Of a stretch of DNA of 64,000 nt, positions 1-64,000 are shown one piece after another. A program made the position numbers and the translations under genes. Every line of letters starts with the position of its first letter. Positions within the stretch are counted from its first letter, which is position 1. The DNA comes from Patescibacteria group bacterium (GTDB lineage Bacteria > Patescibacteriota > CPR2 > UBA1875): the NCBI GenBank assembly GCA_041737595.1, contig JBGSRK010000005.1, forward strand, positions 1,610 through 65,609. The letters are read 5' to 3'. The notes beneath the pieces are model-generated. The model saw only the letters and a list, made by a program, of their open reading frames with translations, did no database searches and had not been told where the DNA came from.

Positions 1-465
1 CTTAATTTTGTATCCTTTTATCAACTTTTGGTTCAGACCTAAATTCGACATGACTTGAGCTGCGAAATCCTCATCTGCTATCCTCATCATCATTTCTTTA
101 CTTGTTTTTTGGGAAAGAATGTTCAGACTTCCCGCCCAAACGACCTTACGATCAATTATGGCTACCTTTTCATGAATAAAGCCTTCAATATATGTAATGT
201 ATGCTCCGAGTTCTTTGTAGTCTTGAATGGCCGATATGATCTCTTCCTGCACATATTCTTCATGCTCTAAAACAGGGCGCGTAAATATGAAGACATGAAC
301 GTTTTTTTGTTTTAGTCTAAGTAGCGTTCTCTTAAGGAAATCGGCCCTGTATTTACTGATAAAGGGACTATAAATAATTACTTCATTCTCAGCCTTTAGT
401 ACATCTCTGATAAAAGCTGGGTAAAAAGTTGTTTCGTTATATAAGTTAGGTGTTATATTCGTCAT
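1..465 (-). CDS. PLD-superfamily (HKD motif) nuclease/phosphodiesterase-like protein, partial (3' end beyond window start)
   Basis: Minus-strand ORF with ATG at 465 and RBS AAAGGAAAA upstream; no stop before position 1. Translation contains HEKVAIIDRKVVWAGSLNI, a perfect HxKx4Dx6GSxN PLD signature. It is not in the ORF track because it runs off the window. Confidence 0.7.
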   Translation of the reverse strand, partial: MTNITPNLYNETTFYPAFIRDVLKAENEVIIYSPFISKYRADFLKRTLLRLKQKNVHVFIFTRPVLEHEEYVQEEIISAIQDYKELGAYITYIEGFIHEKVAIIDRKVVWAGSLNILSQKTSKEMMMRIADEDFAAQVMSNLGLNQKLIKGYKIK

Positions 466-539
466 ATTTTTCCTTTCATATTTAATTAATCTGTCATCCC
501 GTTCTAGCCATATTTTGAATAACTTGCTATAATATCGCC

Positions 540-746
540 ATGACCAATGAGAAAGTCCGTAAAGATTTTGGCAGTCAACTTAAGCATGCGAGAGAGAAGA
601 CTGGCCTGACCCAAGCACAGGTAGCCGAAAAATCGGGTATCAATATTAGCTATTATGCCAAGATTGAACGAGGAGAGGTCAATACATCTATCGAGAAACT
701 TCATAACATTATGAAAGTTTTGAAGATTAAATCGTTGGATATTTAA
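540..746 (+). CDS. XRE-family helix-turn-helix transcriptional regulator
   Basis: 68 aa with LTQAQVAEKSGINISYYAKIERGE, the classic Cro/C1 HTH. Divergent from the PLD-like gene. Confidence 0.8.
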   Translation: MTNEKVRKDFGSQLKHAREKTGLTQAQVAEKSGINISYYAKIERGEVNTSIEKLHNIMKVLKIKSLDI

Positions 747-842
747 TTTCAGATACATCAATCAGCCCCGTATGCCTGCATTAGTAGGGTAATCCACTCC
801 ATAAGGTGTTCGAAACAAAGTGCATCAGGGCTACCAAAAAAT

Positions 843-1775
843 ATGAAAAAAATAATTTATATTATAATTCCTTTATTAATATTCATCACACTAGTAGTGT
901 TATTTTTGAGTTTTAAAAATAATACTCAAGTAAAATCTGAAAGCAATAAATCGTTTCTTGCAAAAATTGCAGAGGATAAAAAGATTAATGAGAATACAAA
1001 AAAGTATCAGCCGAAAGAAACAAAAAAAACTGTTGAAGAGGGGATTGATGTTTCGGCCGTCTCAGCTATTTTGGTTGACGAAAACACAAATGAAATTATT
1101 TATCAAAAAAATCCAAAAGAAAAGAAACCCCCAGCTTCAATTATAAAAATGTTAACCTTCTCACTAGCTCTAGAATTTTTTAAAGAAGATGAATATATTA
1201 AAATTACACAATATGCTTCTGAACAGATTTCTAACAAAATTAATATGAAACCAGGTGAAGAATTAAAAGTTTCAGATATTTTATATGGAATGATGATGAT
1301 TTCTGCTAATGATGCCGCATATGCAATTGCAGATGCAGTACCAGGCAAATTTAATGCATTTATAAAAAAGGCCAATGAAAAGGTTAGACTTCTTGGTCTT
1401 ACTGATACAGTTATGAAAAACCCAGCTGGGCTTGACGAGGAAGGACAAATTTCTACTGCATTTGATATGGCGACAATTACAAGATATACATTACTTGAAC
1501 ACCCGAAAGTTATTGATTATGCTGGGGAAACTAAAGAACATTCTGTTTATGCTACAGAAAAAAATGAACCACATTGGTGGTTTGGGCATCTTTCTGCAAT
1601 GCTAAAAAGATATCCAGGTATGATTGCAGCAAAAACGGGTTATACTGACGAAGCAAGATCTACTTTTATTGGAATCGCGGAAAGAGATGGGCGGAGACTT
1701 GTTATTGTTATTCTTGGATCAAGTGATGCGAATAATGATGTTACTAGAATTTTGGATTATGGGTTTTCTCATTAA
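843..1775 (+). CDS. D-alanyl-D-alanine carboxypeptidase (serine-type, S11/PBP5-like)
   Basis: N-terminal TM segment; SxxK (ASIIKM), SxN (SAND) and KTG (KTGYT) motifs. Confidence 0.8.
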   Translation: MKKIIYIIIPLLIFITLVVLFLSFKNNTQVKSESNKSFLAKIAEDKKINENTKKYQPKETKKTVEEGIDVSAVSAILVDENTNEIIYQKNPKEKKPPASIIKMLTFSLALEFFKEDEYIKITQYASEQISNKINMKPGEELKVSDILYGMMMISANDAAYAIADAVPGKFNAFIKKANEKVRLLGLTDTVMKNPAGLDEEGQISTAFDMATITRYTLLEHPKVIDYAGETKEHSVYATEKNEPHWWFGHLSAMLKRYPGMIAAKTGYTDEARSTFIGIAERDGRRLVIVILGSSDANNDVTRILDYGFSH

Positions 1776-1824
1776 TTAGAAATTTTTACCTTTTGATTTT
1801 ATGTTTTTAACATTATAATTATAA

Positions 1825-3486
1825 ATGGAGGGGAATCTGGAAAAATATTATAAATCTATTAGAATATGGCTTACGGCTTTTCATCTTTCTGTAATAATTG
1901 CTTATGGTCTTATTCTTTTTTTTACTGATTGGGAGATTCTTAGATATGCTGGGTTTCGAATTGCAGCAATATATGGATTATTTGGATTTATCGGTTATTT
2001 TATTTTAAATAAATGGGAAGAGAAAATGCCAAAAGATATTTTTGAGTTAACTTTTCTTTCAGTATTTGTTTATATATTTTTTATTGTCGATTTTTTTGGT
2101 GGACCTGACAGCTTTTTATTCCCGATATTATATGTTGTGTTAATTAGTTGTTATTATTACCACAAGTTATGGGGGTATATTGCTAGTGCATTTTGTATCG
2201 GTTATTTAATTTTACATGGAGCGATTATTTCTACAGAATTAATTAGTAATCCTGGTAAATATTTAGGACTTGTTGTATCATTTTTACTTGTTTCTGTTGC
2301 AGGTTATATTATGAGCAAAAAAACGTCTGAGATTTCAAACAAAAATGAATCTTTAACAGAACTTGCGTCAAAAGTAACAGCCGAAAAATCACAAGATGAA
2401 GCAGTCCTTACTGCGATAGCAGATGGAGTTTATGCAGTAGATATGGATAGAAATCTTGTACTTCTTAATAAAGCCGCAACAGGGTTAACAAACTGGGAAG
2501 AAAAAGATGCACTAGGGTTAAAATGTTCGACAGTTATGAAATTAATAAATGATGGGGATGTATCTGTGTGTGAAAAAGATTGTCCTGCGATGGCAGTCTG
2601 GAATACTGGAGAACCAGTATTTAGAGCAGATACCTGTTTTGTAAATAAAAAATCAAAGAAAAGAATTCAGCTTTCATCATCATATGCACCTATAAAAGAT
2701 TTTCAGGGAAATATGTCTGGTGCAATTTGTGTTTTCCGTGATATCACAAAAGAGAAAGAGGTTGAAAGACTTAGAAATGAGTTCGTTTCAACGGCCTCAC
2801 ATGAGTTAAGAACACCAATCACAGCGACAGAAGGATATATTTCAATCGTAACTGATTCTGGTATGTGTAAAGTTGATGGAAAAAGTAAGGAATATCTTGG
2901 AAAAGCAAAGAATACTCTTCTTTCAATGTCAAAATTAATTCAAAATCTTTTAGCTGTTACAAAGATTGAGGAGGGGAAGTTAGAGACAAATATTACCAGC
3001 TTTTCAATACATGACCTTGTTAAAGAGGTGATAGATGTATTTCTAAAAAAATCACAAGATAAAAATATTAGTCTTGAGATAGTTGATTCTAAAGATTTAA
3101 CCCTAAAAGGAAAGAAAGTAGTTGGTCGTTCTTTAAATGTAAAAGCCGATATGGAGATGTTAAGAGAAGTAATAAATAATCTAGTTGAGAATGCAATTAA
3201 ATTTACAGAAAAGGGAGGGGTGTCAGTATCAATAGATTATGATGAGGAATTCGCTACTGTAAATATTTCAGATACTGGTATGGGGATGCAAAAGGATGCT
3301 CAAAAACATCTATTTGAAAAATTTTATAGGATTGATAATACGGCAACTAGAGAAGTAGGGGGGACGGGCCTTGGCCTTTATATCACTAGATCTATCGTAG
3401 AAACTTTTGGTGGAAGGATATGGGTAGAATCAATTGTGGGGAAGGGTTCAACCTTTCATTTCACAGTTCCTTTGACTCTTGACTAG
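1825..3486 (+). CDS. Sensor histidine kinase with membrane N-terminus and PAS domain
   Basis: Multiple TM helices, then a PAS-like region, the H-box FVSTASHELRTPIT, and HATPase_c G-boxes (GGTGLGL). Confidence 0.85.
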   Translation: MEGNLEKYYKSIRIWLTAFHLSVIIAYGLILFFTDWEILRYAGFRIAAIYGLFGFIGYFILNKWEEKMPKDIFELTFLSVFVYIFFIVDFFGGPDSFLFPILYVVLISCYYYHKLWGYIASAFCIGYLILHGAIISTELISNPGKYLGLVVSFLLVSVAGYIMSKKTSEISNKNESLTELASKVTAEKSQDEAVLTAIADGVYAVDMDRNLVLLNKAATGLTNWEEKDALGLKCSTVMKLINDGDVSVCEKDCPAMAVWNTGEPVFRADTCFVNKKSKKRIQLSSSYAPIKDFQGNMSGAICVFRDITKEKEVERLRNEFVSTASHELRTPITATEGYISIVTDSGMCKVDGKSKEYLGKAKNTLLSMSKLIQNLLAVTKIEEGKLETNITSFSIHDLVKEVIDVFLKKSQDKNISLEIVDSKDLTLKGKKVVGRSLNVKADMEMLREVINNLVENAIKFTEKGGVSVSIDYDEEFATVNISDTGMGMQKDAQKHLFEKFYRIDNTATREVGGTGLGLYITRSIVETFGGRIWVESIVGKGSTFHFTVPLTLD

Positions 3487-3551
3487 ACCATACAGGGATT
3501 AGTGTTGACAATAATATAAGTAAAAATCATAATGAATTAAGGAGAAATTAA

Positions 3552-3920
3552 ATGTCAAAAATAATGATAGTTGAGGATGACCCAACCCTAAGAGATATAT
3601 ACACTACAAGATTTACAGCTGAAGGGTATACTGTAATTTCTGCTTCTGATGGTGAAGCCGCACTATCAATAGCTGTTAAGGAACAACCAAATTTAATCCT
3701 TCTTGATATAATGATGCCAAAAATTTCAGGTTTCGATGTACTTGATATTTTACGTGCAACACCTGAAACAAAAGAAACAAAGATCATTGTTATGAGCGCA
3801 CTTTCTCAAACTGCCGATATTGAGAAAGGTAAAAGTTTAGGAGCGAATGCTTATCTTGTTAAATCACAGGTAACACTGACTGAAGTTGTTGAAAAAGTTA
3901 AAGCAGTTATTGCTTCATAA
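3552..3920 (+). CDS. Single-domain response regulator (CheY-like receiver)
   Basis: 122 aa, MIVEDD...LLDIMMP receiver motifs, no output domain. RBS GGAGA upstream. Confidence 0.85.
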   Translation: MSKIMIVEDDPTLRDIYTTRFTAEGYTVISASDGEAALSIAVKEQPNLILLDIMMPKISGFDVLDILRATPETKETKIIVMSALSQTADIEKGKSLGANAYLVKSQVTLTEVVEKVKAVIAS

Positions 3921-3932
3921 TATAAAATATTT

Positions 3933-3962
3933 AAAAGTCACTTATCGTAAGGTGGCTTTTTG
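3933..3962 (+). terminator. Rho-independent terminator after the response regulator
   Basis: Hairpin AAAAGTCAC...GTGGCTTTTT followed by T-run. Confidence 0.5.
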
Positions 3963-4059
3963 ATTGTATTTAAGCACAAATAGACTATAATAATATATAA
4001 GATCATATTATATTGATTTAAAAATTAAGCTTAATTTTACACCAATCTTTAGGGGGATA

Positions 4060-4755
4060 ATGTACGAAATAAAGGTAGAAAAATTTGAAGGACCACTTGA
4101 TCTTCTATTAGAACTAATAGTAGATGAAAAACTTGATATTACAGAAGTTTCTCTATCTGCTATAACTGATAAATATTTAGCCGAAGTGTCTGGGCTTGAT
4201 CCAAAAACTCACGATGTTGCTGAATTTTTAGTTATAGCTGCACGTCTTATATATTTAAAATCTAAGGCAATATTACCAACTATTGAAACGCCAGAAGAAG
4301 AGGCAGAAATAGAAGACCTTAAAGCAAAATTGGAAATATATAAAAAGTATAAAGACGCTGCAAAAGAATTTGGGAACATATTAAATAAAAATCAACGATC
4401 ATTCCCGGCAAAAACTCCAAAAAAGATAATAAATACTTTTACTGCACCAAAAGGTATCGAACTTAAAGATATGTGGAGTATTTTTCAAAGATTACTAAAA
4501 GATATGCCTGAAGAGTTAAAGAGAGAACAAGTTGAATTACCTTCAGAGAAGATTACGGTAGAAGATAAACTAGCAGATCTTGAATTAATTTTTAAAGCGA
4601 AGAAAAAACATACTTTTTCTTCGCTACTTAAAAAATCAAAATCCAAGCTAGACGCAATCATTACCTTTTTAGCAATATTAGAACTAGTTAAATGTAAAAA
4701 AATTAGAGTTGCCCAAACATCAAATTTTAAAGATATTGGATTGGAGATTTTATGA
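4060..4755 (+). CDS. scpA: Segregation and condensation protein A
   Basis: MYEIKVEKFEGPLDLLLELI N-terminus typical of ScpA; RBS GGGGGA. Confidence 0.85.
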   Translation: MYEIKVEKFEGPLDLLLELIVDEKLDITEVSLSAITDKYLAEVSGLDPKTHDVAEFLVIAARLIYLKSKAILPTIETPEEEAEIEDLKAKLEIYKKYKDAAKEFGNILNKNQRSFPAKTPKKIINTFTAPKGIELKDMWSIFQRLLKDMPEELKREQVELPSEKITVEDKLADLELIFKAKKKHTFSSLLKKSKSKLDAIITFLAILELVKCKKIRVAQTSNFKDIGLEIL

Positions 4756-5303
4756 AGAAAGATAATGAAAAAATAAAGAGTTTTATAGAATCAATATTAC
4801 TTGTAGCAGAAAAACCAGTTTCAATAAAAGAATTATCTTCTTCTATCGGCCAAATGAATAGTGAGATTCAAAAAGCACTTACTGAATTAATTAATGAATA
4901 TAAAAATAAAGGTATTAAGATTATTAAAAAAGGGGAGTACTTTTCACTTGTTACAGACCCAGAAAATTCTGAAATTGTTGGAAAATTTTTAAATGAAGAG
5001 TTAAGACATGACCTTTCAGACGCGGCGATTGAAACCCTTTCAGTAATAACATACAAACAACCCGTTACCAGAGTCGAGATTGAAGATATTAGAGGAGTTC
5101 AATCTGATCAGCTTTTAAGAAACTTAATGATAAGAGGTCTAATAACAGAAGTTGGGCGAAAAGAAACTCCCGGAAGACCAATCCTTTATGGGACTACTAT
5201 GGAATTTATGCAATATTTCGGCTTTTCTAATGAATCTCAAATCCCAGAATTTAAAGAACCAGTTTCTGAGGAGCTGTTTAATAATATAGACACTATTACT
5301 TAA
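4752..5303 (+). CDS. scpB: Segregation and condensation protein B
   Basis: Overlaps the scpA stop by 4 nt; ScpB-like winged-helix protein in the conserved scpAB arrangement. Confidence 0.8.
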   Translation: MKKDNEKIKSFIESILLVAEKPVSIKELSSSIGQMNSEIQKALTELINEYKNKGIKIIKKGEYFSLVTDPENSEIVGKFLNEELRHDLSDAAIETLSVITYKQPVTRVEIEDIRGVQSDQLLRNLMIRGLITEVGRKETPGRPILYGTTMEFMQYFGFSNESQIPEFKEPVSEELFNNIDTIT

Positions 5304-5329
5304 TAATATTTTATAGAGGGCTTATCTTT

Positions 5330-6010
5330 ATGAGAATCAATAGATATATTGCAAGATCAGGAATAACCTCTCGCCGTAAAGCTGAGGAACTTATTCTTTC
5401 TGGCAAAGTATCAGTTGATGATAAAATTATAACCACACTCGCAACTGAAGTTGATGAAAAAAAATCTATTGTAAAAATTGATGGAAAAATAATATTACTT
5501 TCTAAACATATTTATTATCTTTTTAATAAACCAGTTGGTTATACTACTACAAAAAGTGATCCATACGCTCTACATACAATTTATGAATTATTACCAAAAA
5601 ATAATTCCCTTTTCGCTGTAGGTCGACTGGATCGTAACACTGCTGGTCTTATTTTAATTACTAACGATGGTAATTTTGCACAGAATATTATCCACCCAAA
5701 AATGAAAATCGAAAAAGAATATATTATAAGAACAAGGTTTCCTATTACTCGCGATCAATTAGATTTACTCGAAGGTGGGATTGAACTAGATGATGGGTTT
5801 GCAAAAATAAACTCTGTAAAAAAAATAAATGATAAAGAACTTTCTTTAATAATAGAGATGGGAAGAAATAGAATAGTAAGAAGATTAATCAAAGCAACTG
5901 GGAATGAGGTTTCTGGTTTGTTAAGAAATCGCATAGGGAAGATAGTTTTAAATATACCTGTTGGAAAATATAGAGAACTTACACAGAAAGAGGTTAAAGA
6001 TTTTATCTAA
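5330..6010 (+). CDS. RsuA/RluB-family pseudouridine synthase with S4 domain
   Basis: S4 RNA-binding N-terminus (ARSGITSRRKAEELI) and catalytic GRLDRNTAGLIL motif. Confidence 0.85.
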   Translation: MRINRYIARSGITSRRKAEELILSGKVSVDDKIITTLATEVDEKKSIVKIDGKIILLSKHIYYLFNKPVGYTTTKSDPYALHTIYELLPKNNSLFAVGRLDRNTAGLILITNDGNFAQNIIHPKMKIEKEYIIRTRFPITRDQLDLLEGGIELDDGFAKINSVKKINDKELSLIIEMGRNRIVRRLIKATGNEVSGLLRNRIGKIVLNIPVGKYRELTQKEVKDFI

Positions 6011-6926
6011 TTATTTTTTTGGAATATTATTAATAGTAATTTCAATATTACCTAGCTCTTCTTTTAAAACAAATATTGATAATTTTGCAAAACGAAAAAT
6101 TGCAAAAACAATTGATCAATCAAATATTAGAGATGATATTAATGTATTAATACCTCAAGTACCAGAAAAAAATATTTTATATGAGAAAATAACAGTTGGG
6201 GCTAAATCTGCTGTTTTTATTGATAGGGATTCTGGGGAAATACTTTTTGAAAAAAATATGAATAGTAGATTACCCATGGCATCTACTACAAAATTAATGA
6301 CGGCATTAATCGTTTATGAAAATTTAAAAATGGATGAAATTATTACTGTCCCAAAATTAACAACAAGACCTCTTGATTCAGTAATGGGAATAAAGGAAGG
6401 TCAAAAATTCACAACACTTGATTTACTCCATGGTCTATTAATAGAATCTGGTTCTGACGCTGCTAACACTTTAGTCACAACTGTTTCGAACAATGAAAAT
6501 AGTTTTGCCGCACTAATGAATGAAAAGGCTAGTCTTTTTGGTCTGACAAATACTCAGTTCACAAATTCAATTGGTTATGATTCAAGTGGACATTATACAA
6601 CTGCATATGATCTTGCAAAACTATCTAAAATTTTTTTAGAAAACAAATTACTATCTAATATTGTAAGTAAATCTTCATATATTGCTACCTCAGAATCTGG
6701 AGAAAAATTTTATTTAAATAATACTAATCAACTATTAAATGGTAGCACTTATAAGGGTCTCAAAACTGGAACAACATTTTCAGCTGGTGAGTGTCTTATT
6801 TCATATTATGAAAAAGATAATCAAAAAATAATTGGCGTTGTTCTTAATAGCCCTTCGAGGTTTTATGAAAGTGACAAAATAATTAAGTGGGCAAAAAATA
6901 ATTTTACTTGGGGCGGTAATAATTAA
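5961..6926 (+). CDS. D-alanyl-D-alanine carboxypeptidase (second paralog); start uncertain, ORF overlaps upstream gene by 50 nt
   Basis: SxxK (ASTTKLM), SxN (SGSDAA), KTG (KTGTT). Hydrophobic signal/TM near the N-terminus. No in-frame ATG after 6010. Confidence 0.75.
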   Translation: MENIENLHRKRLKILSNYFFGILLIVISILPSSSFKTNIDNFAKRKIAKTIDQSNIRDDINVLIPQVPEKNILYEKITVGAKSAVFIDRDSGEILFEKNMNSRLPMASTTKLMTALIVYENLKMDEIITVPKLTTRPLDSVMGIKEGQKFTTLDLLHGLLIESGSDAANTLVTTVSNNENSFAALMNEKASLFGLTNTQFTNSIGYDSSGHYTTAYDLAKLSKIFLENKLLSNIVSKSSYIATSESGEKFYLNNTNQLLNGSTYKGLKTGTTFSAGECLISYYEKDNQKIIGVVLNSPSRFYESDKIIKWAKNNFTWGGNN

Positions 6927-7190
6927 ATGCAAAAAGAATTATGGTACGTTTATATTATAGAATGCCTAAATGGAAGATATTATACTGGGATAACAAAGAA
7001 TGTAGAGGAGAGGTTCAAAAAGCACAAATCAGGTAAGGGGGCACGCTTTACAACCAGAAATCCAGTAAAAGCAGTGATTTATACAAAAAAATGTGGTAGA
7101 ATGAGCGACGCGCTTAAGAAAGAATCAGAAATTAAAAAATTAAGCCGAACTGAGAAAGAAAATTTAGTGAATAGTTCTATATCAAAATAG
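6927..7190 (+). CDS. GIY-YIG nuclease-domain protein (UPF0213/YhbQ-like)
   Basis: 87 aa; WYVYIIECLNGRYYTGITKNVEERFKKH matches the GIY-YIG core. Confidence 0.8.
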   Translation: MQKELWYVYIIECLNGRYYTGITKNVEERFKKHKSGKGARFTTRNPVKAVIYTKKCGRMSDALKKESEIKKLSRTEKENLVNSSISK

Positions 7191-7227
7191 AAAAAATAAA
7201 TAAAATTTTTTATATCAAGGATAATAA

Positions 7228-8559
7228 ATGAAAAAAATACCAAATATAGTTATAATCGGTCGTCCAAACGTAGGGAAGTCATCACTTTTCAATCGATTAG
7301 TACACTCCCGTAAGGCCATTGTCCATGATGTTGCAGGTACTACAAGAGATATAGTTTCTGAAACAGTAGAATATTCTGGGAAAAAAATAAAACTTCATGA
7401 TACAGCCGGATATCTTCGTGATAAAGATGAGCTTTCTGAAAGAGCATACGAAAAAATCAAAGAAGCTGTTGATTTTTCTGATTCCTTAATTTTAACTGTT
7501 GATGGGAATGTAGGTGCAACAAATATTGATAAAGTAATTGCTGATATTGCAAGAAAATCTGGTAAAGAAATCTTTTTAGTTATAAATAAAATAGATAACA
7601 ATAGAATTCCTGAAAGTGTAGATGATTATAAAAAATTTGGTTTTAAAAATACTTTTTTAATTTCTGCTATCCATAATATTGGAATGGATGATTTTTTATC
7701 TGCACTTTTTGAAAATATTAAAATAACCAAAGAAATTGAAAATGATATTATCCCTGACAAAATAAGAATTGCAATAGTTGGGAGACCAAACGTAGGGAAA
7801 AGTTCTTTACTTAACGCAATAATTAAAAAAGAAAAAGCTATAGTTTCAAGTATTCCTGGGACTACAAGAGATATAGTCTCTGAGGAATTTATTAAAGATG
7901 ATATTGTTATGACTGTTTCAGATACTGCTGGAGCTAGAAAACCTGGGAAAATAGGTAAAGCCTATAAAAAAGGTGAGCCAGTTGAAAAATATTCTTTTTT
8001 AAGAACAAAAAGAGAAGTGGAAAAATCAGATATTACTCTTGTTGTCATAGATGCTTCTGAAAGAATCGCAGCGCAAGATCTTCATATCGCGGGTGATGCA
8101 AAAGAATTAGGTAAAGGCATAATACTTGTTATAAATAAATGGGACTTAGTAAAAGAAACTGCTCAGGATAAATTTTTAGCACGTTTAAGATATCATTTTA
8201 ATTTTATGATTTGGGTGCCTGCTATTTTTGTTTCCGCTAAAACTGGTAGAAATATTGATGAAATAGTTGAAATTATAAAAACAGTTTCTAAAAACCAAAG
8301 AACTGAGATTAATACATCTAAATTAAATAGAATAGTTGAAGAATTTGCTCTTAATAATACCGTCAAAGGGCTTGGGACATTTAGACCAAAACTATTTTTT
8401 GCTTCACAAACAGATAAAATCCCACCTACTTTTACTATAACTGCAAAATTTCATGAGTTTATCCATTTTGCTTGGAGAAGAGCTCTCGAAAATGAATTGA
8501 GAAGACATTTTGATTTTACGGGGACACCGATTAAAATAGAATTTAAGGCAAAACGATGA
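7228..8559 (+). CDS. der: Ribosome-biogenesis GTPase Der (EngA), tandem GTPase domains + KH-like C-terminus
   Basis: Two G1 motifs GRPNVGKSS, DTAG G3 motifs and NKxD. Confidence 0.9.
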   Translation: MKKIPNIVIIGRPNVGKSSLFNRLVHSRKAIVHDVAGTTRDIVSETVEYSGKKIKLHDTAGYLRDKDELSERAYEKIKEAVDFSDSLILTVDGNVGATNIDKVIADIARKSGKEIFLVINKIDNNRIPESVDDYKKFGFKNTFLISAIHNIGMDDFLSALFENIKITKEIENDIIPDKIRIAIVGRPNVGKSSLLNAIIKKEKAIVSSIPGTTRDIVSEEFIKDDIVMTVSDTAGARKPGKIGKAYKKGEPVEKYSFLRTKREVEKSDITLVVIDASERIAAQDLHIAGDAKELGKGIILVINKWDLVKETAQDKFLARLRYHFNFMIWVPAIFVSAKTGRNIDEIVEIIKTVSKNQRTEINTSKLNRIVEEFALNNTVKGLGTFRPKLFFASQTDKIPPTFTITAKFHEFIHFAWRRALENELRRHFDFTGTPIKIEFKAKR

Positions 8560-9053
8560 AAATTAGATTTCCTAAAATTAATGACTATGGAGATTATACT
8601 AAATTAATTAATAGCATTATTGATGAAGGAGAATATACAGCTCTTTCAAAAAAAATATCAGAAGAAGATGAAAAAAGATGGTTAGAAGATATTTTAGATA
8701 AAATTAAAAATAAAAAAGTTTTAGTTATTTGTGCTGAAAAAGATGGTTTAATTATTGGACATGTTTCGGTTACAAAGGGGACGGGGGCTAACTCTCATAT
8801 TGGAACTTTAGGATTAATTATCCACCCAAATTATAGAAGAGGTGGAGTAGGATCAAACCTTTTAAATGAGGCTCTAGCCATTTCAAAAGAATTTATTAAT
8901 GTTGATATTATTAATTTACAAGTGAGAAAAGGGAATGATGGAGCACAAGGATTTTATAAAAAATTAAAATTTCTAAAATATGGCGAATTGAAAAATGGCC
9001 TTATAATAAATAATAAAAATTATGATACTATATTTATGTATAAGGAGATTTAA
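8556..9053 (+). CDS. GNAT-family N-acetyltransferase
   Basis: 165 aa with the RRGGVGSNLL acetyl-CoA binding motif; 4-nt overlap with der. Confidence 0.7.
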   Translation: MKIRFPKINDYGDYTKLINSIIDEGEYTALSKKISEEDEKRWLEDILDKIKNKKVLVICAEKDGLIIGHVSVTKGTGANSHIGTLGLIIHPNYRRGGVGSNLLNEALAISKEFINVDIINLQVRKGNDGAQGFYKKLKFLKYGELKNGLIINNKNYDTIFMYKEI

Positions 9054-9629
9054 ATGATACTTGTAGTAGGGCTCGGAAACCCAGAAAAAAAGTATGAAGA
9101 AACACGACACAATATTGGCTTTAGGGTTTTGGATGTATTTGCAAAGGAAGTAAAAGCTGATTTCAAAATATCAGAAAAATTTAATTCAGAAATAGCTGAG
9201 TCAACATTAACTTTTCCGGGTGAGAAAAAGCATGCCAAGGTTTTACTTATAAAACCTCAAACATACATGAATAATTCAGGAGATGCAGTTTCAAAAGTGG
9301 TTAATTTTTATAAATTAAGGACCGAGGATCAAATAATAATTATTCACGATGATTTAGATATAGAACTTGGGAAAATTAGAATTAGGCTTAGTGGTTCTTC
9401 AGCTGGACAAAAAGGGATTCAGTCAATTATAGATAAAATTGGGACAGATAAATTTATCCGATTTAGAATTGGTATAAAACCAGAAGGTGGTCAATTAAAA
9501 CCAGCTGAGAAATTTGTTCTAGAAAAATTTACTACAACTGAAAAAAGGGTTATAAGTGAAAAAATAAATGAAACAGTTAAATTGTTATTTGAATCAATTG
9601 ACAATGGTGTAATACAGACTAGTATTTAG
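9054..9629 (+). CDS. pth: Peptidyl-tRNA hydrolase
   Basis: MILVVGLGNPEKKYEETRHNIGF is the canonical Pth N-terminus. Confidence 0.9.
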   Translation: MILVVGLGNPEKKYEETRHNIGFRVLDVFAKEVKADFKISEKFNSEIAESTLTFPGEKKHAKVLLIKPQTYMNNSGDAVSKVVNFYKLRTEDQIIIIHDDLDIELGKIRIRLSGSSAGQKGIQSIIDKIGTDKFIRFRIGIKPEGGQLKPAEKFVLEKFTTTEKRVISEKINETVKLLFESIDNGVIQTSI

Positions 9630-9649
9630 TCATCATATATTTATATATA

Positions 9650-9692
9650 ACAAAAAGACAGCCCAGGGGGATGAGACTGTCTTTTTGTTTTC
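9650..9692 (+). terminator. Rho-independent terminator of pth
   Basis: Inverted repeat AAAAAGACAG...CTGTCTTTTT (10 bp) followed by TTTTGTTTT. Confidence 0.7.
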
Positions 9693-10112
9693 TCCCATCA
9701 ATAAACCGTGTCATACACTTGATCCGTTTCATTTTTAGACGGACGTTATTGTTGGGAGAGTCCCTCCGGCAAGCGAGTCGGCCTCAGGAGGGTGATGAGG
9801 TTTATTTGACCCAGCTTGCCAAAAGGGACACTTCCAGCAAATTTATTGATTTAATTTTCAAATTTTTTACCACATTTTATAAATCCGAGCGCGGTTACAA
9901 CCATTTTTTGGTCGACGTAGAAGTTTATCACATAAATTATTATTTGTCAACACTTTTTTTATGAATGTTGATAACCCCTCATAATAGATAATCTCTGACT
10001 AAATATAATAATATATTTTCACACTACATTACTACGTAGTAGCGTAGTGTCTAGGATATTAAACATAAAGACTATATTAATATATTTAAACTTAAGTGAT
10101 ATAATATTGCTT

Positions 10113-11174
10113 ATGAATAAAAAGTATTTAGCAAGTTTTGGTGCATTTAAAAAAATTAATTCAGATATATGGCATAAAATAGTAGGTTATTTCCCAAATT
10201 TAGAAATAGCTTGGAACGCTAGTGAAAATGATTATATTAAGGCTGGACTAAAAGATAAACAAGCTAAAGAATTAAGAGATCATATTAAAACATTTGATAA
10301 TGAAAAATATATAAATCTTTTAAATAAAAATAATGTAAATATTATCTCGATAATGGATCCCGAATATCCTAAGCTCTTAAAAGAAATTCATACCCCACCA
10401 TTTATTATTTATATTAAGGGTAAATTAGATATTAAAGATGAAGGGGCTATTGCGATAGTGGGGTCAAGAAAGGCGACCGATTATGGACGAAGGGTTACCA
10501 ATGAACTAGCAGGAGAGTTAGCGAGTGCTGGTATTACTATAATTTCTGGTCTTGCTTTAGGGCTTGATACTCAAGCACACACCGCAGCTTTAAAAAAAGG
10601 TGGGAGAACAATTGCTGTACTTGCAAATGGTCTTGATATGATATACCCAACATCTAACACTAATTTAGCAAATGAAATAATTAATAATGGAGCAATTATA
10701 TCTGAACAACCACTTGGTATGCCTGCTTTAAAACCAAATTTCCCAGCTAGAAATCGAATTATATCTGGTCTTTCTCAAGGAGTGATAATTACAGAAGCGG
10801 GGGATAAATCTGGGACACTGCATACTGCAAATTTCGCTCTTGAACAAAATAGACAAGTATATGCAGTACCTGGCCCAATATATAATCCATTAGCACATGG
10901 GCCAAACACTTTAATAAAATTAGGTGCTAAATTAGTAACGTCTTCTTCTGATATATTAGAAGATTTTGGGATAGAAAAAGAACTTATAATTTCTAAACCA
11001 GAAAATAGTGATGAAAAATTAATTTTTGATCTATTAATAAATGGAGAAAAACACATAGATGAAATAACAAATATTTCAAAAAGATCTTCACAGGAAATTT
11101 CAAGAATTATTTCGTTGATGGAAATAAATGGGAAGCTAATCCATCTTGGCGGAATGATTTATGATTTAAAATAA
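10113..11174 (+). CDS. dprA: DNA processing protein A (SMF family, Rossmann-fold DNA-binding)
   Basis: GSRKATDYG...GLALGLDTQAHTAAL...NRIISGLS motifs typical of DprA. The track ORF begins at an upstream GTG (10047) inside a palindrome. The ATG at 10113 lies 6 nt after a TATAAT box, so it is a possible leaderless start. Confidence 0.8.
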   Translation: MNKKYLASFGAFKKINSDIWHKIVGYFPNLEIAWNASENDYIKAGLKDKQAKELRDHIKTFDNEKYINLLNKNNVNIISIMDPEYPKLLKEIHTPPFIIYIKGKLDIKDEGAIAIVGSRKATDYGRRVTNELAGELASAGITIISGLALGLDTQAHTAALKKGGRTIAVLANGLDMIYPTSNTNLANEIINNGAIISEQPLGMPALKPNFPARNRIISGLSQGVIITEAGDKSGTLHTANFALEQNRQVYAVPGPIYNPLAHGPNTLIKLGAKLVTSSSDILEDFGIEKELIISKPENSDEKLIFDLLINGEKHIDEITNISKRSSQEISRIISLMEINGKLIHLGGMIYDLK

Positions 11175-11241
11175 TTGAAATATCTATAAATATTAATAAA
11201 ATATGTTTAAATAGATAAAGTAGTGTATAATCACAAGTCGT

Positions 11242-13197
11242 ATGAAATTAGTAATTGTAGAAAGTCCTGCAAAGGCAAAAACAATTGAAGGTTACCTAGG
11301 ACCTGGTTATAAGGTGCTTGCATCTTATGGTCATCTTCGTGATCTTCCAAAATCCAAATTAGGTGTTAATGAAGAAACTTTTGAGCCAGAATACATTATT
11401 CCTGTAAAAAGTCGTAAAAATGTAACTGCTATAAAAAAGGAAGCCGAAAAAGCAGAACTAGTTATTCTCGCTACTGATGAAGATAGAGAAGGGGAAGCAA
11501 TATCTTGGCATATAATTTTTGCAGCAAATATTCCTAAAGGTAAATACCAAAGAATTACATTTAATGAAATAACTAAAGAAGCAATTAAAGAGGCTGTTGC
11601 AAATCCTAGAGAAATTAATCAAAATCTTGTTGACGCTCAACAAGGCAGAAGAGTGCTCGATAGGATAGTTGGGTATAAACTTAGCCCACTATTATGGAAA
11701 AAAATAAGAAGAGGTCTTTCTGCGGGGCGCGTACAATCAGTTGCCGTAAGACTTATTGTTGAACGTGAAAGAGAAATACAGGCATTTATTCCAGAAGAAT
11801 ATTGGGAAATTTTGGCAGTATTGAATAAAGATGATAATTTTGAAGCCAAGCTTATAAAAAAGAATGATAAAAATATAGAGATTAAAAATAAGTCAGAATC
11901 TGATTTAATTTTAAAAGAGATCAAAGATAAAGATTTTATAGTCGAAAAAGTTGATGTCAAAGAGATGAAAAAGTCTCCTGGTGCCCCTTTTACAACCTCA
12001 ACTCTACAACAAGAAGCTTCAAGAAAACTCCGTTTCTCAGCTAAAAAAACAATGATGCTAGCCCAGAAGTTATATGAGGGGATAAATGTCCCTAGTGAGG
12101 GCTCTGTGGGCCTTATAACCTATATGAGGACAGATTCAACAAATCTTTCAGAACAAGCCGTCACCCAAGCTCGTAAATTAATTGATGAAAAATATGGGAA
12201 GAAATATGTTTCTCAAATAATGAGGATATGGAAAAAGAAAAAAGGAGCTCAAGAAGCTCATGAAGCAATTAGACCAACTGGATTTTATCGTTTACCCGAA
12301 GCCTTATCAGATATATTGGAACCAGACATGTTAAAGCTTTATGAACTTATTTGGAGAAGAGCCATGGCCTCACAGATGTCTGACGAGGTTTTGGATTTAA
12401 TGGGCGTCGATATAAAAGTTTCTGACTATACTTTTCGATCAAATGGTAAAAAAGTTAAATTTGATGGTTTTTCAATAGTTTATAATAATCTCGCAGGAGA
12501 TAAGGATATTATATTACCATCACTTAATGTCGGTGATAAATGTGATGTCATAGAAATAAATCCATTACAAAAATTTACAAAACCAAAGGCCAGATATACT
12601 GAAGCTTCACTTGTTAAAGTATTAGAAGAAAATGGTATTGGTCGACCTTCAACGTATGCCCCAACAATTTCCACTATAAAAGATAGGGGATATGTCCGCG
12701 TTGAAAATAGATTTTTAATTCCCGAAGAAATATCATTTATAGTTACTGATGGTTTAGTTAAATTTTTCCCTGATGTTATTGATGTTGATTTTACTGCAAA
12801 AATGGAGAATGATCTTGATAAAGTAGCAGAGGGAAAAATTAAATGGAAAAATCCTATTAAAGAATTTTATGGACCGTTTATTTTTGAGGTTGCAAAAGCA
12901 GAAGAAGCTTGGGATTACGAAAAACCAAAAGATGAACCTACCGACGAAATTTGTGAAAAATGTAAATCTCAAATGGTAATAAAAATTGGTAGATATGGTA
13001 AATTTATGGCTTGCTCAAATTTCCCTGATTGTAAAAACACAAAGAGTATGGCCGAATCTCTTGGACCATGTCCAAAATGTAAAGATGGAAATATTATAGC
13101 CAGAAAAACAAAAAGAGGTAGAACATTCTTCGGTTGTTCAAATTATCCTAAGTGCGACTGGGCTACCTGGAAACTTGAAGATCTAGATAAAAATTGA
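11242..13197 (+). CDS. topA: DNA topoisomerase I with C-terminal zinc ribbons
   Basis: Toprim N-terminus (MKLVIVESPAKAKTI...DEDREGE), active-site region, C-terminal CxxC-x-CxxC fingers. Confidence 0.9.
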   Translation: MKLVIVESPAKAKTIEGYLGPGYKVLASYGHLRDLPKSKLGVNEETFEPEYIIPVKSRKNVTAIKKEAEKAELVILATDEDREGEAISWHIIFAANIPKGKYQRITFNEITKEAIKEAVANPREINQNLVDAQQGRRVLDRIVGYKLSPLLWKKIRRGLSAGRVQSVAVRLIVEREREIQAFIPEEYWEILAVLNKDDNFEAKLIKKNDKNIEIKNKSESDLILKEIKDKDFIVEKVDVKEMKKSPGAPFTTSTLQQEASRKLRFSAKKTMMLAQKLYEGINVPSEGSVGLITYMRTDSTNLSEQAVTQARKLIDEKYGKKYVSQIMRIWKKKKGAQEAHEAIRPTGFYRLPEALSDILEPDMLKLYELIWRRAMASQMSDEVLDLMGVDIKVSDYTFRSNGKKVKFDGFSIVYNNLAGDKDIILPSLNVGDKCDVIEINPLQKFTKPKARYTEASLVKVLEENGIGRPSTYAPTISTIKDRGYVRVENRFLIPEEISFIVTDGLVKFFPDVIDVDFTAKMENDLDKVAEGKIKWKNPIKEFYGPFIFEVAKAEEAWDYEKPKDEPTDEICEKCKSQMVIKIGRYGKFMACSNFPDCKNTKSMAESLGPCPKCKDGNIIARKTKRGRTFFGCSNYPKCDWATWKLEDLDKN

Positions 13198-13245
13198 CCT
13201 ACCTATTAATATTTAGGTATAATCTAATCATAATATAGAGGCAAT

Positions 13246-13647
13246 ATGGCAATACAATCAAAATGTAAAAAATGCAGTAATGATTTTTTAATAATCACTA
13301 AAGAAGAAGAGTATTATAAAGAAAAAGATTTACCATTACCTAAATTGTGCCCTGAGTGTAGATATGAAAGAAGGATATCTTTACGAAATAAAAAGAAACT
13401 TATTGGGTATAATTGTGATAGTTGTGGCAATGATATAATTACGGCAGTTGAACCAGAAGAAGGTTTACAAATTTTTTGTAAAACCTGTTATCAAAAATTT
13501 TTGCAGGAAAATGATTGCATACTCGGATATTCTGATGCTGCAAAGGCTGAAATGGGAGGTGATACAAATAAAAATGAATCTCCATCAACCCCTAATATAA
13601 ATGAAAAAACTGATAATGGGTCAGCAAAAGATCCTGTGAGTTGGTAA
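13246..13647 (+). CDS. Tandem zinc-ribbon protein (FmdB-like CxxC...CPxC pairs), unknown function
   Basis: Two ribbons: CKKCSNDF...CPEC and CDSCGNDI...CKTC. RBS AGAGG upstream; acidic/Ser-rich tail. Confidence 0.55.
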   Translation: MAIQSKCKKCSNDFLIITKEEEYYKEKDLPLPKLCPECRYERRISLRNKKKLIGYNCDSCGNDIITAVEPEEGLQIFCKTCYQKFLQENDCILGYSDAAKAEMGGDTNKNESPSTPNINEKTDNGSAKDPVSW

Positions 13648-14540
13648 TGATAGATGAAAAGATAAAAGAACTTATTAAGAAGTTCCCAATTATATCAACA
13701 GTTCAAAGAAGCTGTGATAATTGTGATTGGGGGCACCATGTTTATAGTTCTCAAAATTGTTATCAAATTTTTGATGCATCTCAATTAGATGAATGTATGT
13801 ATGTAAAAGATTCTTTTAAGGAATCAAAATGTATTGATACAACCTGGAACGCTTTTTGTGAAAGGTGCCTTGAAACAAGTGATTCTTTAGAATCAAATAA
13901 CTGTGTTTATTCTCAATATATAGGCCAATGTTACAATATGTGGTATTCGTTTAATTGTGGTTCATGCCATGACTGTTTTGGTTGTTATAATCTATCGAAT
14001 AAAGAGTATTGTATATTTAATGTTCAATATACAGAATCTGAATTTAATGAAAAAATTAAAGAATTAAAAAAACAAGACCCTGAAGAAATTATCAAAAAAG
14101 TTAAAAAGGAAGTTGAACTAAAATTTCCTAAGATGCATTCTAATTTTAGAGATAACCAAAATTCAGAATATGTAGATTATGTTTACAGATCAAAAGACGC
14201 ATATTACTGCTTTGACTGTAATGATATAGATAGCTGTTTCTATTGCACAACAATTAATGAATCAAGTGACTGTGTTGATTGTTCGTTTATATTTAGGACT
14301 CAACATTCCACTAACTCTACAGATTTAAATGAATGTTACAACTGTTATGAGTCAAGAGAGTGTGATAGATGTACGAATTCATATTTTTTATATAGCTGTC
14401 AGGATTGTACAGATTGTTTTGGATGTGTGAATCTTGCGCATAAAGAATACTGTATTTTCAATGTTCAATATACTAAAGAAGAGTATCCAAAAAAACTTAA
14501 TGAAGTAAAAAAACAGTACGGTATAACCAATCAAAGCTAG
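13641..14540 (+). CDS. Cys-rich protein with internal tandem duplication, unknown function
   Basis: About 36 Cys. A repeated block CHDCFGCYNLSNKEYCIFNVQYTESEFNEKIKELKKQ aligns with CTDCFGCVNLAHKEYCIFNVQYTKEEYPKKLNEVKKQ. Start overlaps the upstream gene by 7 nt. Confidence 0.55.
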   Translation: MVMIDEKIKELIKKFPIISTVQRSCDNCDWGHHVYSSQNCYQIFDASQLDECMYVKDSFKESKCIDTTWNAFCERCLETSDSLESNNCVYSQYIGQCYNMWYSFNCGSCHDCFGCYNLSNKEYCIFNVQYTESEFNEKIKELKKQDPEEIIKKVKKEVELKFPKMHSNFRDNQNSEYVDYVYRSKDAYYCFDCNDIDSCFYCTTINESSDCVDCSFIFRTQHSTNSTDLNECYNCYESRECDRCTNSYFLYSCQDCTDCFGCVNLAHKEYCIFNVQYTKEEYPKKLNEVKKQYGITNQS

Positions 14541-14553
14541 CAAAATTAAATAA

Positions 14554-14582
14554 TTGACGAATACTTAAGTTTCTGCTATAAT
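14554..14582 (+). promoter_or_regulatory. Consensus sigma70-type promoter (TTGACG-N17-TATAAT), likely leaderless transcript
   Basis: -35 at 14554-14559, 17-nt spacer, -10 at 14577-14582. The ATG at 14592 is only 9 nt downstream with no RBS. Confidence 0.55.
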
Positions 14583-14591
14583 TGTATTGTT

Positions 14592-15632
14592 ATGACAGAA
14601 AAAGTTGCATTATTTGATGATTCAAACACACAAGTTGGCGAATGGGAGAAACTTGCCGTACTTAGTGTTACAGATTGTCCAAAAATTAAAAAAGACAGAG
14701 AAAGAAAAATTATTTTTGACCGCTTTGGTATTGGTAAAAATATTAAAACTTTAAATGCTATTGGGAATCAATATGGGGTCACTCGAGAAAGAATAAGACA
14801 GATTGTTAATAATGTACTAAAAAAGATAAAAAAGTTTTGTAAAAATGATAAAGTAAATAATACAATTAAATCAATTGAAGAATTTGTAAATAAATCTGGC
14901 GGATATATTTCAAATATTGATCTTTATTCAAAATATACTAAAGATTCAAAAAGAGAACAAAATGCTATAAGATTTATTGCTACACTATCAGAAAACTTAG
15001 ACATAGTTAAAGAATCTAATTATTTAAAAGAGGGTCTTGTAGATAAAAAAGTTAAAGAAGTAAAATTAAAGAAAATTGTAGTTGAATCAATTACTTTATT
15101 AAAAAAACAAGGGAAAACATTAAGATCAAAAGAAATAGCAGAAACTATTAATTATCCCGAAGATATAACAAGAGCTGCTCTTTCTGGTGCAAAAGCTATT
15201 ATGAAAGGTGATGATAATAAATGGGGGCTAAAAACATGGCCACACGTAAATCCTAAAAGTATAAAAGATAAATCTATGTATATTTTAAAAAGATATTCAA
15301 AACCAATTCATTATACTGAACTTACAATTAAAATAAGTGAACTTTCTAATAAAAAAGTTACAAAGCAATCAGTTCATAATGAATTAATCAAAAATTCTGA
15401 ATTTGTACTCGTTGGTAGGGGAATATACGCTCTTTCTGAATGGGGGTATACCCCCGGGGTTGTTGAAGAAGTAATTGTCCAAGTTTTAATTGAAGCTGGA
15501 AAACCTATGCATAAAAATGAAATTATTGATTTGGTTCTTGAACGTAGAATAGTAAAGGCAAGTACAGTTATTTTAAATCTTCAAAAACCAAGATTTAAAA
15601 GAGTTAAAAAAGCAGTATATACTTTAAATTAA
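14592..15632 (+). CDS. DNA-binding protein: sigma-70 region-4-like HTH plus two HARE-HTH-like winged helices
   Basis: N-terminal FDRFGIGKNIKTLNAIGNQYGVTRERIRQIVNNVLKKIKK resembles sigma70 region 4.2 (VTRERIRQIE). C-terminal VLVGRGIYALSEWGY and NKWGLKTW resemble HARE-HTH. Confidence 0.55.
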   Translation: MTEKVALFDDSNTQVGEWEKLAVLSVTDCPKIKKDRERKIIFDRFGIGKNIKTLNAIGNQYGVTRERIRQIVNNVLKKIKKFCKNDKVNNTIKSIEEFVNKSGGYISNIDLYSKYTKDSKREQNAIRFIATLSENLDIVKESNYLKEGLVDKKVKEVKLKKIVVESITLLKKQGKTLRSKEIAETINYPEDITRAALSGAKAIMKGDDNKWGLKTWPHVNPKSIKDKSMYILKRYSKPIHYTELTIKISELSNKKVTKQSVHNELIKNSEFVLVGRGIYALSEWGYTPGVVEEVIVQVLIEAGKPMHKNEIIDLVLERRIVKASTVILNLQKPRFKRVKKAVYTLN

Positions 15633-15639
15633 GGGGAAT

Positions 15640-18600
15640 ATGTACGACATTTTAACAGAAATTTTTAAGGGAGTTGTATCTGTGATACTTTATTTTTGGT
15701 GGCTTATAGCCGCTTTTTTATTTTATATTGCTTGGCAGAATAAAAGAAAAACTTCTTTTGTATCTAAAACAGAACATATTATTATGGAGGTTAAGATTAC
15801 CAAAACTAATGATAAAGATCCAACTGCAGCAGAAATGATGTTTGCTACCTTACATGGTATATTAAAGCCAAGGACAGAACTACTTAAAAAGGGAGAGATA
15901 CAAGAACACATTAGTTTTGAAATTATTTCAGATACTACATCTATTCGTTTTTATGTTTGGACACCAAAACACCTAAAGGATTTTGTTGAAGGACAAATTT
16001 ATGCTCAGTATCCATCTGCCGAAATCCGCGAAGTTGAAGATTATACAAAAAGTATAGATCCTTCTGATAAAAATATTAATGTTACTTCAGCCGATATTGT
16101 ATTAACAAAAGACGATTATCTTCCTATTAAATCTTTTAATAATTTTAAAGTAGACCCACTTGCTGGAATTACTGGGGTTTTATCTAAACTAGATGAAAAA
16201 GGTGAACAAATTTGGATTCAAATACTTGCAAGGCCAGTTTCTGATGAATGGAAAAGAAGAGGGCAAAACTGGGCTGCAAAGAAAAAAGGTGAAGCCGTTT
16301 CGGGGTTTGGTTTTACGGAATCTTTTGGTAAGTGGATTATAGAGGCCCCTCTAAAATTAATAACTGATTTAATTAAAGTAGCAATAGTTGGGGGACTTGA
16401 CCCAGATAGTGATTCAAAAACCAAATTATCACCAGACACAGAAAGTATGATTTCTGCTATACAGGAAAAATCAGAAAAATTAGCATTTAAAGTGAGAATC
16501 AGAGCTATATATTTAAGTCCAAATTCAGTTAAATCAAGTGAAAGAATGCAAGCTGTTTTTGGAGCTTTCAAGCAATTTAATACAACAAATTTAAATGGAT
16601 TTAAAGGTAAGCATATAGCAAATGATAGATCTTATCTTAAAGAATATAATAATAGATTATTTTTAAAAGGTGGGTTTCATTTAAATATAGAAGAACTTGC
16701 ATCTATTTATCATCTACCACATACCTCAGTCGAAACACCCAATATTAAATGGACTTCCTCAAAAGTTGGCGAACCACCAACTAATTTACCAATTGAAGAA
16801 ACTACCCCAATAGAAGATTTAGCACTTTTTGCTGAAACAAATTTTAGAAGTCATAAGGAAGTTTTTGGTATAAAAAGAGATGACAGACGTAGACATATGT
16901 ATATTATTGGTAAATCTGGTATGGGGAAAACTAAACTTCTAGAAAATTTAATTAATAACGATATTAAAAGAGGAGAAGGGGTTGCGCTTATGGACCCTCA
17001 TGGTGATTATTATGCAGATGTTATTAATAAAATCCCTGAGGAAAGAATAAAGGATGTAGTGCTTTTTGATCCTTCTGATGTAAGTAATCCGATAGCTTTT
17101 AATCCAATGGAAGTAATTGATGAAAATTTTAAAGTACAGATAGCATCTGGTATTGTTGGCACTTTCAAAAAAATATTTGGGACATCTTGGGGCCCTCGAC
17201 TTGAATATATTTTAAATTATACTGTCCTTGCTCTTTTGGATACTCCTGATACAACTATTCTAGGTATTGTGCGGGTTTTAACAGATAAAAATTATAGAAA
17301 AATTATTGTAGATAATATTCAAGATCCAGTTGTAAAAAAATTCTGGACTACTGAGTTTGCTTCATATAATGAAAAATTCGCTACAGAGGCTATAGCACCT
17401 ATCTTAAATAAGGTTGGACAATTTGTTGCAAATTCATTAATTCGAAATGTTATTGGTCAACCTAAATCTAGTTTTAATTTAAGAGAACTAATGGATAATA
17501 AAAAAATAATACTTATTAATCTTTCTACTGGTAAGGTAGGGGAGACTAATGCTGCACTTTTAGGTTCTTTAATGATTACTGCTATTCAGCTTGCTGCTAT
17601 GAGTAGAGCAGATATTGCAGAAGAAAATCGGGCTGACTATTATCTATATGTTGATGAGTTCCAAAATTTCGCAACTGAATCATTTAAAACTATTCTTTCA
17701 GAGGCAAGAAAATATCGACTCAATCTTGTTATGGCTAATCAATATATTGCGCAGATGGAGGATACGGGTGTTAAGGACGCAATTTTTGGTAATGTAGGTA
17801 CAATTATTACTTTTAGGGTTGGGGCACAAGACGCTGATGAGCTCGTAAAGGAATTTAGCCCACCATTTGAAGCTCAAGATTTAATTAATCTTGCAAGACA
17901 AAACATCTATATCCGTATGACTATTGATGGGCAATCAGAAACTGCATTCTCTGGAGTAACACTTACTGTATCCCCAGACGTAACTGGAAACTTTGATAAA
18001 ATTATTGAACACTCAAGAAAAATGTATACCCGTCCAAGAGAGGAAGTAGAAGCTGAGGTAGCTGCAAAATCAGGTATGCAAATTAATGCCAAGCCATCTA
18101 CCGCACCAGGGATGGAAAACGCTGTAGTTGAAATAGTAACATCAGATACTAAAATTACTGCAACAGAAGAAGGAGATGTTTTTGAAGCACCATTAGTAAA
18201 AAAAGTTAATAATAAATCAAAGAACACAAGCCCTTCAAAAGAAAATTTAGTAAACATTATAAAAGAAAATACTGCTCACTTAGAAAAACCAAAAAAAGAT
18301 AAAGATAAAGAAGAATTAAAATTAGAACAAAAAAATGATAAAAATATTATTAAAGGGGATAAAGAGGGTAATATTAAGAGTGAAATAAAGAAAGATAATT
18401 TTCTTATTAAAGATAAAATAGATAAAGAAACCTTATCTGAAATATTAAAATCTGTAGTCAAACCTACAGAAGATTTAAATAATAATAATTCAATAAAAAT
18501 AGATGCAAAAAATGATGAGACAAATAGGGGAGACGAAAAAAAAGAAAATGTTATAAAAAATAATATTATTAATAATACCCCCAAAGATAAAACCGAGAAC

Positions 18601-18753
18601 CATGTTTCCCCTACTTCAAAAAATGAAAAAATAATTACTTCGGATAATTTTAAAGATATAAAAACTATACATCCAAATGAAACCGTAAAAGTATTAGAAC
18701 GAACTGGCGAACCCCAAAAAATTAATGAAGGTGACATAATTAAATTTAAATAA
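15640..18753 (+). CDS. Membrane-anchored FtsK/HerA/TraG-VirD4-superfamily P-loop ATPase with long Lys/Glu/Asn-rich C-terminal tail
   Basis: N-terminal TM (ILYFWWLIAAFLFYIAW); Walker A HMYIIGKSGMGKTKLLENL; Walker B YLYVDEFQNF. About 240 aa of low-complexity K/E/N-rich tail. RBS GGGGAA, adjacent to the upstream gene. Confidence 0.65.
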   Translation: MYDILTEIFKGVVSVILYFWWLIAAFLFYIAWQNKRKTSFVSKTEHIIMEVKITKTNDKDPTAAEMMFATLHGILKPRTELLKKGEIQEHISFEIISDTTSIRFYVWTPKHLKDFVEGQIYAQYPSAEIREVEDYTKSIDPSDKNINVTSADIVLTKDDYLPIKSFNNFKVDPLAGITGVLSKLDEKGEQIWIQILARPVSDEWKRRGQNWAAKKKGEAVSGFGFTESFGKWIIEAPLKLITDLIKVAIVGGLDPDSDSKTKLSPDTESMISAIQEKSEKLAFKVRIRAIYLSPNSVKSSERMQAVFGAFKQFNTTNLNGFKGKHIANDRSYLKEYNNRLFLKGGFHLNIEELASIYHLPHTSVETPNIKWTSSKVGEPPTNLPIEETTPIEDLALFAETNFRSHKEVFGIKRDDRRRHMYIIGKSGMGKTKLLENLINNDIKRGEGVALMDPHGDYYADVINKIPEERIKDVVLFDPSDVSNPIAFNPMEVIDENFKVQIASGIVGTFKKIFGTSWGPRLEYILNYTVLALLDTPDTTILGIVRVLTDKNYRKIIVDNIQDPVVKKFWTTEFASYNEKFATEAIAPILNKVGQFVANSLIRNVIGQPKSSFNLRELMDNKKIILINLSTGKVGETNAALLGSLMITAIQLAAMSRADIAEENRADYYLYVDEFQNFATESFKTILSEARKYRLNLVMANQYIAQMEDTGVKDAIFGNVGTIITFRVGAQDADELVKEFSPPFEAQDLINLARQNIYIRMTIDGQSETAFSGVTLTVSPDVTGNFDKIIEHSRKMYTRPREEVEAEVAAKSGMQINAKPSTAPGMENAVVEIVTSDTKITATEEGDVFEAPLVKKVNNKSKNTSPSKENLVNIIKENTAHLEKPKKDKDKEELKLEQKNDKNIIKGDKEGNIKSEIKKDNFLIKDKIDKETLSEILKSVVKPTEDLNNNNSIKIDAKNDETNRGDEKKENVIKNNIINNTPKDKTENHVSPTSKNEKIITSDNFKDIKTIHPNETVKVLERTGEPQKINEGDIIKFK

Positions 18754-18790
18754 AATAATATTATTTATTAATAACTAGTTAATTTTAGAT

Positions 18791-18814
18791 ACAGCCTAAG
18801 AGGGCTGTTTTTTA
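18791..18814 (+). terminator. Rho-independent terminator
   Basis: ACAGCC-TAAGAG-GGCTGT hairpin followed by TTTTTTA. Confidence 0.7.
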
Positions 18815-19022
18815 TTAATTAAATATTATATAACATAAATAGATTAAGAATGGTAAGGGAGAAAGAGCAGAGTATAAATATATATAAATAATTAATTATT
18901 AAAATTTTGGCTTTACAATGGGAGATACTAGCAGTCACATAAACTAATAAATAGTTAATGTCGCACAATATATCTTATGCGACTTTCTTTATATGGAGTT
19001 AATGAGTAAAAGAGTATGGGCT

Positions 19023-19805
19023 TTACTTATAAAATATCTTACCCTTTACCCTCATGTCTATATATTCTATATTCTTTGTTCCATCTTTCTTGGCTTCTTC
19101 AAGAACCCTTATTAAATTTGATAATTGTGTATCAATATCTTTAGATGAATCCAAGTAAACAGTCCAGCCATCAGTACTAAGTACATGAACATCTGATAAT
19201 ATATCAAATATATTAATTCTTGCTATCTTGGTGCCAGTAACACCTTCAAATTTTTCGTATATTATTTTAATAAAATTAATAAAGGTAGGGGATGCCACTC
19301 TCTCCCCGATTTTTGGTTTAATATTTGCTGCATCAAATATTTCAGGTAAATTTTCATCGGCCGCTTCTCCCAAAACTTCTCCCCTATCAGAAATAAAATA
19401 TTTATCCCCTGCCGAAATCCAGATTATAGAAGGTTTAGTTTCTTTAATAATCACTAATATAGTATCAGGGTATTTTTTCTTAATTATTATATCCTCGATT
19501 TGAGGGTCCCCCGAAAGAACATTTGTAAGATGATTTTTTGGGAAAAATAAAATATTACTTTTTATAAAATTGTCTTCGGTTTCTTCTAAAATTAATGATT
19601 TTACCAATTCAGGGTGATCATAACCTTCGACATTATAATTATTAATATTTAATAATCCGGAGAAAAATATCAAATATCCGGATCCAATTATAAGTAGAAA
19701 AATAATTAAAATATAAAACCAACTTAGAGAAATGGGTGATTTGTCTTCTTTTGTTCTAGAATGAACTAAATTATTATTATTTGATATTTTGTCTAATCTG
19801 CTCAA
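19023..19805 (-). CDS. ftsQ: Cell division protein FtsQ/DivIB-like (POTRA)
   Basis: Single N-terminal TM followed by a POTRA-like region; located at the end of the dcw cluster after murG. Confidence 0.6.
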   Translation of the reverse strand: MSRLDKISNNNNLVHSRTKEDKSPISLSWFYILIIFLLIIGSGYLIFFSGLLNINNYNVEGYDHPELVKSLILEETEDNFIKSNILFFPKNHLTNVLSGDPQIEDIIIKKKYPDTILVIIKETKPSIIWISAGDKYFISDRGEVLGEAADENLPEIFDAANIKPKIGERVASPTFINFIKIIYEKFEGVTGTKIARINIFDILSDVHVLSTDGWTVYLDSSKDIDTQLSNLIRVLEEAKKDGTKNIEYIDMRVKGKIFYK

Positions 19806-20946
19806 TTGTATCTTCCCCTGTTTTTAAAATAACATTTGCAACATCGTCAGATGAATGTAGATTAGCCCATTTATTCATTTTACTCGCCATGTCATTAAGC
19901 TCATTTTGATTTTCAAAAAGATATTTAACTTGATGTAATAATTTTTTAGAGGTTATGGTTTCCTCTTTAAAAATATAGGCAGCCCCTGATCTAGAAAGAA
20001 CTCTTGCATTTTCAAACTGATGGCTACCGGCAGATGAACCAAGTGGTATAAATATAGAAGGTATATTATATGAGGCTAATTCAAATATTACATTACTCCC
20101 CGCTCTACCAATATATAAATCAGTGCTAGCATAAATATCTGCTATTTCTGTTGTTATAAAACCATATACCTTAATATTCTTTTTAAGTTCTTCATCTAGC
20201 TCAGATACCCTAAAATCAATTATTTGATAATCTCTATCCCCTGCTACCCAAATTAATTGGAAATCTCTTAATATTTCTTCAAGTTTTTCCATTATTAATT
20301 CATTCACAAATAAGGAACCCTGAGACCCCCCTAATATTAATATTGTTTTTTTATTATTTGAAAAACCAATTTCAGAAAGGTACCGCTCTTTTCTCCCCCC
20401 TAAAATATCTTCTCTAATTGGATTACCAGTTTCTATAATTTTTTCTGGGTCAATTTCTTTATAATTATTTATAGGGAACGTAACACATACTTTTTCTGCA
20501 AATTTTGCCATTTTTCTATTTGCAAGACCCATCACAATATCAGATTCGTGAATTACAAGTGGTATTTTTAATAATTTTGCAGCAATTCCAACTGGGAGAC
20601 TAACATAGCCACCTTTTGCAAAAATTACATCTGGTTTTTCATGTGAAATAATTTTTTTTGCTTCAAATATCCCTTCTATAAAATTAAAAAAATCTTTTAT
20701 ATTTGAAATAATTGTCGTAGGGTCAATAATGTTTAAAATTTTTGATTTATGATACCGACGGAATTTACCTGCAGAAATACCATAATATTTGATACCCATT
20801 TTAGGGATCAATCTTCCTTCCATACCAAATTTTGATCCAATAAATAGTATATTACTATTTGGGTCTATTTTTCTTATTGAATTAATTACGGCTAAAGTTG
20901 GTAATGTATGACCACCAGTTCCGCCGCCTGATACTGCGATTTTCAC
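19777..20946 (-). CDS. murG: UDP-N-acetylglucosamine--N-acetylmuramyl-(pentapeptide) pyrophosphoryl-undecaprenol N-acetylglucosamine transferase
   Basis: MKIAVSGGGTGGHTLPTLAV N-terminus is canonical MurG. Confidence 0.9.
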   Translation of the reverse strand: MKIAVSGGGTGGHTLPTLAVINSIRKIDPNSNILFIGSKFGMEGRLIPKMGIKYYGISAGKFRRYHKSKILNIIDPTTIISNIKDFFNFIEGIFEAKKIISHEKPDVIFAKGGYVSLPVGIAAKLLKIPLVIHESDIVMGLANRKMAKFAEKVCVTFPINNYKEIDPEKIIETGNPIREDILGGRKERYLSEIGFSNNKKTILILGGSQGSLFVNELIMEKLEEILRDFQLIWVAGDRDYQIIDFRVSELDEELKKNIKVYGFITTEIADIYASTDLYIGRAGSNVIFELASYNIPSIFIPLGSSAGSHQFENARVLSRSGAAYIFKEETITSKKLLHQVKYLFENQNELNDMASKMNKWANLHSSDDVANVILKTGEDTIEQIRQNIK

Positions 20947-22066
20947 GGGTTTCTCCTTGTGTGTGTTTAGATATATTTAAAAGTATACCAGAAGCAAGCA
21001 TCAGCATCAAAGTTGATGATGACCCATATGAAATAAATGGTAATGGAACACCCGTAAGTGGGATAAGGGAAAGCATTGCAGACATATTAATAAAGGCCTG
21101 AACTACAATCCAACTTGTTATACCCACTGCAAGTAGGCGTGAAAAGGCATCAGGGGCTTTCTGAGCCACTTTATACCCCTGCATGGCTATAAAGACATAC
21201 AAAAGTATAATTGCTGCTGCTCTGAAGAACCCTAACTCTTCAGATGTTATGGCAAAGATGGAATCAGTTGCTGCTTCTGGCAGATAATTAAATTTTTGTC
21301 TTGATTGGCCAAACCCAAGTCCAAAAAGGCCACCTGTACCTATTGCCAGAAGTGCTTGGTTAATTTGGTAACCAGCAGATGATTGGTCAGATGTTGGATT
21401 AAGAAATATCATAAATCTAGCCATTCTATATGGCTCAGTCTTAATTAAAAATATAATACCCGCGATACCTGCTCCAAACATAGCAAAAATGTGAGTCCAG
21501 CTAGCACCTGCAGTGAAGTATAAAATACTTGATACAGAAGCGATAACCATCATTGTCCCCATATCAGGTTGAGCAATAACTAGACCAATAGACAATATTA
21601 ATATTATCCAAAACGGGATAGCAGAATATAATAATTTTTTTACTGTTGCACCTCTTTTTTCAAACCAAGCAGCAAGATATATAAAAAGTGCAAGTTTAAA
21701 GAATTCAGTTGGAGACAACTGTTGTCCAAAAACATTTATCCAACGGTTAGCACCCCCATGGCTAAACCCTATACCTGGAACAAAAACTAGAATTACTGAA
21801 ATAAGCCCGATAAGTATCATATAGGGTGCAGCTTTTCTCCAAAAACTATAATCAATTTTATATCCTATAAACATTAATACAAAACCTATGGATATATTTA
21901 TTAAATGTCTTTCAAAATATAAATTAGGATTTTGGGCAACTTGTTTTGACATAACAACTGATGCAGAAGAAATTAGAATAGTCCCAATTGCAATAAGTGC
22001 TAAAATACCTGAAAGAAGGCCTAAATCTGGTCGATGAGAAGAGTTATGTGCCCCCCTAGGAGTCAT
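20882..22066 (-). CDS. ftsW: SEDS-family peptidoglycan glycosyltransferase FtsW
   Basis: Ten TM helices with FtsW/RodA conserved blocks; dcw context. Confidence 0.85.
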   Translation of the reverse strand: MTPRGAHNSSHRPDLGLLSGILALIAIGTILISSASVVMSKQVAQNPNLYFERHLINISIGFVLMFIGYKIDYSFWRKAAPYMILIGLISVILVFVPGIGFSHGGANRWINVFGQQLSPTEFFKLALFIYLAAWFEKRGATVKKLLYSAIPFWIILILSIGLVIAQPDMGTMMVIASVSSILYFTAGASWTHIFAMFGAGIAGIIFLIKTEPYRMARFMIFLNPTSDQSSAGYQINQALLAIGTGGLFGLGFGQSRQKFNYLPEAATDSIFAITSEELGFFRAAAIILLYVFIAMQGYKVAQKAPDAFSRLLAVGITSWIVVQAFINMSAMLSLIPLTGVPLPFISYGSSSTLMLMLASGILLNISKHTQGETRENRSIRRRNWWSYITNFSRN

Positions 22067-23098
22067 TTAACCTCTCCCCAATATACCGATAACTACACCT
22101 ATAATTGCAGATACTATACCTATTAGCCAAAACCTCATAGTAACTTTTGTTTCGGGCCAACCCATTGCTTCAAAATGATGATGAATTGGTGCTGATAAAA
22201 AAATCTTTTTCCCTCTAAAATTTTTTGAAATAAGTTGAATAGCAGAAGAAGCCGCCTCTGCAAAAAATACAAACCCAATCACGGGCAGGGCAAAGACTGA
22301 ATTTGTCAGTAATGCAATAACCCCCAAAGTAGCACCCAAGGCAATTGAACCAGAATTACCCATAAAAAACCTTGCTGGATATATATTAAACCAGGTATAA
22401 GTAATCATTGCACCAACAATAGTTGCACAAAATAGAGATATTCCATAATTCCCTTGAAAAATTGAAATTATACCAAATGCACCGTAGGCAAAAGTTAGTA
22501 AACCACCAGCAAGTCCATCCAGACCATCTGTAATCCCAACTGATTTTGACGAAGCAAAAAATACAATAATAAATAATGGAATATATAACCAACCAATTTC
22601 TAAATTACCCCAAGCTGGGATATGGATAATATTCCAACCTAATTTATAATAGAACCACCACGCACCAAGTAATGCAAAAAGGGTCAACCAAATTATTTGG
22701 ACTTTTGCCGATAAACCACCTGTTTTATTTGCTATACCTTTTACATTTAAAAAATCGTCAGTTAGACCAACTAGCCCAATTGTAACTAATGTGAACAATG
22801 GTAACCATGTTTGAGATCTATCAAAATTAAAAACTAATGTAATTATTGTTACCGTTGCAAGTATTACTAAACCAGCCATCGTTGGGATATGTCTTTTATG
22901 TTTTTGTGCATGCAACTTGTGGAATATTGGTGCAGCTTTACCATCAACTGTTTTTGTTCTAACCTTTCTCCACCACTGATGTTTATATGCAAAATGAGTA
23001 TAAATTGGCGTAAATGCCATGGAAAGTAAAAATGCGCTAAATGTAAATAAACCTAATTTTGCTAGTTCAGGGATTAACTCAATTTCATTTAATGGCAT
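22067..23098 (-). CDS. mraY: Phospho-N-acetylmuramoyl-pentapeptide transferase
   Basis: Polytopic membrane protein with MraY motifs (DDxxD-like LTDDF, NxxNxxDGxDGL). Confidence 0.9.
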   Translation of the reverse strand: MPLNEIELIPELAKLGLFTFSAFLLSMAFTPIYTHFAYKHQWWRKVRTKTVDGKAAPIFHKLHAQKHKRHIPTMAGLVILATVTIITLVFNFDRSQTWLPLFTLVTIGLVGLTDDFLNVKGIANKTGGLSAKVQIIWLTLFALLGAWWFYYKLGWNIIHIPAWGNLEIGWLYIPLFIIVFFASSKSVGITDGLDGLAGGLLTFAYGAFGIISIFQGNYGISLFCATIVGAMITYTWFNIYPARFFMGNSGSIALGATLGVIALLTNSVFALPVIGFVFFAEAASSAIQLISKNFRGKKIFLSAPIHHHFEAMGWPETKVTMRFWLIGIVSAIIGVVIGILGRG

Positions 23099-23124
23099 GC
23101 TTCTCCTTTTCTACTGTAAATAAT

Positions 23125-24390
23125 TTACTTAACTTTTTTCCAAAATTCAGATTGTCTTACTAATATATTTTTTTTGTTTTCTGGGTGAGCCATTACTTTT
23201 TCAACTGCATTTTCGAGCCTTACATTGTTTTGTGAGCCTTTAAAAAGTACTATATCACCTTTCTTAATGTTTTTCAGTAGCCAATCACCTGCTTCTTCAG
23301 CAAGTGTGAAAGAATGGACATATTTTACCTTACTTCTCGCCTCTCCAGCAATATAATTTTCTGCAACTTTACCAACTGTAATCAGTATATCAACAATCTG
23401 TGAGGCCTTTTTCCCAACAAGTTCATGCCCAACTCGTTCATAATCACCAAGCTCATTCATATTACCCAAAACTGCAATTTTTCTTCCCGTAACTCCATAA
23501 AGAAAATCAAGAGACTCTTCCATTGATTTTGGATTAGCGTTATATGAATCATCTATCAATATAGATTCATTTATCCCCTCAATAACATTCATTCTACCTT
23601 TATATGGTTTTATATTTTTTATTTCTGCTACTATCTTTTTTAATGGAATATTTTCAGAAAGAGCAACTGAAATTGCTGCAAGAAGTGGATAAATCATATG
23701 TTTACCATAAATTTTTACTGATATTGGGACTGCACTACCTCCCATAGAAAAATCAAATTTCATTCCATTAAGTCCAACTGATACATTACTAGCGATTATA
23801 TCGTTGTTCTTTTTTGTTCCAAAGAAAATTACTCTGGCTTTTGTTCTTTTGGCAATTTGTCTTACAAGTTCATCATCCCCATTAAGAAAAAGAGTCCCGT
23901 CTTCGGGTAATATTTCTGCAAGCATACCTTTTTCTTTCGCAATGTTTTGTATATTTTTAAAAGATTCTAAGTGAACAGGTAAAATAGTTAATATTACGCC
24001 CTTTTGTGGCCTAAATAATTTAGATAAATATTTAATATCTCCTAATTTATCAGCTCCCATTTCTATAATAATTTTGTCTGCTAAGTCCTTTTTTGTTATT
24101 GATTCATATGATAAACCCATAAGCATCATGAACCATGAGAAAATATTAGATAAATTTTTCGGAACTTTTTTTGAAAAAACAGAAAGTGGGGCACCAATTT
24201 CTGTGTTATAACCCTCCTCAGTCGCAAGCACATCAAAATCAATATCTAAAAATTCTCTTATTAATTCCTTTGCAGTTGTTTTGCCTGCACTACCAGTAAC
24301 TGCAATTACTTCTGGTTTTTCCCTCAAAAGTAATATTTTAGTTAAAATATTGAGTTTCCAAACTATTATTTTTCTAATTATTTTTTTCAT
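23125..24390 (-). CDS. murF: Mur ligase family protein, MurF-like (UDP-MurNAc-tripeptide--D-Ala-D-Ala ligase)
   Basis: P-loop VIAVTGSAGKTTAKE; Mur ligase middle and C-terminal domains. The only Mur ligase between ftsI and mraY. Confidence 0.65.
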   Translation of the reverse strand: MKKIIRKIIVWKLNILTKILLLREKPEVIAVTGSAGKTTAKELIREFLDIDFDVLATEEGYNTEIGAPLSVFSKKVPKNLSNIFSWFMMLMGLSYESITKKDLADKIIIEMGADKLGDIKYLSKLFRPQKGVILTILPVHLESFKNIQNIAKEKGMLAEILPEDGTLFLNGDDELVRQIAKRTKARVIFFGTKKNNDIIASNVSVGLNGMKFDFSMGGSAVPISVKIYGKHMIYPLLAAISVALSENIPLKKIVAEIKNIKPYKGRMNVIEGINESILIDDSYNANPKSMEESLDFLYGVTGRKIAVLGNMNELGDYERVGHELVGKKASQIVDILITVGKVAENYIAGEARSKVKYVHSFTLAEEAGDWLLKNIKKGDIVLFKGSQNNVRLENAVEKVMAHPENKKNILVRQSEFWKKVK

Positions 24391-24403
24391 ATTTACCTTA
24401 TTT

Positions 24404-26161
24404 TTATTGGATTATTTCAGTTGGCGGAATGTGATAATACTTAAATAAAAAATCAAGCATCTTCCCTACTGGCGGAGCAGCAGATGTTTCTGCCCAAGGG
24501 ATTCCTTTTGGTGTATCTATTTTAACAAGAACAACAAATCTTGGCGAATCTGCAGGGCCAAAACCAATAAAGGAACCAATATTTTTCTTTGGATCATAAC
24601 CACCACCGTCTTTTTTGGGGACTTGAGCTGTCCCTGTTTTCCCGGCGATTTTGTAGCCACTTACCCGAGCCGACTTACCATGGCCGTTTTCAACCTGACT
24701 AACCATCATTTTGGTTTCCTTTACTGTTGCTTCTTTAGTCATAACTTCCCCTATTGGTCTATTATCTGTTATTTCCTTGTGTTTATCTGGAAATATTTTT
24801 TCAGCAATTAAATGAGGTTTTATTAATTTTCCACCATTAGCAATTGCAGCAAATGACCTGATCATTTGTATTGGTGTTGTTGAGATTGACTGACCAAATG
24901 TCATGGTGGCATATCCGTGATCATTTATTTCTTCTGGAGTATATATTTTCCCTTCTCCTTCTTGTGGCTGTTCTATCCCAGTGGCAGTTCCAAATCCAAA
25001 CTTTTTTAAATAATCATAAAATATATTTTTACCTATCTTATTTAAAACAAATACGGTCCCTGTGTTAAGTGACTCTTCAATAACAAATGTCATATCAACA
25101 ATCCCATATGCTTTTCTTGTTGAATTCATAATTTTATACCCGTTTAATAATATTACGCCCTTATCATCATATTCGGTATCTGGTTCAACTTTTTTTGTAT
25201 CAAGGCCAGCTGCCATTGTAATAATTTTAAATATAGAACCGGGTTCAAAAACATCTGAAACTGATGAATTACGGAAAAGACTGTAGTCTTCAACCTCTTT
25301 ATATTTATTTGGATCAAATGTAGGATAGTTAGCCATTGCAATTATTTCACCATTATCAGGGTTCATTACTATCATATTTCCATTTTCAGCTGAAAATTTT
25401 GTAACTGTTTCTTTTAATAATTTTTCCGCCTGTGATTGGATATCTCTGTTTATAGTCAAAACTAAATCTGCCCCATCAGTTGATGGTTTAAGAACACTGT
25501 CACCAAAGGCTATCTTTTTTTTACTTAAGTCTACTTCTGCTTTATATTGACCATCTTCACCTGAAAGTTCCTCATTAAAATATTGCTCTAGACCATATTT
25601 ACCTACCCCCTCTGAATCTACATAACCTAAAAGTTGAGAAGCTAATGTCCCTTCAGGATACAAACGTCTTTCTTCATCTGTCAAATATACTCCCGGGAGT
25701 TCTAATTTATCAATTTTTTCTGCATCATCAAAAACAAGATAGTGCTTTATTGGAACATATGTATGATTGCTTTCAAATAAACTTAAAAGCTTATCTTTAT
25801 CAATATTTATATAAGTAGATAATTTTTCAGCTACTTCTGATTTTTTATCAATTTTATTTTCATCGTCATCTAATATAAACATCTCTGATGGTGAACCAAA
25901 AACTAATGATAATTTTTGATTTGTAGCAAGTGGATATAACCCATCAGTCATGTCATCCTTTACATATATTTCTCCTCTTTTTGCTGGTATATCCCCTTGT
26001 GCCCAATGCTGAACAGAAGCTATTTTTGTATAATATTGGTGCTTAAATACTTGTAAATAAAACAAGCGACCAATTATTACAAAACTAAATATCACTAAAA
26101 AGGCCAAAATGGTTTTTATTCGGCCTTTCTGTTCCCCTAAATCGTGATATTCACGTTGCAT
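24404..26161 (-). CDS. ftsI: Penicillin-binding protein, transpeptidase (FtsI-like, class B)
   Basis: N-terminal TM; SxxK (GSIFKI) and KTG (AGKTGTAQ). Confidence 0.85.
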   Translation of the reverse strand: MQREYHDLGEQKGRIKTILAFLVIFSFVIIGRLFYLQVFKHQYYTKIASVQHWAQGDIPAKRGEIYVKDDMTDGLYPLATNQKLSLVFGSPSEMFILDDDENKIDKKSEVAEKLSTYINIDKDKLLSLFESNHTYVPIKHYLVFDDAEKIDKLELPGVYLTDEERRLYPEGTLASQLLGYVDSEGVGKYGLEQYFNEELSGEDGQYKAEVDLSKKKIAFGDSVLKPSTDGADLVLTINRDIQSQAEKLLKETVTKFSAENGNMIVMNPDNGEIIAMANYPTFDPNKYKEVEDYSLFRNSSVSDVFEPGSIFKIITMAAGLDTKKVEPDTEYDDKGVILLNGYKIMNSTRKAYGIVDMTFVIEESLNTGTVFVLNKIGKNIFYDYLKKFGFGTATGIEQPQEGEGKIYTPEEINDHGYATMTFGQSISTTPIQMIRSFAAIANGGKLIKPHLIAEKIFPDKHKEITDNRPIGEVMTKEATVKETKMMVSQVENGHGKSARVSGYKIAGKTGTAQVPKKDGGGYDPKKNIGSFIGFGPADSPRFVVLVKIDTPKGIPWAETSAAPPVGKMLDFLFKYYHIPPTEIIQ

Positions 26162-26168
26162 TAAGAAA

Positions 26169-26504
26169 TTACCTCACTGCTACATTAGTAGATGGTAGAT
26201 AATTAATTTTTTTAACTGGAATATAATTACTGTCTGTATTACTTTGAGTATTTTGTATTTCTTGTATAGATTGTAATCTAGTTGCTTCTATTTGAAGTCT
26301 ATCTCTTTCTGATTCAAGTTCTGTTTTTTGTCTTTCTAATTCGGAAAGGCTATAACCCTTAAGAGCAATTGCATTAGATTGAGAAAGATATAAAAGACCA
26401 AGCATAACTAAAAGACCAATACTTGCAATAACCATTGAACCTTTACCTAAAAATATATTACTTTTATAGTTCTGGTTAAATATTTTTCTTTTTCTTTCTC
26501 TCAT
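26169..26504 (-). CDS. ftsL: Cell division protein FtsL/FtsB-like (septum formation initiator)
   Basis: 111 aa, one TM then a coiled-coil (LERQKTELESERDRLQIE); position between rsmH and ftsI. Confidence 0.6.
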   Translation of the reverse strand: MRERKRKIFNQNYKSNIFLGKGSMVIASIGLLVMLGLLYLSQSNAIALKGYSLSELERQKTELESERDRLQIEATRLQSIQEIQNTQSNTDSNYIPVKKINYLPSTNVAVR

Positions 26505-26520
26505 TTTTACTGCCTTTCTT

Positions 26521-27462
26521 TTATAATTTCTCTGCTACTCTTAATTTTGCGCTTCTCGCCCGTGGATTTTCTTTAATTTCGTTATCTGATGCTACAACTG
26601 GTTTTTTAGTTATTTTTTTTAAAACTGGAGTTGTTTCACAAATACACTTTGGAAAATCTGGTGGGCATACACATGCGATTGACCGAGAATCAATAAATCT
26701 TTTCACGATTCGGTCCTCTAGAGAATGAAACGAAATAATCGCCATTCTCCCGCCCCCCTTGAGGATCTCGACCATCTGAGGTAGCGCCGACTGAAGAACA
26801 TCTAGTTCTCCATTAACTTCGATTCGAAGCGCTTGAAAGACCTTGGTAGCTGGGTCTATTTTTGTTTTTCTTTTTATCACCCTCCTTACTACCTCAGACA
26901 GTTGATCGGTCCATATAATCCGACTCTGACATCTTGTTTTTACAATCTCTTTTGCAACTCCTCTTGCTTGTGGTTCTTCTCCATATTTTCTGAAAATACT
27001 TATTAGTTCGTCTTCACTGTAAGTATTAACCACATCTTCAGCAGTAAGATCCTTTGTTTGATCCATTCTCATATCAAGCTTTGCTCTTTTTGAAAATGAA
27101 AAACCTCTTTCTGCTTCATCAAATTGCATCGAAGAAACACCTATATCTGCTAAAATACCATCCACCTTTGTAAAACCGTTATCTTTTGCGATTTTAGATA
27201 TATCTGCAAAATTACCATGTACATAGGTGATATTTCTGCCTTTAAGAACCTTTTTTGCAATTTCTAACGCATTCTTATCCTGATCAATTGCTAAGATCTT
27301 ACCGGTTTCTCCAATTTTTTCCGAAAGTTCAAGTGTGTGCCCCCCGGCACCAACGGTAGCATCAATATAAATACCACCAACTTTCGGTTCTAAGAGATTG
27401 ATTGTTTGTTGTAAAAGTACGCTTTTATGCATTTTTCTTCCCCCTGTCGAATTTACGTTCAT
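26521..27462 (-). CDS. rsmH: 16S rRNA (cytosine1402-N4)-methyltransferase
   Basis: DATVGAGGHT SAM-binding motif and other RsmH/MraW blocks. The true start is probably the internal Met (MHKSVLL). Confidence 0.9.
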   Translation of the reverse strand: MNVNSTGGRKMHKSVLLQQTINLLEPKVGGIYIDATVGAGGHTLELSEKIGETGKILAIDQDKNALEIAKKVLKGRNITYVHGNFADISKIAKDNGFTKVDGILADIGVSSMQFDEAERGFSFSKRAKLDMRMDQTKDLTAEDVVNTYSEDELISIFRKYGEEPQARGVAKEIVKTRCQSRIIWTDQLSEVVRRVIKRKTKIDPATKVFQALRIEVNGELDVLQSALPQMVEILKGGGRMAIISFHSLEDRIVKRFIDSRSIACVCPPDFPKCICETTPVLKKITKKPVVASDNEIKENPRARSAKLRVAEKL

Positions 27463-27482
27463 TTAATTCACGTAAATCTTAT

Positions 27483-27697
27483 AGACAGGTAGATAGCAGT
27501 CAGCCATTAAAGGACTTGAGAGAGATTTCTTCAAGTCATGATCGACACCCCCTGGTACGATCATATATTTGTTTTTCACCCGAAAATTCGGGTTTAAGAA
27601 CAATTGGGTAGGATTTTGTTGGGCTTATTCCGCCAAAGGCGGATAAGGTGGATATTTGTTTTTATTTAGGTACATGCTGATTGCTATCTACCTGTCT
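27483..27697. repeat. 215-bp element bounded by 22-bp near-perfect terminal inverted repeats (MITE-like or structured RNA)
   Basis: AGACAGGTAGATAGCAGTCAGC at 27483-27504 and its reverse complement (21/22) at 27676-27697. The interior has at least four stem-loops. It sits in a 420-nt mraZ-rsmH gap. Confidence 0.5.
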
Positions 27698-27884
27698 GCG
27701 ACTAAAGTCGCAAGACTTGTCATCCTGAACGCAGTGAAGGATCTAGATTCTTCGCTCCGCTCAGAATGACAATGTTATTTATTTTTCAAGTTACTTTTCC
27801 CTGATTTTTTTAAAAAAAGGTTTTGTTTTTGTTTTTGTTTAAGTCCGGCTTTTTGCTCCGGCTCCCCCTCGAAAATTATATTAT

Positions 27885-28316
27885 TTAAATCCCAAGGTTC
27901 TCTAATTCTTCGGCAATACTTGATGCATCACCCTCTGTCTTCGTCTTATATTCTTGCCAGTTTTTCTGACTCCATATTTCTACTCTTTTAAATAAACCAG
28001 CAACAACAACTATTCCCGAAATACCGGCGTATTCACGTAAGTATGCTGGAATATTAATCCGTCCCTGTTTATCAATAATAACCTGAGTGGCCCCAGCAAG
28101 CATTAACCTCGCAAATGCTCTTGATGCAGCTTGTGTAAGTGGTAAATTAGCAAGTTTTTCAGCCAATACTTCCCATTCTTCATTTGTGTATACAGAAAGA
28201 CAGTTGTCTAAACCTTTTGTTACAACTGCACCTCCTGCCATTTTGGCTCTAAATTTGACCGGCATTGCCAGTCTTCCTTTTTCATCTATTGAATGATTGT
28301 ATTCACCTATAAACAT
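27885..28316 (-). CDS. mraZ: Transcriptional regulator MraZ
   Basis: MFIGEYNHSIDEKGRLAMP N-terminus; duplicated MraZ fold. Confidence 0.9.
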   Translation of the reverse strand: MFIGEYNHSIDEKGRLAMPVKFRAKMAGGAVVTKGLDNCLSVYTNEEWEVLAEKLANLPLTQAASRAFARLMLAGATQVIIDKQGRINIPAYLREYAGISGIVVVAGLFKRVEIWSQKNWQEYKTKTEGDASSIAEELENLGI

Positions 28317-28326
28317 TTTTTATTCT

Positions 28327-28352
28327 CCACTTTCCCCCACTTCATTCCACTT
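28327..28352 (-). promoter_or_regulatory. Three AAGTGG direct repeats at 10-bp spacing in the mraZ leader (putative MraZ operator), adjacent to a TATAAT -10 box at 28359-28364
   Basis: CCACTT (minus-strand AAGTGG) at 28327, 28337 and 28347. MraZ is known to bind short G-rich direct repeats in its own promoter region. Confidence 0.55.
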
Positions 28353-28426
28353 TTCTCCATTATACATATTTTTAGTATACTAATGCAATAGTTTTATTCC
28401 AATTTTAATAGATATTAATACATACT

Positions 28427-28454
28427 AAAAAGTGGCTCTATAGAGCCACTTTTT
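28427..28454 (-). terminator. Palindromic (bidirectional) Rho-independent terminator after rplA
   Basis: AAAAAGTGGCTC-TATA-GAGCCACTTTTT perfect hairpin with flanking A/T runs. Confidence 0.7.
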
Positions 28455-28535
28455 AGTATAATAGTTATATTTTGATTACATTATTTGTTCATTTATCCAC
28501 AACTGTGAAAAAATATATTCCCCACAATCAATTGA

Positions 28536-29444
28536 TTATTTGTCCGAAAGCTTAACGCTCGGTCCCATAGTAGTTGTTAAAAATATTGATTTAACAAACG
28601 TACCTCTAACACTAGTAGGTTTTGAATTATGAATAGTAGATATAAACGCTTCTACATTTTCTTTTATTTTTGCATCATCAAAAGAAACTTTGCCAACAGC
28701 TGCATGGATTGTGCCGCTACTATCAACTCTAAAATCTGCTTTACCTTTTTTAATTTCAAGTATAATTTTGCCAACTTCTGGTGTTACTGTTCCTGTTTTA
28801 GGATTAGGCATTAAGCCTTTTGTACCTAAGATTTTACCAATTTTACCAATATGAGGCATCATATCTGGCGTTGCAACAACAACATCAAAATCCATCCAAC
28901 CCTTTTCAATTTTTTCAATTAAGTCTTGGCCACCAATATTTTCAGCTCCAGCATCTTTAGCTTCTTTTTCTTTATCTGCACCAACAATAGCACATATTTT
29001 CTTAGATTTTCCCAACCCTTGTGGCATAGAAACAGATCCCCTAACTTGCTGTTCGGGATTTGTTAGATCTACATTAAGGTTCATATGAATTTCAATTGAA
29101 CTATCAAATTTTGTAGTTGCAGTCTTTTTTAAAAGAGTAATAGCTTCATCAATATCATAATCTTTACCCTTCTCTATGATATTTGCAACTTTTTGATATT
29201 TTTTACCATGAACGTTCTTCTTAACGTTTGGTTTAACAGATTTGTGTTCTTTAACTTCTTTTATCTCTTCTGTAGTATCTTCTGTTTCGGATATTTCTTC
29301 TAAATTAGTGTCTTTAGCATCTAATTCAACTGATTTGTCTTTTTTAACATCTTTTTTAATTTCTTCAGTTTCTTTTTTTTCGGTTTTGTCTATTTTTTTA
29401 GGCATATCTTTCCTTTCGTGGTAAAAACGCCAATTGGCTCCCAC
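28536..29444 (-). CDS. rplA: 50S ribosomal protein L1 with about 65-aa Lys/Glu-rich N-terminal extension
   Basis: [27 protein letters not shown] aligns with the canonical L1 N-terminus. The track ORF begins at a GTG; a plausible ATG start (MPKKID, RBS AGGAAAG) is at 29405. Confidence 0.85.
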
Positions 29445-29453
29445 TTAAGTTAA

Positions 29454-29879
29454 TTATTTTTCTATTTCAATACCCATTGAACGGGCAGTTCCAGCAATAA
29501 TCTTTTTTGCTTCTTCAATATCATTTGCATTAAGATCAGGCATTTTTTGTTTAGCAATCTCTTCAAGCTGAGCACCAGTTAATTTTCCAACCTTTTCTTT
29601 TTTCGAAGAACTTGAACCCTTTTGAAGATTAATTGTTCTTTTAATAAGTTCTGATGCAGGTGGTTGTTTTACTATAAAATCGAAAGATCTGTCTTCATAA
29701 ACAGTTATTAATGCAGGTAAAATAATACCCATTTTATCTTTTGTTCTTTCATTAAATTGAGTACAAAACTGCATTATATCAAGACCGTGTGGCCCGAGCG
29801 CAGTTCCAACTGGTGGAGCTGGATTTGCTTGGCCCCCTGGAACTTGTAATTTAATTTTTATCTTAACTTTTTTTGCCAT
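29454..29879 (-). CDS. rplK: 50S ribosomal protein L11
   Basis: [29 protein letters not shown] is canonical L11. Confidence 0.95.
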
Positions 29880-29927
29880 TTTATCTCCTTGTGGTTCAAG
29901 CCCCGCATTTGGCGGGTCCCACTAAAT

Positions 29928-30470
29928 TTAAACTTTCTTTACTTGTAATGAATCTAATTCTACAGATGTTTCTCGACCAAACATCGATACCATCACTTTT
30001 AATTTGCCTTTTGCTTCATCTACTTCATCAACAGAACCATCAAACCCTTTGAATGGACCATCGGTTATTGCAACCAGGTCACCATTTTTAAGATCTATTT
30101 GATATTTAGGCTCATCAACTCCCATTCTTCTTTGGATTTCCTTCATTTCTGGTTCTGCAACAGGGACAGGGACAACACCAGCACCAATAAAACCAGTAAC
30201 TTGAGGGGTGTTTCTTACAACATACCAAGATTCATCAGTTACAATCATATCAACCATAATATATCCTGGGAAAATTTTCTTTTCTATAGTTCGACGCTTA
30301 CCGTTTCTGATCTCAATTGTTTTTTCTTTTGGGGCAATAACATCAAAAACATAGCCCTCTAGCCCGAGATTTTTAATTCTTTCTTTAAGATTTTCAGCTA
30401 CTTTCTCTTCATAGCCTGAATAAGTTTGAACTACATACCAGTGACGACCTTGTGATTGTTGTTTTGCCAT
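29928..30470 (-). CDS. nusG: Transcription termination/antitermination factor NusG
   Basis: NGN domain (WYVVQTYSGYE) and a KOW C-terminus. Confidence 0.9.
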   Translation of the reverse strand: MAKQQSQGRHWYVVQTYSGYEEKVAENLKERIKNLGLEGYVFDVIAPKEKTIEIRNGKRRTIEKKIFPGYIMVDMIVTDESWYVVRNTPQVTGFIGAGVVPVPVAEPEMKEIQRRMGVDEPKYQIDLKNGDLVAITDGPFKGFDGSVDEVDEAKGKLKVMVSMFGRETSVELDSLQVKKV

Positions 30471-30502
30471 TTTATATTAACTCCCTTTAGTGAAATAAAT
30501 TA

Positions 30503-30688
30503 TTATTTTTTAAGTAAAAATGTAAGTGCTTTAGTCAGTAAATAGTCTGCCCCGCCAAGATAAAGACCAATAAAAAGAACGATAATAATTACAGCCAATG
30601 TCATTTCTGTGGTTTCTTTTCGGTTGGGCCATACTACTTTTTTTAATTCATCCTTAGATTCTATTAAAAATTTAAAGAATTTTTTCAT
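30503..30688 (-). CDS. secE: Preprotein translocase subunit SecE
   Basis: 61 aa, a single C-terminal TM, and the conserved position upstream of nusG. Confidence 0.8.
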   Translation of the reverse strand: MKKFFKFLIESKDELKKVVWPNRKETTEMTLAVIIIVLFIGLYLGGADYLLTKALTFLLKK

Positions 30689-30699
30689 TTTGCCTCTTT

Positions 30700-30726
30700 T
30701 GTATTTTAAAAAAGCCTTTCGGCTTC
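30700..30726 (-). terminator. Hairpin (AAGCC-GAAA-GGCTT) + U-run; terminator of the NUDIX gene and/or leader attenuator of secE
   Basis: GNRA-looped stem followed by TTTTAAAA on the minus strand, 12 nt before the secE RBS. Confidence 0.45.
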
Positions 30727-30734
30727 CTAAACAA

Positions 30735-30763
30735 ATGATATCAAATTATTACCTCCCTGTCAA
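30735..30763 (-). promoter_or_regulatory. Candidate promoter TTGACA-N17-TATCAT upstream of secE
   Basis: -35 at 30758-30763 and -10 at 30735-30740 on the minus strand. Confidence 0.4.
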
Positions 30764-30781
30764 GATACATAATGTGATAAA

Positions 30782-31198
30782 TTATTTAGAACTGTTCAAA
30801 TACTCATCAATTACTGGCTTGATATTTGGTGCGCAATCATCAGGAAGATTATTTATACCAAACCAATCCCATTTTAAAATATCTTCTCCCGGTTTTATCT
30901 CCCCTTTTCTTTCAGCTAGATAATGTATTAAAATAACAACCTTTTCTGGCATATTTATCATCATTGGTTTTAAGGGACGGATTAAATTAACCTCGAGTCC
31001 CATTTCTTCCATAACTTCCCTTTTTGCAATATCTTCTAGTGAAACATCAAAAGTTTCAGCTCTCCCCCCAACAAATTTCCAAAAATCATCGTCCCCATGT
31101 TTATTTAAAAGAACCTTGTTATTTTCAATGATAACCGGCCCCGATGCGATAATAATTGATTTTTGTTTCATATATATATTATAAAAAAAGATGATCAA
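30782..31198 (-). CDS. NUDIX hydrolase
   Basis: Nudix box GGRAETFDVSLEDIAKREVMEEMGL (Gx5Ex7REUxEExGU). Confidence 0.85.
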   Translation of the reverse strand: MIIFFYNIYMKQKSIIIASGPVIIENNKVLLNKHGDDDFWKFVGGRAETFDVSLEDIAKREVMEEMGLEVNLIRPLKPMMINMPEKVVILIHYLAERKGEIKPGEDILKWDWFGINNLPDDCAPNIKPVIDEYLNSSK

Positions 31199-31219
31199 TA
31201 ATGATACACCTTTTTAATT

Positions 31220-31293
31220 TGGCAGGGGCGGAAGGGATCGAACCCTCAATAAAGGTTTTGGAGACCTTCGTTATACCATTTAACTACGCCCCT
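31220..31293 (-). tRNA. tRNA-Trp (anticodon CCA), CCA 3' end encoded
   Basis: Cloverleaf traced by hand: 7-bp acceptor stem, anticodon loop CUCCAAA, T-loop TTCGATC. Confidence 0.85.
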
Positions 31294-31330
31294 ATGTCAC
31301 AAAAATCGACAGATTCTTGTGATAAGCAAA

Positions 31331-31519
31331 CTATTTATTAACTTTACCGCTGTTAATTTTCATCTCTTTATGAATAGTGGATTTTTTACAAGTGTTACAA
31401 AATTTCTTCATTTCAAGTTTTTCAGTTGTATTTTTAACGTTCTTTTTAGTAACATAGTTTCTATTATTACATTCTGAACATTTAAGCCAAATTTGTAATC
31501 TGTTATCTTTTTTTGCCAT
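31331..31519 (-). CDS. rpmG: 50S ribosomal protein L33 (zinc-binding type)
   Basis: CSECNNRNY...CNTCKK zinc-ribbon motifs; 62 aa. Confidence 0.85.
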
Positions 31520-31638
31520 TTTTATCCTTTCTTATTTTTTTAATTTATTAATCAAAATCTGTTGATTTTGGTTAAAGAGGAAGAATTACGATAAGGTGAA
31601 GCATCTTTGATGCGCAACCTGTAAGTAAATTCTTTCGA

Positions 31639-31713
31639 TGGAGCCCATGGGCGGAATTGAACCGCCGACCTACTCCTTACCATGGAGTTGCTCTACCCCT
31701 GAGCTACATGGGC
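31639..31713 (-). tRNA. tRNA-Thr (anticodon GGT)
   Basis: Acceptor GCCCATG/CATGGGC; anticodon stem ACTCC/GGAGT with loop ATGGTAA; T-arm GGCGG-TTCAATT-CCGCC; CCA encoded. Confidence 0.85.
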
Positions 31714-31833
31714 AAGATGGTGAGGAGAGAGTCGCCGCTCGCTCCGACTTGCGGTCCGGAGCGCTACACTCAGGAAAGCTCTAAGTATTCGCTTTCTTTC
31801 TCGCGCCCGTTCGACGCCATTTTTTCATAGTTA

Positions 31834-31919
31834 TGGTGGCGAGAGAGGGAGTCGAACCCCCGAAGGCGTAAGCCAGCAGATGTACAGTCTGCCCCGTTTG
31901 ACCACTTCGGTATCTCGCC
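31834..31919 (-). tRNA. tRNA-Tyr (anticodon GTA), long variable arm
   Basis: Acceptor GGCGAGA/TCTCGCC; anticodon loop CTGTACA; 14-nt variable arm; T-arm GGGGG-TTCGACT-CCCTC; CCA encoded. Confidence 0.85.
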
Positions 31920-32107
31920 GTATTAGAAACTATTTTAGGATTATAGCATGAAAATATCATATCTTCATTCGTTCGCAATCCCTACCCTTTCAAAATACCA
32001 TCAATTTTTTGATAAACAGTGAAAATCTGTCGATTTTTACTGCAAAGGAAGAATAACGATAAACCGTAAAAATTTTAATTTTGAAGGTTTTTAGTTTATT
32101 CTGACGA

Positions 32108-32182
32108 TGGAGCCACCTGTCGGACTCGAACCGACGACCGACTGTTTACAAAACAGTTGCTCTACCACTGAGCTAAGGTGGC
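32108..32182 (-). tRNA. tRNA-Thr (anticodon TGT)
   Basis: Acceptor GCCACCT/AGGTGGC; anticodon stem ACTGT/ACAGT with loop TTTGTAA; T-arm GTCGG-TTCGAGT-CCGAC; CCA encoded. Confidence 0.85.
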
Positions 32183-32241
32183 ATAATTTAAAAATCTCGC
32201 CGTTTGGCGCGTTGATATTATAGCATCCCAGTAGTTCTAAA

Positions 32242-32946
32242 TCAATCTTTTAGGATAGCTTCTTGTCTCTTGGCCCAAGGGTTATGAGGGTCAATTTCTA
32301 AAAGTCTTTCTATTGAACCAAGTGCTAATTTTTTGTTAGACATTTTAATATAATTTCTGGAAAGTAATGTTAAGTTTTCGGTGTTAGCATGAATTTTAAC
32401 AGCTTGTTCTAAGGCAATTGCTGCCCTATCAAGTTTTTTTGTTTCTTGATAAGCAAGTGCTATATTCAAATATCGATGAGCAATTTTATCGTTTAAGGAA
32501 ATAGATTTTTCAAAATTCTCAATTGCTTTTTCGAAATTTTCTGTGTTGTAATATGCAAGCCCTAAATTATTAAATGCAGTGTCATTAAGTGGATCAATTT
32601 TACAACCTTTTTCCAAGGCTGCAATTGCGCCTTTATACATTTTTTGTCTTAAATATATCATCCCTAAAAAATGGTAAGCTGTAGCTGCCATTGGATCAAT
32701 CTTAATTGCTGATAGAAACTTTTTTTCAGCTCCGTCAATTTCCCCTTTGTTAAAAAGTATTTGACCCTCATCAATTAATTCATTTTCTGGCCTATTCTCT
32801 TCTAATTGAACTCCTGGTTTATTTACCTCTTTTTGGGGTATTACTTCATCTTTTTTAAGTTTAAAAATTAAGCCAGGCGTTGCAACTTTTGTTACAACAT
32901 AATAAATTAAAATTGCGGCAAAAATAATAAGTATTGCTTCTGTCAT
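32242..32946 (-). CDS. Tetratricopeptide-repeat protein with N-terminal TM anchor
   Basis: Multiple TPR units (AxxYxxLGxxYxxxxxYxxAI pattern) after an N-terminal hydrophobic segment. Confidence 0.7.
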   Translation of the reverse strand: MTEAILIIFAAILIYYVVTKVATPGLIFKLKKDEVIPQKEVNKPGVQLEENRPENELIDEGQILFNKGEIDGAEKKFLSAIKIDPMAATAYHFLGMIYLRQKMYKGAIAALEKGCKIDPLNDTAFNNLGLAYYNTENFEKAIENFEKSISLNDKIAHRYLNIALAYQETKKLDRAAIALEQAVKIHANTENLTLLSRNYIKMSNKKLALGSIERLLEIDPHNPWAKRQEAILKD

Positions 32947-32948
32947 AA

Positions 32949-33626
32949 TTAAATCTTATCCTTTTTTTTAAATATTTTTTGAAATTTTGGCCCCTGTTCT
33001 TCATAATTTATGCAACACATAAGTCGACCGCATATCCCGGATATCTTATTGGCATTTTTTGGTCCACCGTATTGAGATTCAACTGTCTCCATTGTTACAC
33101 CTTCAACACCCGTTAAAAATGAGCCACAGCATATCTGTCTACCACAGCGGCCATAGCCTCCAATTAATTTTGCTTCATCTCTTGGCCCAATTTGCCTTAA
33201 TACAGCTTGTTTTTGAATAGTTCTTGATAAATCTTTAGCAAGCTCCCTAAAATCAATTCTCCCTTCAGAAGTAAAATAAAAAATTGCCTTGGTTTCATCT
33301 AATGAATAGCCAACCCCTACAGGGTTCATTACAAGGTTATGTTTTTCAATTTTATCTAAAAAAATTGGCATGAGTTCTTTTGCATCTTCTGCAAGTTTTT
33401 CACTTTTTTTTATATCCTCGGGTTTCGCAATGCCTACAATTTCTTTTAAACTAGAGTCAACATCCTTTTCTTTTATTTCTCGATCTTTATATACTACCTG
33501 ACCAATTTCTGTACCTTGTGTAGTTTCGACAATCACAAAATCTCTTAAAGATATCTTTTTATCTCCAGGTAAAAAGTCATATATTTTTAGTGTATGAGGA
33601 AATTTTATTCCGATAACTTTTGGCAT
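32949..33626 (-). CDS. PSP1 C-terminal domain protein (RicT/YaaT-like)
   Basis: Cys-rich block GRCGRQICCGSFL...GICGRLMCCINYE typical of the PSP1/RicT family; conserved position downstream of holB. Confidence 0.75.
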   Translation of the reverse strand: MPKVIGIKFPHTLKIYDFLPGDKKISLRDFVIVETTQGTEIGQVVYKDREIKEKDVDSSLKEIVGIAKPEDIKKSEKLAEDAKELMPIFLDKIEKHNLVMNPVGVGYSLDETKAIFYFTSEGRIDFRELAKDLSRTIQKQAVLRQIGPRDEAKLIGGYGRCGRQICCGSFLTGVEGVTMETVESQYGGPKNANKISGICGRLMCCINYEEQGPKFQKIFKKKDKI

Positions 33627-33653
33627 TAAATAATCTCCGTTATTCGCATAATT

Positions 33654-34622
33654 TTAGGAAAGCCTTATGTTGTTTTCTATAATTATCTCTTCCATGGCGA
33701 TCTTCAGATTCACATTATACTCTAAATTTGAGTATATTTTAAGAGTTTTAAGCGCAATTCTTGTTAATTCATATATATCATATTTTTTTGCAACTGTTAC
33801 TGTTTTTACTTCTTCACCTTTTATATAAAATGATAATAATTCATAAATTGAGTAACAAAATAAGTCAAAAAACTCTTTTAGGTTTTTATTTTTATCATAT
33901 TTTTCGATCACCTTAAATTTTTCGATGGTTGATTGTGAATTAAAGATAATCTCAATATCTTCAAATTTCTCTTTTTTTTCTTTTAAATTATTAGGGTCTT
34001 CTAATAGTTTTAATATTTTTTCAATATTCCCCTCTGAATAATTTATTACTTTATTTATTTCTTCATCACTAAACTTCTTTTTTAGTATTTTTTTTATATC
34101 TTCTTTTTTTAAAGAATTTAATTTAATCTTTTGCGCTCGGGATATTATTGTTTGAGGTAATGATTTTTCTGATATCGTAGTTAAGATAATGACACTATCA
34201 AGCGGAGGTTCCTCAAGAGTTTTAAGTAATGAATTAGCTGCTTCAATACCAAGGTTTTCAGCTCTAGAAATAAATAATATCTTTCTCTTACCTATACTGG
34301 GGGTAAGATTTATTCTTTCAATAACGGCCTTAACTTGTTCAATTTTTATACCATCTCTGCCATCAATATATATATAATCTGGGTGAACCCCTTTTTCAAA
34401 ATTAACACAATTTGTGCAATCATCTTCTTTAGAATTGGGGCACAAAAGATACTTAGAAAATTTTTTAGCTAAATAATCTTTGCCTACACCTTCATCACCA
34501 ATAAAAATATATGCATGAGAAATTTTATCACTCTCAAATTGAGCAGTAAGTATCTTTACCGCAGTACTTTGACCAACAATATCTGAAAAAAGCTTACCCA
34601 TAACTCCGTTATTATATCGCAA
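33654..34622 (-). CDS. holB: DNA polymerase III subunit delta'
   Basis: AAA+ clamp-loader fold with a degenerate P-loop (GDEGVGKDYLAKKF), a zinc-module Cys cluster, and sensor motifs. Confidence 0.75.
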   Translation of the reverse strand: MRYNNGVMGKLFSDIVGQSTAVKILTAQFESDKISHAYIFIGDEGVGKDYLAKKFSKYLLCPNSKEDDCTNCVNFEKGVHPDYIYIDGRDGIKIEQVKAVIERINLTPSIGKRKILFISRAENLGIEAANSLLKTLEEPPLDSVIILTTISEKSLPQTIISRAQKIKLNSLKKEDIKKILKKKFSDEEINKVINYSEGNIEKILKLLEDPNNLKEKKEKFEDIEIIFNSQSTIEKFKVIEKYDKNKNLKEFFDLFCYSIYELLSFYIKGEEVKTVTVAKKYDIYELTRIALKTLKIYSNLEYNVNLKIAMEEIIIENNIRLS

Positions 34623-34658
34623 AACAGCTATATGGTGTATGTTTTTAATATAAATAGT

Positions 34659-35297
34659 TTAAGTAAGTTTTTTTAAAAAAACTTCAAGATCTTTTGGTAG
34701 TGGTGATTTTACGACAATTATTTCATTTGTTAGTGGGTGTTTAAAGGTTAATTGGTATGAATGTAAAAATTGGCGAGATATTTGTGATTTAAATTTTGAA
34801 TATTTATTATCTCCCACTACAGAATGACCAATCGCATTAAAATGAACTCTTATTTGGTGTGTCCTCCCCGTCATTAGATCTATTTCACAAAGAGATACGT
34901 TTTCCTTAGGATAATATTTTTTTACTTTATATATGGTTCTAGATTCCCTCCCTAAACCATCAGGGACCACCCTTAATCTATCTTTTGATCCTCTGCCTAG
35001 TGGTATATTGATTTCTCCCTTACTAGGCCTTACCTCCCCCCAAACAAGGGTAAAATATTTTTTTTCTATCTTTCTCTCCTTAAATATTTTTTGTAAAGCT
35101 AATAAGGTTTTGTCGTTTCTTGCCATAAGTAGAACACCAGAAGTATCTCTATCTAGGCGATGAGCGGGTTTAGCATTAACAATATCCCCTATCGTTCTTT
35201 CTTTACTTGAGGGTAATGGATATGACAACATCCCTGCAGGTTTATCAACTGCAATTATATTATTGTCTTCAAATAAGACTTTTATTTTATCTAACAC
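34659..35297 (-). CDS. RluA-family pseudouridine synthase
   Basis: Catalytic HRLDRDTSGVLLMA motif. Confidence 0.85.
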   Translation of the reverse strand: MLDKIKVLFEDNNIIAVDKPAGMLSYPLPSSKERTIGDIVNAKPAHRLDRDTSGVLLMARNDKTLLALQKIFKERKIEKKYFTLVWGEVRPSKGEINIPLGRGSKDRLRVVPDGLGRESRTIYKVKKYYPKENVSLCEIDLMTGRTHQIRVHFNAIGHSVVGDNKYSKFKSQISRQFLHSYQLTFKHPLTNEIIVVKSPLPKDLEVFLKKLT

Positions 35298-35316
35298 CTG
35301 ATTATTATATCATTAT

Positions 35317-36306
35317 TTAGGATAATTCTTTGAGGATAGATACTAAATTTTCTTTAGTGCCCATTAAAATTAATTGATCATCTCTTTCAATAATTTCATC
35401 TCCAGGTGGGTTTATACTTGATTTACCATCTTTCTTATTAATTGCGAGTACACTTGTACCTGTTTTTTCTCGGCTAATTGCTGCTGATATTTTTTGTCCA
35501 ATCAATGGTGAACCTCTTTCTATTAGTATTTCTTCAACCTGAAGTTCAGTATGTTTACCATCGATAATCACATCCAGAAAATCAACTACTGCAGGTCTAA
35601 GCGCAATTGCAGCCATATGAAAACCACCTATCTGGTAAGGTAGTGATACTTTGTCTGCACCAGCTTTTTCAAGTTTTGAAACATTTTCTTGTTCAGATGC
35701 ACGAGAAACAATATACAGGTTTGGATTTAATGATTTTGCAGTAAGTGTAAGAAATAAATTATCAGTATCATCACCAAGTGCAGCAAGAAGTGATTTTGCT
35801 TTTTTAATCCCAGCCTTAACAAGAACATCTTCTTTTATTGGATCACCCTCGATAAACAAATAATTATTTTTTTCGGCATCTTTTATTTCAAGTGGGCTTC
35901 TATCAACAATCACAAAATCTACCCCCTCATCGGCTAGTTCTTGAGCAACCTGTTTCCCAACTCTCCCGAATCCAGCAACAATATAGTGTCCTTCAAGTTC
36001 TGATATCTTTTTATTCATTTTTTTTATTCTCCTCCTTTCTTTATATTCTCCTCCAAATAGAAATTCTGCTGAACCTTTAATAATATACGCTAAAATTAAA
36101 TAACTACCTATTATTAGAATGATTGTTAGCATTTGTTCAATAACTGGTTCATCTACACCATGTTTGAAATGACTGAGTAGAATAATAACTGTAGTATAAA
36201 AAGAATGCCAAAGATCTTCACCCAAAAGATAAAAACCGAAAATACCGAAAATAGTTAAACCTATTAGGATAAAAAATAAATTTCTTAATGGATGTTGTTC
36301 TTTCAA
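35317..36306 (-). CDS. Membrane protein with TrkA-N/TrkA-C (RCK) domains, putative K+ channel/transport regulator
   Basis: N-terminal TM helices; Rossmann motif IVAGFGRVGKQVAQEL; C-terminal TrkA-C. Confidence 0.7.
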   Translation of the reverse strand: MKEQHPLRNLFFILIGLTIFGIFGFYLLGEDLWHSFYTTVIILLSHFKHGVDEPVIEQMLTIILIIGSYLILAYIIKGSAEFLFGGEYKERRRIKKMNKKISELEGHYIVAGFGRVGKQVAQELADEGVDFVIVDRSPLEIKDAEKNNYLFIEGDPIKEDVLVKAGIKKAKSLLAALGDDTDNLFLTLTAKSLNPNLYIVSRASEQENVSKLEKAGADKVSLPYQIGGFHMAAIALRPAVVDFLDVIIDGKHTELQVEEILIERGSPLIGQKISAAISREKTGTSVLAINKKDGKSSINPPGDEIIERDDQLILMGTKENLVSILKELS

Positions 36307-36373
36307 TTACCCTCCGTAATAATCTAATTTTAACAGAAATGTATACAAATATAAAACATAAAAATTTGATTTT

Positions 36374-36400
36374 CCAAAAAACCCGCCTTCTGGCGGGTTT
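36374..36400 (-). terminator. Rho-independent terminator after rpsI
   Basis: AACCCGCC-TTCT-GGCGGGTT hairpin with U-run on the minus strand. Confidence 0.7.
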
Positions 36401-36405
36401 TAGTA

Positions 36406-36798
36406 TTAACGTTTTGAAAATTGAGGTTTTTTTCGAGCCCCTTTTAATCCTGGTTTCTTTCTTTCTTTAGCCCGAGGATCTCTTGTGATATACCCTAATT
36501 TTCTTAGAGTTGATTTTACAGTTTCATCTTCTTTAACTAGTGCTCTTGCCACACCATGTCTGATTGCTTCAGCTTGACCATTTTTACCCCCACCAACAAC
36601 CTTAACAGTAAGATTATATTTCCCTTCTTGAGATAATGCTTTAAGTGGTGCAATAACCTTTTCAAATAATGGTTGGCTACCTAAATATTCAAGCCCTGTT
36701 TTCCCATTGATTTGGACTTCGCCCTTACCAGATTCTATTTTAACTCTAGCAGTTGCTTCTTTTCTACGACCCACTGTTGCATAATATTTGTCAGCCAT
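36406..36798 (-). CDS. rpsI: 30S ribosomal protein S9
   Basis: C-terminal ...KKPQFSKR typical of S9. Confidence 0.95.
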   Translation of the reverse strand: MADKYYATVGRRKEATARVKIESGKGEVQINGKTGLEYLGSQPLFEKVIAPLKALSQEGKYNLTVKVVGGGKNGQAEAIRHGVARALVKEDETVKSTLRKLGYITRDPRAKERKKPGLKGARKKPQFSKR

Positions 36799-37238
36799 TA
36801 TTTAATCTCCTTCAAATCTATGTTTATTAACTCTTGAGTATGAGCATGTTCTGCATTCGCATAAACTTTAAGTCTCTTTAGTTGGTTTGTGCCCAGTTTA
36901 TTATTTTGTAACATTCCTCGAACAGCATGCTTTATCACTTTTTCAGGATGTTTTTCCATAGCTTCCGCAAATGTTTCTTCTCTTATCCCTCCTGGATATC
37001 CAGAATGTCGATAATATTTTTTGTCTTCTAACTTGTTATCATTTGATAATTTAATTTTAGCTGCGTTTAAAACTACTACATTATCTCCCCCATCAAAATT
37101 TGGTGAATAAGTAGCCTTCCCTTTACCTCGTAATAAATCAGCAACTACAGTAGAAAAACGACCAAGTATAATACCTTTGGCGTCTAACACATACCATTTT
37201 CTGTCTGCATCACGGGTTTGATATACTTTAGTTGTCAT
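36798..37238 (-). CDS. rplM: 50S ribosomal protein L13
   Basis: KTY...WYVIDA-like N-terminus (MTTKVYQTRDADRKWYVLDA). Confidence 0.95.
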   Translation of the reverse strand: MTTKVYQTRDADRKWYVLDAKGIILGRFSTVVADLLRGKGKATYSPNFDGGDNVVVLNAAKIKLSNDNKLEDKKYYRHSGYPGGIREETFAEAMEKHPEKVIKHAVRGMLQNNKLGTNQLKRLKVYANAEHAHTQELINIDLKEIK

Positions 37239-37759
37239 TATTTATCCCCTTTCGTTGCGGGTTTGATTTTTTTTGTATCTACCTTTTTTACTGTTTTTTT
37301 ATCTGTCTTAACCTTTTCAGTAATTTTATTTGTAGATTTTACTTTGTCTTTTTTAATTTTATTTTTCCCCTCAAGAACAGCTTTTTTTGTAAGCTTTTCA
37401 GTATCTAAAAGAGAAATAACTGCCATTTTTGCATTATCTCCAGCGCGATTTGGAAGCTTTATTATTCTTGTATAACCGCCTTTTCTATCTTTATAAAGAG
37501 CACCGATTTCTAGAAAAAGTTTTTCAGCAGCTTTATTATTGAATGAAAGAAATTTTTCAACATTTCTTCTGTCTGAGAGTGTCCCTCGGATAGCTTTTGT
37601 AATAAGTTTTTCAAGAATTGGACGTGATTCTTTAGCTTTTTCTAAGGTTGTAGTCACCTTTTCATGTAATATAATTTGAGAAATTAAATTCTTAAGCAAA
37701 GCCTTTCTTGGCCCAGCTTCTCTCCCTAATTTTCTGCCTTTATATTGGTGACGATGCAT
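37238..37759 (-). CDS. rplQ: 50S ribosomal protein L17 with Lys-rich C-terminal extension
   Basis: L17 core (GYTRIIKLPNRAGDNAKMAVI) plus about 55 aa of K-rich tail. Confidence 0.9.
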   Translation of the reverse strand: MHRHQYKGRKLGREAGPRKALLKNLISQIILHEKVTTTLEKAKESRPILEKLITKAIRGTLSDRRNVEKFLSFNNKAAEKLFLEIGALYKDRKGGYTRIIKLPNRAGDNAKMAVISLLDTEKLTKKAVLEGKNKIKKDKVKSTNKITEKVKTDKKTVKKVDTKKIKPATKGDK

Positions 37760-38706
37760 TATTCTTCTCCTATGTCCTCTTTAGCAAGTTCATAACCAAG
37801 TTCTGCTACTTTATCTTTGATTTCATCATATGCTTTGGCCCCAAAACCTTTTAATTGTTTTAGATCACTATCCTTAAGATGAAGTACATCATCAATGGTT
37901 TTTAGCTCATTATTTAGTAGAGCGTTAGTTGTTCTTGGTGAAAGGTTAATTTCTTCAATTAATATTTTTGAAGCAGTGTTATCAATTTCACTTATTTCAA
38001 CTTCTTTTTCTCTTTTACAAATAGAATCCTTGCCTGTAATAACAAGGAAATGTTCTACAAGTATTTCGGATGATTGCTCAATTGCTTCTTTTGGAGTTAT
38101 TGTTCCATCGGTTTCTACTTCAATGATTAATTTATCAAGATCAGTCATTTGTCCTACACGAGTTTTCTCAACATTATATCGAACTTTTTTGATTGGAGCA
38201 TAAAGAGCATCAACTGCAATCATGCCCACGCCTAATTTTTCATCTTCTCTTTTCTCTATTGGTACAAACCCTCTACCTTGTTCAAGTTTGATTTCCATTT
38301 CAATTTTTGCTTGCTTATTGTCTAGTGTAGCAATATGTAATTCAGGATTACCAATTTCAACGTTTGAGTTTGCTTTTATATCTTTTGCAGTAACTTCACC
38401 CGCTCCACTTGAAGTTAGGGTCACATATTCTTCTTCACTATGAAGTTTGACTCTTAGTTGTTTTAAATTAAGAATAATTTCAATAACGTCTTCTTTGACA
38501 TTTGGTATTGTAGAAAATTCATGAGAAACTCCATCAATTTTCACTGCAGTGACAGCTGCCCCTGGAAGTGATGATAAAATAACTCGTCGAAGAGAATTAC
38601 CAAGAGTCATGCCATAACCAGGGAAAAGTGGTTCTATGGCAAAAGTAGCTCGGTTTTTTTCTTCGGTGATTGTTTTAAACTCTGGAAGATGAATGTCGTG
38701 TAACAC
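37759..38706 (-). CDS. rpoA: DNA-directed RNA polymerase subunit alpha
   Basis: Alpha NTD and CTD (LSPRTTNALLNNELKTIDDVL). Confidence 0.95.
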   Translation of the reverse strand: MLHDIHLPEFKTITEEKNRATFAIEPLFPGYGMTLGNSLRRVILSSLPGAAVTAVKIDGVSHEFSTIPNVKEDVIEIILNLKQLRVKLHSEEEYVTLTSSGAGEVTAKDIKANSNVEIGNPELHIATLDNKQAKIEMEIKLEQGRGFVPIEKREDEKLGVGMIAVDALYAPIKKVRYNVEKTRVGQMTDLDKLIIEVETDGTITPKEAIEQSSEILVEHFLVITGKDSICKREKEVEISEIDNTASKILIEEINLSPRTTNALLNNELKTIDDVLHLKDSDLKQLKGFGAKAYDEIKDKVAELGYELAKEDIGEE

Positions 38707-38760
38707 TTTTGCTCCTTCTCCCGAAATTAATTCGGGACCCCGATTAAATCGGGCTTTTTA

Positions 38761-39381
38761 TTATTTAGAATAAAATTCGACTATTAATTGTTCGTTGATT
38801 TCCTGATCTAATTGCTCTCTTATTGGCATTGTTACATATTTACCCTTAAGGCTCTTTAGATCAACTGTTAACCATGAAAATTCTTCTCTTACTTTTGTAA
38901 TTTTAATATTTTCAAAATAAGTAAGATTTTTCTTAGTATCTATAACTGCGATTTCTTGACCTGGCTTAATAATTCTTGAAGGTATTGTTGTTCTTCTGCC
39001 ATTAACAGAAAAAAGACCATGTGCAACTAATTGTCTTGCCTGATGTCTTGAACTTGCAAATCCCATTCTATAAACAATATTATCAAGTCTTGATTCTAAG
39101 AGTTGTAATAAAAGTTCCCCGGTTACCCCAGTTTTTGCAGATGCTTTTTTAAAATAGCCTGCAAATTGCTTTTCTTGCATCCCATAAATTCTTTTTACTT
39201 TTTGTTTTTCACGTAACATTATTCCAAATTGAGATGGTTTTCTTCTTCTTGATAGACCATGTTGGCCTGGGACATATCCTCTTTTTACAAATACACATTT
39301 TGTAAAACATTTATCACCCTTTAAAAAGAGCTTTGTGCCCTCTCTTCTGCATTGTTTACATTTTGGATTAATTGTAGCCAT
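38761..39381 (-). CDS. rpsD: 30S ribosomal protein S4
   Basis: Zinc-type S4 N-terminus (CKQCRREGTKLFLKGDKC) and an S4 domain. Confidence 0.95.
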   Translation of the reverse strand: MATINPKCKQCRREGTKLFLKGDKCFTKCVFVKRGYVPGQHGLSRRRKPSQFGIMLREKQKVKRIYGMQEKQFAGYFKKASAKTGVTGELLLQLLESRLDNIVYRMGFASSRHQARQLVAHGLFSVNGRRTTIPSRIIKPGQEIAVIDTKKNLTYFENIKITKVREEFSWLTVDLKSLKGKYVTMPIREQLDQEINEQLIVEFYSK

Positions 39382-39412
39382 TTATTTCCTTAAAAAATTG
39401 ATAATATATTAT

Positions 39413-39796
39413 TTAAACTCTTCTAGCCTTTGGAGGTCGGCAACCATTATGTGGAACAGGGGTCACATCTTTAATGGTATTTATATAAATGCCATTTGAA
39501 GATAGTGCACGAACTGCTGATTCTCTACCAGAACCGATCCCTTTTACAAATACATCAGCTTTCTCGAAGCCAAATGCTTTTGCTTTTTCACATGCAGCTG
39601 CTGCTGCCATCTGTGCTGCATACGGTGTTGATTTTCTTGAACCTTTAAACCCCGCCATACCAGTAGTAACTGTAACTAGCGCGTTACCAGAAACGTCAGT
39701 AATAGAAATAATAGTATTATTGAAGGTAGATTTTATATAAATATTACCTTCTTTAACTATCTTTTTTACTTTTTTCTTTTTTACTACTTTTGCCAT
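39413..39796 (-). CDS. rpsK: 30S ribosomal protein S11
   Basis: Canonical S11 C-terminus [12 protein letters not shown]. Confidence 0.95.
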
Positions 39797-39833
39797 TTTT
39801 GCCTTATCTTTAGTTAACTTTTATAAATTTATT

Positions 39834-40220
39834 TTATGTTTTTTCAGATGATTTCTTACGACCTGATCCCATAGTAACTTTTCTACCTCTTTTACCTCTT
39901 GCGTTTGTTTTTGTTCTTTGCCCTCTAACTGGTAAATTTGCTGTATGTCTACTCCCTCGGTATGAACCAATCTCTTTCAAGCGACGTATATTAGAAGCTG
40001 TGTCGCGCCTTAAATCACCTTCTACCATAATCTTACCCTCTATGGCTTCTCTTAATTTATTAACTTCTGCTTCAGTTAATTCTTTAACTCTTGTATCAGG
40101 ATTTACACCAGTTTCTGTTAATAATTTTTTTGATGTGGTTAAACCAATTCCATAAATATAAGTTAGGCCGATTTCGACCCTTTTAGCTAGTGGTAAATTT
40201 ACTCCTTGAATTCTTGCCAT
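39834..40220 (-). CDS. rpsM: 30S ribosomal protein S13
   Basis: [11 protein letters not shown]-terminus. Confidence 0.95.
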
Positions 40221-40233
40221 AATTTATTATTTC

Positions 40234-40347
40234 CTATCCCTGTCTTTGCTTATGACGAGGATTTTCACAAATAACGCGGATAACTCCTTCGCGTTTTATA
40301 ACTTTACATTTATCACATCTTTTTTTTACTGATGGTTTAACTTTCAT
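40234..40347 (-). CDS. rpmJ: 50S ribosomal protein L36
   Basis: Hand-translated [37 protein letters not shown] (37 aa); below the ORF-track size cutoff. Confidence 0.9.
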
Positions 40348-40372
40348 AATAATTTCTCTAATTAACTAAATA

Positions 40373-40609
40373 TTATTCGTCATCACGCAATCTGTAAGTG
40401 ATTCTACCTTTTGTAAGATCATATGGAGTCATTTCAATTCTAACTCTATCTCCGGGCAGTATTTTTATATAATGCATTCTCATTTTCCCAGAAATATGAC
40501 CCAAAATAACATGGCCGTTCTCGAGTTCTACCCTAAACATTGCGTTTGGGAGAGGTTCAAGGACGGTCCCTATTACTTCAATTACTTCCTTTGTATTATC
40601 ATTCATCAA
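40373..40609 (-). CDS. infA: Translation initiation factor IF-1
   Basis: S1-like fold with the sequence [20 protein letters not shown]. Confidence 0.9.
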
Positions 40610-40665
40610 GGTATCTTTTTTGTGCCTATCTACTATAACAAAAAATTATATTTTTTGCAACAGTT

Positions 40666-41979
40666 TTAAATTGATTCATATGAACGTGTAATTATCTGTG
40701 CTTCTACTTGACCTTTAACCTCTATTGCGACCCCAACAACAATTAAAAGACCTGTCCCACCAATAACAAGATTACCTGTATTCGCAAACTTATCAATAAT
40801 AAATGGTAATGCAGCAATAAAAGCCAAAAATATTGCTCCCCATAGTGTTGTTCTATTAATTAACCATGAAAGATATTTTTCCGTTTGAGTCCCTGGTCTT
40901 ATCCCTGGTATAAAACCGCCTTGTTTTTGAATATTTTCAGATACATCTTTTGGTTTAAAGTATAAATATGTAGAGAAGAAAGTAAATACAAATACAAGTA
41001 AACCATATGCAACAGCATAAGAGATTGTTTGTGGTGCAAAAGTTGTTTTAACCCACTCTGCCGATTTAGCTATCCACTGTGTTTTAGCAGAAGAGAGAAA
41101 TCCTATCATTACAGGTAAGTTTAAAAACGCTCCGGCGAAAATAATAGGTATAACTCCTGACATATTTAATTTAATAGGTAAAAAACTATCTATGCTTCCA
41201 TATAGCTTAGCCCCTCTCATTTTTTTGGCATAAGATATTGGGATTTTTCTTTGACCTTCAGTAACAATAACAATTGCTACAGTTACAAGAAGAGCAGCCA
41301 CTAAAATAGCTAAATATTTTATTAATTGTGTGCTATCAAATTCCGGAACAAATATTTTTTGGATAGCTTCTCCTAAAAATTGAGGAAGTCTCGCAACAAT
41401 ACCTGCAAATATTATTAATGAAATTCCATTACCAAGCCCTTTTTCTGTTATCAATTCCCCTAGCCACATTAAAAACATTGTTCCACCAGTCATTGCAAGA
41501 AGCATAAATGCCCATTGTGCAATTGACGGAGTACCAAGAAGATCTCCACCAATTTGAGAAGTAGAATATTGTAAAAGTCTAATCGCACCATAACCTTCTA
41601 TAAATGCTAATGGAAGAGCTAAAACTCTTGAGTATTGGTTTAATTTCATCTGACCCTGTTCGCCATCTTTACTAATTGATTCAAGTTTTGGTGATATCAT
41701 AGTTAAAAGCTGAATCATAATAGATGCAGTAATATATGGACCAACACCTAACATTACAATAGAAAATCGACTAATCCCTCCTCCTGAAAAAATATCAAGA
41801 AATGATAAGACAGAATTAGAAGAAAATGCTTCTGAAAGAAATTCTCTTATTTTCACTACATCCGGACCAGGTATCGGGATATGAGACGCCACACGAAAAA
41901 TTAACAAAATAAAAACAACATAAAGTATCTTTTTTAATAAATCTTTGCTTGTAAATATTTGCTTAATTTTGTGCATCAA
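40666..41979 (-). CDS. secY: Preprotein translocase subunit SecY
   Basis: 10-TM protein with SecY signature blocks; position after rplO. Confidence 0.95.
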   Translation of the reverse strand: MMHKIKQIFTSKDLLKKILYVVFILLIFRVASHIPIPGPDVVKIREFLSEAFSSNSVLSFLDIFSGGGISRFSIVMLGVGPYITASIMIQLLTMISPKLESISKDGEQGQMKLNQYSRVLALPLAFIEGYGAIRLLQYSTSQIGGDLLGTPSIAQWAFMLLAMTGGTMFLMWLGELITEKGLGNGISLIIFAGIVARLPQFLGEAIQKIFVPEFDSTQLIKYLAILVAALLVTVAIVIVTEGQRKIPISYAKKMRGAKLYGSIDSFLPIKLNMSGVIPIIFAGAFLNLPVMIGFLSSAKTQWIAKSAEWVKTTFAPQTISYAVAYGLLVFVFTFFSTYLYFKPKDVSENIQKQGGFIPGIRPGTQTEKYLSWLINRTTLWGAIFLAFIAALPFIIDKFANTGNLVIGGTGLLIVVGVAIEVKGQVEAQIITRSYESI

Positions 41980-42011
41980 CCGCCCCTTTTTCTGTTAATT
42001 ATTTACGCGAT

Positions 42012-42440
42012 TTAGAGTTCTATTTTACCACCAACTTTTATTATTTCTTCGCCAGCTGTTTTGGTTACTGGAACGCTTACTACTAATTTTTTTGTTAATT
42101 TACCAGAAAAAACTATTTTAACTTTTTTAACTGATTTTTTGATTATACTATTTTTTATTAAAAGTTCTAATGTAACCTTATCACCATCTTTTAGATTTTC
42201 CAACATAGTGAAAGTCACGGTTTGTGGTTTGGTTTTTCTAGCATTAAAACCTCTTTTTTTAGGGATTCTTTGAGCTAGTGGCATTTGGCCACCCTCAAAA
42301 CCAGGTCTTAGTTTTTTACCTGTTCTTGATTTTTGACCTTTTGTCCCTCTCCCAGAAGTTTTGCCTTGACCTGCTGAAATACCTCGACCAACTCTTTTTT
42401 TATTTTTTCCGGGTGTTTTAGATAATTTTGAAAGATTCAT
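42012..42440 (-). CDS. rplO: 50S ribosomal protein L15
   Basis: Gly/Arg/Lys-rich N-terminus typical of L15. Confidence 0.9.
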
Positions 42441-42979
42441 TATTTATCTCCTTTTTTCTTTGGAGTAGTTTTTTTATTTTTACTATCAGTTTTATCCTTT
42501 TCAACAGCCTCTGGTTTATTTACAAGTACAAGCATTTTTAAAGCTTTTAAAGAAGCATATACATTATTTATTTTAGAAGAGGACCCTTGTATTTTTGATA
42601 AAACGTCCTTAACCCCAGCAACTTCTAATACTGCACGAACAGCTCCACCAGCGATAACTCCTGTACCCTTACGAGCTGGTTTAAGGAAAACTTGAGCACC
42701 AGCGAATCTCGCAGTTACTTCATGTGGGATTGTAGTCCCAAAAAGTGAAATCTCTTCCATGCTTTTTTTTGCTTTGACAGTCGCTTTTTCTATAGCAAGA
42801 ACGACTTCTGCCCCTTTTTCTATTCCAACCCCTACTTTTCCATTTTTATCACCCACAACAACAGTGGCTCTAAATCTAAGTCTTCGTCCACCCTTAACTA
42901 CACGAGTAACTCTGTCGATTTGGACTACTCTTTCTTCCATTTCCTGTTTTTCTTCTTCTAAAACTAAATTATCTACCAT
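42440..42979 (-). CDS. rpsE: 30S ribosomal protein S5
   Basis: S5 dsRBD and C-terminal domains; a short K-rich tail. Confidence 0.9.
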
Positions 42980-42987
42980 ATAGCTCC

Positions 42988-43332
42988 TTAAAATGTAAGT
43001 CCGGCTTTTCGTGCCGCTTCTGCTAAAGCTTTTACCCTACCGTGATACAATTTGTAACCACGATCAAATACTGCTTTGTTAATTTTTAATGTTTTTGCTT
43101 TTTCTGCAATTTCTGTTCCAATTTTTTCAGCTTTTTCGATTTTTGTCATTTTTTCTTTAATTTTTAAATCAGTTGACGCACAAAGAGTAACACCGTTTTC
43201 GTCATCTATTAATTGAACGGTTGTATGTTTTAATGTTGCAGAAACTGAAATTCTTGGAATTGTTTTTGTTCCAAAAACTTTAGCTCTAACTCTTTTTTTT
43301 CTAATTTTTCTAGTTAACATTTTTTTATTCAT
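42988..43332 (-). CDS. rplR: 50S ribosomal protein L18
   Basis: Conserved position and sequence (RPRLSV...[11 protein letters not shown]). Confidence 0.9.
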
Positions 43333-43340
43333 AATAATTT

Positions 43341-43886
43341 CTATGCTCCTGCTTTCGCTGCTGCTTTACCAGCCTTTCGTCTAATTTTTTCTCCAACATA
43401 TTTAATCCCTTTACCCTTATATGGTTCAGGTTTTTTAAATTCTCTAATTTCTGCTGCTGTTTGACCTACCAACTGTTTTGAAATACCAGTAACAGTAATA
43501 ATATTTTTTTCTACTTTTAAATCAATGCCAGCTTTTGGTTTATATTTAATCGGATGTGAATAACCCATATTAAGGACGAGCTCATCTCCTTCAATTGCTG
43601 CTCTATACCCCACTCCATGGAATTCAAGCTGTTTTTCAAACCCTTCAGATACACCAATAATCATATTTGCGATAAGAGTTCTTGTTAGGCCAAAAAGGCT
43701 TACTGTATTTTTGTTCTCTTTTACTAGAGATACTGTAACGTTTTGATCATTTATTAAAACTTCTAAACTTGGTAATAGTTTATATGTAAGCTCTCCTTTA
43801 GGACCATTCACGGTAACCAAACGGTTATCAATTGATATATTGACTCCTTGTGGTATTTCTATTGGTAATTTTCCTATTCGTGACAT
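43341..43886 (-). CDS. rplF: 50S ribosomal protein L6
   Basis: MSRIGKLPIEIPQGV N-terminus. Confidence 0.95.
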   Translation of the reverse strand: MSRIGKLPIEIPQGVNISIDNRLVTVNGPKGELTYKLLPSLEVLINDQNVTVSLVKENKNTVSLFGLTRTLIANMIIGVSEGFEKQLEFHGVGYRAAIEGDELVLNMGYSHPIKYKPKAGIDLKVEKNIITVTGISKQLVGQTAAEIREFKKPEPYKGKGIKYVGEKIRRKAGKAAAKAGA

Positions 43887-43928
43887 TTTATTTCCTTAAT
43901 TTTCCTAAATAATATTTTATCTTTATAA

Positions 43929-44312
43929 TTAATAAACTCTACAAATTATTTCCCCACCTAGATTGTCTGTTTTTGCTTGTTCGCCTGTCATCATACCTTT
44001 TGATGTTGAAATAATTGCAATACCTCTACCCGACAAAACTACCGGGATTTCATCTTTTTTAGCGTACACCCTTCTACCTGGTCGTGAAATTCTTTCAACC
44101 TTTTCTATTGCCGGTAATGTTTTATTATACTTAAGAGTAACATTTGTCAGCTGTCCTTCTGTTTTATATTCTGAAACATATTCATTATCTTTTAAAATAC
44201 CAAGAACAGCTTCTTTCAATTTTGAAGCGGGGAAAGAAACAGATTCTTTGCCTACGGCGTAAGCGTTTCTTATTCTTGTTAACATGTCTGAAATTGGATC
44301 TACAATACTCAT
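43929..44312 (-). CDS. rpsH: 30S ribosomal protein S8
   Basis: DPISDMLTRIRNA motif. Confidence 0.95.
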   Translation of the reverse strand: MSIVDPISDMLTRIRNAYAVGKESVSFPASKLKEAVLGILKDNEYVSEYKTEGQLTNVTLKYNKTLPAIEKVERISRPGRRVYAKKDEIPVVLSGRGIAIISTSKGMMTGEQAKTDNLGGEIICRVY

Positions 44313-44367
44313 CTTACTCCTTTATATTTATCGGATTCCTATAATTTTCATTCTTTAAATAATTATT

Positions 44368-44553
44368 TTACCAGCTTGATTTTGTTACTCCAGGGATTTC
44401 ACCCTTTGATGCATATTCTCTAAAACAAATACGACACATTTTAAACTTTCTTAAGTATCCTTTTGGTCTACCGCAAATTTCACACCTAGTTTGGATTCTA
44501 GATGAAAATTTTGGTTTTTTATTTGCTTTTAATACTAATGCTTTTCTTGCCAT
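44368..44553 (-). CDS. rpsN: 30S ribosomal protein S14, zinc-binding type Z
   Basis: 61 aa with CEICGRP...CRIC. Confidence 0.95.
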
Positions 44554-44566
44554 ATATACTCCCTAA

Positions 44567-45103
44567 TTATTTTTTAAAAGGAAACCCAAAGGCACTTAAA
44601 AGCACCCTTGCTCCGTTATTATCTTTTGCTGTTGTTTGAATATTTACCTGTAATGAAACTGCTGGGACATCTTTACTTATTAATTCAGGGAAAACGTTGT
44701 GCTCTTTTATCCCAAGTGAATAACCACCATGACCATCAAAAGCATTTTCATTTATTCCACGGAAATCTCTAACACGAGGTAATGCAATATTTATTAACTT
44801 ATCAAGAAATTCATACATTCTATCCCCACGCAAAGTAACCATCACACCAATTGGCATACCTTCTCTCAATTTAAAACCGGCAATTGATTTTTTAGCTATT
44901 GTACGTACTGCTTTTTGACCAGTAATTACAACTAATGCTTCTTCTACCTCTTCAATTTTTTTACTATCAAGAGCGGCTCTACCAACTCCAGAGTTAACAA
45001 CAATCTTTGAAATTTTTGGTATAGCCATTGCATTTTTTATATCAAGTGTTTTAGCAACTTCATCTTTTATTTTATTAAGATATAAATCTTTTAATCTAGC
45101 CAT
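44567..45103 (-). CDS. rplE: 50S ribosomal protein L5
   Basis: Canonical L5 blocks. Confidence 0.95.
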   Translation of the reverse strand: MARLKDLYLNKIKDEVAKTLDIKNAMAIPKISKIVVNSGVGRAALDSKKIEEVEEALVVITGQKAVRTIAKKSIAGFKLREGMPIGVMVTLRGDRMYEFLDKLINIALPRVRDFRGINENAFDGHGGYSLGIKEHNVFPELISKDVPAVSLQVNIQTTAKDNNGARVLLSAFGFPFKK

Positions 45104-45438
45104 TATTTATCCTCTTTCTTGATTTTTAAAATAGCTTTACCACATTTTTTACAAACTCGGTTTTTTTCTTTACCGTTTATTTGCCATCCTACTCTAGTTG
45201 GCTTACCACATGAAGGACAAACTAGTGCTGTTTTCCCAACCGACATAGGCATATTAATTTCTACAATACCCCCGGCATGATTATTTTTAGATACTTTAAC
45301 GTGCTTTTTAGCAATATTTATACCCTTAATAATCATCTTTCCAGTTTTAGAAAATACTCGCTCAACCATACCGGTTTTGCCCTTATCTTTTCCGGCTATA
45401 ACCATTATTTTGTCGCCTTTTTTGATTTTAATTGTCAT
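45103..45438 (-). CDS. rplX: 50S ribosomal protein L24 with C-terminal CxxC...CxxC zinc-ribbon extension
   Basis: KOW-type L24 core followed by CPSCGKPTRVGWQINGKEKNRVCKKCGK. Confidence 0.9.
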   Translation of the reverse strand: MTIKIKKGDKIMVIAGKDKGKTGMVERVFSKTGKMIIKGINIAKKHVKVSKNNHAGGIVEINMPMSVGKTALVCPSCGKPTRVGWQINGKEKNRVCKKCGKAILKIKKEDK

Positions 45439-45806
45439 TATACTACCTCCGGTGCTAGTGAAATTATCTTCATGAAACCCTTTTCTCGTAGTTCACGAGC
45501 GACTGGTCCAAAAATACGAGTTCCTCTTGGAAGTTTATCTTTACTTATAATAACTGCTGCATTTTCATCAAATTTAAGAGTTGAACCATCTTTTCTTTTA
45601 AATTCTTTTCTTATTCTAACCACAACTGCCTGTACGATTTCTTTCTTTTTTACAGTACCGTTTGGTGTGGCAGTTTTTACAGATGCAGTAATAATATCAC
45701 CAAGTGATGCATATCTTCTTCGGCTTCCACCAAGAACCTTAATACACATTATTGTTTTTGCACCAGTATTATCTGCTATTTTTAACATTGTTTGGGTTTG
45801 GATCAT
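45438..45806 (-). CDS. rplN: 50S ribosomal protein L14
   Basis: [18 protein letters not shown]-terminus. Confidence 0.95.
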
Positions 45807-46057
45807 TATTCTACCTCAAGCTCTTTTTCTGATATTACTTTTACGGCGTTCCAATTTTTTCTTTTTGAAAGTGGTTTTGTTTCTTCAATTACAACAAAAT
45901 CACCTACTTTTGCAGAAATATCATTCTGCGCCATAAATTTTTTTGTTACTGTATATTTTTTTCTGTATATTGGATGAGTCTTTTTTGAATCAATAGAAAC
46001 AACAATAGTTTTTTCCATTTTATCAGAAGTAACTTTTCCTCTAAGTGTTCTTTTCAT
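45806..46057 (-). CDS. rpsQ: 30S ribosomal protein S17
   Basis: Canonical S17. Confidence 0.95.
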
Positions 46058-46262
46058 TTTTTTCCTCTTCTCTTTGAATTGCTCTTTCTCGCATTATAGT
46101 ATTAATTCTGGCAATATCCTTTTTTATTTTAGCAATATCGGTATGTTTATTGGTTTCTTTTGATGCAACTTCGAATTTAATTTTAGTCAATTCCGCTTTA
46201 AATTTAGTTAAATCAGAAATTAAATCTTTATCTTTTTTTTCTATTATTTCTTTAATCTTCAT
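46041..46262 (-). CDS. rpmC: 50S ribosomal protein L29
   Basis: Position between rplP and rpsQ; a 73-aa coiled-coil protein. Confidence 0.85.
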
Positions 46263-46686
46263 CTTTGGCCTCTTTTACACTTTCTTTCACAACAATTTTA
46301 GTTCTTAACGGAAGTTTGTGAGCAGCAAGTCTTAACGCTTCTCTTGCAACATCTTCTGCTACACCATCCATTTCAAATAATATTCTACCCGGTAAAACTT
46401 GAAAAATAAAATGATCTGGAGCACCCTTACCGCCACCCATTGTCATTTCGTTCGGTTTTTTTGTAACTGGTTGTTGTGGGAATATTCTAATCCAAACTTT
46501 TCCACCACGTTTTATATATCTAGTCATCGCACGTCTAGCTGCTTCAATTTGTCTTGAATCAATCCATTTAGGAGACATTGCTTTAAGCGCATATTTACCA
46601 AAATCAATTTGAGTACCCCGTGTCTCCTTACCTTTACGGATATTTTTCATTGATTTTCTAAATTTTGTTTTCTTTGGTGTCAGCAT
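46252..46686 (-). CDS. rplP: 50S ribosomal protein L16
   Basis: [12 protein letters not shown]-terminus. Confidence 0.95.
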
Positions 46687-47354
46687 TATCTTATCTCCAA
46701 GGTTTCTTTATTATCCTTAGTTTCTTCTTTAATTTCACCCTTATAAATCCAAACTTTTACGCCCAAGGTGCCATATGTAGTTGCTGCTCTTCCTGTTGCA
46801 TAATCAATATCTGCACGAAGAGTTGCAAGTGGTATTTTACCTTCAACAAAAAATTGACTTCTTGAAATATCTGCGCCATTCAAACGTCCACCTATCATAA
46901 CTTTTGCACCTTTTGCTCCAGCTCTGATTATTTTATCAATAACAGATTTTGCAGCTCTTTTATAGGCAATACGTTTTTCAAGTTGCTGGCAAATAGAATC
47001 TACCATAATTTGCGCGTTTAATTCTGGGTTTCTGACTTCTTCTATGTTTATATCTTTGATTTTTGATGTGATTAATTTTGTTAAATTTTTCTTAAGTTCG
47101 ATTGCGCCTGCACCACCTCTACCGATAATAACGCCAGGACGTGAAGTGTGGATAATTATTGTAACCATATTTGCGTTTCTTTCAATATCAACTCGCGCGA
47201 TTCCAGCTCGTCCACCAAGATTTTTTACAATATATTCTCTTACTTTAATATCTTCATGTAAAAATTTACTGTAATCAGCCTTTGAAAACCATCTTGATCT
47301 CCAGTCTTTGCTTACTTGTAGTCTAAAACTAATTGGATTTACTTTGTGTCCCAT
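46686..47354 (-). CDS. rpsC: 30S ribosomal protein S3
   Basis: [13 protein letters not shown]-terminus and KH domain. Confidence 0.95.
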
Positions 47355-47356
47355 AA

Positions 47357-47851
47357 TTATCCTGTCTTCCTTCTAAAGAAATTACTTTTAACATCAACTT
47401 TTGGAGCATTTTTTTCTTTTTTATTAAAATTTGGTTTTTCCATTTCTAATTTATGGCTATCATCACTCTTAGAAACTTCTTTTATATTTTCATTTTTATC
47501 TGTAATTTTTTTCGTCTTAACATCACCTGATACAATAACTGTAATATGTGAGGTTCTTTTTTTAATAGCTCCTGCAGCGCCCTTAGCTCTTGGTCTCCAT
47601 CTTTTTAAAGATGGTCCTGCGTCAATTGTTATTTTTGAAACAATAAGTTCACTTTTATCAAGGTTAAAGTTATTTTCTGCATTTGCCATTGCGGCTGTTA
47701 TTACTTTTTTAATTTCACCAGCTGTTCTTTGAGGCATAAGTTTAAGCATCTCAAGAGAAACCTTTGCATTCTTACCACGAATAAGATCTGCAACTGGTCT
47801 TGCCTTTTTGGCTGATATTCTAATATATTTACCTTGTGATATTACTTCCAT
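47357..47851 (-). CDS. rplV: 50S ribosomal protein L22 with C-terminal extension
   Basis: L22 core plus about 50 aa of K/E-rich tail. Confidence 0.9.
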   Translation of the reverse strand: MEVISQGKYIRISAKKARPVADLIRGKNAKVSLEMLKLMPQRTAGEIKKVITAAMANAENNFNLDKSELIVSKITIDAGPSLKRWRPRAKGAAGAIKKRTSHITVIVSGDVKTKKITDKNENIKEVSKSDDSHKLEMEKPNFNKKEKNAPKVDVKSNFFRRKTG

Positions 47852-47853
47852 AA

Positions 47854-48135
47854 TTAACCCTTTTTAGCCTGTTCTTTTGCCATTTTACCACCATGACCAC
47901 GGAATTTTCTTGTTGGAGAAAATTCGCCTAATTTATGACCAACCATATCTTCTGAAATAAATACTGGTATATGTTCTTTACCATTATGAACTGCAAGTGT
48001 AAAACCAACCATTTCAGGTGATATCGAACATTTTCTTGACCAAGTTTTAATGATTTTTTTATCGCTACCCGAAGCTACTATCTTTGCAAGAAGTCGTTCA
48101 TCAATATATGGGCCTTTTTTAAGTGATCTTGACAT
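47854..48135 (-). CDS. rpsS: 30S ribosomal protein S19
   Basis: [13 protein letters not shown]-terminus. Confidence 0.95.
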
Positions 48136-48144
48136 AATTATTTC

Positions 48145-48981
48145 CTATCTCTTATTCTTTTTCTTTCTACCTCTAACAATAAATTTATTTGTTGGGTGGT
48201 TCTTTTTTCTAGTTATTTTACCAAGTGCAGGTGCTCCCCAAGGTGTTTTAGGGTGTTTAAGACCAATTGATTGGTTCCCTTCACCACCACCATGTGGATG
48301 ATCTACTGGATTCATTGCACTACCACGTACAGTAGGTCTGAAACCCATTTTTCTTGTACGTCCTGCCTTACCCCAATTAATATTTTGATAATCTGGATTT
48401 GATACTGCTCCCATTGAAGCCATACATTCTTGATTTATTTTTCTAATTTCTCCTGAAGGTAATTTTATTTGTACAAATGCACCTTCTTTTGCTGATAATT
48501 GAGCTCCAACGCCAGCAGAACGAGCTATTTTACCACCTTGACCAGGATTCATTTCTATATTGTAAATAGATGTCCCAACAGGTATATTACGTAATTTTGC
48601 CCTATGACCAGCTCTTATTTGAGCATCTGCCCCAAAAACTACTTTTTTACCAACCTTAAGACCGACTGGTGCAAGAATATATATTTTTTTGCCGGCTTCG
48701 GATTGACATAGTGCTATTCTCGCAGTTCTATTTGGATCATATTCGATTGTTTTTACTTCAAACTCTCCTTCTAGCATTTTAAAGTCTACTAATCGATATT
48801 TTCTTTTTACTCCACCACCTCGGTGTCTTGTTGTTATTTTCCCTTGATTGTTGCGTCCAGCTTTTCTTTTTAGGGCGACAAGAAGAGATTTTTCTGGTTT
48901 TCTTGTGGTGACATCTGAAAAGTCATCAACTGATAGTTGACGTGTAGCATTTGAAATAGGTTTTACTTTTCTTATAGCCAT
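48145..48981 (-). CDS. rplB: 50S ribosomal protein L2
   Basis: Canonical L2 (GRNNQGKITTRHRGGG). Confidence 0.95.
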   Translation of the reverse strand: MAIRKVKPISNATRQLSVDDFSDVTTRKPEKSLLVALKRKAGRNNQGKITTRHRGGGVKRKYRLVDFKMLEGEFEVKTIEYDPNRTARIALCQSEAGKKIYILAPVGLKVGKKVVFGADAQIRAGHRAKLRNIPVGTSIYNIEMNPGQGGKIARSAGVGAQLSAKEGAFVQIKLPSGEIRKINQECMASMGAVSNPDYQNINWGKAGRTRKMGFRPTVRGSAMNPVDHPHGGGEGNQSIGLKHPKTPWGAPALGKITRKKNHPTNKFIVRGRKKKNKR

Positions 48982-49256
48982 TATATTTTAAACTCCTCAA
49001 TCTTTTGATCTTTTTTGATTGTAACAATAGCTTTTTTAATATCATTTCTTTTCCCAAAAACTTTTCCTGATCTTTTAACTTTTCCAGGGATAGACACAAT
49101 ATTTACAGCAATTACATTTACTTTAAAAAGTTTTTCAACTTCTTTTTTAACTAAATTTTTATTCGCAAATGGTTCAACATTAAAAACATATTTACCGGTT
49201 TCTTGTAGGGCAAATGATTTTTCTGATATTGTAGCTTTTACAAGTACACTTTTCAT
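48981..49256 (-). CDS. rplW: 50S ribosomal protein L23
   Basis: Position and size; L23 fold motifs. Confidence 0.9.
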   Translation of the reverse strand: MKSVLVKATISEKSFALQETGKYVFNVEPFANKNLVKKEVEKLFKVNVIAVNIVSIPGKVKRSGKVFGKRNDIKKAIVTIKKDQKIEEFKI

Positions 49257-49876
49257 TATTTTTTCTCTCCTACTTTTGCTTTACTAGCGGTTTTTGGTTC
49301 GATTTTATTAGCCTTTGTAGTTTCCATTTTTAAAATAACTATATTATCTGCTCTCAAAACATCTACACCGCTAACATCACCATTTTTTGCCAATAAAACA
49401 TTTTTAATATTTCCGAATACTCTTCTTAAATTTCTTAATGATTCAGATTCTTTCTGTGATTTTTCAGATTTTTCATCTACTAAGACTAGTGTTCTTCCAG
49501 AAATGTTATTTTTTTTCAAAAGGTCTGCTGCTTCTTTAGTTTTTGAAATCTTACCAATTGATAATTCTACTGTGTTTGATTTTTTTGACTCTAAAGCAGC
49601 TTGTTTAACTGCTTCTCTTTCTTTTTTATTCAAATTAAGTGAAGGATTTTGTTCGCCAGTTGGGCCAAAAGTAACTCCACCACCTCTCCAAAGAGGTGAA
49701 CGTGTTGAGCCTGCTCTAGCTCGGCCTGTTCCCTTTTGACGATGAGGTTTTCGCCCCCCACCAGAAACTTCACCGCGTTTTTTTGTTCTTGCGGTTGCTC
49801 TTCTTTTGTTCGCTTCAATAACTCTTGTAACCTTGGCGACTAATTCTGGTAAATTTTCTTTATTTTTAATAGCCAT
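49256..49876 (-). CDS. rplD: 50S ribosomal protein L4
   Basis: Canonical L4 blocks. Confidence 0.9.
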
Positions 49877-49877
49877 A

Positions 49878-50501
49878 TTATTCCTTTTTTGCTTTCTCTT
49901 TTGAAATTAAAAGAACAACGCCCTTTTTTGGGCCAGGAACTGCACCTTGGACCAAAATAAGATTTTCTTCTTCCATAATTTTAACAATTTTTATATTTTT
50001 AGTTGTTACCTGAATAGCACCCATTCTGCCTGGTAATTTTTGTCCTTTTAAAACATGTTGTGGGAACATAGCACCTATAGAACCAGGGGCTCTATAATTA
50101 TGTGAACCATGGGTCTTTGGACCTCTGTGAAAATTATGTCTTTTAATTGTTCCTGCGAAACCTTTTCCCTTAGAAACACCGGTAATATCAACTAAATCAT
50201 TTTCTTCAAAGATATTAATTTCAATTTTGTCGCCTACTTGGTATGTTTTCCCATCTTCGGCTTTGACTTCTTTTAATTTTCTTGTTTGGGCTTTTGATTT
50301 TAATAAATGCCCTGCAAGTGGTTTAGATATTTTTTTTGATTTACCATAACCAAGCTGGATTGCTTCATAACCATCTTTTTCGGCTGTTTTTATTTGTGTG
50401 ACAACATTACCCTCAACTAAAAGCAAAGTAACAGGAACTAAATTCCCTTTTTCATCAAATATATGTGTCATCTCTACTTTTTTAGCAAGTAATGCTTTCA
50501 T
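49878..50501 (-). CDS. rplC: 50S ribosomal protein L3
   Basis: Canonical L3 ([13 protein letters not shown]...QIKT). Confidence 0.95.
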
Positions 50502-50617
50502 TTTTCTCCTTTTAGCAAAACAAATTTCGACAGTGGATGGTTCCCTCTAGGCTTACTAGTCTTGGGCCTTTCTCACTCTCGAATTTAATATTTTTGTGCT
50601 CTGCTAAGCGCCTAGAA

Positions 50618-50646
50618 ATTATAGTGAATAATCAGACAAAAGTCAA
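50618..50646 (-). promoter_or_regulatory. Perfect-consensus sigma70 promoter TTGACT-N17-TATAAT driving rplC and the downstream r-protein operon, followed by a ~110-nt structured leader
   Basis: -35 at 50641-50646 and -10 at 50618-50623 on the minus strand. Confidence 0.6.
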
Positions 50647-51434
50647 GAATTTTTTACTAACTTCTTGCCTGCTCGATATCTTAAATATAATCTTGGATAG
50701 TTAAGAATATAAACAATTATACATAGAGGTTTTTGAAACGCAATTTTATGAGGCAAAAATGGCTCTCCGGTTGGATTAAATTTGAGTGTTCTTTTTTGAC
50801 CCGTTATATTTTCCCATATTTCTTTTTTATTAATTGTTTTGTTTGAAGAAATTTCTGTAAAAATTTTACCCATATCTGCTGGGAAAAAATGCATATCTGA
50901 CGCTCCAAATTTTAATACTTTATTATCTTTTTCAATATGTTCTTGTGCTTTTATGTTTCTAGATTCTCCTGTAAATGCATTAATTACTTCTATTGCATCA
51001 ATGTTAATCTCTTTATTATGTAAACCACGCAAAATACCCTTCCGGCCGAATGGGTGGGGAGCAACCACTGCACCTTTATACTTTTTGATTATTTTAATAA
51101 CCTCAGAAACATTTTTGAAATGTGGTATAAAGCCATTATTATATCTGTATTCTTTATAAAAATCTTTTATTTCTTGGATCTCATAAAAGTATGCAAGAAG
51201 TTCATATGGTAACCCTTTAATAGTAAATGTAAGTTCAATTCCGGGGAAAAAGATTATCCCAGCCTTCTCGGCATATTTTTCAGCTTTAATTGTCCCAATA
51301 ATTTCATTATGATCTGTGATTGAAAGTACTTTTATATTTTTATGTTTAGCATAAGCCACAATAAACCTAGGGAAATGTATCCCATCACTATTATTACTAT
51401 GAACATGTAAGTTAGCTTTATATGAGTATTCCAT
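50643..51434 (-). CDS. PHP-domain (polymerase/histidinol-phosphatase family) metal-dependent phosphoesterase
   Basis: N-terminal LHVHSNNSDG...ITDHN His motifs of the PHP fold. Confidence 0.8.
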   Translation of the reverse strand: MEYSYKANLHVHSNNSDGIHFPRFIVAYAKHKNIKVLSITDHNEIIGTIKAEKYAEKAGIIFFPGIELTFTIKGLPYELLAYFYEIQEIKDFYKEYRYNNGFIPHFKNVSEVIKIIKKYKGAVVAPHPFGRKGILRGLHNKEINIDAIEVINAFTGESRNIKAQEHIEKDNKVLKFGASDMHFFPADMGKIFTEISSNKTINKKEIWENITGQKRTLKFNPTGEPFLPHKIAFQKPLCIIVYILNYPRLYLRYRAGKKLVKNS

Positions 51435-51443
51435 AAATACTAC

Positions 51444-52658
51444 TTATTCATAACGGAGTGCTTCGATTGGATCTTTTTTAGCGGCGCGAAGAGCGGGCCA
51501 TAAGCCAAAAATTACACCTATTATGGTTGAGATTCCTATTGCAAGACCAACTACAGATGGAGTTATGGCGGGGGTCAAATCAGTTTTCGAAGCTACAACT
51601 CCTGAAACTGCAAATGAAATACCAAGCCCAATCAAACCACCAACCATTGTGACCATTACGGCTTCTATCAAAAATTGTAATGCAATGTCAAAACGTGTCG
51701 CACCAACTGCCTTCCGAAGACCTATTTCCTTTGTTCTTTCGGTGACAGTAACAAGCATAATATTCATAATTCCAATCCCACCAACAAGCAAGGATATTGA
51801 TGCAATTGCTGATACAAGAGTGGTTAACAACCCCAAAAGATCATCCAATAAACCAACGATATCATCTTGAGTAAGCACAGTGAAATCCTCTTCATTTTCA
51901 TGATTTTTAAGCATTGTGCTTTTTACGGACTCTTTTACATCGAGTACCTTATACCCGTCAGTTACTTTAATCATAATCCGTTGAATATTTACTTTATTTT
52001 GGTTTATCCTTGTGGCCGTATCAAATGGTATTGCAGCAAGAGTTGAAAATTGATCTCCAAAGACGCTAGATGCTTCAACTTCACTAAATACACCGATTAC
52101 CTTAAAATCTTCTTTCCCAACTTTTACAATTTTATTAACTGGGTCTTCATTTTCAAAAAGGTCTTTTTTTGTTTTTGGCCCTATAATTACAACATTACCT
52201 GATTTATTTGATTTAAAAGTAGCACCCGATTCTACCTTAATAATTTGTAATGTTTCCCCTATTTCGGGGTATGTCCCTATTATCATTGGGATAGTCTTTT
52301 TATCATTATATGATATTTCACCAGGGACAAGTGACATTGGTGCAATTTTATCAACTCCTTCTACTTCACTTATTTTATCCATATCACTTACAGTTAAAAC
52401 ATTCCCACTCACAAAATTTGCAGGATTTGTTTGCTGCATACCTTGAGGATTGTTTGTGTCTATTTTGCCAGCGACTACAAACAATAAATTAGAGCCGAAC
52501 CCTTTTACAAGACCCGAGACATCATTTTTTAAACCCTGCCCTAAAGAAATTAAAATTGTTACAGAAGATACTCCAATTACAATCCCAAGTACGGTTAAAA
52601 GACTTCTTACTTTATTACCAAAAATTGACATTAATGCACTTTTTATTCCCTCAATCAT
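51444..52658 (-). CDS. ABC transporter permease, FtsX/MacB family
   Basis: N-terminal TM, a large periplasmic domain, and a C-terminal FtsX 3-TM bundle. Confidence 0.85.
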   Translation of the reverse strand: MIEGIKSALMSIFGNKVRSLLTVLGIVIGVSSVTILISLGQGLKNDVSGLVKGFGSNLLFVVAGKIDTNNPQGMQQTNPANFVSGNVLTVSDMDKISEVEGVDKIAPMSLVPGEISYNDKKTIPMIIGTYPEIGETLQIIKVESGATFKSNKSGNVVIIGPKTKKDLFENEDPVNKIVKVGKEDFKVIGVFSEVEASSVFGDQFSTLAAIPFDTATRINQNKVNIQRIMIKVTDGYKVLDVKESVKSTMLKNHENEEDFTVLTQDDIVGLLDDLLGLLTTLVSAIASISLLVGGIGIMNIMLVTVTERTKEIGLRKAVGATRFDIALQFLIEAVMVTMVGGLIGLGISFAVSGVVASKTDLTPAITPSVVGLAIGISTIIGVIFGLWPALRAAKKDPIEALRYE

Positions 52659-53335
52659 TTTGCCTCCTTTATCAGCTTACCATCCATGATTTTATAGGTT
52701 CTTTTAGCATAATCTGCTATTTTTTGATCATGCGTAATAAGTATAATAGTCTTCCCCTTTTTATTTAAATCAACTAAAACTTTCATTATTTCTTGCCCAC
52801 TTTTTGAATCAAGATTTCCAGTGGGTTCATCAGCAAGTATTATATCAGGATCATTAATAAGAGCTCGCGCGATTGCAACTCTTTGAGTTTCGCCCCCTGA
52901 AAGTTCTGATGGCTTGTGTTTTATTCTATTTTTAAGACCAACTTCTGAAAGAAGATTAACAGCTCTTTCTTGAGCAGATTTTTTCCCAATTTTTTTATAG
53001 ATTGTTGGCATCACAACATTAGAAAGTGCTGTCATTTTATTCAAAAGATTAAACTGTTGGAAAATAAAACCAATTTTTTCGGAACGGATTTTAGCAAGCT
53101 TAGAATCTGGCATACTCATATTTATCTTTTTATTATCAATTAAAAGATCTCCAGAGGTTGGCCTATCAAGTAATCCTATTATGTGCATTAAGGTTGATTT
53201 GCCAGAGCCAGAGGGCCCCATAATAGCTATTATTTCTCCCTTTTCTACTTTAATAGAAATACCACAAACTGCGTTAACAGATAATTTACCTGATTTATAG
53301 GTTTTAGTAACATTTTTTAGTTCAATAATAGGCAT
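52655..53335 (-). CDS. ABC transporter ATP-binding protein (MacB/LolD-like)
   Basis: Walker A GPSGSGKST, signature LSGGETQRVAIARAL, Walker B ILADEPTGNLD. Confidence 0.9.
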   Translation of the reverse strand: MPIIELKNVTKTYKSGKLSVNAVCGISIKVEKGEIIAIMGPSGSGKSTLMHIIGLLDRPTSGDLLIDNKKINMSMPDSKLAKIRSEKIGFIFQQFNLLNKMTALSNVVMPTIYKKIGKKSAQERAVNLLSEVGLKNRIKHKPSELSGGETQRVAIARALINDPDIILADEPTGNLDSKSGQEIMKVLVDLNKKGKTIILITHDQKIADYAKRTYKIMDGKLIKEAK

Positions 53336-53336
53336 A

Positions 53337-54071
53337 TTATTTCCATTCCATTGTGGCCATCATTTTTTCAAAATAATTTGTAATTTCTGCTACAACTAAA
53401 TCTGTAGTACTTGTGCTTTCTGAATGGAAAAAATAATTATGGTTATTTTGAATTTGATAACCCGACCCAGTTTTAGGTATTGTAGAAATTGAATAACCAT
53501 TAAGATTAGCATTGTCACACATTAAATTTTCACCACTATTTAATGAATTATCTATCTCTTTTTTATTTGAAAGGATGAGTTTATTTGCCAATATTTCAGT
53601 TGAATAAGTAATATTCTTTTTAACACAAGTTCCTCCTCGACCAAATATTTCGTCCATATTTAATGAAATTGCATATTTTTTTTCCTGGTTATCAAAGATA
53701 ACATTATCAATAGAAAAAACATTTGAACCTACATAAGTACTACCACTGCTTGTCTCATTTTCACTAACAACAAAGGAGCTCGGGTATTTAATAGAAAAAT
53801 TATATTTAGTGCTTGTATACGTTTTCCAATCTTTCATTTCATCATTCGAAACAGACGAAGATGTCGTTTTATTAAAATTTAGTTTAGTAGAATAGTCTTC
53901 GTTATAATTTCTTGATCCTAAATACCAATATATTCCATAACCTATTAACGTTACAACAATTGCAAGAATTGAAAAAGCCGCAATAGTTTCTAAATGAAGA
54001 TTTTTCTTATTTATATCTTTTTCAACCTCTTTTTTAAATTCATCAACTTGTTTTTTCTCTTTTTCTGTCAT
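53337..54071 (-). CDS. Hypothetical membrane-anchored Ser/Asn-rich extracytoplasmic protein, cotranscribed with the ABC transporter
   Basis: N-terminal K/E-rich segment, then a TM (AAFSILAIVVTLIGYGIYWYL), then an S/T/N-rich domain. Confidence 0.5.
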   Translation of the reverse strand: MTEKEKKQVDEFKKEVEKDINKKNLHLETIAAFSILAIVVTLIGYGIYWYLGSRNYNEDYSTKLNFNKTTSSSVSNDEMKDWKTYTSTKYNFSIKYPSSFVVSENETSSGSTYVGSNVFSIDNVIFDNQEKKYAISLNMDEIFGRGGTCVKKNITYSTEILANKLILSNKKEIDNSLNSGENLMCDNANLNGYSISTIPKTGSGYQIQNNHNYFFHSESTSTTDLVVAEITNYFEKMMATMEWK

Positions 54072-54200
54072 AATTATCCCCTTTTTTGTTTTTTGTATTA
54101 ACCAACAAATATATTATCACTCTTGTCAATAAATATCAAACCAAAGCGCTTACTTAATAAGTTAATACTTTACTAATGTACATTAGTAAAGTGCTTTTTT

Positions 54201-54245
54201 ATAAAAAGCAATAGACCGGCCTCGCGAAATCGCGAAGACCGGTCT
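54201..54245 (-). terminator. Compound hairpin terminator at the downstream edge of GC island B
   Basis: AGACCGGCC-TCGCGAAATCGCGA-GACCGGTCT nested hairpin, then a U-run on the minus strand. Confidence 0.6.
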
Positions 54246-54252
54246 TTACTTG

Positions 54253-54543
54253 TTATACCTCATACACGCACATCGTTACTTCGCCCAGACAAGCTGGTGC
54301 TTCAGCATGATATATCTTGCCTGTAGCGTGCACTTCGATTCGATAATGTAGAGTTACTCCTTCAAGATTACCGGAAAGAAGTGTGAACGACCCCTTAATT
54401 GAATCAAGAAGATTGCGCTCATAGAGAGCATCAAGCAACTCTCTTCTAACTCGAATCGTTCCATTTGTTGTCTCTTTACCATCGGCCCGATAGACCTTTG
54501 TGAAAAGTGGTTCCCTGTTGGAAACCGCAGCATCTGTCCCCAT
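54253..54543 (-). CDS. Small ORFan protein B4 (96 aa) in high-GC island B
   Basis: RBS AAGGGGG 6 nt before the ATG; own promoter TTGACG-N17-TATTAT at 54622-54650; GC about 45-48% versus about 30% background. Confidence 0.5.
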   Translation of the reverse strand: MGTDAAVSNREPLFTKVYRADGKETTNGTIRVRRELLDALYERNLLDSIKGSFTLLSGNLEGVTLHYRIEVHATGKIYHAEAPACLGEVTMCVYEV

Positions 54544-54621
54544 CTCGTTACCCCCTTAAACTGATGGAATGAGTTTTTTCGACATATGCTGTGGTGCTTG
54601 AGGCATTTAACAAGCAAAACA

Positions 54622-54650
54622 ATAATAACTTTAATTTTGAGCCACGTCAA
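54622..54650 (-). promoter_or_regulatory. Promoter TTGACG-N17-TATTAT for ORF B4
   Basis: -35 at 54645-54650 and -10 at 54622-54627 on the minus strand. Confidence 0.45.
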
Positions 54651-54669
54651 GCCAATATTATATTAACTT

Positions 54670-54702
54670 AGAAAAACACCCTAGGTATATTTCAACCTAG
54701 GG
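54670..54702 (-). terminator. Internal terminator after the B1-B2-B3 operon
   Basis: CCCTAGG-N10-CCTAGGG hairpin followed by UGUUUUU on the minus strand. Confidence 0.55.
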
Positions 54703-54725
54703 TAGTTGCTCAACCAACGAGGCTT

Positions 54726-55031
54726 TCACCGATGTATCCTTGGATCAATTTGGGAAGTGAGTTCAAAATCAAAATACCTTATCTTCCCCTCCCCTTCACA
54801 AACAGTCCGGTAGACACAGTTGAACCTTCGCCCCTTGTTTCCAATTTCGAAGACTCCAACCGAAGTCTGAAACGCCTCAGCCCGGGAACCAAGTCGAATC
54901 CCGAACTTAGCCAACGTTCTACGTGCCTCGGCTACTATTTCGGTACACGATTGGCATGGATCTTTCCCGACAAGAGGGACCGTAATGATGCCATAGTTGG
55001 TCCTTCTATAACCAGAAGTGTCGCACTCCAT
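54726..55031 (-). CDS. Small ORFan Cys-containing protein B3 (about 101 aa) in high-GC island B
   Basis: Start at MECD with a perfect RBS GAGGAGG 6 nt upstream, 9 nt after the B2 stop. The track ORF extends to 55055 from a less likely start. Confidence 0.5.
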   Translation of the reverse strand: MECDTSGYRRTNYGIITVPLVGKDPCQSCTEIVAEARRTLAKFGIRLGSRAEAFQTSVGVFEIGNKGRRFNCVYRTVCEGEGKIRYFDFELTSQIDPRIHR

Positions 55032-55042
55032 CTTGAGCCTCC

Positions 55043-55330
55043 TCACGTCGCCCATTGCTTGAGTATGACATTACCATCCTTGAGTGAACATGAATACACC
55101 GACATAAGGATGCCGGTTCGGGAATGAACCTGAATTCTGACAACTTGTGATAGATATCCACTTCGTGGGACGATGTTCTTATTGACATCGAATGCACGAA
55201 ATGACGTATCGCACTCGCTATCAGGAAGGCCATACCCATTGGAACGAATACGACGAAGTTCAGTGAAGACACACTCGAGCATATCTTCGTCAGGGCAACC
55301 TATGAGCTCAATGTTTATAGGCTCATTCAT
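55043..55330 (-). CDS. Small ORFan protein B2 (about 95 aa) in high-GC island B
   Basis: ATG overlaps the B1 stop in an ATGA coupling; RBS GAGGTGG upstream. The track ORF extends to 55366. Confidence 0.5.
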   Translation of the reverse strand: MNEPINIELIGCPDEDMLECVFTELRRIRSNGYGLPDSECDTSFRAFDVNKNIVPRSGYLSQVVRIQVHSRTGILMSVYSCSLKDGNVILKQWAT

Positions 55331-55605
55331 GCTGCCACCTCTTCGATACCCGAGATAGTATACCAAGCTTTCACCTGGTAAGTACTATCTGTCTTTTCGA
55401 CACGAGCTTCCACCTTTTGACCATCCGTATTAGTAAAATCAATACGAATGATTTTCTTGATGACGATTTTGACACTTACTGTCTTAAAACCGTAAACAAG
55501 AAGTAGAAGCTTCTCACAAGCAAGAGTCAGGGTACATATTTCTTTTGCGGTTGGACGTCCAGCTGAGGACTCAATCGCAAGATCAAGAATGTTATTCACA
55601 TCCAT
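55327..55605 (-). CDS. Small ORFan protein B1 (about 92 aa) in high-GC island B
   Basis: Start at MDVNN with a GGGGGG RBS. The longer track ORF (to 55650) would overlap the extended -10 element TGGTATATA at 55651-55659. Confidence 0.45.
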   Translation of the reverse strand: MDVNNILDLAIESSAGRPTAKEICTLTLACEKLLLLVYGFKTVSVKIVIKKIIRIDFTNTDGQKVEARVEKTDSTYQVKAWYTISGIEEVAA

Positions 55606-55687
55606 TTTGAGCCCCCCTTGGGTTCCTACCGTCTCTGACGTTATCGGCATTATATACCAAAAAAACTAATTTTAAAAGAATAAAAAA

Positions 55688-55717
55688 CAAAAAAAGCAGC
55701 TTTCGCTGCTTTTTTTG
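55688..55717 (-). terminator. Bidirectional terminator separating rpsJ from island B
   Basis: AGCAGC-TTTC-GCTGCT hairpin flanked by an A-run and a T-run. Confidence 0.65.
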
Positions 55718-55762
55718 AATAGTTCTAGACCATCCGCCCATTGGCGAATAAAGTCTTCGGTT

Positions 55763-56083
55763 TTACATTTTTATTTCGATATCAACACCCGCTGGTAGAG
55801 AAATATTCATTAGACTATCAATTGTCTTCGCATTTGGTTCAAGAATATCTATAAGTCTTTTATGAACTCTCATTTCAAACTGTTCTCGGGCATTTTTATC
55901 AACATTCGAAGCCCTAAGCACTGTTATTGGAGTTCGATCAGTTGGAAGCGGAATCGGACCAGAAATTTTTGAACCACTTCTTTGCGCGGTTTCAATTATT
56001 TGTTTAACAGACTGGTCAATGATCTTATGATCATATGCTTTCAGTTTAATTCTGATTCTTTGAGGTTTCTTTTCTTCTACCAT
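55763..56083 (-). CDS. rpsJ: 30S ribosomal protein S10
   Basis: [17 protein letters not shown]-terminal block. Confidence 0.95.
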
Positions 56084-56112
56084 TTTTTGTAAGGTTCCTT
56101 GCGTTTATCGCT

Positions 56113-57291
56113 TTATTTTGTAATCTTTGTTACTATACCCGCACCAACTGTTCTACCACCTTCTCGGATAGCGAACTTAAGACCTTGGTCCATAGCAATT
56201 GGTTGCATAAGTTTAACATTGAAAGTGATTTTATCACCTGGCATTACCATTTCGGTACCTGCAGGCAGTTCTACTTCTCCTGTAACATCTGTTGTTCGAA
56301 TATAGAATTGAGGTTTGTATCCTTTAAAGAATGGTGTATGTCGTCCACCTTCTTCTTTTGTTAGGATATAAACTTCTGCTTCAAATTCTGTGTGAGGTGT
56401 AATTGAACCTGGTTTTGCAAGAACCATACCACGTTCGATATCATCTTTTTCAATACCACGTAGTAAAAGTCCTGCGTTATCACCAGCTTGACCTTGGTCA
56501 AGTTGTTTTTTGAACATTTCTACACCAGTAACAACAGTTTTTCTTGTTTCTTTTATCCCAACAATTTCTACTTCTTCATTGATTTTAATAATACCTGATT
56601 CAATACGACCCGTAGCAACTGTTCCACGACCTTTAATCGAGAAAACATCTTCTACCGGCATAAGGAAAGGTTTATCTAAATCACGAACTGGTTCTGGGAT
56701 AAAATCATCAAGAGCTTTAACAAGTTCAAGTATAGATTCTTCATATTTAGCATCGCCTTCAAGAGCTTTAAGAGCTGAACCACGAATAATTGGAGCATTG
56801 TCTCCATCAAAATCATATTTTGAAAGCAATTCTCTAATTTCCATTTCAACAAGATCAAGCATTTCTTCATCGGCTACCATGTCACATTTATTCATAAAAA
56901 CAACAATTTTAGCTACACCAACTTGGTTAGCAAGCAAAATGTGTTCACGAGTTTGTGGCATTGGACCATCTGTTGCAGCTACAACTAATATAGCTCCGTC
57001 CATCTGAGCTGCGCCGGTAATCATGTTTTTAACATAATCTGCATGACCCGGACAGTCAACGTGTGCATAATGTCTTTTATCTGATTCATATTCAACGTGA
57101 GCGGTAGAAATAGTTATACCACGTTCACGTTCTTCAGGGGCTTTATCAATATTTTCGAAGGCAGTAAATTCTGCTTTACCGTCTTTTGAAAGAACTTTAG
57201 TAATAGCAGCTGTCAAAGTTGTTTTCCCATGGTCTACGTGACCTATAGTACCGACATTGACATGAGGTTTTGAACGATCAAATGTTGCCAT
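56113..57291 (-). CDS. tuf: Elongation factor Tu
   Basis: [23 protein letters not shown] and NKCD motifs. Confidence 0.97.
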
Positions 57292-57424
57292 TTGGGGTCC
57301 TCCTTTAGATTAACTTTATAGTTTAGACAATAAAACTTATCCACAATAAGTGGAATTGGTAACTAACTTTTTGTGTTACTTCGCTATTCTATTATAATTT
57401 GAGTTGATTTGCAAGTATTTTTAT

Positions 57425-57456
57425 CTAAAATGACAGGACCCCGCCGGTTGGCGGGG
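57425..57456 (-). terminator. GC-rich hairpin terminator at the downstream edge of island A
   Basis: ACCCCGCC-GGTT-GGCGGGGT stem; a weak U-tract follows on the minus strand. Confidence 0.5.
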
Positions 57457-57478
57457 TCAATGGACAAGAAGAGGATCA

Positions 57479-57656
57479 TTCAGTCGAGGTGCATGTATGA
57501 AAAGGCTGCGTCACGTTCTTCGCGAAAAGTGCGTACCTTCGGCGAAACCAGTGATGCCAACCAAATCGGAAATTCGATCAGCATACACATAATCGCGCTG
57601 AGTACGACGAGAGTGATCAAAACCGAATCGATCACCCATTCTTTGAATCTAAACAT
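57479..57656 (-). CDS. Small hydrophobic protein A2 (58 aa), second gene of high-GC island A
   Basis: Hand-translated MFRFKEWVIDSVLITLVVLSAIMCMLIEFPIWLASLVSPKVRTFREERDAAFSYMHLD. RBS GGAGG 5 nt upstream; starts 8 nt after the A1 stop; below the track size cutoff. Confidence 0.45.
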
Positions 57657-57666
57657 AGCGGCCTCC

Positions 57667-57987
57667 CTATCCTAGGCCCATTTCGTTGAGCTCGTCGAGA
57701 GTCGAGTTGTAGTCGGGCTCAAAGTTCGGTTTGATGAAACGGCCATGAATTCGAGATTCTTCGAGTTCCCTCACAAGCATATCATGTGCGGGCTTGTTGT
57801 GACATTGAGTACAAACGCTCGGCGACTCAAAGTCACAGTCGATACAGATCGCCGGATCAGGCCTGCCGGAGTTCTTTGCTCGCAACAGACGGATGACTCC
57901 GCCTGCCACAACTACTACAAAAGCGACCAAAAGAACCAAAACGATGGCACCTTCGGTTGTCGAGATAAGACCAATGAACCTCCCCAT
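57667..57987 (-). CDS. Membrane-anchored zinc-ribbon protein A1 (106 aa), first gene of high-GC island A
   Basis: N-terminal TM (AIVLVLLVAFVVVVAGGVIRLL), then CIDC-x8-CTQC; strong RBS GGGAGG; GC about 50%. Confidence 0.5.
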   Translation of the reverse strand: MGRFIGLISTTEGAIVLVLLVAFVVVVAGGVIRLLRAKNSGRPDPAICIDCDFESPSVCTQCHNKPAHDMLVRELEESRIHGRFIKPNFEPDYNSTLDELNEMGLG

Positions 57988-58038
57988 GTTTCCTCCCTTA
58001 GGTTCGCACGGATTTACACCGTGAATATTAATACGATT

Positions 58039-58066
58039 ATTATATAATATTTTTAAAATAATTCAA
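58039..58066 (-). promoter_or_regulatory. Promoter TTGAAT-N16-TATAAT for island A
   Basis: -35 at 58061-58066 and -10 at 58039-58044 on the minus strand; a small hairpin and the RBS follow. Confidence 0.5.
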
Positions 58067-58072
58067 TAACAC

Positions 58073-58099
58073 AAAAAGAGCCCACATGGGCTCTTTTTT
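58073..58099 (-). terminator. Palindromic terminator after fusA
   Basis: AGAGCCCA-CA-TGGGCTCT hairpin with flanking A and T runs. Confidence 0.7.
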
Positions 58100-58111
58100 A
58101 TAATTATTTTG

Positions 58112-60223
58112 TTATTCAGTTTCTAGATCTACTTCTGTTTCTGATTCTAATTTACTGCCACGTTTTGCTTTAATTTCTTCGGCAATGTTATTTGGAACTT
58201 CTTCATAATGGTCAAATTCCATTGCATAAGAAGCTCTTCCTTGAGTCATAGAACGAAGGGATGTTGCATAACCAAACATTTCTGAAAGTGGGACAAAAGC
58301 ATCTACCACTTTTGCACTAGCCCTATCTTCCATCTTTTGAATTCGGCCACGTTTTGAGTTAAGGTCACCCATAACATCACCCATAAATTCTTCAGGGGTT
58401 ACAACTTCTACTTTCATAACAGGCTCCATAATTACTGGTTTACCCTTTTTAACACCTTCTTGGAAAGCCATTGAACCTGCAATTTTAAAAGCCATTTCTG
58501 ATGAATCAACTTCGTGATATGAACCTTCAAGAAGTGTAACTTTAATATCTACAACTGGGTATCCAGCGATAACACCATTAGCCATAGCATCTTTAACCCC
58601 TTGTTCAACTGGTTTTATATATTCTTTTGGTACAGAACCACCAACAATTTTGTTTACGAATTCAAATCCTCCGCCTTGTTCCATCGGTTCAACTTCAAGC
58701 CAAACGTGACCATATTGACCACGACCACCAGTCTGTTTGATATATTTACCTTCAGCTTTATTAGCATTTTTAATTGTTTCACGGTAAGCAACTTGAGGTT
58801 TACCAACATTTGCCTCAACCTTAAATTCTCTTTTCATACGATCAACAATAATTTCAAGATGTAATTCACCCATACCACCAATAATTGTTTGGTTTGTATC
58901 TTCATCAGTTCTAACCACAAAAGTTGGATCTTCTTCTGCTAAACGAGAAAGTGCAACACCCATTTTTTCTTGGTCAGCTTTAGTTTTTGGTTCTATTGCA
59001 ATATGAATAACTGGATCAGGGAAAGTTATTGCCTCAAGTATTACTGGATTTGCAGCATCACAAAGTGTATCTCCAGTTGTAACTTTTTTCAAGCCAACTG
59101 CAGCTGCAATCTCTCCTGAATATACTTGATCAACATCTTCTCTCTGATTTGCATGTAATCTAATAATTCGGCCTAAACGCTCTTTTTCACCAGTGGTTGA
59201 ATTATGAACATATGAACCAGCCATAATTGTTCCAGAATATACACGGAAAAATGCGAGTTTACCAACAAATGGATCAGATGCAATTTTGAAAGCAAGAGCA
59301 GTAAATGGTTCTTCGTCAGAAGCATGTCTTTCAACCTCTTCGCCTGTCTTAACATCAATTGCCTTAATTGCAGGAACATCAAGTGGGTTTGGTAAAAAAT
59401 TTACGATAGCATCAAGTAATGTTTCTACTATTACTCCTCGTCCATCACCACCCATAATTGGAAAAAAATCACCGGCTAGAACAGATTTTCGAATAGCTGT
59501 AATAAGTTCTTCTTCGGTCAGTTCTCCCCCGTTAAGATATTTTTCCATTATAACTTCATCAGCTTCTACAGCTTTTTCTAAAAGCTCGTGTCTATATTTT
59601 TCGACTTTTTCTTTCATATCTTCAGGGATTTCAATTTCAGTTAATTCTTTATCTTTATAATCTGTATATTTGTATGCTTTTCTAGTAATAATATCGACAA
59701 CACCATTTATGGCTTGTTCAAAACCTATTGGTAATTGTATAGGATATGCATTTTTTGAAAGTCTTTCTTTTATTGAATCAAGGGATTTATAAAAATCTCC
59801 ACCAGTTTGATTTATTTTATTAATAAAACAAATTCGTGGGACATGATATTTATCAGCTTGGCGCCAAACTGTTTCAGATTGAGGTTCTACACCCATTTTC
59901 CCATCAAAAACCACAACTGCACCATCAAGCACTCGAAGTGAACGTTCAACTTCAACTGTAAAGTCCACGTGTCCTGGAGTATCAATAATATTTATTCTTT
60001 TTTGTTTCCAAAAACAAGTTGTTGCTGCAGAAGTAATTGTTATCCCACGTTCTCTTTCCTGTTCCATCCAATCCATAGTTGCTTCACCTTCGTGAACTTC
60101 ACCTATTTTATGAGTTTTACCAGTTCTATAAAGAACACCTTCTGTAACTGTGGTTTTACCGGCATCTATATGTGCGATAATACCAATATTTCTAGTATCT
60201 TTTAAGCTATATTCTCGAGCCAT
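58112..60223 (-). CDS. fusA: Elongation factor G
   Basis: [17 protein letters not shown] and full five-domain EF-G blocks. Confidence 0.97.
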
Positions 60224-60246
60224 ATTTCCCTTATCCCCTCTTTATT

Positions 60247-60723
60247 TTAGTATCTAGCAAAATGGGCAAAGGCTTTATTTGCTTCGGCCATTTTATGAGT
60301 GTCTTCTCTTTTTTTAACTGCATTACCAGTGCCATTTGCTGCATCCATTAATTCCTCTGCTAAACAAACATCAAAAGGTTTACCTTTTCTGGCCCTTGCA
60401 GCTTCTCTTAGCCAAACAATGCCATAATGCATTCTTCTTGTAGGGCTAACTTCGATTGGGATTTGATAATTTGAACCACCGATTCTTCTAGATTTAACCT
60501 GGACAGTGGGTGAAGCATTTTTAAGAGCTTCTTCAAAAACCTGGATAGGATCTTTTTTTGTTTTTTCAGCAATAATATCCATTGCTGAATAAAAAAGTCT
60601 TTGGGCTATTGATCTTTTCCCATCTAACATAAATTTACCAATAAATTTTGAAACTACAATATTTTGGAATCTTTCATCTGGTTGGATTTTATTTCTTTTT
60701 GCTCTTCTTGGATCTCTTGCCAT
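60247..60723 (-). CDS. rpsG: 30S ribosomal protein S7
   Basis: Canonical S7. Confidence 0.95.
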   Translation of the reverse strand: MARDPRRAKRNKIQPDERFQNIVVSKFIGKFMLDGKRSIAQRLFYSAMDIIAEKTKKDPIQVFEEALKNASPTVQVKSRRIGGSNYQIPIEVSPTRRMHYGIVWLREAARARKGKPFDVCLAEELMDAANGTGNAVKKREDTHKMAEANKAFAHFARY

Positions 60724-60725
60724 AT

Positions 60726-61133
60726 TTAACCTTTTTTAGCCCCGTATTTAGAGCGTCCCTTCTTTCTATTAGCAACTCCAGCTGTATCTAAAACTCCTCG
60801 GACAATATGGTATCTAACACCTGGTAAGTCTTTTACCCTGCCTCCGCGTATCATAACAACACTGTGTTCTTGTAGATTATGCCCGATACCAGGGATATAA
60901 GCTGTAACTTCCATACCGTTTGAAAGTCTTACCCTTGCGATTTTTCGAAGTGCAGAGTTAGGTTTTTTAGGAGTTGTTGTTGAAACTTTAACACAAACTC
61001 CCCTCTTAAATGGAGAGTTTGTTGGTTTTACTTTATTTTTAAGAGTATTAAGTGTTCTCCCCATTGCTGGTGCTTTGGTTTTTCGAACTTTTGTTACTCT
61101 TCCTTTTCTTACTAGTTGATTTATTGTAGGCAT
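60726..61133 (-). CDS. rpsL: 30S ribosomal protein S12
   Basis: [13 protein letters not shown]-terminus. Confidence 0.97.
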
Positions 61134-61241
61134 ACGTATTCACCCCAAAAATCGGCAGATTTTTGGGGACCCCGATTTTTCTTTGATTAGTTTATTTGTT
61201 TTAATCATATTTATTATTTAACCTGTACGATTCTAGCAGAA

Positions 61242-64000
61242 TTATTCGATTTCTTCAAGAATTTCTTTTTCGGATACTTCGACTGTAGTATCAATATTTG
61301 GTTTATTAATTTCTAATAATGGGGCCGGTGTAACAAGGTCAAAGTCATAGCCTGTTCCTACTGGTATAAGCTTACCTATAATCACATTTTCTTTAAGCCC
61401 ATTTAGGTGATCTATTTTACCTTCTGTTGATGCGTTTATAAGCACTCTATTTGTTTCTTGGAAAGATGCAGCTGAAAGCCATGAATCAGTAGAAAGTGAT
61501 ACTTTAGAAATTGAAAGAAGTAAGTTTTCATATTGAGCTGGTTTTTTCTTTGATTTTATAACTCTTTCATTTTCTCCCATCAATGATTGGCGTGAAACAA
61601 TTTCTCCAGTTATGAATTTTGTATCTCCTGGTTCATCTATTCTAGCTCTTGAAAACATTTGTCTTATAATTACTTCAATATGTTTATCATTAATAGTTTG
61701 CCCTTGAATAGCATAAATCTTTTGAGTTTCTAGAGTAATATATCTTTGGATAGCTGCTTCACCAATCAACTCTAGTGCTTTTTGTAAGTTCCATGAACCT
61801 TCTGTAAGTTGTACTCCCCGTTTTATTTCTTCACCATCAGTAACTAAAACACGAATCTGTGAAGGAACTTCATATTCACGAATATCAGCTTCTTTTACTA
61901 ATGTCATTTTATCGCCCCGGAATTTAATAATTCCTGTGGCTTTTGCTCTAATCGGTTTTTTCTTTTCAGAAGTTGCAATTATATCTTTTATTTCTACTAC
62001 GGAATTATTTTTAACTGCTGGTTTATAACCTTTGATATCAATTTCTTCTTCATCAACAATAGTAGAAACGACTTTAATAATTTTTTTCTTTCCCTTTGTC
62101 TCAAGTTGAACTCTACCATCTATTTCTGCAAGTTTAGCTTCACCTTTTGGAGATCTGGCTTCAAAAAGCTCTTCAACACGAGGTAACCCTTGAGTAATAT
62201 CTACCCCAGCGACTCCACCCGTGTGAGTTGTTCTCATTGTTAATTGAGTACCAGGTTCACCAATAGATTGAGCGGCAATAATACCAACTGCTGTTCCCAT
62301 TCGAACAATGTCATTTTTAGCAAGATCTGCCCCATAACATTTTTGGCAAACACCCCATTTAGTTTTACAAGAAAGAACTGATCGAATTTTTACTTCTTCT
62401 ATACCATTCTTTTCAATTTCTTTGTAAACATCCTCTGTAATTAAGGTGCCCTTTTTAACAATTATCTCGCCTGTTTTCATATTTACTATTTTTTCAGCTG
62501 TGTATCTTGATAAAAGTCTTGAGATGAATTCTTCACCAATTTTTTCAGATTCAGATTTAGAAATTATCAAACCATCAGTGTCTTTACAATCTTCTTCTGC
62601 AACAGTTACATCTTGAGCTACATCAACTAGACGACGAGTTAAATAACCAGAATCTGAAGTACGTAGAGCAGTATCAGAAAAACCTTTTCTTGTACCATGT
62701 GTTGAAATAAAGAACTCCAAAGAACTAAGACCTTCGATATAGTTTGATTTTATAGGAAGTTCAATTACACGACCAGCTGGGTTATTTACATTTCCTTTCA
62801 TTCCTGCAAGTTGAGTTATTTGAGAAATATTACCACGAGCTCCACTATCTTTTGCAAGTGTTAAAAATGACTCAGAATCAAGCGCATCTGCCATTTTAAT
62901 TTGAATTTGTTCTTTTGCATTTTCCCAAACTTGGACTGAAAGGGTATATTTTTCATCTTCTGTAATAAACCCTTGTTCAAATTGGCTTCGAATTTCTAAT
63001 ACCTTTTTTTCTGCTTCATCTAATATACCTTGTTTTTCTTTAGGTACACGAACATCATCCATTGAAATAGATAGGCCAGATTCAGTCGCAAATCTAAATC
63101 CAAGATCTTTAATATTATCTAAGAATATAGTAGTTTCTTCTTCCCCATATTGTTCAAAAATTCGAGATACTAATGCAACTTGTTTTTTGTTATCAAATGG
63201 TTCATTAATATATTTCATACCCTTAGGTATAATTTTATTAAAGAATATTCTCCCAACGGTAGTATCTAAAACTTTTTGATCAATTTTTACTTTAATTTTT
63301 GCTTGAGGATGAACATAACCTAGATCATAAAAATTAATGGCCTCATCTGCTGAAGCAAATGATTTACCTTCGCCCTTTACTCCATCTTTTTCAAGTGTCA
63401 TCCAATAAACCCCAAGTATCATTTCATGCCTTGGTTTTGCTACAGGTTCTCCTGCAGCTGGTTTTAATAGATTGTGTTTTGAAAGCATTATTTGTTCTGC
63501 TTCTGCTTGAGCCATTCTTGAAAGAGGAACATGAACTGCCATTTGGTCCCCATCAAAATCAGCATTAAAGGCCTCACAGGCTAACGGATGGAGTTGGATT
63601 GCCTTACCTTCGATTAGTATTGGTAAGAATGCTTGGATACCAAGACGATGGAGCGTCGGGGCACGATTCAAAAGAACATATTTGTGTTCAATAACTTTAT
63701 CAAGCGCATCCCAGACTTCACTTCTTCCACGTTCTATCATTCTTGAAGCTGTTTTAATATTATGTGCAGTACCTTCACCTACAAGTACAGAGATAATAAA
63801 TGGTTTAAAAAGTTCAAGCGCCATCATTTTTGGTAATCCACATTGATTCATTTTAAGTTCTGGGCCAGCAACAATAACTGAACGACCGGAATAATCTACA
63901 CGTTTACCAAGCAGATTTTGTCTAAATCGCCCTTGTTTCCCTTTTAACATATCAGCTATAGATTTTAATTTTCTTTTAGCGCCAGTAGTTGCCATTGCTT
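61242..64000 (-). CDS. rpoC: DNA-directed RNA polymerase subunit beta', partial (N-terminus beyond window end)
   Basis: Conserved blocks [12 protein letters not shown] (catalytic Asp triad), the trigger loop and the C-terminal clamp. The track 'M' at 63995 is internal. Confidence 0.95.

Follow-up and report, generated by a model that had tools for sequence, protein, structure and literature searches.

In the 64,000 nucleotides of Patescibacteria DNA analysed here (the window), fusA (EF-G) and tuf (EF-Tu) are separated by a cassette of two genes for small, predicted membrane proteins, P1 and P2. The best explanation, and one that we consider probable, is that the cassette occupies an inherited fusA–tuf slot with a conserved frame and a fast-turnover content of small membrane-protein genes. 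The slot, with the terminator of fusA on one side and the promoter of tuf on the other, would have arisen in the ancestor of the clade and been inherited since, in hosts that are uncultured and probably Patescibacteria-like bacteria. Its frame (promoter, 5'UTR with the Shine–Dalgarno sequence, SD, 3' end and terminator) would stay conserved while the inner genes change very rapidly, with gains, losses and probably exchange between strains.

Upstream of the slot lies fusA (58112..60223, minus strand, as are all features below unless stated; a 703-aa ORF) and downstream lies tuf (56113..57291; a 392-aa ORF), leaving a spacer of 820 nt (57292-58111). The GC content of the spacer core (57500-57950) is 0.49-0.51, against a window mean of 0.33, in agreement with an earlier note on this DNA that had described about 0.7 kb at roughly 50% GC between the two genes. 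The atypical composition claimed there is also borne out at third codon positions: GC3 of P1 and P2 is 0.55-0.56, with or without the stop codon, whereas the median over 75 window ORFs is 0.19, and GC1 and GC2 of P1 and P2 equal those of host genes. The premise that fusA and tuf are almost always adjacent holds in part; the gap is 21-220 nt in the sampled non-Patescibacteria loci but 538-3579 nt in several Patescibacteria-like genomes, so that the premise is weaker in that part of the tree. Window fusA shares 81-92% identity with fusA of clade relatives; for most of the other loci retrieved with tuf the figure is 56-68% (46% in one partial match). For tuf, identity is 84-96% within the clade and at most 78% to species representatives; taxonomically the closest matches are Saccharibacteria/Patescibacteria MAGs.

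Read in the direction of transcription, the spacer begins with the fusA intrinsic terminator (AAAAAGAGCCCA..TGGGCTCTTTTT, 58073..58098, 11-bp stem), whose hairpin has a counterpart at the matching position in every clade locus aligned, that of L085 with nearly the same sequence. The cassette promoter, TTGAAT-16-TATAAT (58039..58066), matches the consensus at 10 of 12 positions; its elements (TTGA..-N-..ATATAAT) align among WIN (the locus of the window in the clade alignments), L081, L085, L087 and L089, and similar ones are found in L170 and L179. A 5'UTR hairpin follows (CACGG-TGTAAAT-CCGTG, 58007..58023, read from the sequence and the transcript fold), the position of which is kept in relatives with a different stem sequence (CACGGTG/CACCGTG in L081, GTGCT/AGCAC in L085, GTAGC/GCTAC in L170). 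The translation-initiation motif GAACCTAAGGGAGG (57992..58005), which carries the SD of P1, has the counterpart GAACCCAAGGGGAGG in L081, and the ATG of P1 comes directly after AAGGGAGGAAAC. Behind P2 the cassette terminator GACCCCGCCAACCGGCGGGGTC (57437..57458; 9-bp stem with eight GC pairs) runs into a T-run and aligns with the L081 terminator. A separate tuf promoter, TTGCAA-17-TAGAAT (57386..57414), is kept in all six aligned clade loci, as is, across the clade, a tuf leader hairpin, TCCACTTATTGTGGA, with TAAGTTTTATTGTC after it (57340..57354). The promoter, the GGGAGG-type ribosome-binding sites (strong SDs at both P1 and P2) and the terminators on both sides that the earlier note had listed were thus all found. 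These signals support a P1–P2 transcription unit of its own, bounded by terminators, and on this reading of the letters the segment at 57.4-58.1 kb would act as an independent unit of promoter, 5'UTR hairpin, P1, P2 and terminator.

P1 (57667..57987) is a 106-aa protein recognized from its ORF, hydropathy, AlphaFold2 model and family alignment, with a single transmembrane (TM) segment (best 19-residue Kyte–Doolittle window, 3.23) and a C4 motif. AlphaFold2 models a helix at residues 11-39, with block-mean pLDDT of 83-94 over residues 11-30; residues 41-70 have pLDDT of 51-62 and lack strands, so that only the TM helix is reliably modelled. The cysteines at 48, 51, 59 and 62 give CxxC-x7-CxxC-x5-H; the length, the single TM helix and the two CxxC pairs noted earlier are therefore right, but the spacing is x7 and not x8. 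Across the seven sequences of the family C48, C51, E54, V58, C59, C62, H68 and L71 are invariant, and both CxxC pairs are present in the L179 variant as well. Two conserved CxxC pairs are what would be expected of a C4 zinc ribbon, to which the family can provisionally be assigned. The zinc-ribbon gene has a dN/dS of 0.14-0.18 among relatives and is thus real coding sequence. P2 (57480..57656) is a 58-aa, single-pass membrane protein by its ORF and hydropathy (2.53). Its GGGAGG starts within the TAG stop codon of P1 and ends 5 nt before the ATG, an overlap that suggests translational coupling of P1 and P2. The earlier description of two tightly linked genes, the second a 58-aa single-TM protein with an SD 5 nt upstream, accordingly holds for P2 as a real gene and, with the invariant four Cys, Glu and His and the low dN/dS, for the pair.

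We infer a topology for P1 in which the N-terminus is outside, the TM helix spans about residues 11-39 and CxxC-x7-CxxC-x5-H is cytoplasmic. P1, the commonest occupant of the slot, would then be an N-out single-pass protein presenting a predicted Cys4 zinc knuckle, and then a helix, at the cytoplasmic face. P1 and P2 are most likely partners in a small complex in the membrane, where the zinc domain may bind or sequester a cytoplasmic partner. It is solely the turnover pattern described below that suggests an accessory role of conflict or immunity type for the slot genes, rather than one in translation.

An exhaustive phmmer search with P1 over 1.84 billion representative proteins returns only four true homologs (2e-20 or weaker), and a profile search with the P1 family adds two, giving seven detectable members in total; a single-sequence word-index search with P1 gives no match, although homologs are detectable by phmmer. 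P1 has no match in Pfam, PHROG, PADLOC, NCBIfam or the PDB, and nothing significant is found in Pfam, PHROGs, PADLOC or NCBIfam for P1, P2 and eight cassette proteins of relatives. The best weak Pfam resemblance of P1 is to the FeoB-associated Cys-rich membrane protein (PF12669), which likewise has an N-terminal TM segment followed by a short Cys-rich cytoplasmic segment; membership was rejected (E = 0.19, 12.5 bits against a cut-off of 27), the arrangement of cysteines being different and feoB absent from the neighbourhood. In the PDB, profile searching with the P1 sequence yields zinc-finger matches only, all non-significant (E 0.38-3.5). The top ones, for example the first half of MYND fingers and the zinc ribbon of ribosomal protein eL40, resemble P1 in their CxxC-x7/8-CxxC spacing, but these proteins are soluble and eukaryotic or archaeal, and E54, V58 and H68-D/E-x-L are specific to the P1 family by comparison. 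P2 has its only homologs in the cassette of L081, which encodes two paralogs (93 and 62 aa). In the L085 and L179 types, the 55- and 48-aa partner proteins have a common C-terminal aromatic-x-x-H-x-D pattern; homology of P2 to these partners is unsupported by HMM searches. Scanning 1.8 Mb of fetched loci with the P1-family HMM gives matches confined to fusA–tuf spacers, and sequence searches find no P1 homologs outside the clade. Phage and plasmid DNA searches with the cassette return only two spurious AT-rich matches of about 50 nt, and a degenerate P1 motif scan gives none in viral contigs and none in metagenome contigs, a collection that apparently lacks the short contig carrying the homolog P0002. 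The neighbourhood survey proposed in the earlier note thus reveals a tiny family, in fusA–tuf context where flanks are available, and no member on phages, on plasmids or elsewhere. A literature search found no such fusA–tuf cassette.

Among relatives (EF-Tu 84-95% identical) the zinc-ribbon gene is found in the fusA–tuf spacer wherever flanks are available (L081, L085 and L087-L089; in L082 the tuf flank alone), the contigs of L083, L084 and L086 being too short for either flank. The slot is found as well in look-ups that are unbiased because they were anchored on tuf (L170, tuf 92% identical; L179/GCA_002338125.1, tuf 87%). Contiguous fusA and tuf, which the earlier note had suggested looking for in other strains, do not appear in the clade: every clade relative examined has a filled slot, and the site is empty only in the nearest outgroup, L090 (fusA 73%), where the gap is 202 nt and there is no cassette. 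Alignments across the clade show homology in the promoter, 5'UTR, terminator and tuf promoter, and every cassette gene, relatives included, has a strong SD. The content varies: the cassettes fall into about eight independent types (many known from short contigs), in which the zinc-ribbon protein either is absent or comes with one to three single-pass membrane proteins that are unrelated. The zinc-ribbon protein is missing from the L170-type cassette and without a TM helix in L179, so P1 is not essential to the slot. Gene callers miss several cassette genes, for example the zinc-ribbon ORF of L179. Divergence of the zinc-ribbon gene broadly tracks that of the hosts, with a sharp local departure. 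The C-terminal part of the fusA protein and the N-terminal part of the tuf protein do not differ between L085 and L089 (dS 0.03-0.19), whereas the zinc-ribbon proteins of the two are 81% identical with a dS of 0.70, L089 lacks one cassette gene of L085 and the region after fusA is scrambled between the two; near-identical hosts that differ so sharply within the cassette mark the site as a local hot spot of variation.

The composition, the presence of its own promoter and terminators, and the orphan status of P1 and P2 would each fit a foreign, GC-richer two-gene fragment that landed between fusA and tuf in the source genome or a very recent ancestor and has yet to ameliorate, which is how the earlier note had read the segment. 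Homologous cassettes and frame at the matching site in every relative examined, in hosts that differ by 5-18% in tuf/fusA, largely refute an insertion private to the source genome, and a recent arrival of this kind is now improbable. Between the cassettes of the window and L081, synonymous sites have reached saturation (pS 0.79), yet GC3 is still high in the two cassettes and low in their hosts. The spacer contains neither an ORF for an integrase or transposase nor a direct repeat, and nothing matches in phages, plasmids or viral contigs. The sole flanking inverted repeat, of 12 nt, was considered as a pair of terminal repeats and rejected, being at chance level and not conserved in L081. The earlier note had set a lineage-wide pair with GC like that of its neighbours against an insertion; what is found is conservation across the lineage with a GC content unlike the neighbours'. 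Cassette GC3 is 0.55-0.73 whatever the host GC3 (0.15-0.5), an excess of +0.1 to +0.4, and an excess that is stable despite saturated synonymous divergence is not explained by simple vertical descent either.

Other readings concern what the genes do. P2, or another of the small TM proteins, could be a membrane-damaging toxin or holin with P1 or an antisense RNA as its antidote or regulator in an addiction module. The small single-pass proteins with basic juxtamembrane, cytoplasmic tails resemble type I toxins and holins in size and topology (P2, with 58 aa, one TM and a hydropathy of 2.53, is like the small hydrophobic peptides of type I systems as a physical property only), the two genes are tightly coupled, gene content and sequence change quickly, and a weak promoter-like site on the plus strand (57404-57431, nine of 12 consensus positions) faces the cassette 3' end. 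We nevertheless hold this reading to be unlikely, if less so than a recent insertion: no toxin–antitoxin, Abi, holin or defence model matches, the -35 element of the antisense site is not conserved in L081 and so, unlike in type I systems, there is no conserved antisense RNA, no endolysin is present in the slot or its flanks, phage context is absent from DNA and protein searches, a strong, constitutive-looking promoter near consensus with consensus SDs is unusual for an unrepressed toxin, and the coding-region mRNA is no more structured than that of tuf in the window (z = -1.39 against -1.45). Still less probable is a membrane-anchored, anti-sigma-like regulator that uses its zinc domain to retain a factor of transcription or translation at the membrane, or another sequestration factor of this kind. 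A putative cytoplasmic Cys4 domain on one TM helix next to translation genes is what such a regulator would look like, but the ZAS signature HxxxCxxC is absent from P1 and the domain order is reversed, since the ZAS motif is N-terminal, cytoplasmic and ahead of the TM helix and in P1 the TM helix precedes CxxC-x7-CxxC-x5-H. There is no Pfam match to ZAS or zf-HC2, no sigma factor gene adjoins the cassette in the window (the neighbours are fusA, tuf and rpsJ) or in the loci of relatives, and relatives of the L170 type do without the zinc-ribbon gene. The anti-sigma, toxin–antitoxin and holin analogies raised in the earlier note are thus unsupported by any library or gene context. Least probable of all, to the point of being very doubtful, is a mainly non-coding or cis-regulatory segment, such as a structured RNA or a tuf attenuator, with ORFs that are by-products of high GC. 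It would draw on the full-transcript fold z-scores (-2.9, and -3.7 in L081), opposite-strand ORFs of 88 and 100 aa and the place of the cassette directly upstream of tuf. The low dN/dS with invariant Cys and His, the strong SD at every gene, a terminator that ends the cassette ahead of the separate, conserved tuf promoter, and the absence of an Rfam match for the cassette all speak against it. RNA structure was likewise rejected as the cause of the high GC, since for the coding region alone the z-score shrinks to -1.4 in the window, ordinary there and equal to that of tuf; coding-region z-scores are inconsistent across relatives.

The inherited slot may have a companion in the window. After rpsJ lies island B (54253..55700), a second slot with four small soluble ORFs (55327-55605, 55043-55330, 54726-55031 and 54253-54543), each with a strong SD, and with promoters and terminators of its own. 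The link between the two that the earlier note had drawn from composition holds: GC3 of island B is 0.35-0.48, the layout of promoter, hairpin, SD and GC-rich terminator is common to both, and the 14-nt motif GAACCYAAGGGRGG has two matches where 0.05 are expected, confined to the start of the fusA–tuf cassette (57992..58005) and to island B (55612-55625), where it precedes the first gene. The first terminator of island B is homologous to the terminator of the L170 slot. Its proteins have no homologs in the loci of relatives, in PHROGs or in phages. A more speculative extension, which we regard as possible but rather unlikely, would make both slots dedicated, clade-wide expression sites within the string of ribosomal genes, into which small-protein genes are inserted and rapidly exchanged as in a miniature cassette system that lacks a recognizable recombinase, with the zinc-ribbon protein at the centre of a new module for conflict or immunity in ultra-small bacteria. 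Either selection or GC-biased gene conversion, the latter at a recombination hot spot, would then actively keep synonymous GC far above the genomic level.

The fusA–tuf slot can be compared with the general concept of islets that vary from strain to strain, sit among conserved core genes and are replaced via recombination in their conserved flanks. Like them, it combines a conserved frame with variable content, a jump in divergence between near-identical hosts and atypical composition. Unlike them, it is tiny (0.6-0.9 kb) and set within the str/S10 gene string, has its own conserved promoter, UTR and terminator, encodes only proteins of about 40-110 aa and is GC-richer than its host, not AT-richer, and recombination in it is putative. 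Among the features of a genomic island the slot has the atypical composition and lacks an empty site in close relatives, mobility genes and a donor homolog. Other Patescibacteria (L021, L023, L036 and L074) encode a small acidic protein at the site of P1/P2 between fusA and tuf, but this protein is soluble (MNxx..KKTGDRIxxFD..), its GC is like that of the host, and HMM comparison reveals no resemblance to P1 or P2.

P1 and P2 fit no described family, and that of P1 is very rare, with its few members among some 1.8 billion representative proteins. Standard amelioration of foreign DNA fails to predict a stable GC3 excess, so the locus could serve as a test case, for bacteria, between GC-biased gene conversion and selection on synonymous sites. 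With hypervariable content in a conserved frame, between two of the most conserved genes of bacteria, the slot would be an unusually clean natural system in which to follow the origin, turnover and exchange of tiny membrane proteins in reduced genomes.

Every gene in this part of the window (rpoC, rpsL, rpsG, fusA, tuf and rpsJ) lies on the minus strand, and rplC and the remaining S10 operon begin ~5.3 kb of extra genes beyond rpsJ (55763-56083). fusA (58112-60223) and tuf (56113-57291) are separated by an 820 nt spacer, the core of which has 49-51% GC versus the window average of 33%. On the minus strand, in 5' to 3' order, the spacer opens with the fusA terminator (58098..58073), followed by a near-consensus promoter (TTGAAT-16-TATAAT, 58066..58039), a small 5'UTR hairpin (58023..58007), GAACCTAAGGGAGG located 4 nt before the ATG of P1 (106 aa, 57987..57667), then P2 (58 aa, 57656..57480) and a terminator with a GC-rich hairpin (57458..57437). 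Directly 3' of this terminator tuf has a promoter of its own (TTGCAA-17-TAGAAT, 57414..57386), followed within 57340-57414 by the hairpin TCCACTTATTGTGGA and a U-rich tract, TAAGTTTTATTGTC. The GGGAGG of P2 starts within the TAG stop codon of P1 and ends 5 nt ahead of the P2 ATG. The cassette is an insulated transcription unit and its two genes are translationally coupled. The earlier note had described such a module, with its own promoter, flanking terminators and a zinc-ribbon (ZnR) membrane protein linked to a small membrane protein; this holds in all respects except the cysteine spacing, which is CxxC-x7-CxxC and not x8. A perfect 12-nt inverted repeat, CTTTTTGTGTTA / TAACACAAAAAG (57367-57378, 58067-58078), flanks the cassette; it does not exceed chance expectation in this AT-rich region, is not kept in the related locus L081 and is probably meaningless.

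P1 crosses the membrane with one helix and carries an invariant Cys4 motif, after which a further helix is predicted at residues 65-80. Its one strongly hydrophobic segment (Kyte-Doolittle 3.23) is matched by a helix over residues 11-39 in the AlphaFold2 model (block-mean pLDDT 83-94 over residues 11-30), after which come a basic stretch and cysteines 48, 51, 59 and 62. P2 likewise has a single hydrophobic segment (2.53) and then a basic stretch. Neither protein has a match in Pfam, PHROGs, PADLOC, NCBIfam or PDB sequences, and a fast word-index search with P1 returned nothing. Exhaustive phmmer against 1.84 billion representatives yielded four true P1 homologs [P0001 (2e-20), P0002, P0003 and P0005], and a profile search two further ones (P0006 and P0007). 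P0004 (E 1.8e-4) was set aside; it is a repetitive multi-domain protein of 396 aa that aligns only with P1 residues 74-98, outside the zinc motif. The seven family sequences share the N-terminal TM helix and invariant C48, C51, E54, V58, C59, C62, H68 and L71. Basic residues follow the helix in all members, which by the positive-inside rule would place the short N-terminus of P1 outside and the zinc domain in the cytoplasm; the need of a Cys4 zinc site for reducing conditions points the same way. P2 would be oriented likewise and is probably the membrane partner of P1.

Wherever flanking sequence exists, contig look-ups place the ZnR gene of the homologs between fusA and tuf. Both flanks are visible in L081, and tuf downstream of the ZnR gene in L082; L085, a 38-kb contig, reads rpoB-rpoC-rpsL-rpsG-fusA, cassette, tuf-rpsJ, and L087, L088 and L089 have the same arrangement. 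A family HMM scanned over 184 sequences (1.8 Mb, including 160 outgroup str-operon loci) matches only the fusA-tuf spacers of homolog loci and, in L179-L182, an uncalled ORF of that spacer. In L179/L180 (2872-3195 in GCA_002338125.1, DDHN01000008.1) this ORF of 107 aa, not called as a gene in the source annotation, carries the family zinc motif (CVGC..E....CPSC.....HE.L) with extra N-terminal cysteines and without a TM helix. Two look-ups were anchored on EF-Tu alone to avoid bias towards loci already known for the ZnR gene; they gave L170 (tuf 92% identical to the window) with a spacer of 965 nt and L179/L180 (a public MAG, tuf 87%) with one of 1045 nt, each holding a cassette of the same build. 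Identity to the window is 92% (fusA) and 93% (tuf) for L081, 96% for L082 (N-terminal part of tuf), and 81-82% (fusA) and 84% (tuf, full length in L085 and L087) for L085 and L087-L089. The best species-representative genomes, Saccharibacteria or Patescibacteria MAGs, reach at most 78% for tuf and 68% for fusA, and the best metagenome contig (L090, fusA 73%) has a 202 nt gap and no cassette. The hosts form a clade, and the fusA-tuf slot is a feature of that clade.

Nucleotide alignment shows the cassette frame to be homologous across the clade. The aligning elements are the -35/-10 (TTGA...ATATAAT), the 5'UTR hairpin (pairing kept, stem sequence differing between lineages), the Shine-Dalgarno (SD) context [GAACC[C/T]AAGGG[G/A]G in the window and L081, GAAACTTGAA...GG in L170 and L179], the terminator, and the tuf promoter and leader. 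The tuf promoter, hairpin and tract are kept in every clade locus aligned; hairpin and tract may form a tuf leader or attenuator. The final genes of the window and L081 cassettes are identical over their last 17 nt (ACATGCACCTCGACTGA), though the proteins are only 27% identical.

The content of the frame varies. Beside the ZnR gene, accompanied by P2 in the window, L081 has two P2 paralogs (93 and 62 aa), L082 a two-TM protein of 79 aa and L083 a 43-aa TM protein. In L085 a 55-aa TM protein precedes the ZnR protein and 47- and 57-aa TM proteins follow it; L087 has 55-aa TM, ZnR and 48-aa TM, and L089 ZnR, 47-aa TM and 57-aa TM. L179 encodes 50- and 48-aa TM proteins, the anchorless ZnR variant and a 37-aa TM protein; L170 lacks ZnR and has TM proteins of 71 and 38 aa. 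Nearly all partners span the membrane once and have a strongly basic segment behind the helix. P2 homologs are detectable only in L081, and the 55/48-aa partners are by HMM a family separate from P2.

ZnR divergence broadly tracks that of the hosts, with ZnR and tuf identities of 46-54% and 93% (window vs L081), about 35% and 84% (window vs L085), and 81% and 98% (L085 vs L087), a pattern that fits inheritance combined with very fast evolution. Between L085 and L089 the C-terminal fusA and N-terminal tuf proteins are identical (dS 0.19 and 0.03), and the ZnR proteins only 81% identical (dS 0.70); in L089 the 55-aa gene is absent, the region past the fusA terminator is rearranged, and identity recovers towards tuf. 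This looks like recombination, with replacement by an old divergent allele, rather than a burst of positive selection, because dN/dS stays low. The locus is a hot spot of variation.

The median GC3 of the 75 window ORFs is 0.19 (fusA 0.15, tuf 0.18), and that of P1 and P2 is 0.55-0.56 depending on how stop codons are counted, which by our own arithmetic exceeds the host value by ~7-9 binomial standard deviations (106 and 58 codons). GC1 and GC2 match host genes, so the excess lies at synonymous sites and does not follow from amino-acid content. An origin of the ORFs as chance products of high GC is excluded by a ZnR dN/dS of 0.14-0.18 (among L085, L087 and L089), the invariant cysteines and histidine, and a strong SD before every gene. 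Cassette and host GC3 are 0.55-0.56 and 0.15-0.18 in the window, 0.61-0.63 and 0.18-0.23 in L081, 0.59-0.62 and 0.29-0.34 in L170, and 0.62-0.73 and 0.47-0.51 in L085. Synonymous sites are saturated between the cassettes of the window and L081 (pS 0.79) and both hosts are AT-rich, so cassette GC3 behaves as if at its own equilibrium rather than as that of foreign DNA yet to ameliorate. Selection on mRNA structure was rejected as the cause: full-transcript fold z-scores of -2.9 and -3.7 stem largely from the terminator and 5' hairpin, the coding region alone scores -1.39 in the window cassette versus -1.45 in tuf, and relatives are inconsistent (sense and antisense -1.8 and -2.5 in L081, -3.25 and -0.5 in L085). 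Three explanations remain: GC-ending codons, rare in this genome, may be selected for; gene conversion may be GC-biased at a hot spot of recombination; or cassettes may be imported repeatedly from clade members that are GC-richer and unsampled.

The remaining clear GC3 outliers in the window are the four ORFs of island B (0.35-0.48) and one doubtful ORF at 9671-9964. Island B (54253-55700, minus strand) follows rpsJ and encodes four small soluble proteins (92, 95, 101 and 96 aa) with strong SDs. A host-type terminator, a promoter, a 5'UTR hairpin, GAACCCAAGGGGGG and three coupled ORFs are succeeded by a terminator, another promoter, the fourth ORF and a GC-rich terminator. The ORFs match nothing in Pfam, PHROGs or phages, and homologs are absent from relatives. 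Within the window, the 14-nt motif GAACCYAAGGGRGG is confined to two places, the heads of the fusA-tuf cassette and of island B (0.05 occurrences expected). At the same position L170 has a single 92-aa gene (5454-5732, GC3 0.69 versus 0.3 for the host) unrelated in sequence to the island B ORFs; its terminator (CCCCGGG-TTGAGATATA-CCCGGGG) matches the first of island B (CCCTAGG-TTGAAATATA-CCTAGGG), the differences in the stem being compensatory. Island B represents a second such slot, and the suspicion in the earlier note that the islands are related gains support from the shared frame type, motif included, and composition; the proteins are not shared. The ~5.3 kb rpsJ-rplC gap also holds genes for a 244-aa membrane protein, an ABC ATPase, a MacB/FtsX-type permease and a PHP-domain protein (50643-54071, minus strand). 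L085 and L179 also have the PHP gene immediately before rplC; L170 conserves the ABC/FtsX pair, followed by the PHP gene, where the fetched locus ends short of rplC. Elsewhere in the window (9650-9960), a terminator (AAAAGACAG...CTGTCTTTT) precedes ~260 nt at 43% GC whose sole ORF (97 aa, GC3 0.43) begins within the terminator and is unconvincing. The stretch has no Rfam match at E <0.1; it may hold an undescribed RNA or form a further slot for small genes.

P1 belongs to none of the families tested. Zinc-containing anti-sigma factors (ZAS), type I and type II toxin-antitoxin systems, holins and a recent island each have at least one defining feature that was looked for and is missing here. 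The closest concept is the strain-variable islet between core genes, from which the cassette differs in its small size, conserved expression frame, exclusively very small protein cargo and stable GC-rich synonymous composition. Nothing was found in support of a role in translation itself. In other Patescibacteria an unrelated conserved small acidic protein with host-like GC (N-terminus MNxxxxKxIxLVKKTGDRIxxFD...EYE; L021 5482-5877, L023 3897-4319, L036 5579-5824, L074 5550-5831) lies between fusA and tuf, which therefore are often not contiguous in the superphylum. We regard the anatomical and evolutionary account of the cassette as somewhat better than an even bet, and any specific function as doubtful. 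The protein family at the cassette core is new and very rare. The module would be accessory; its ZnR gene can be lost or lose its anchor. The fusA-tuf position may simply be a tolerated, well-insulated site, and the rapid turnover there would resemble that of conflict, immunity or envelope-interaction loci.
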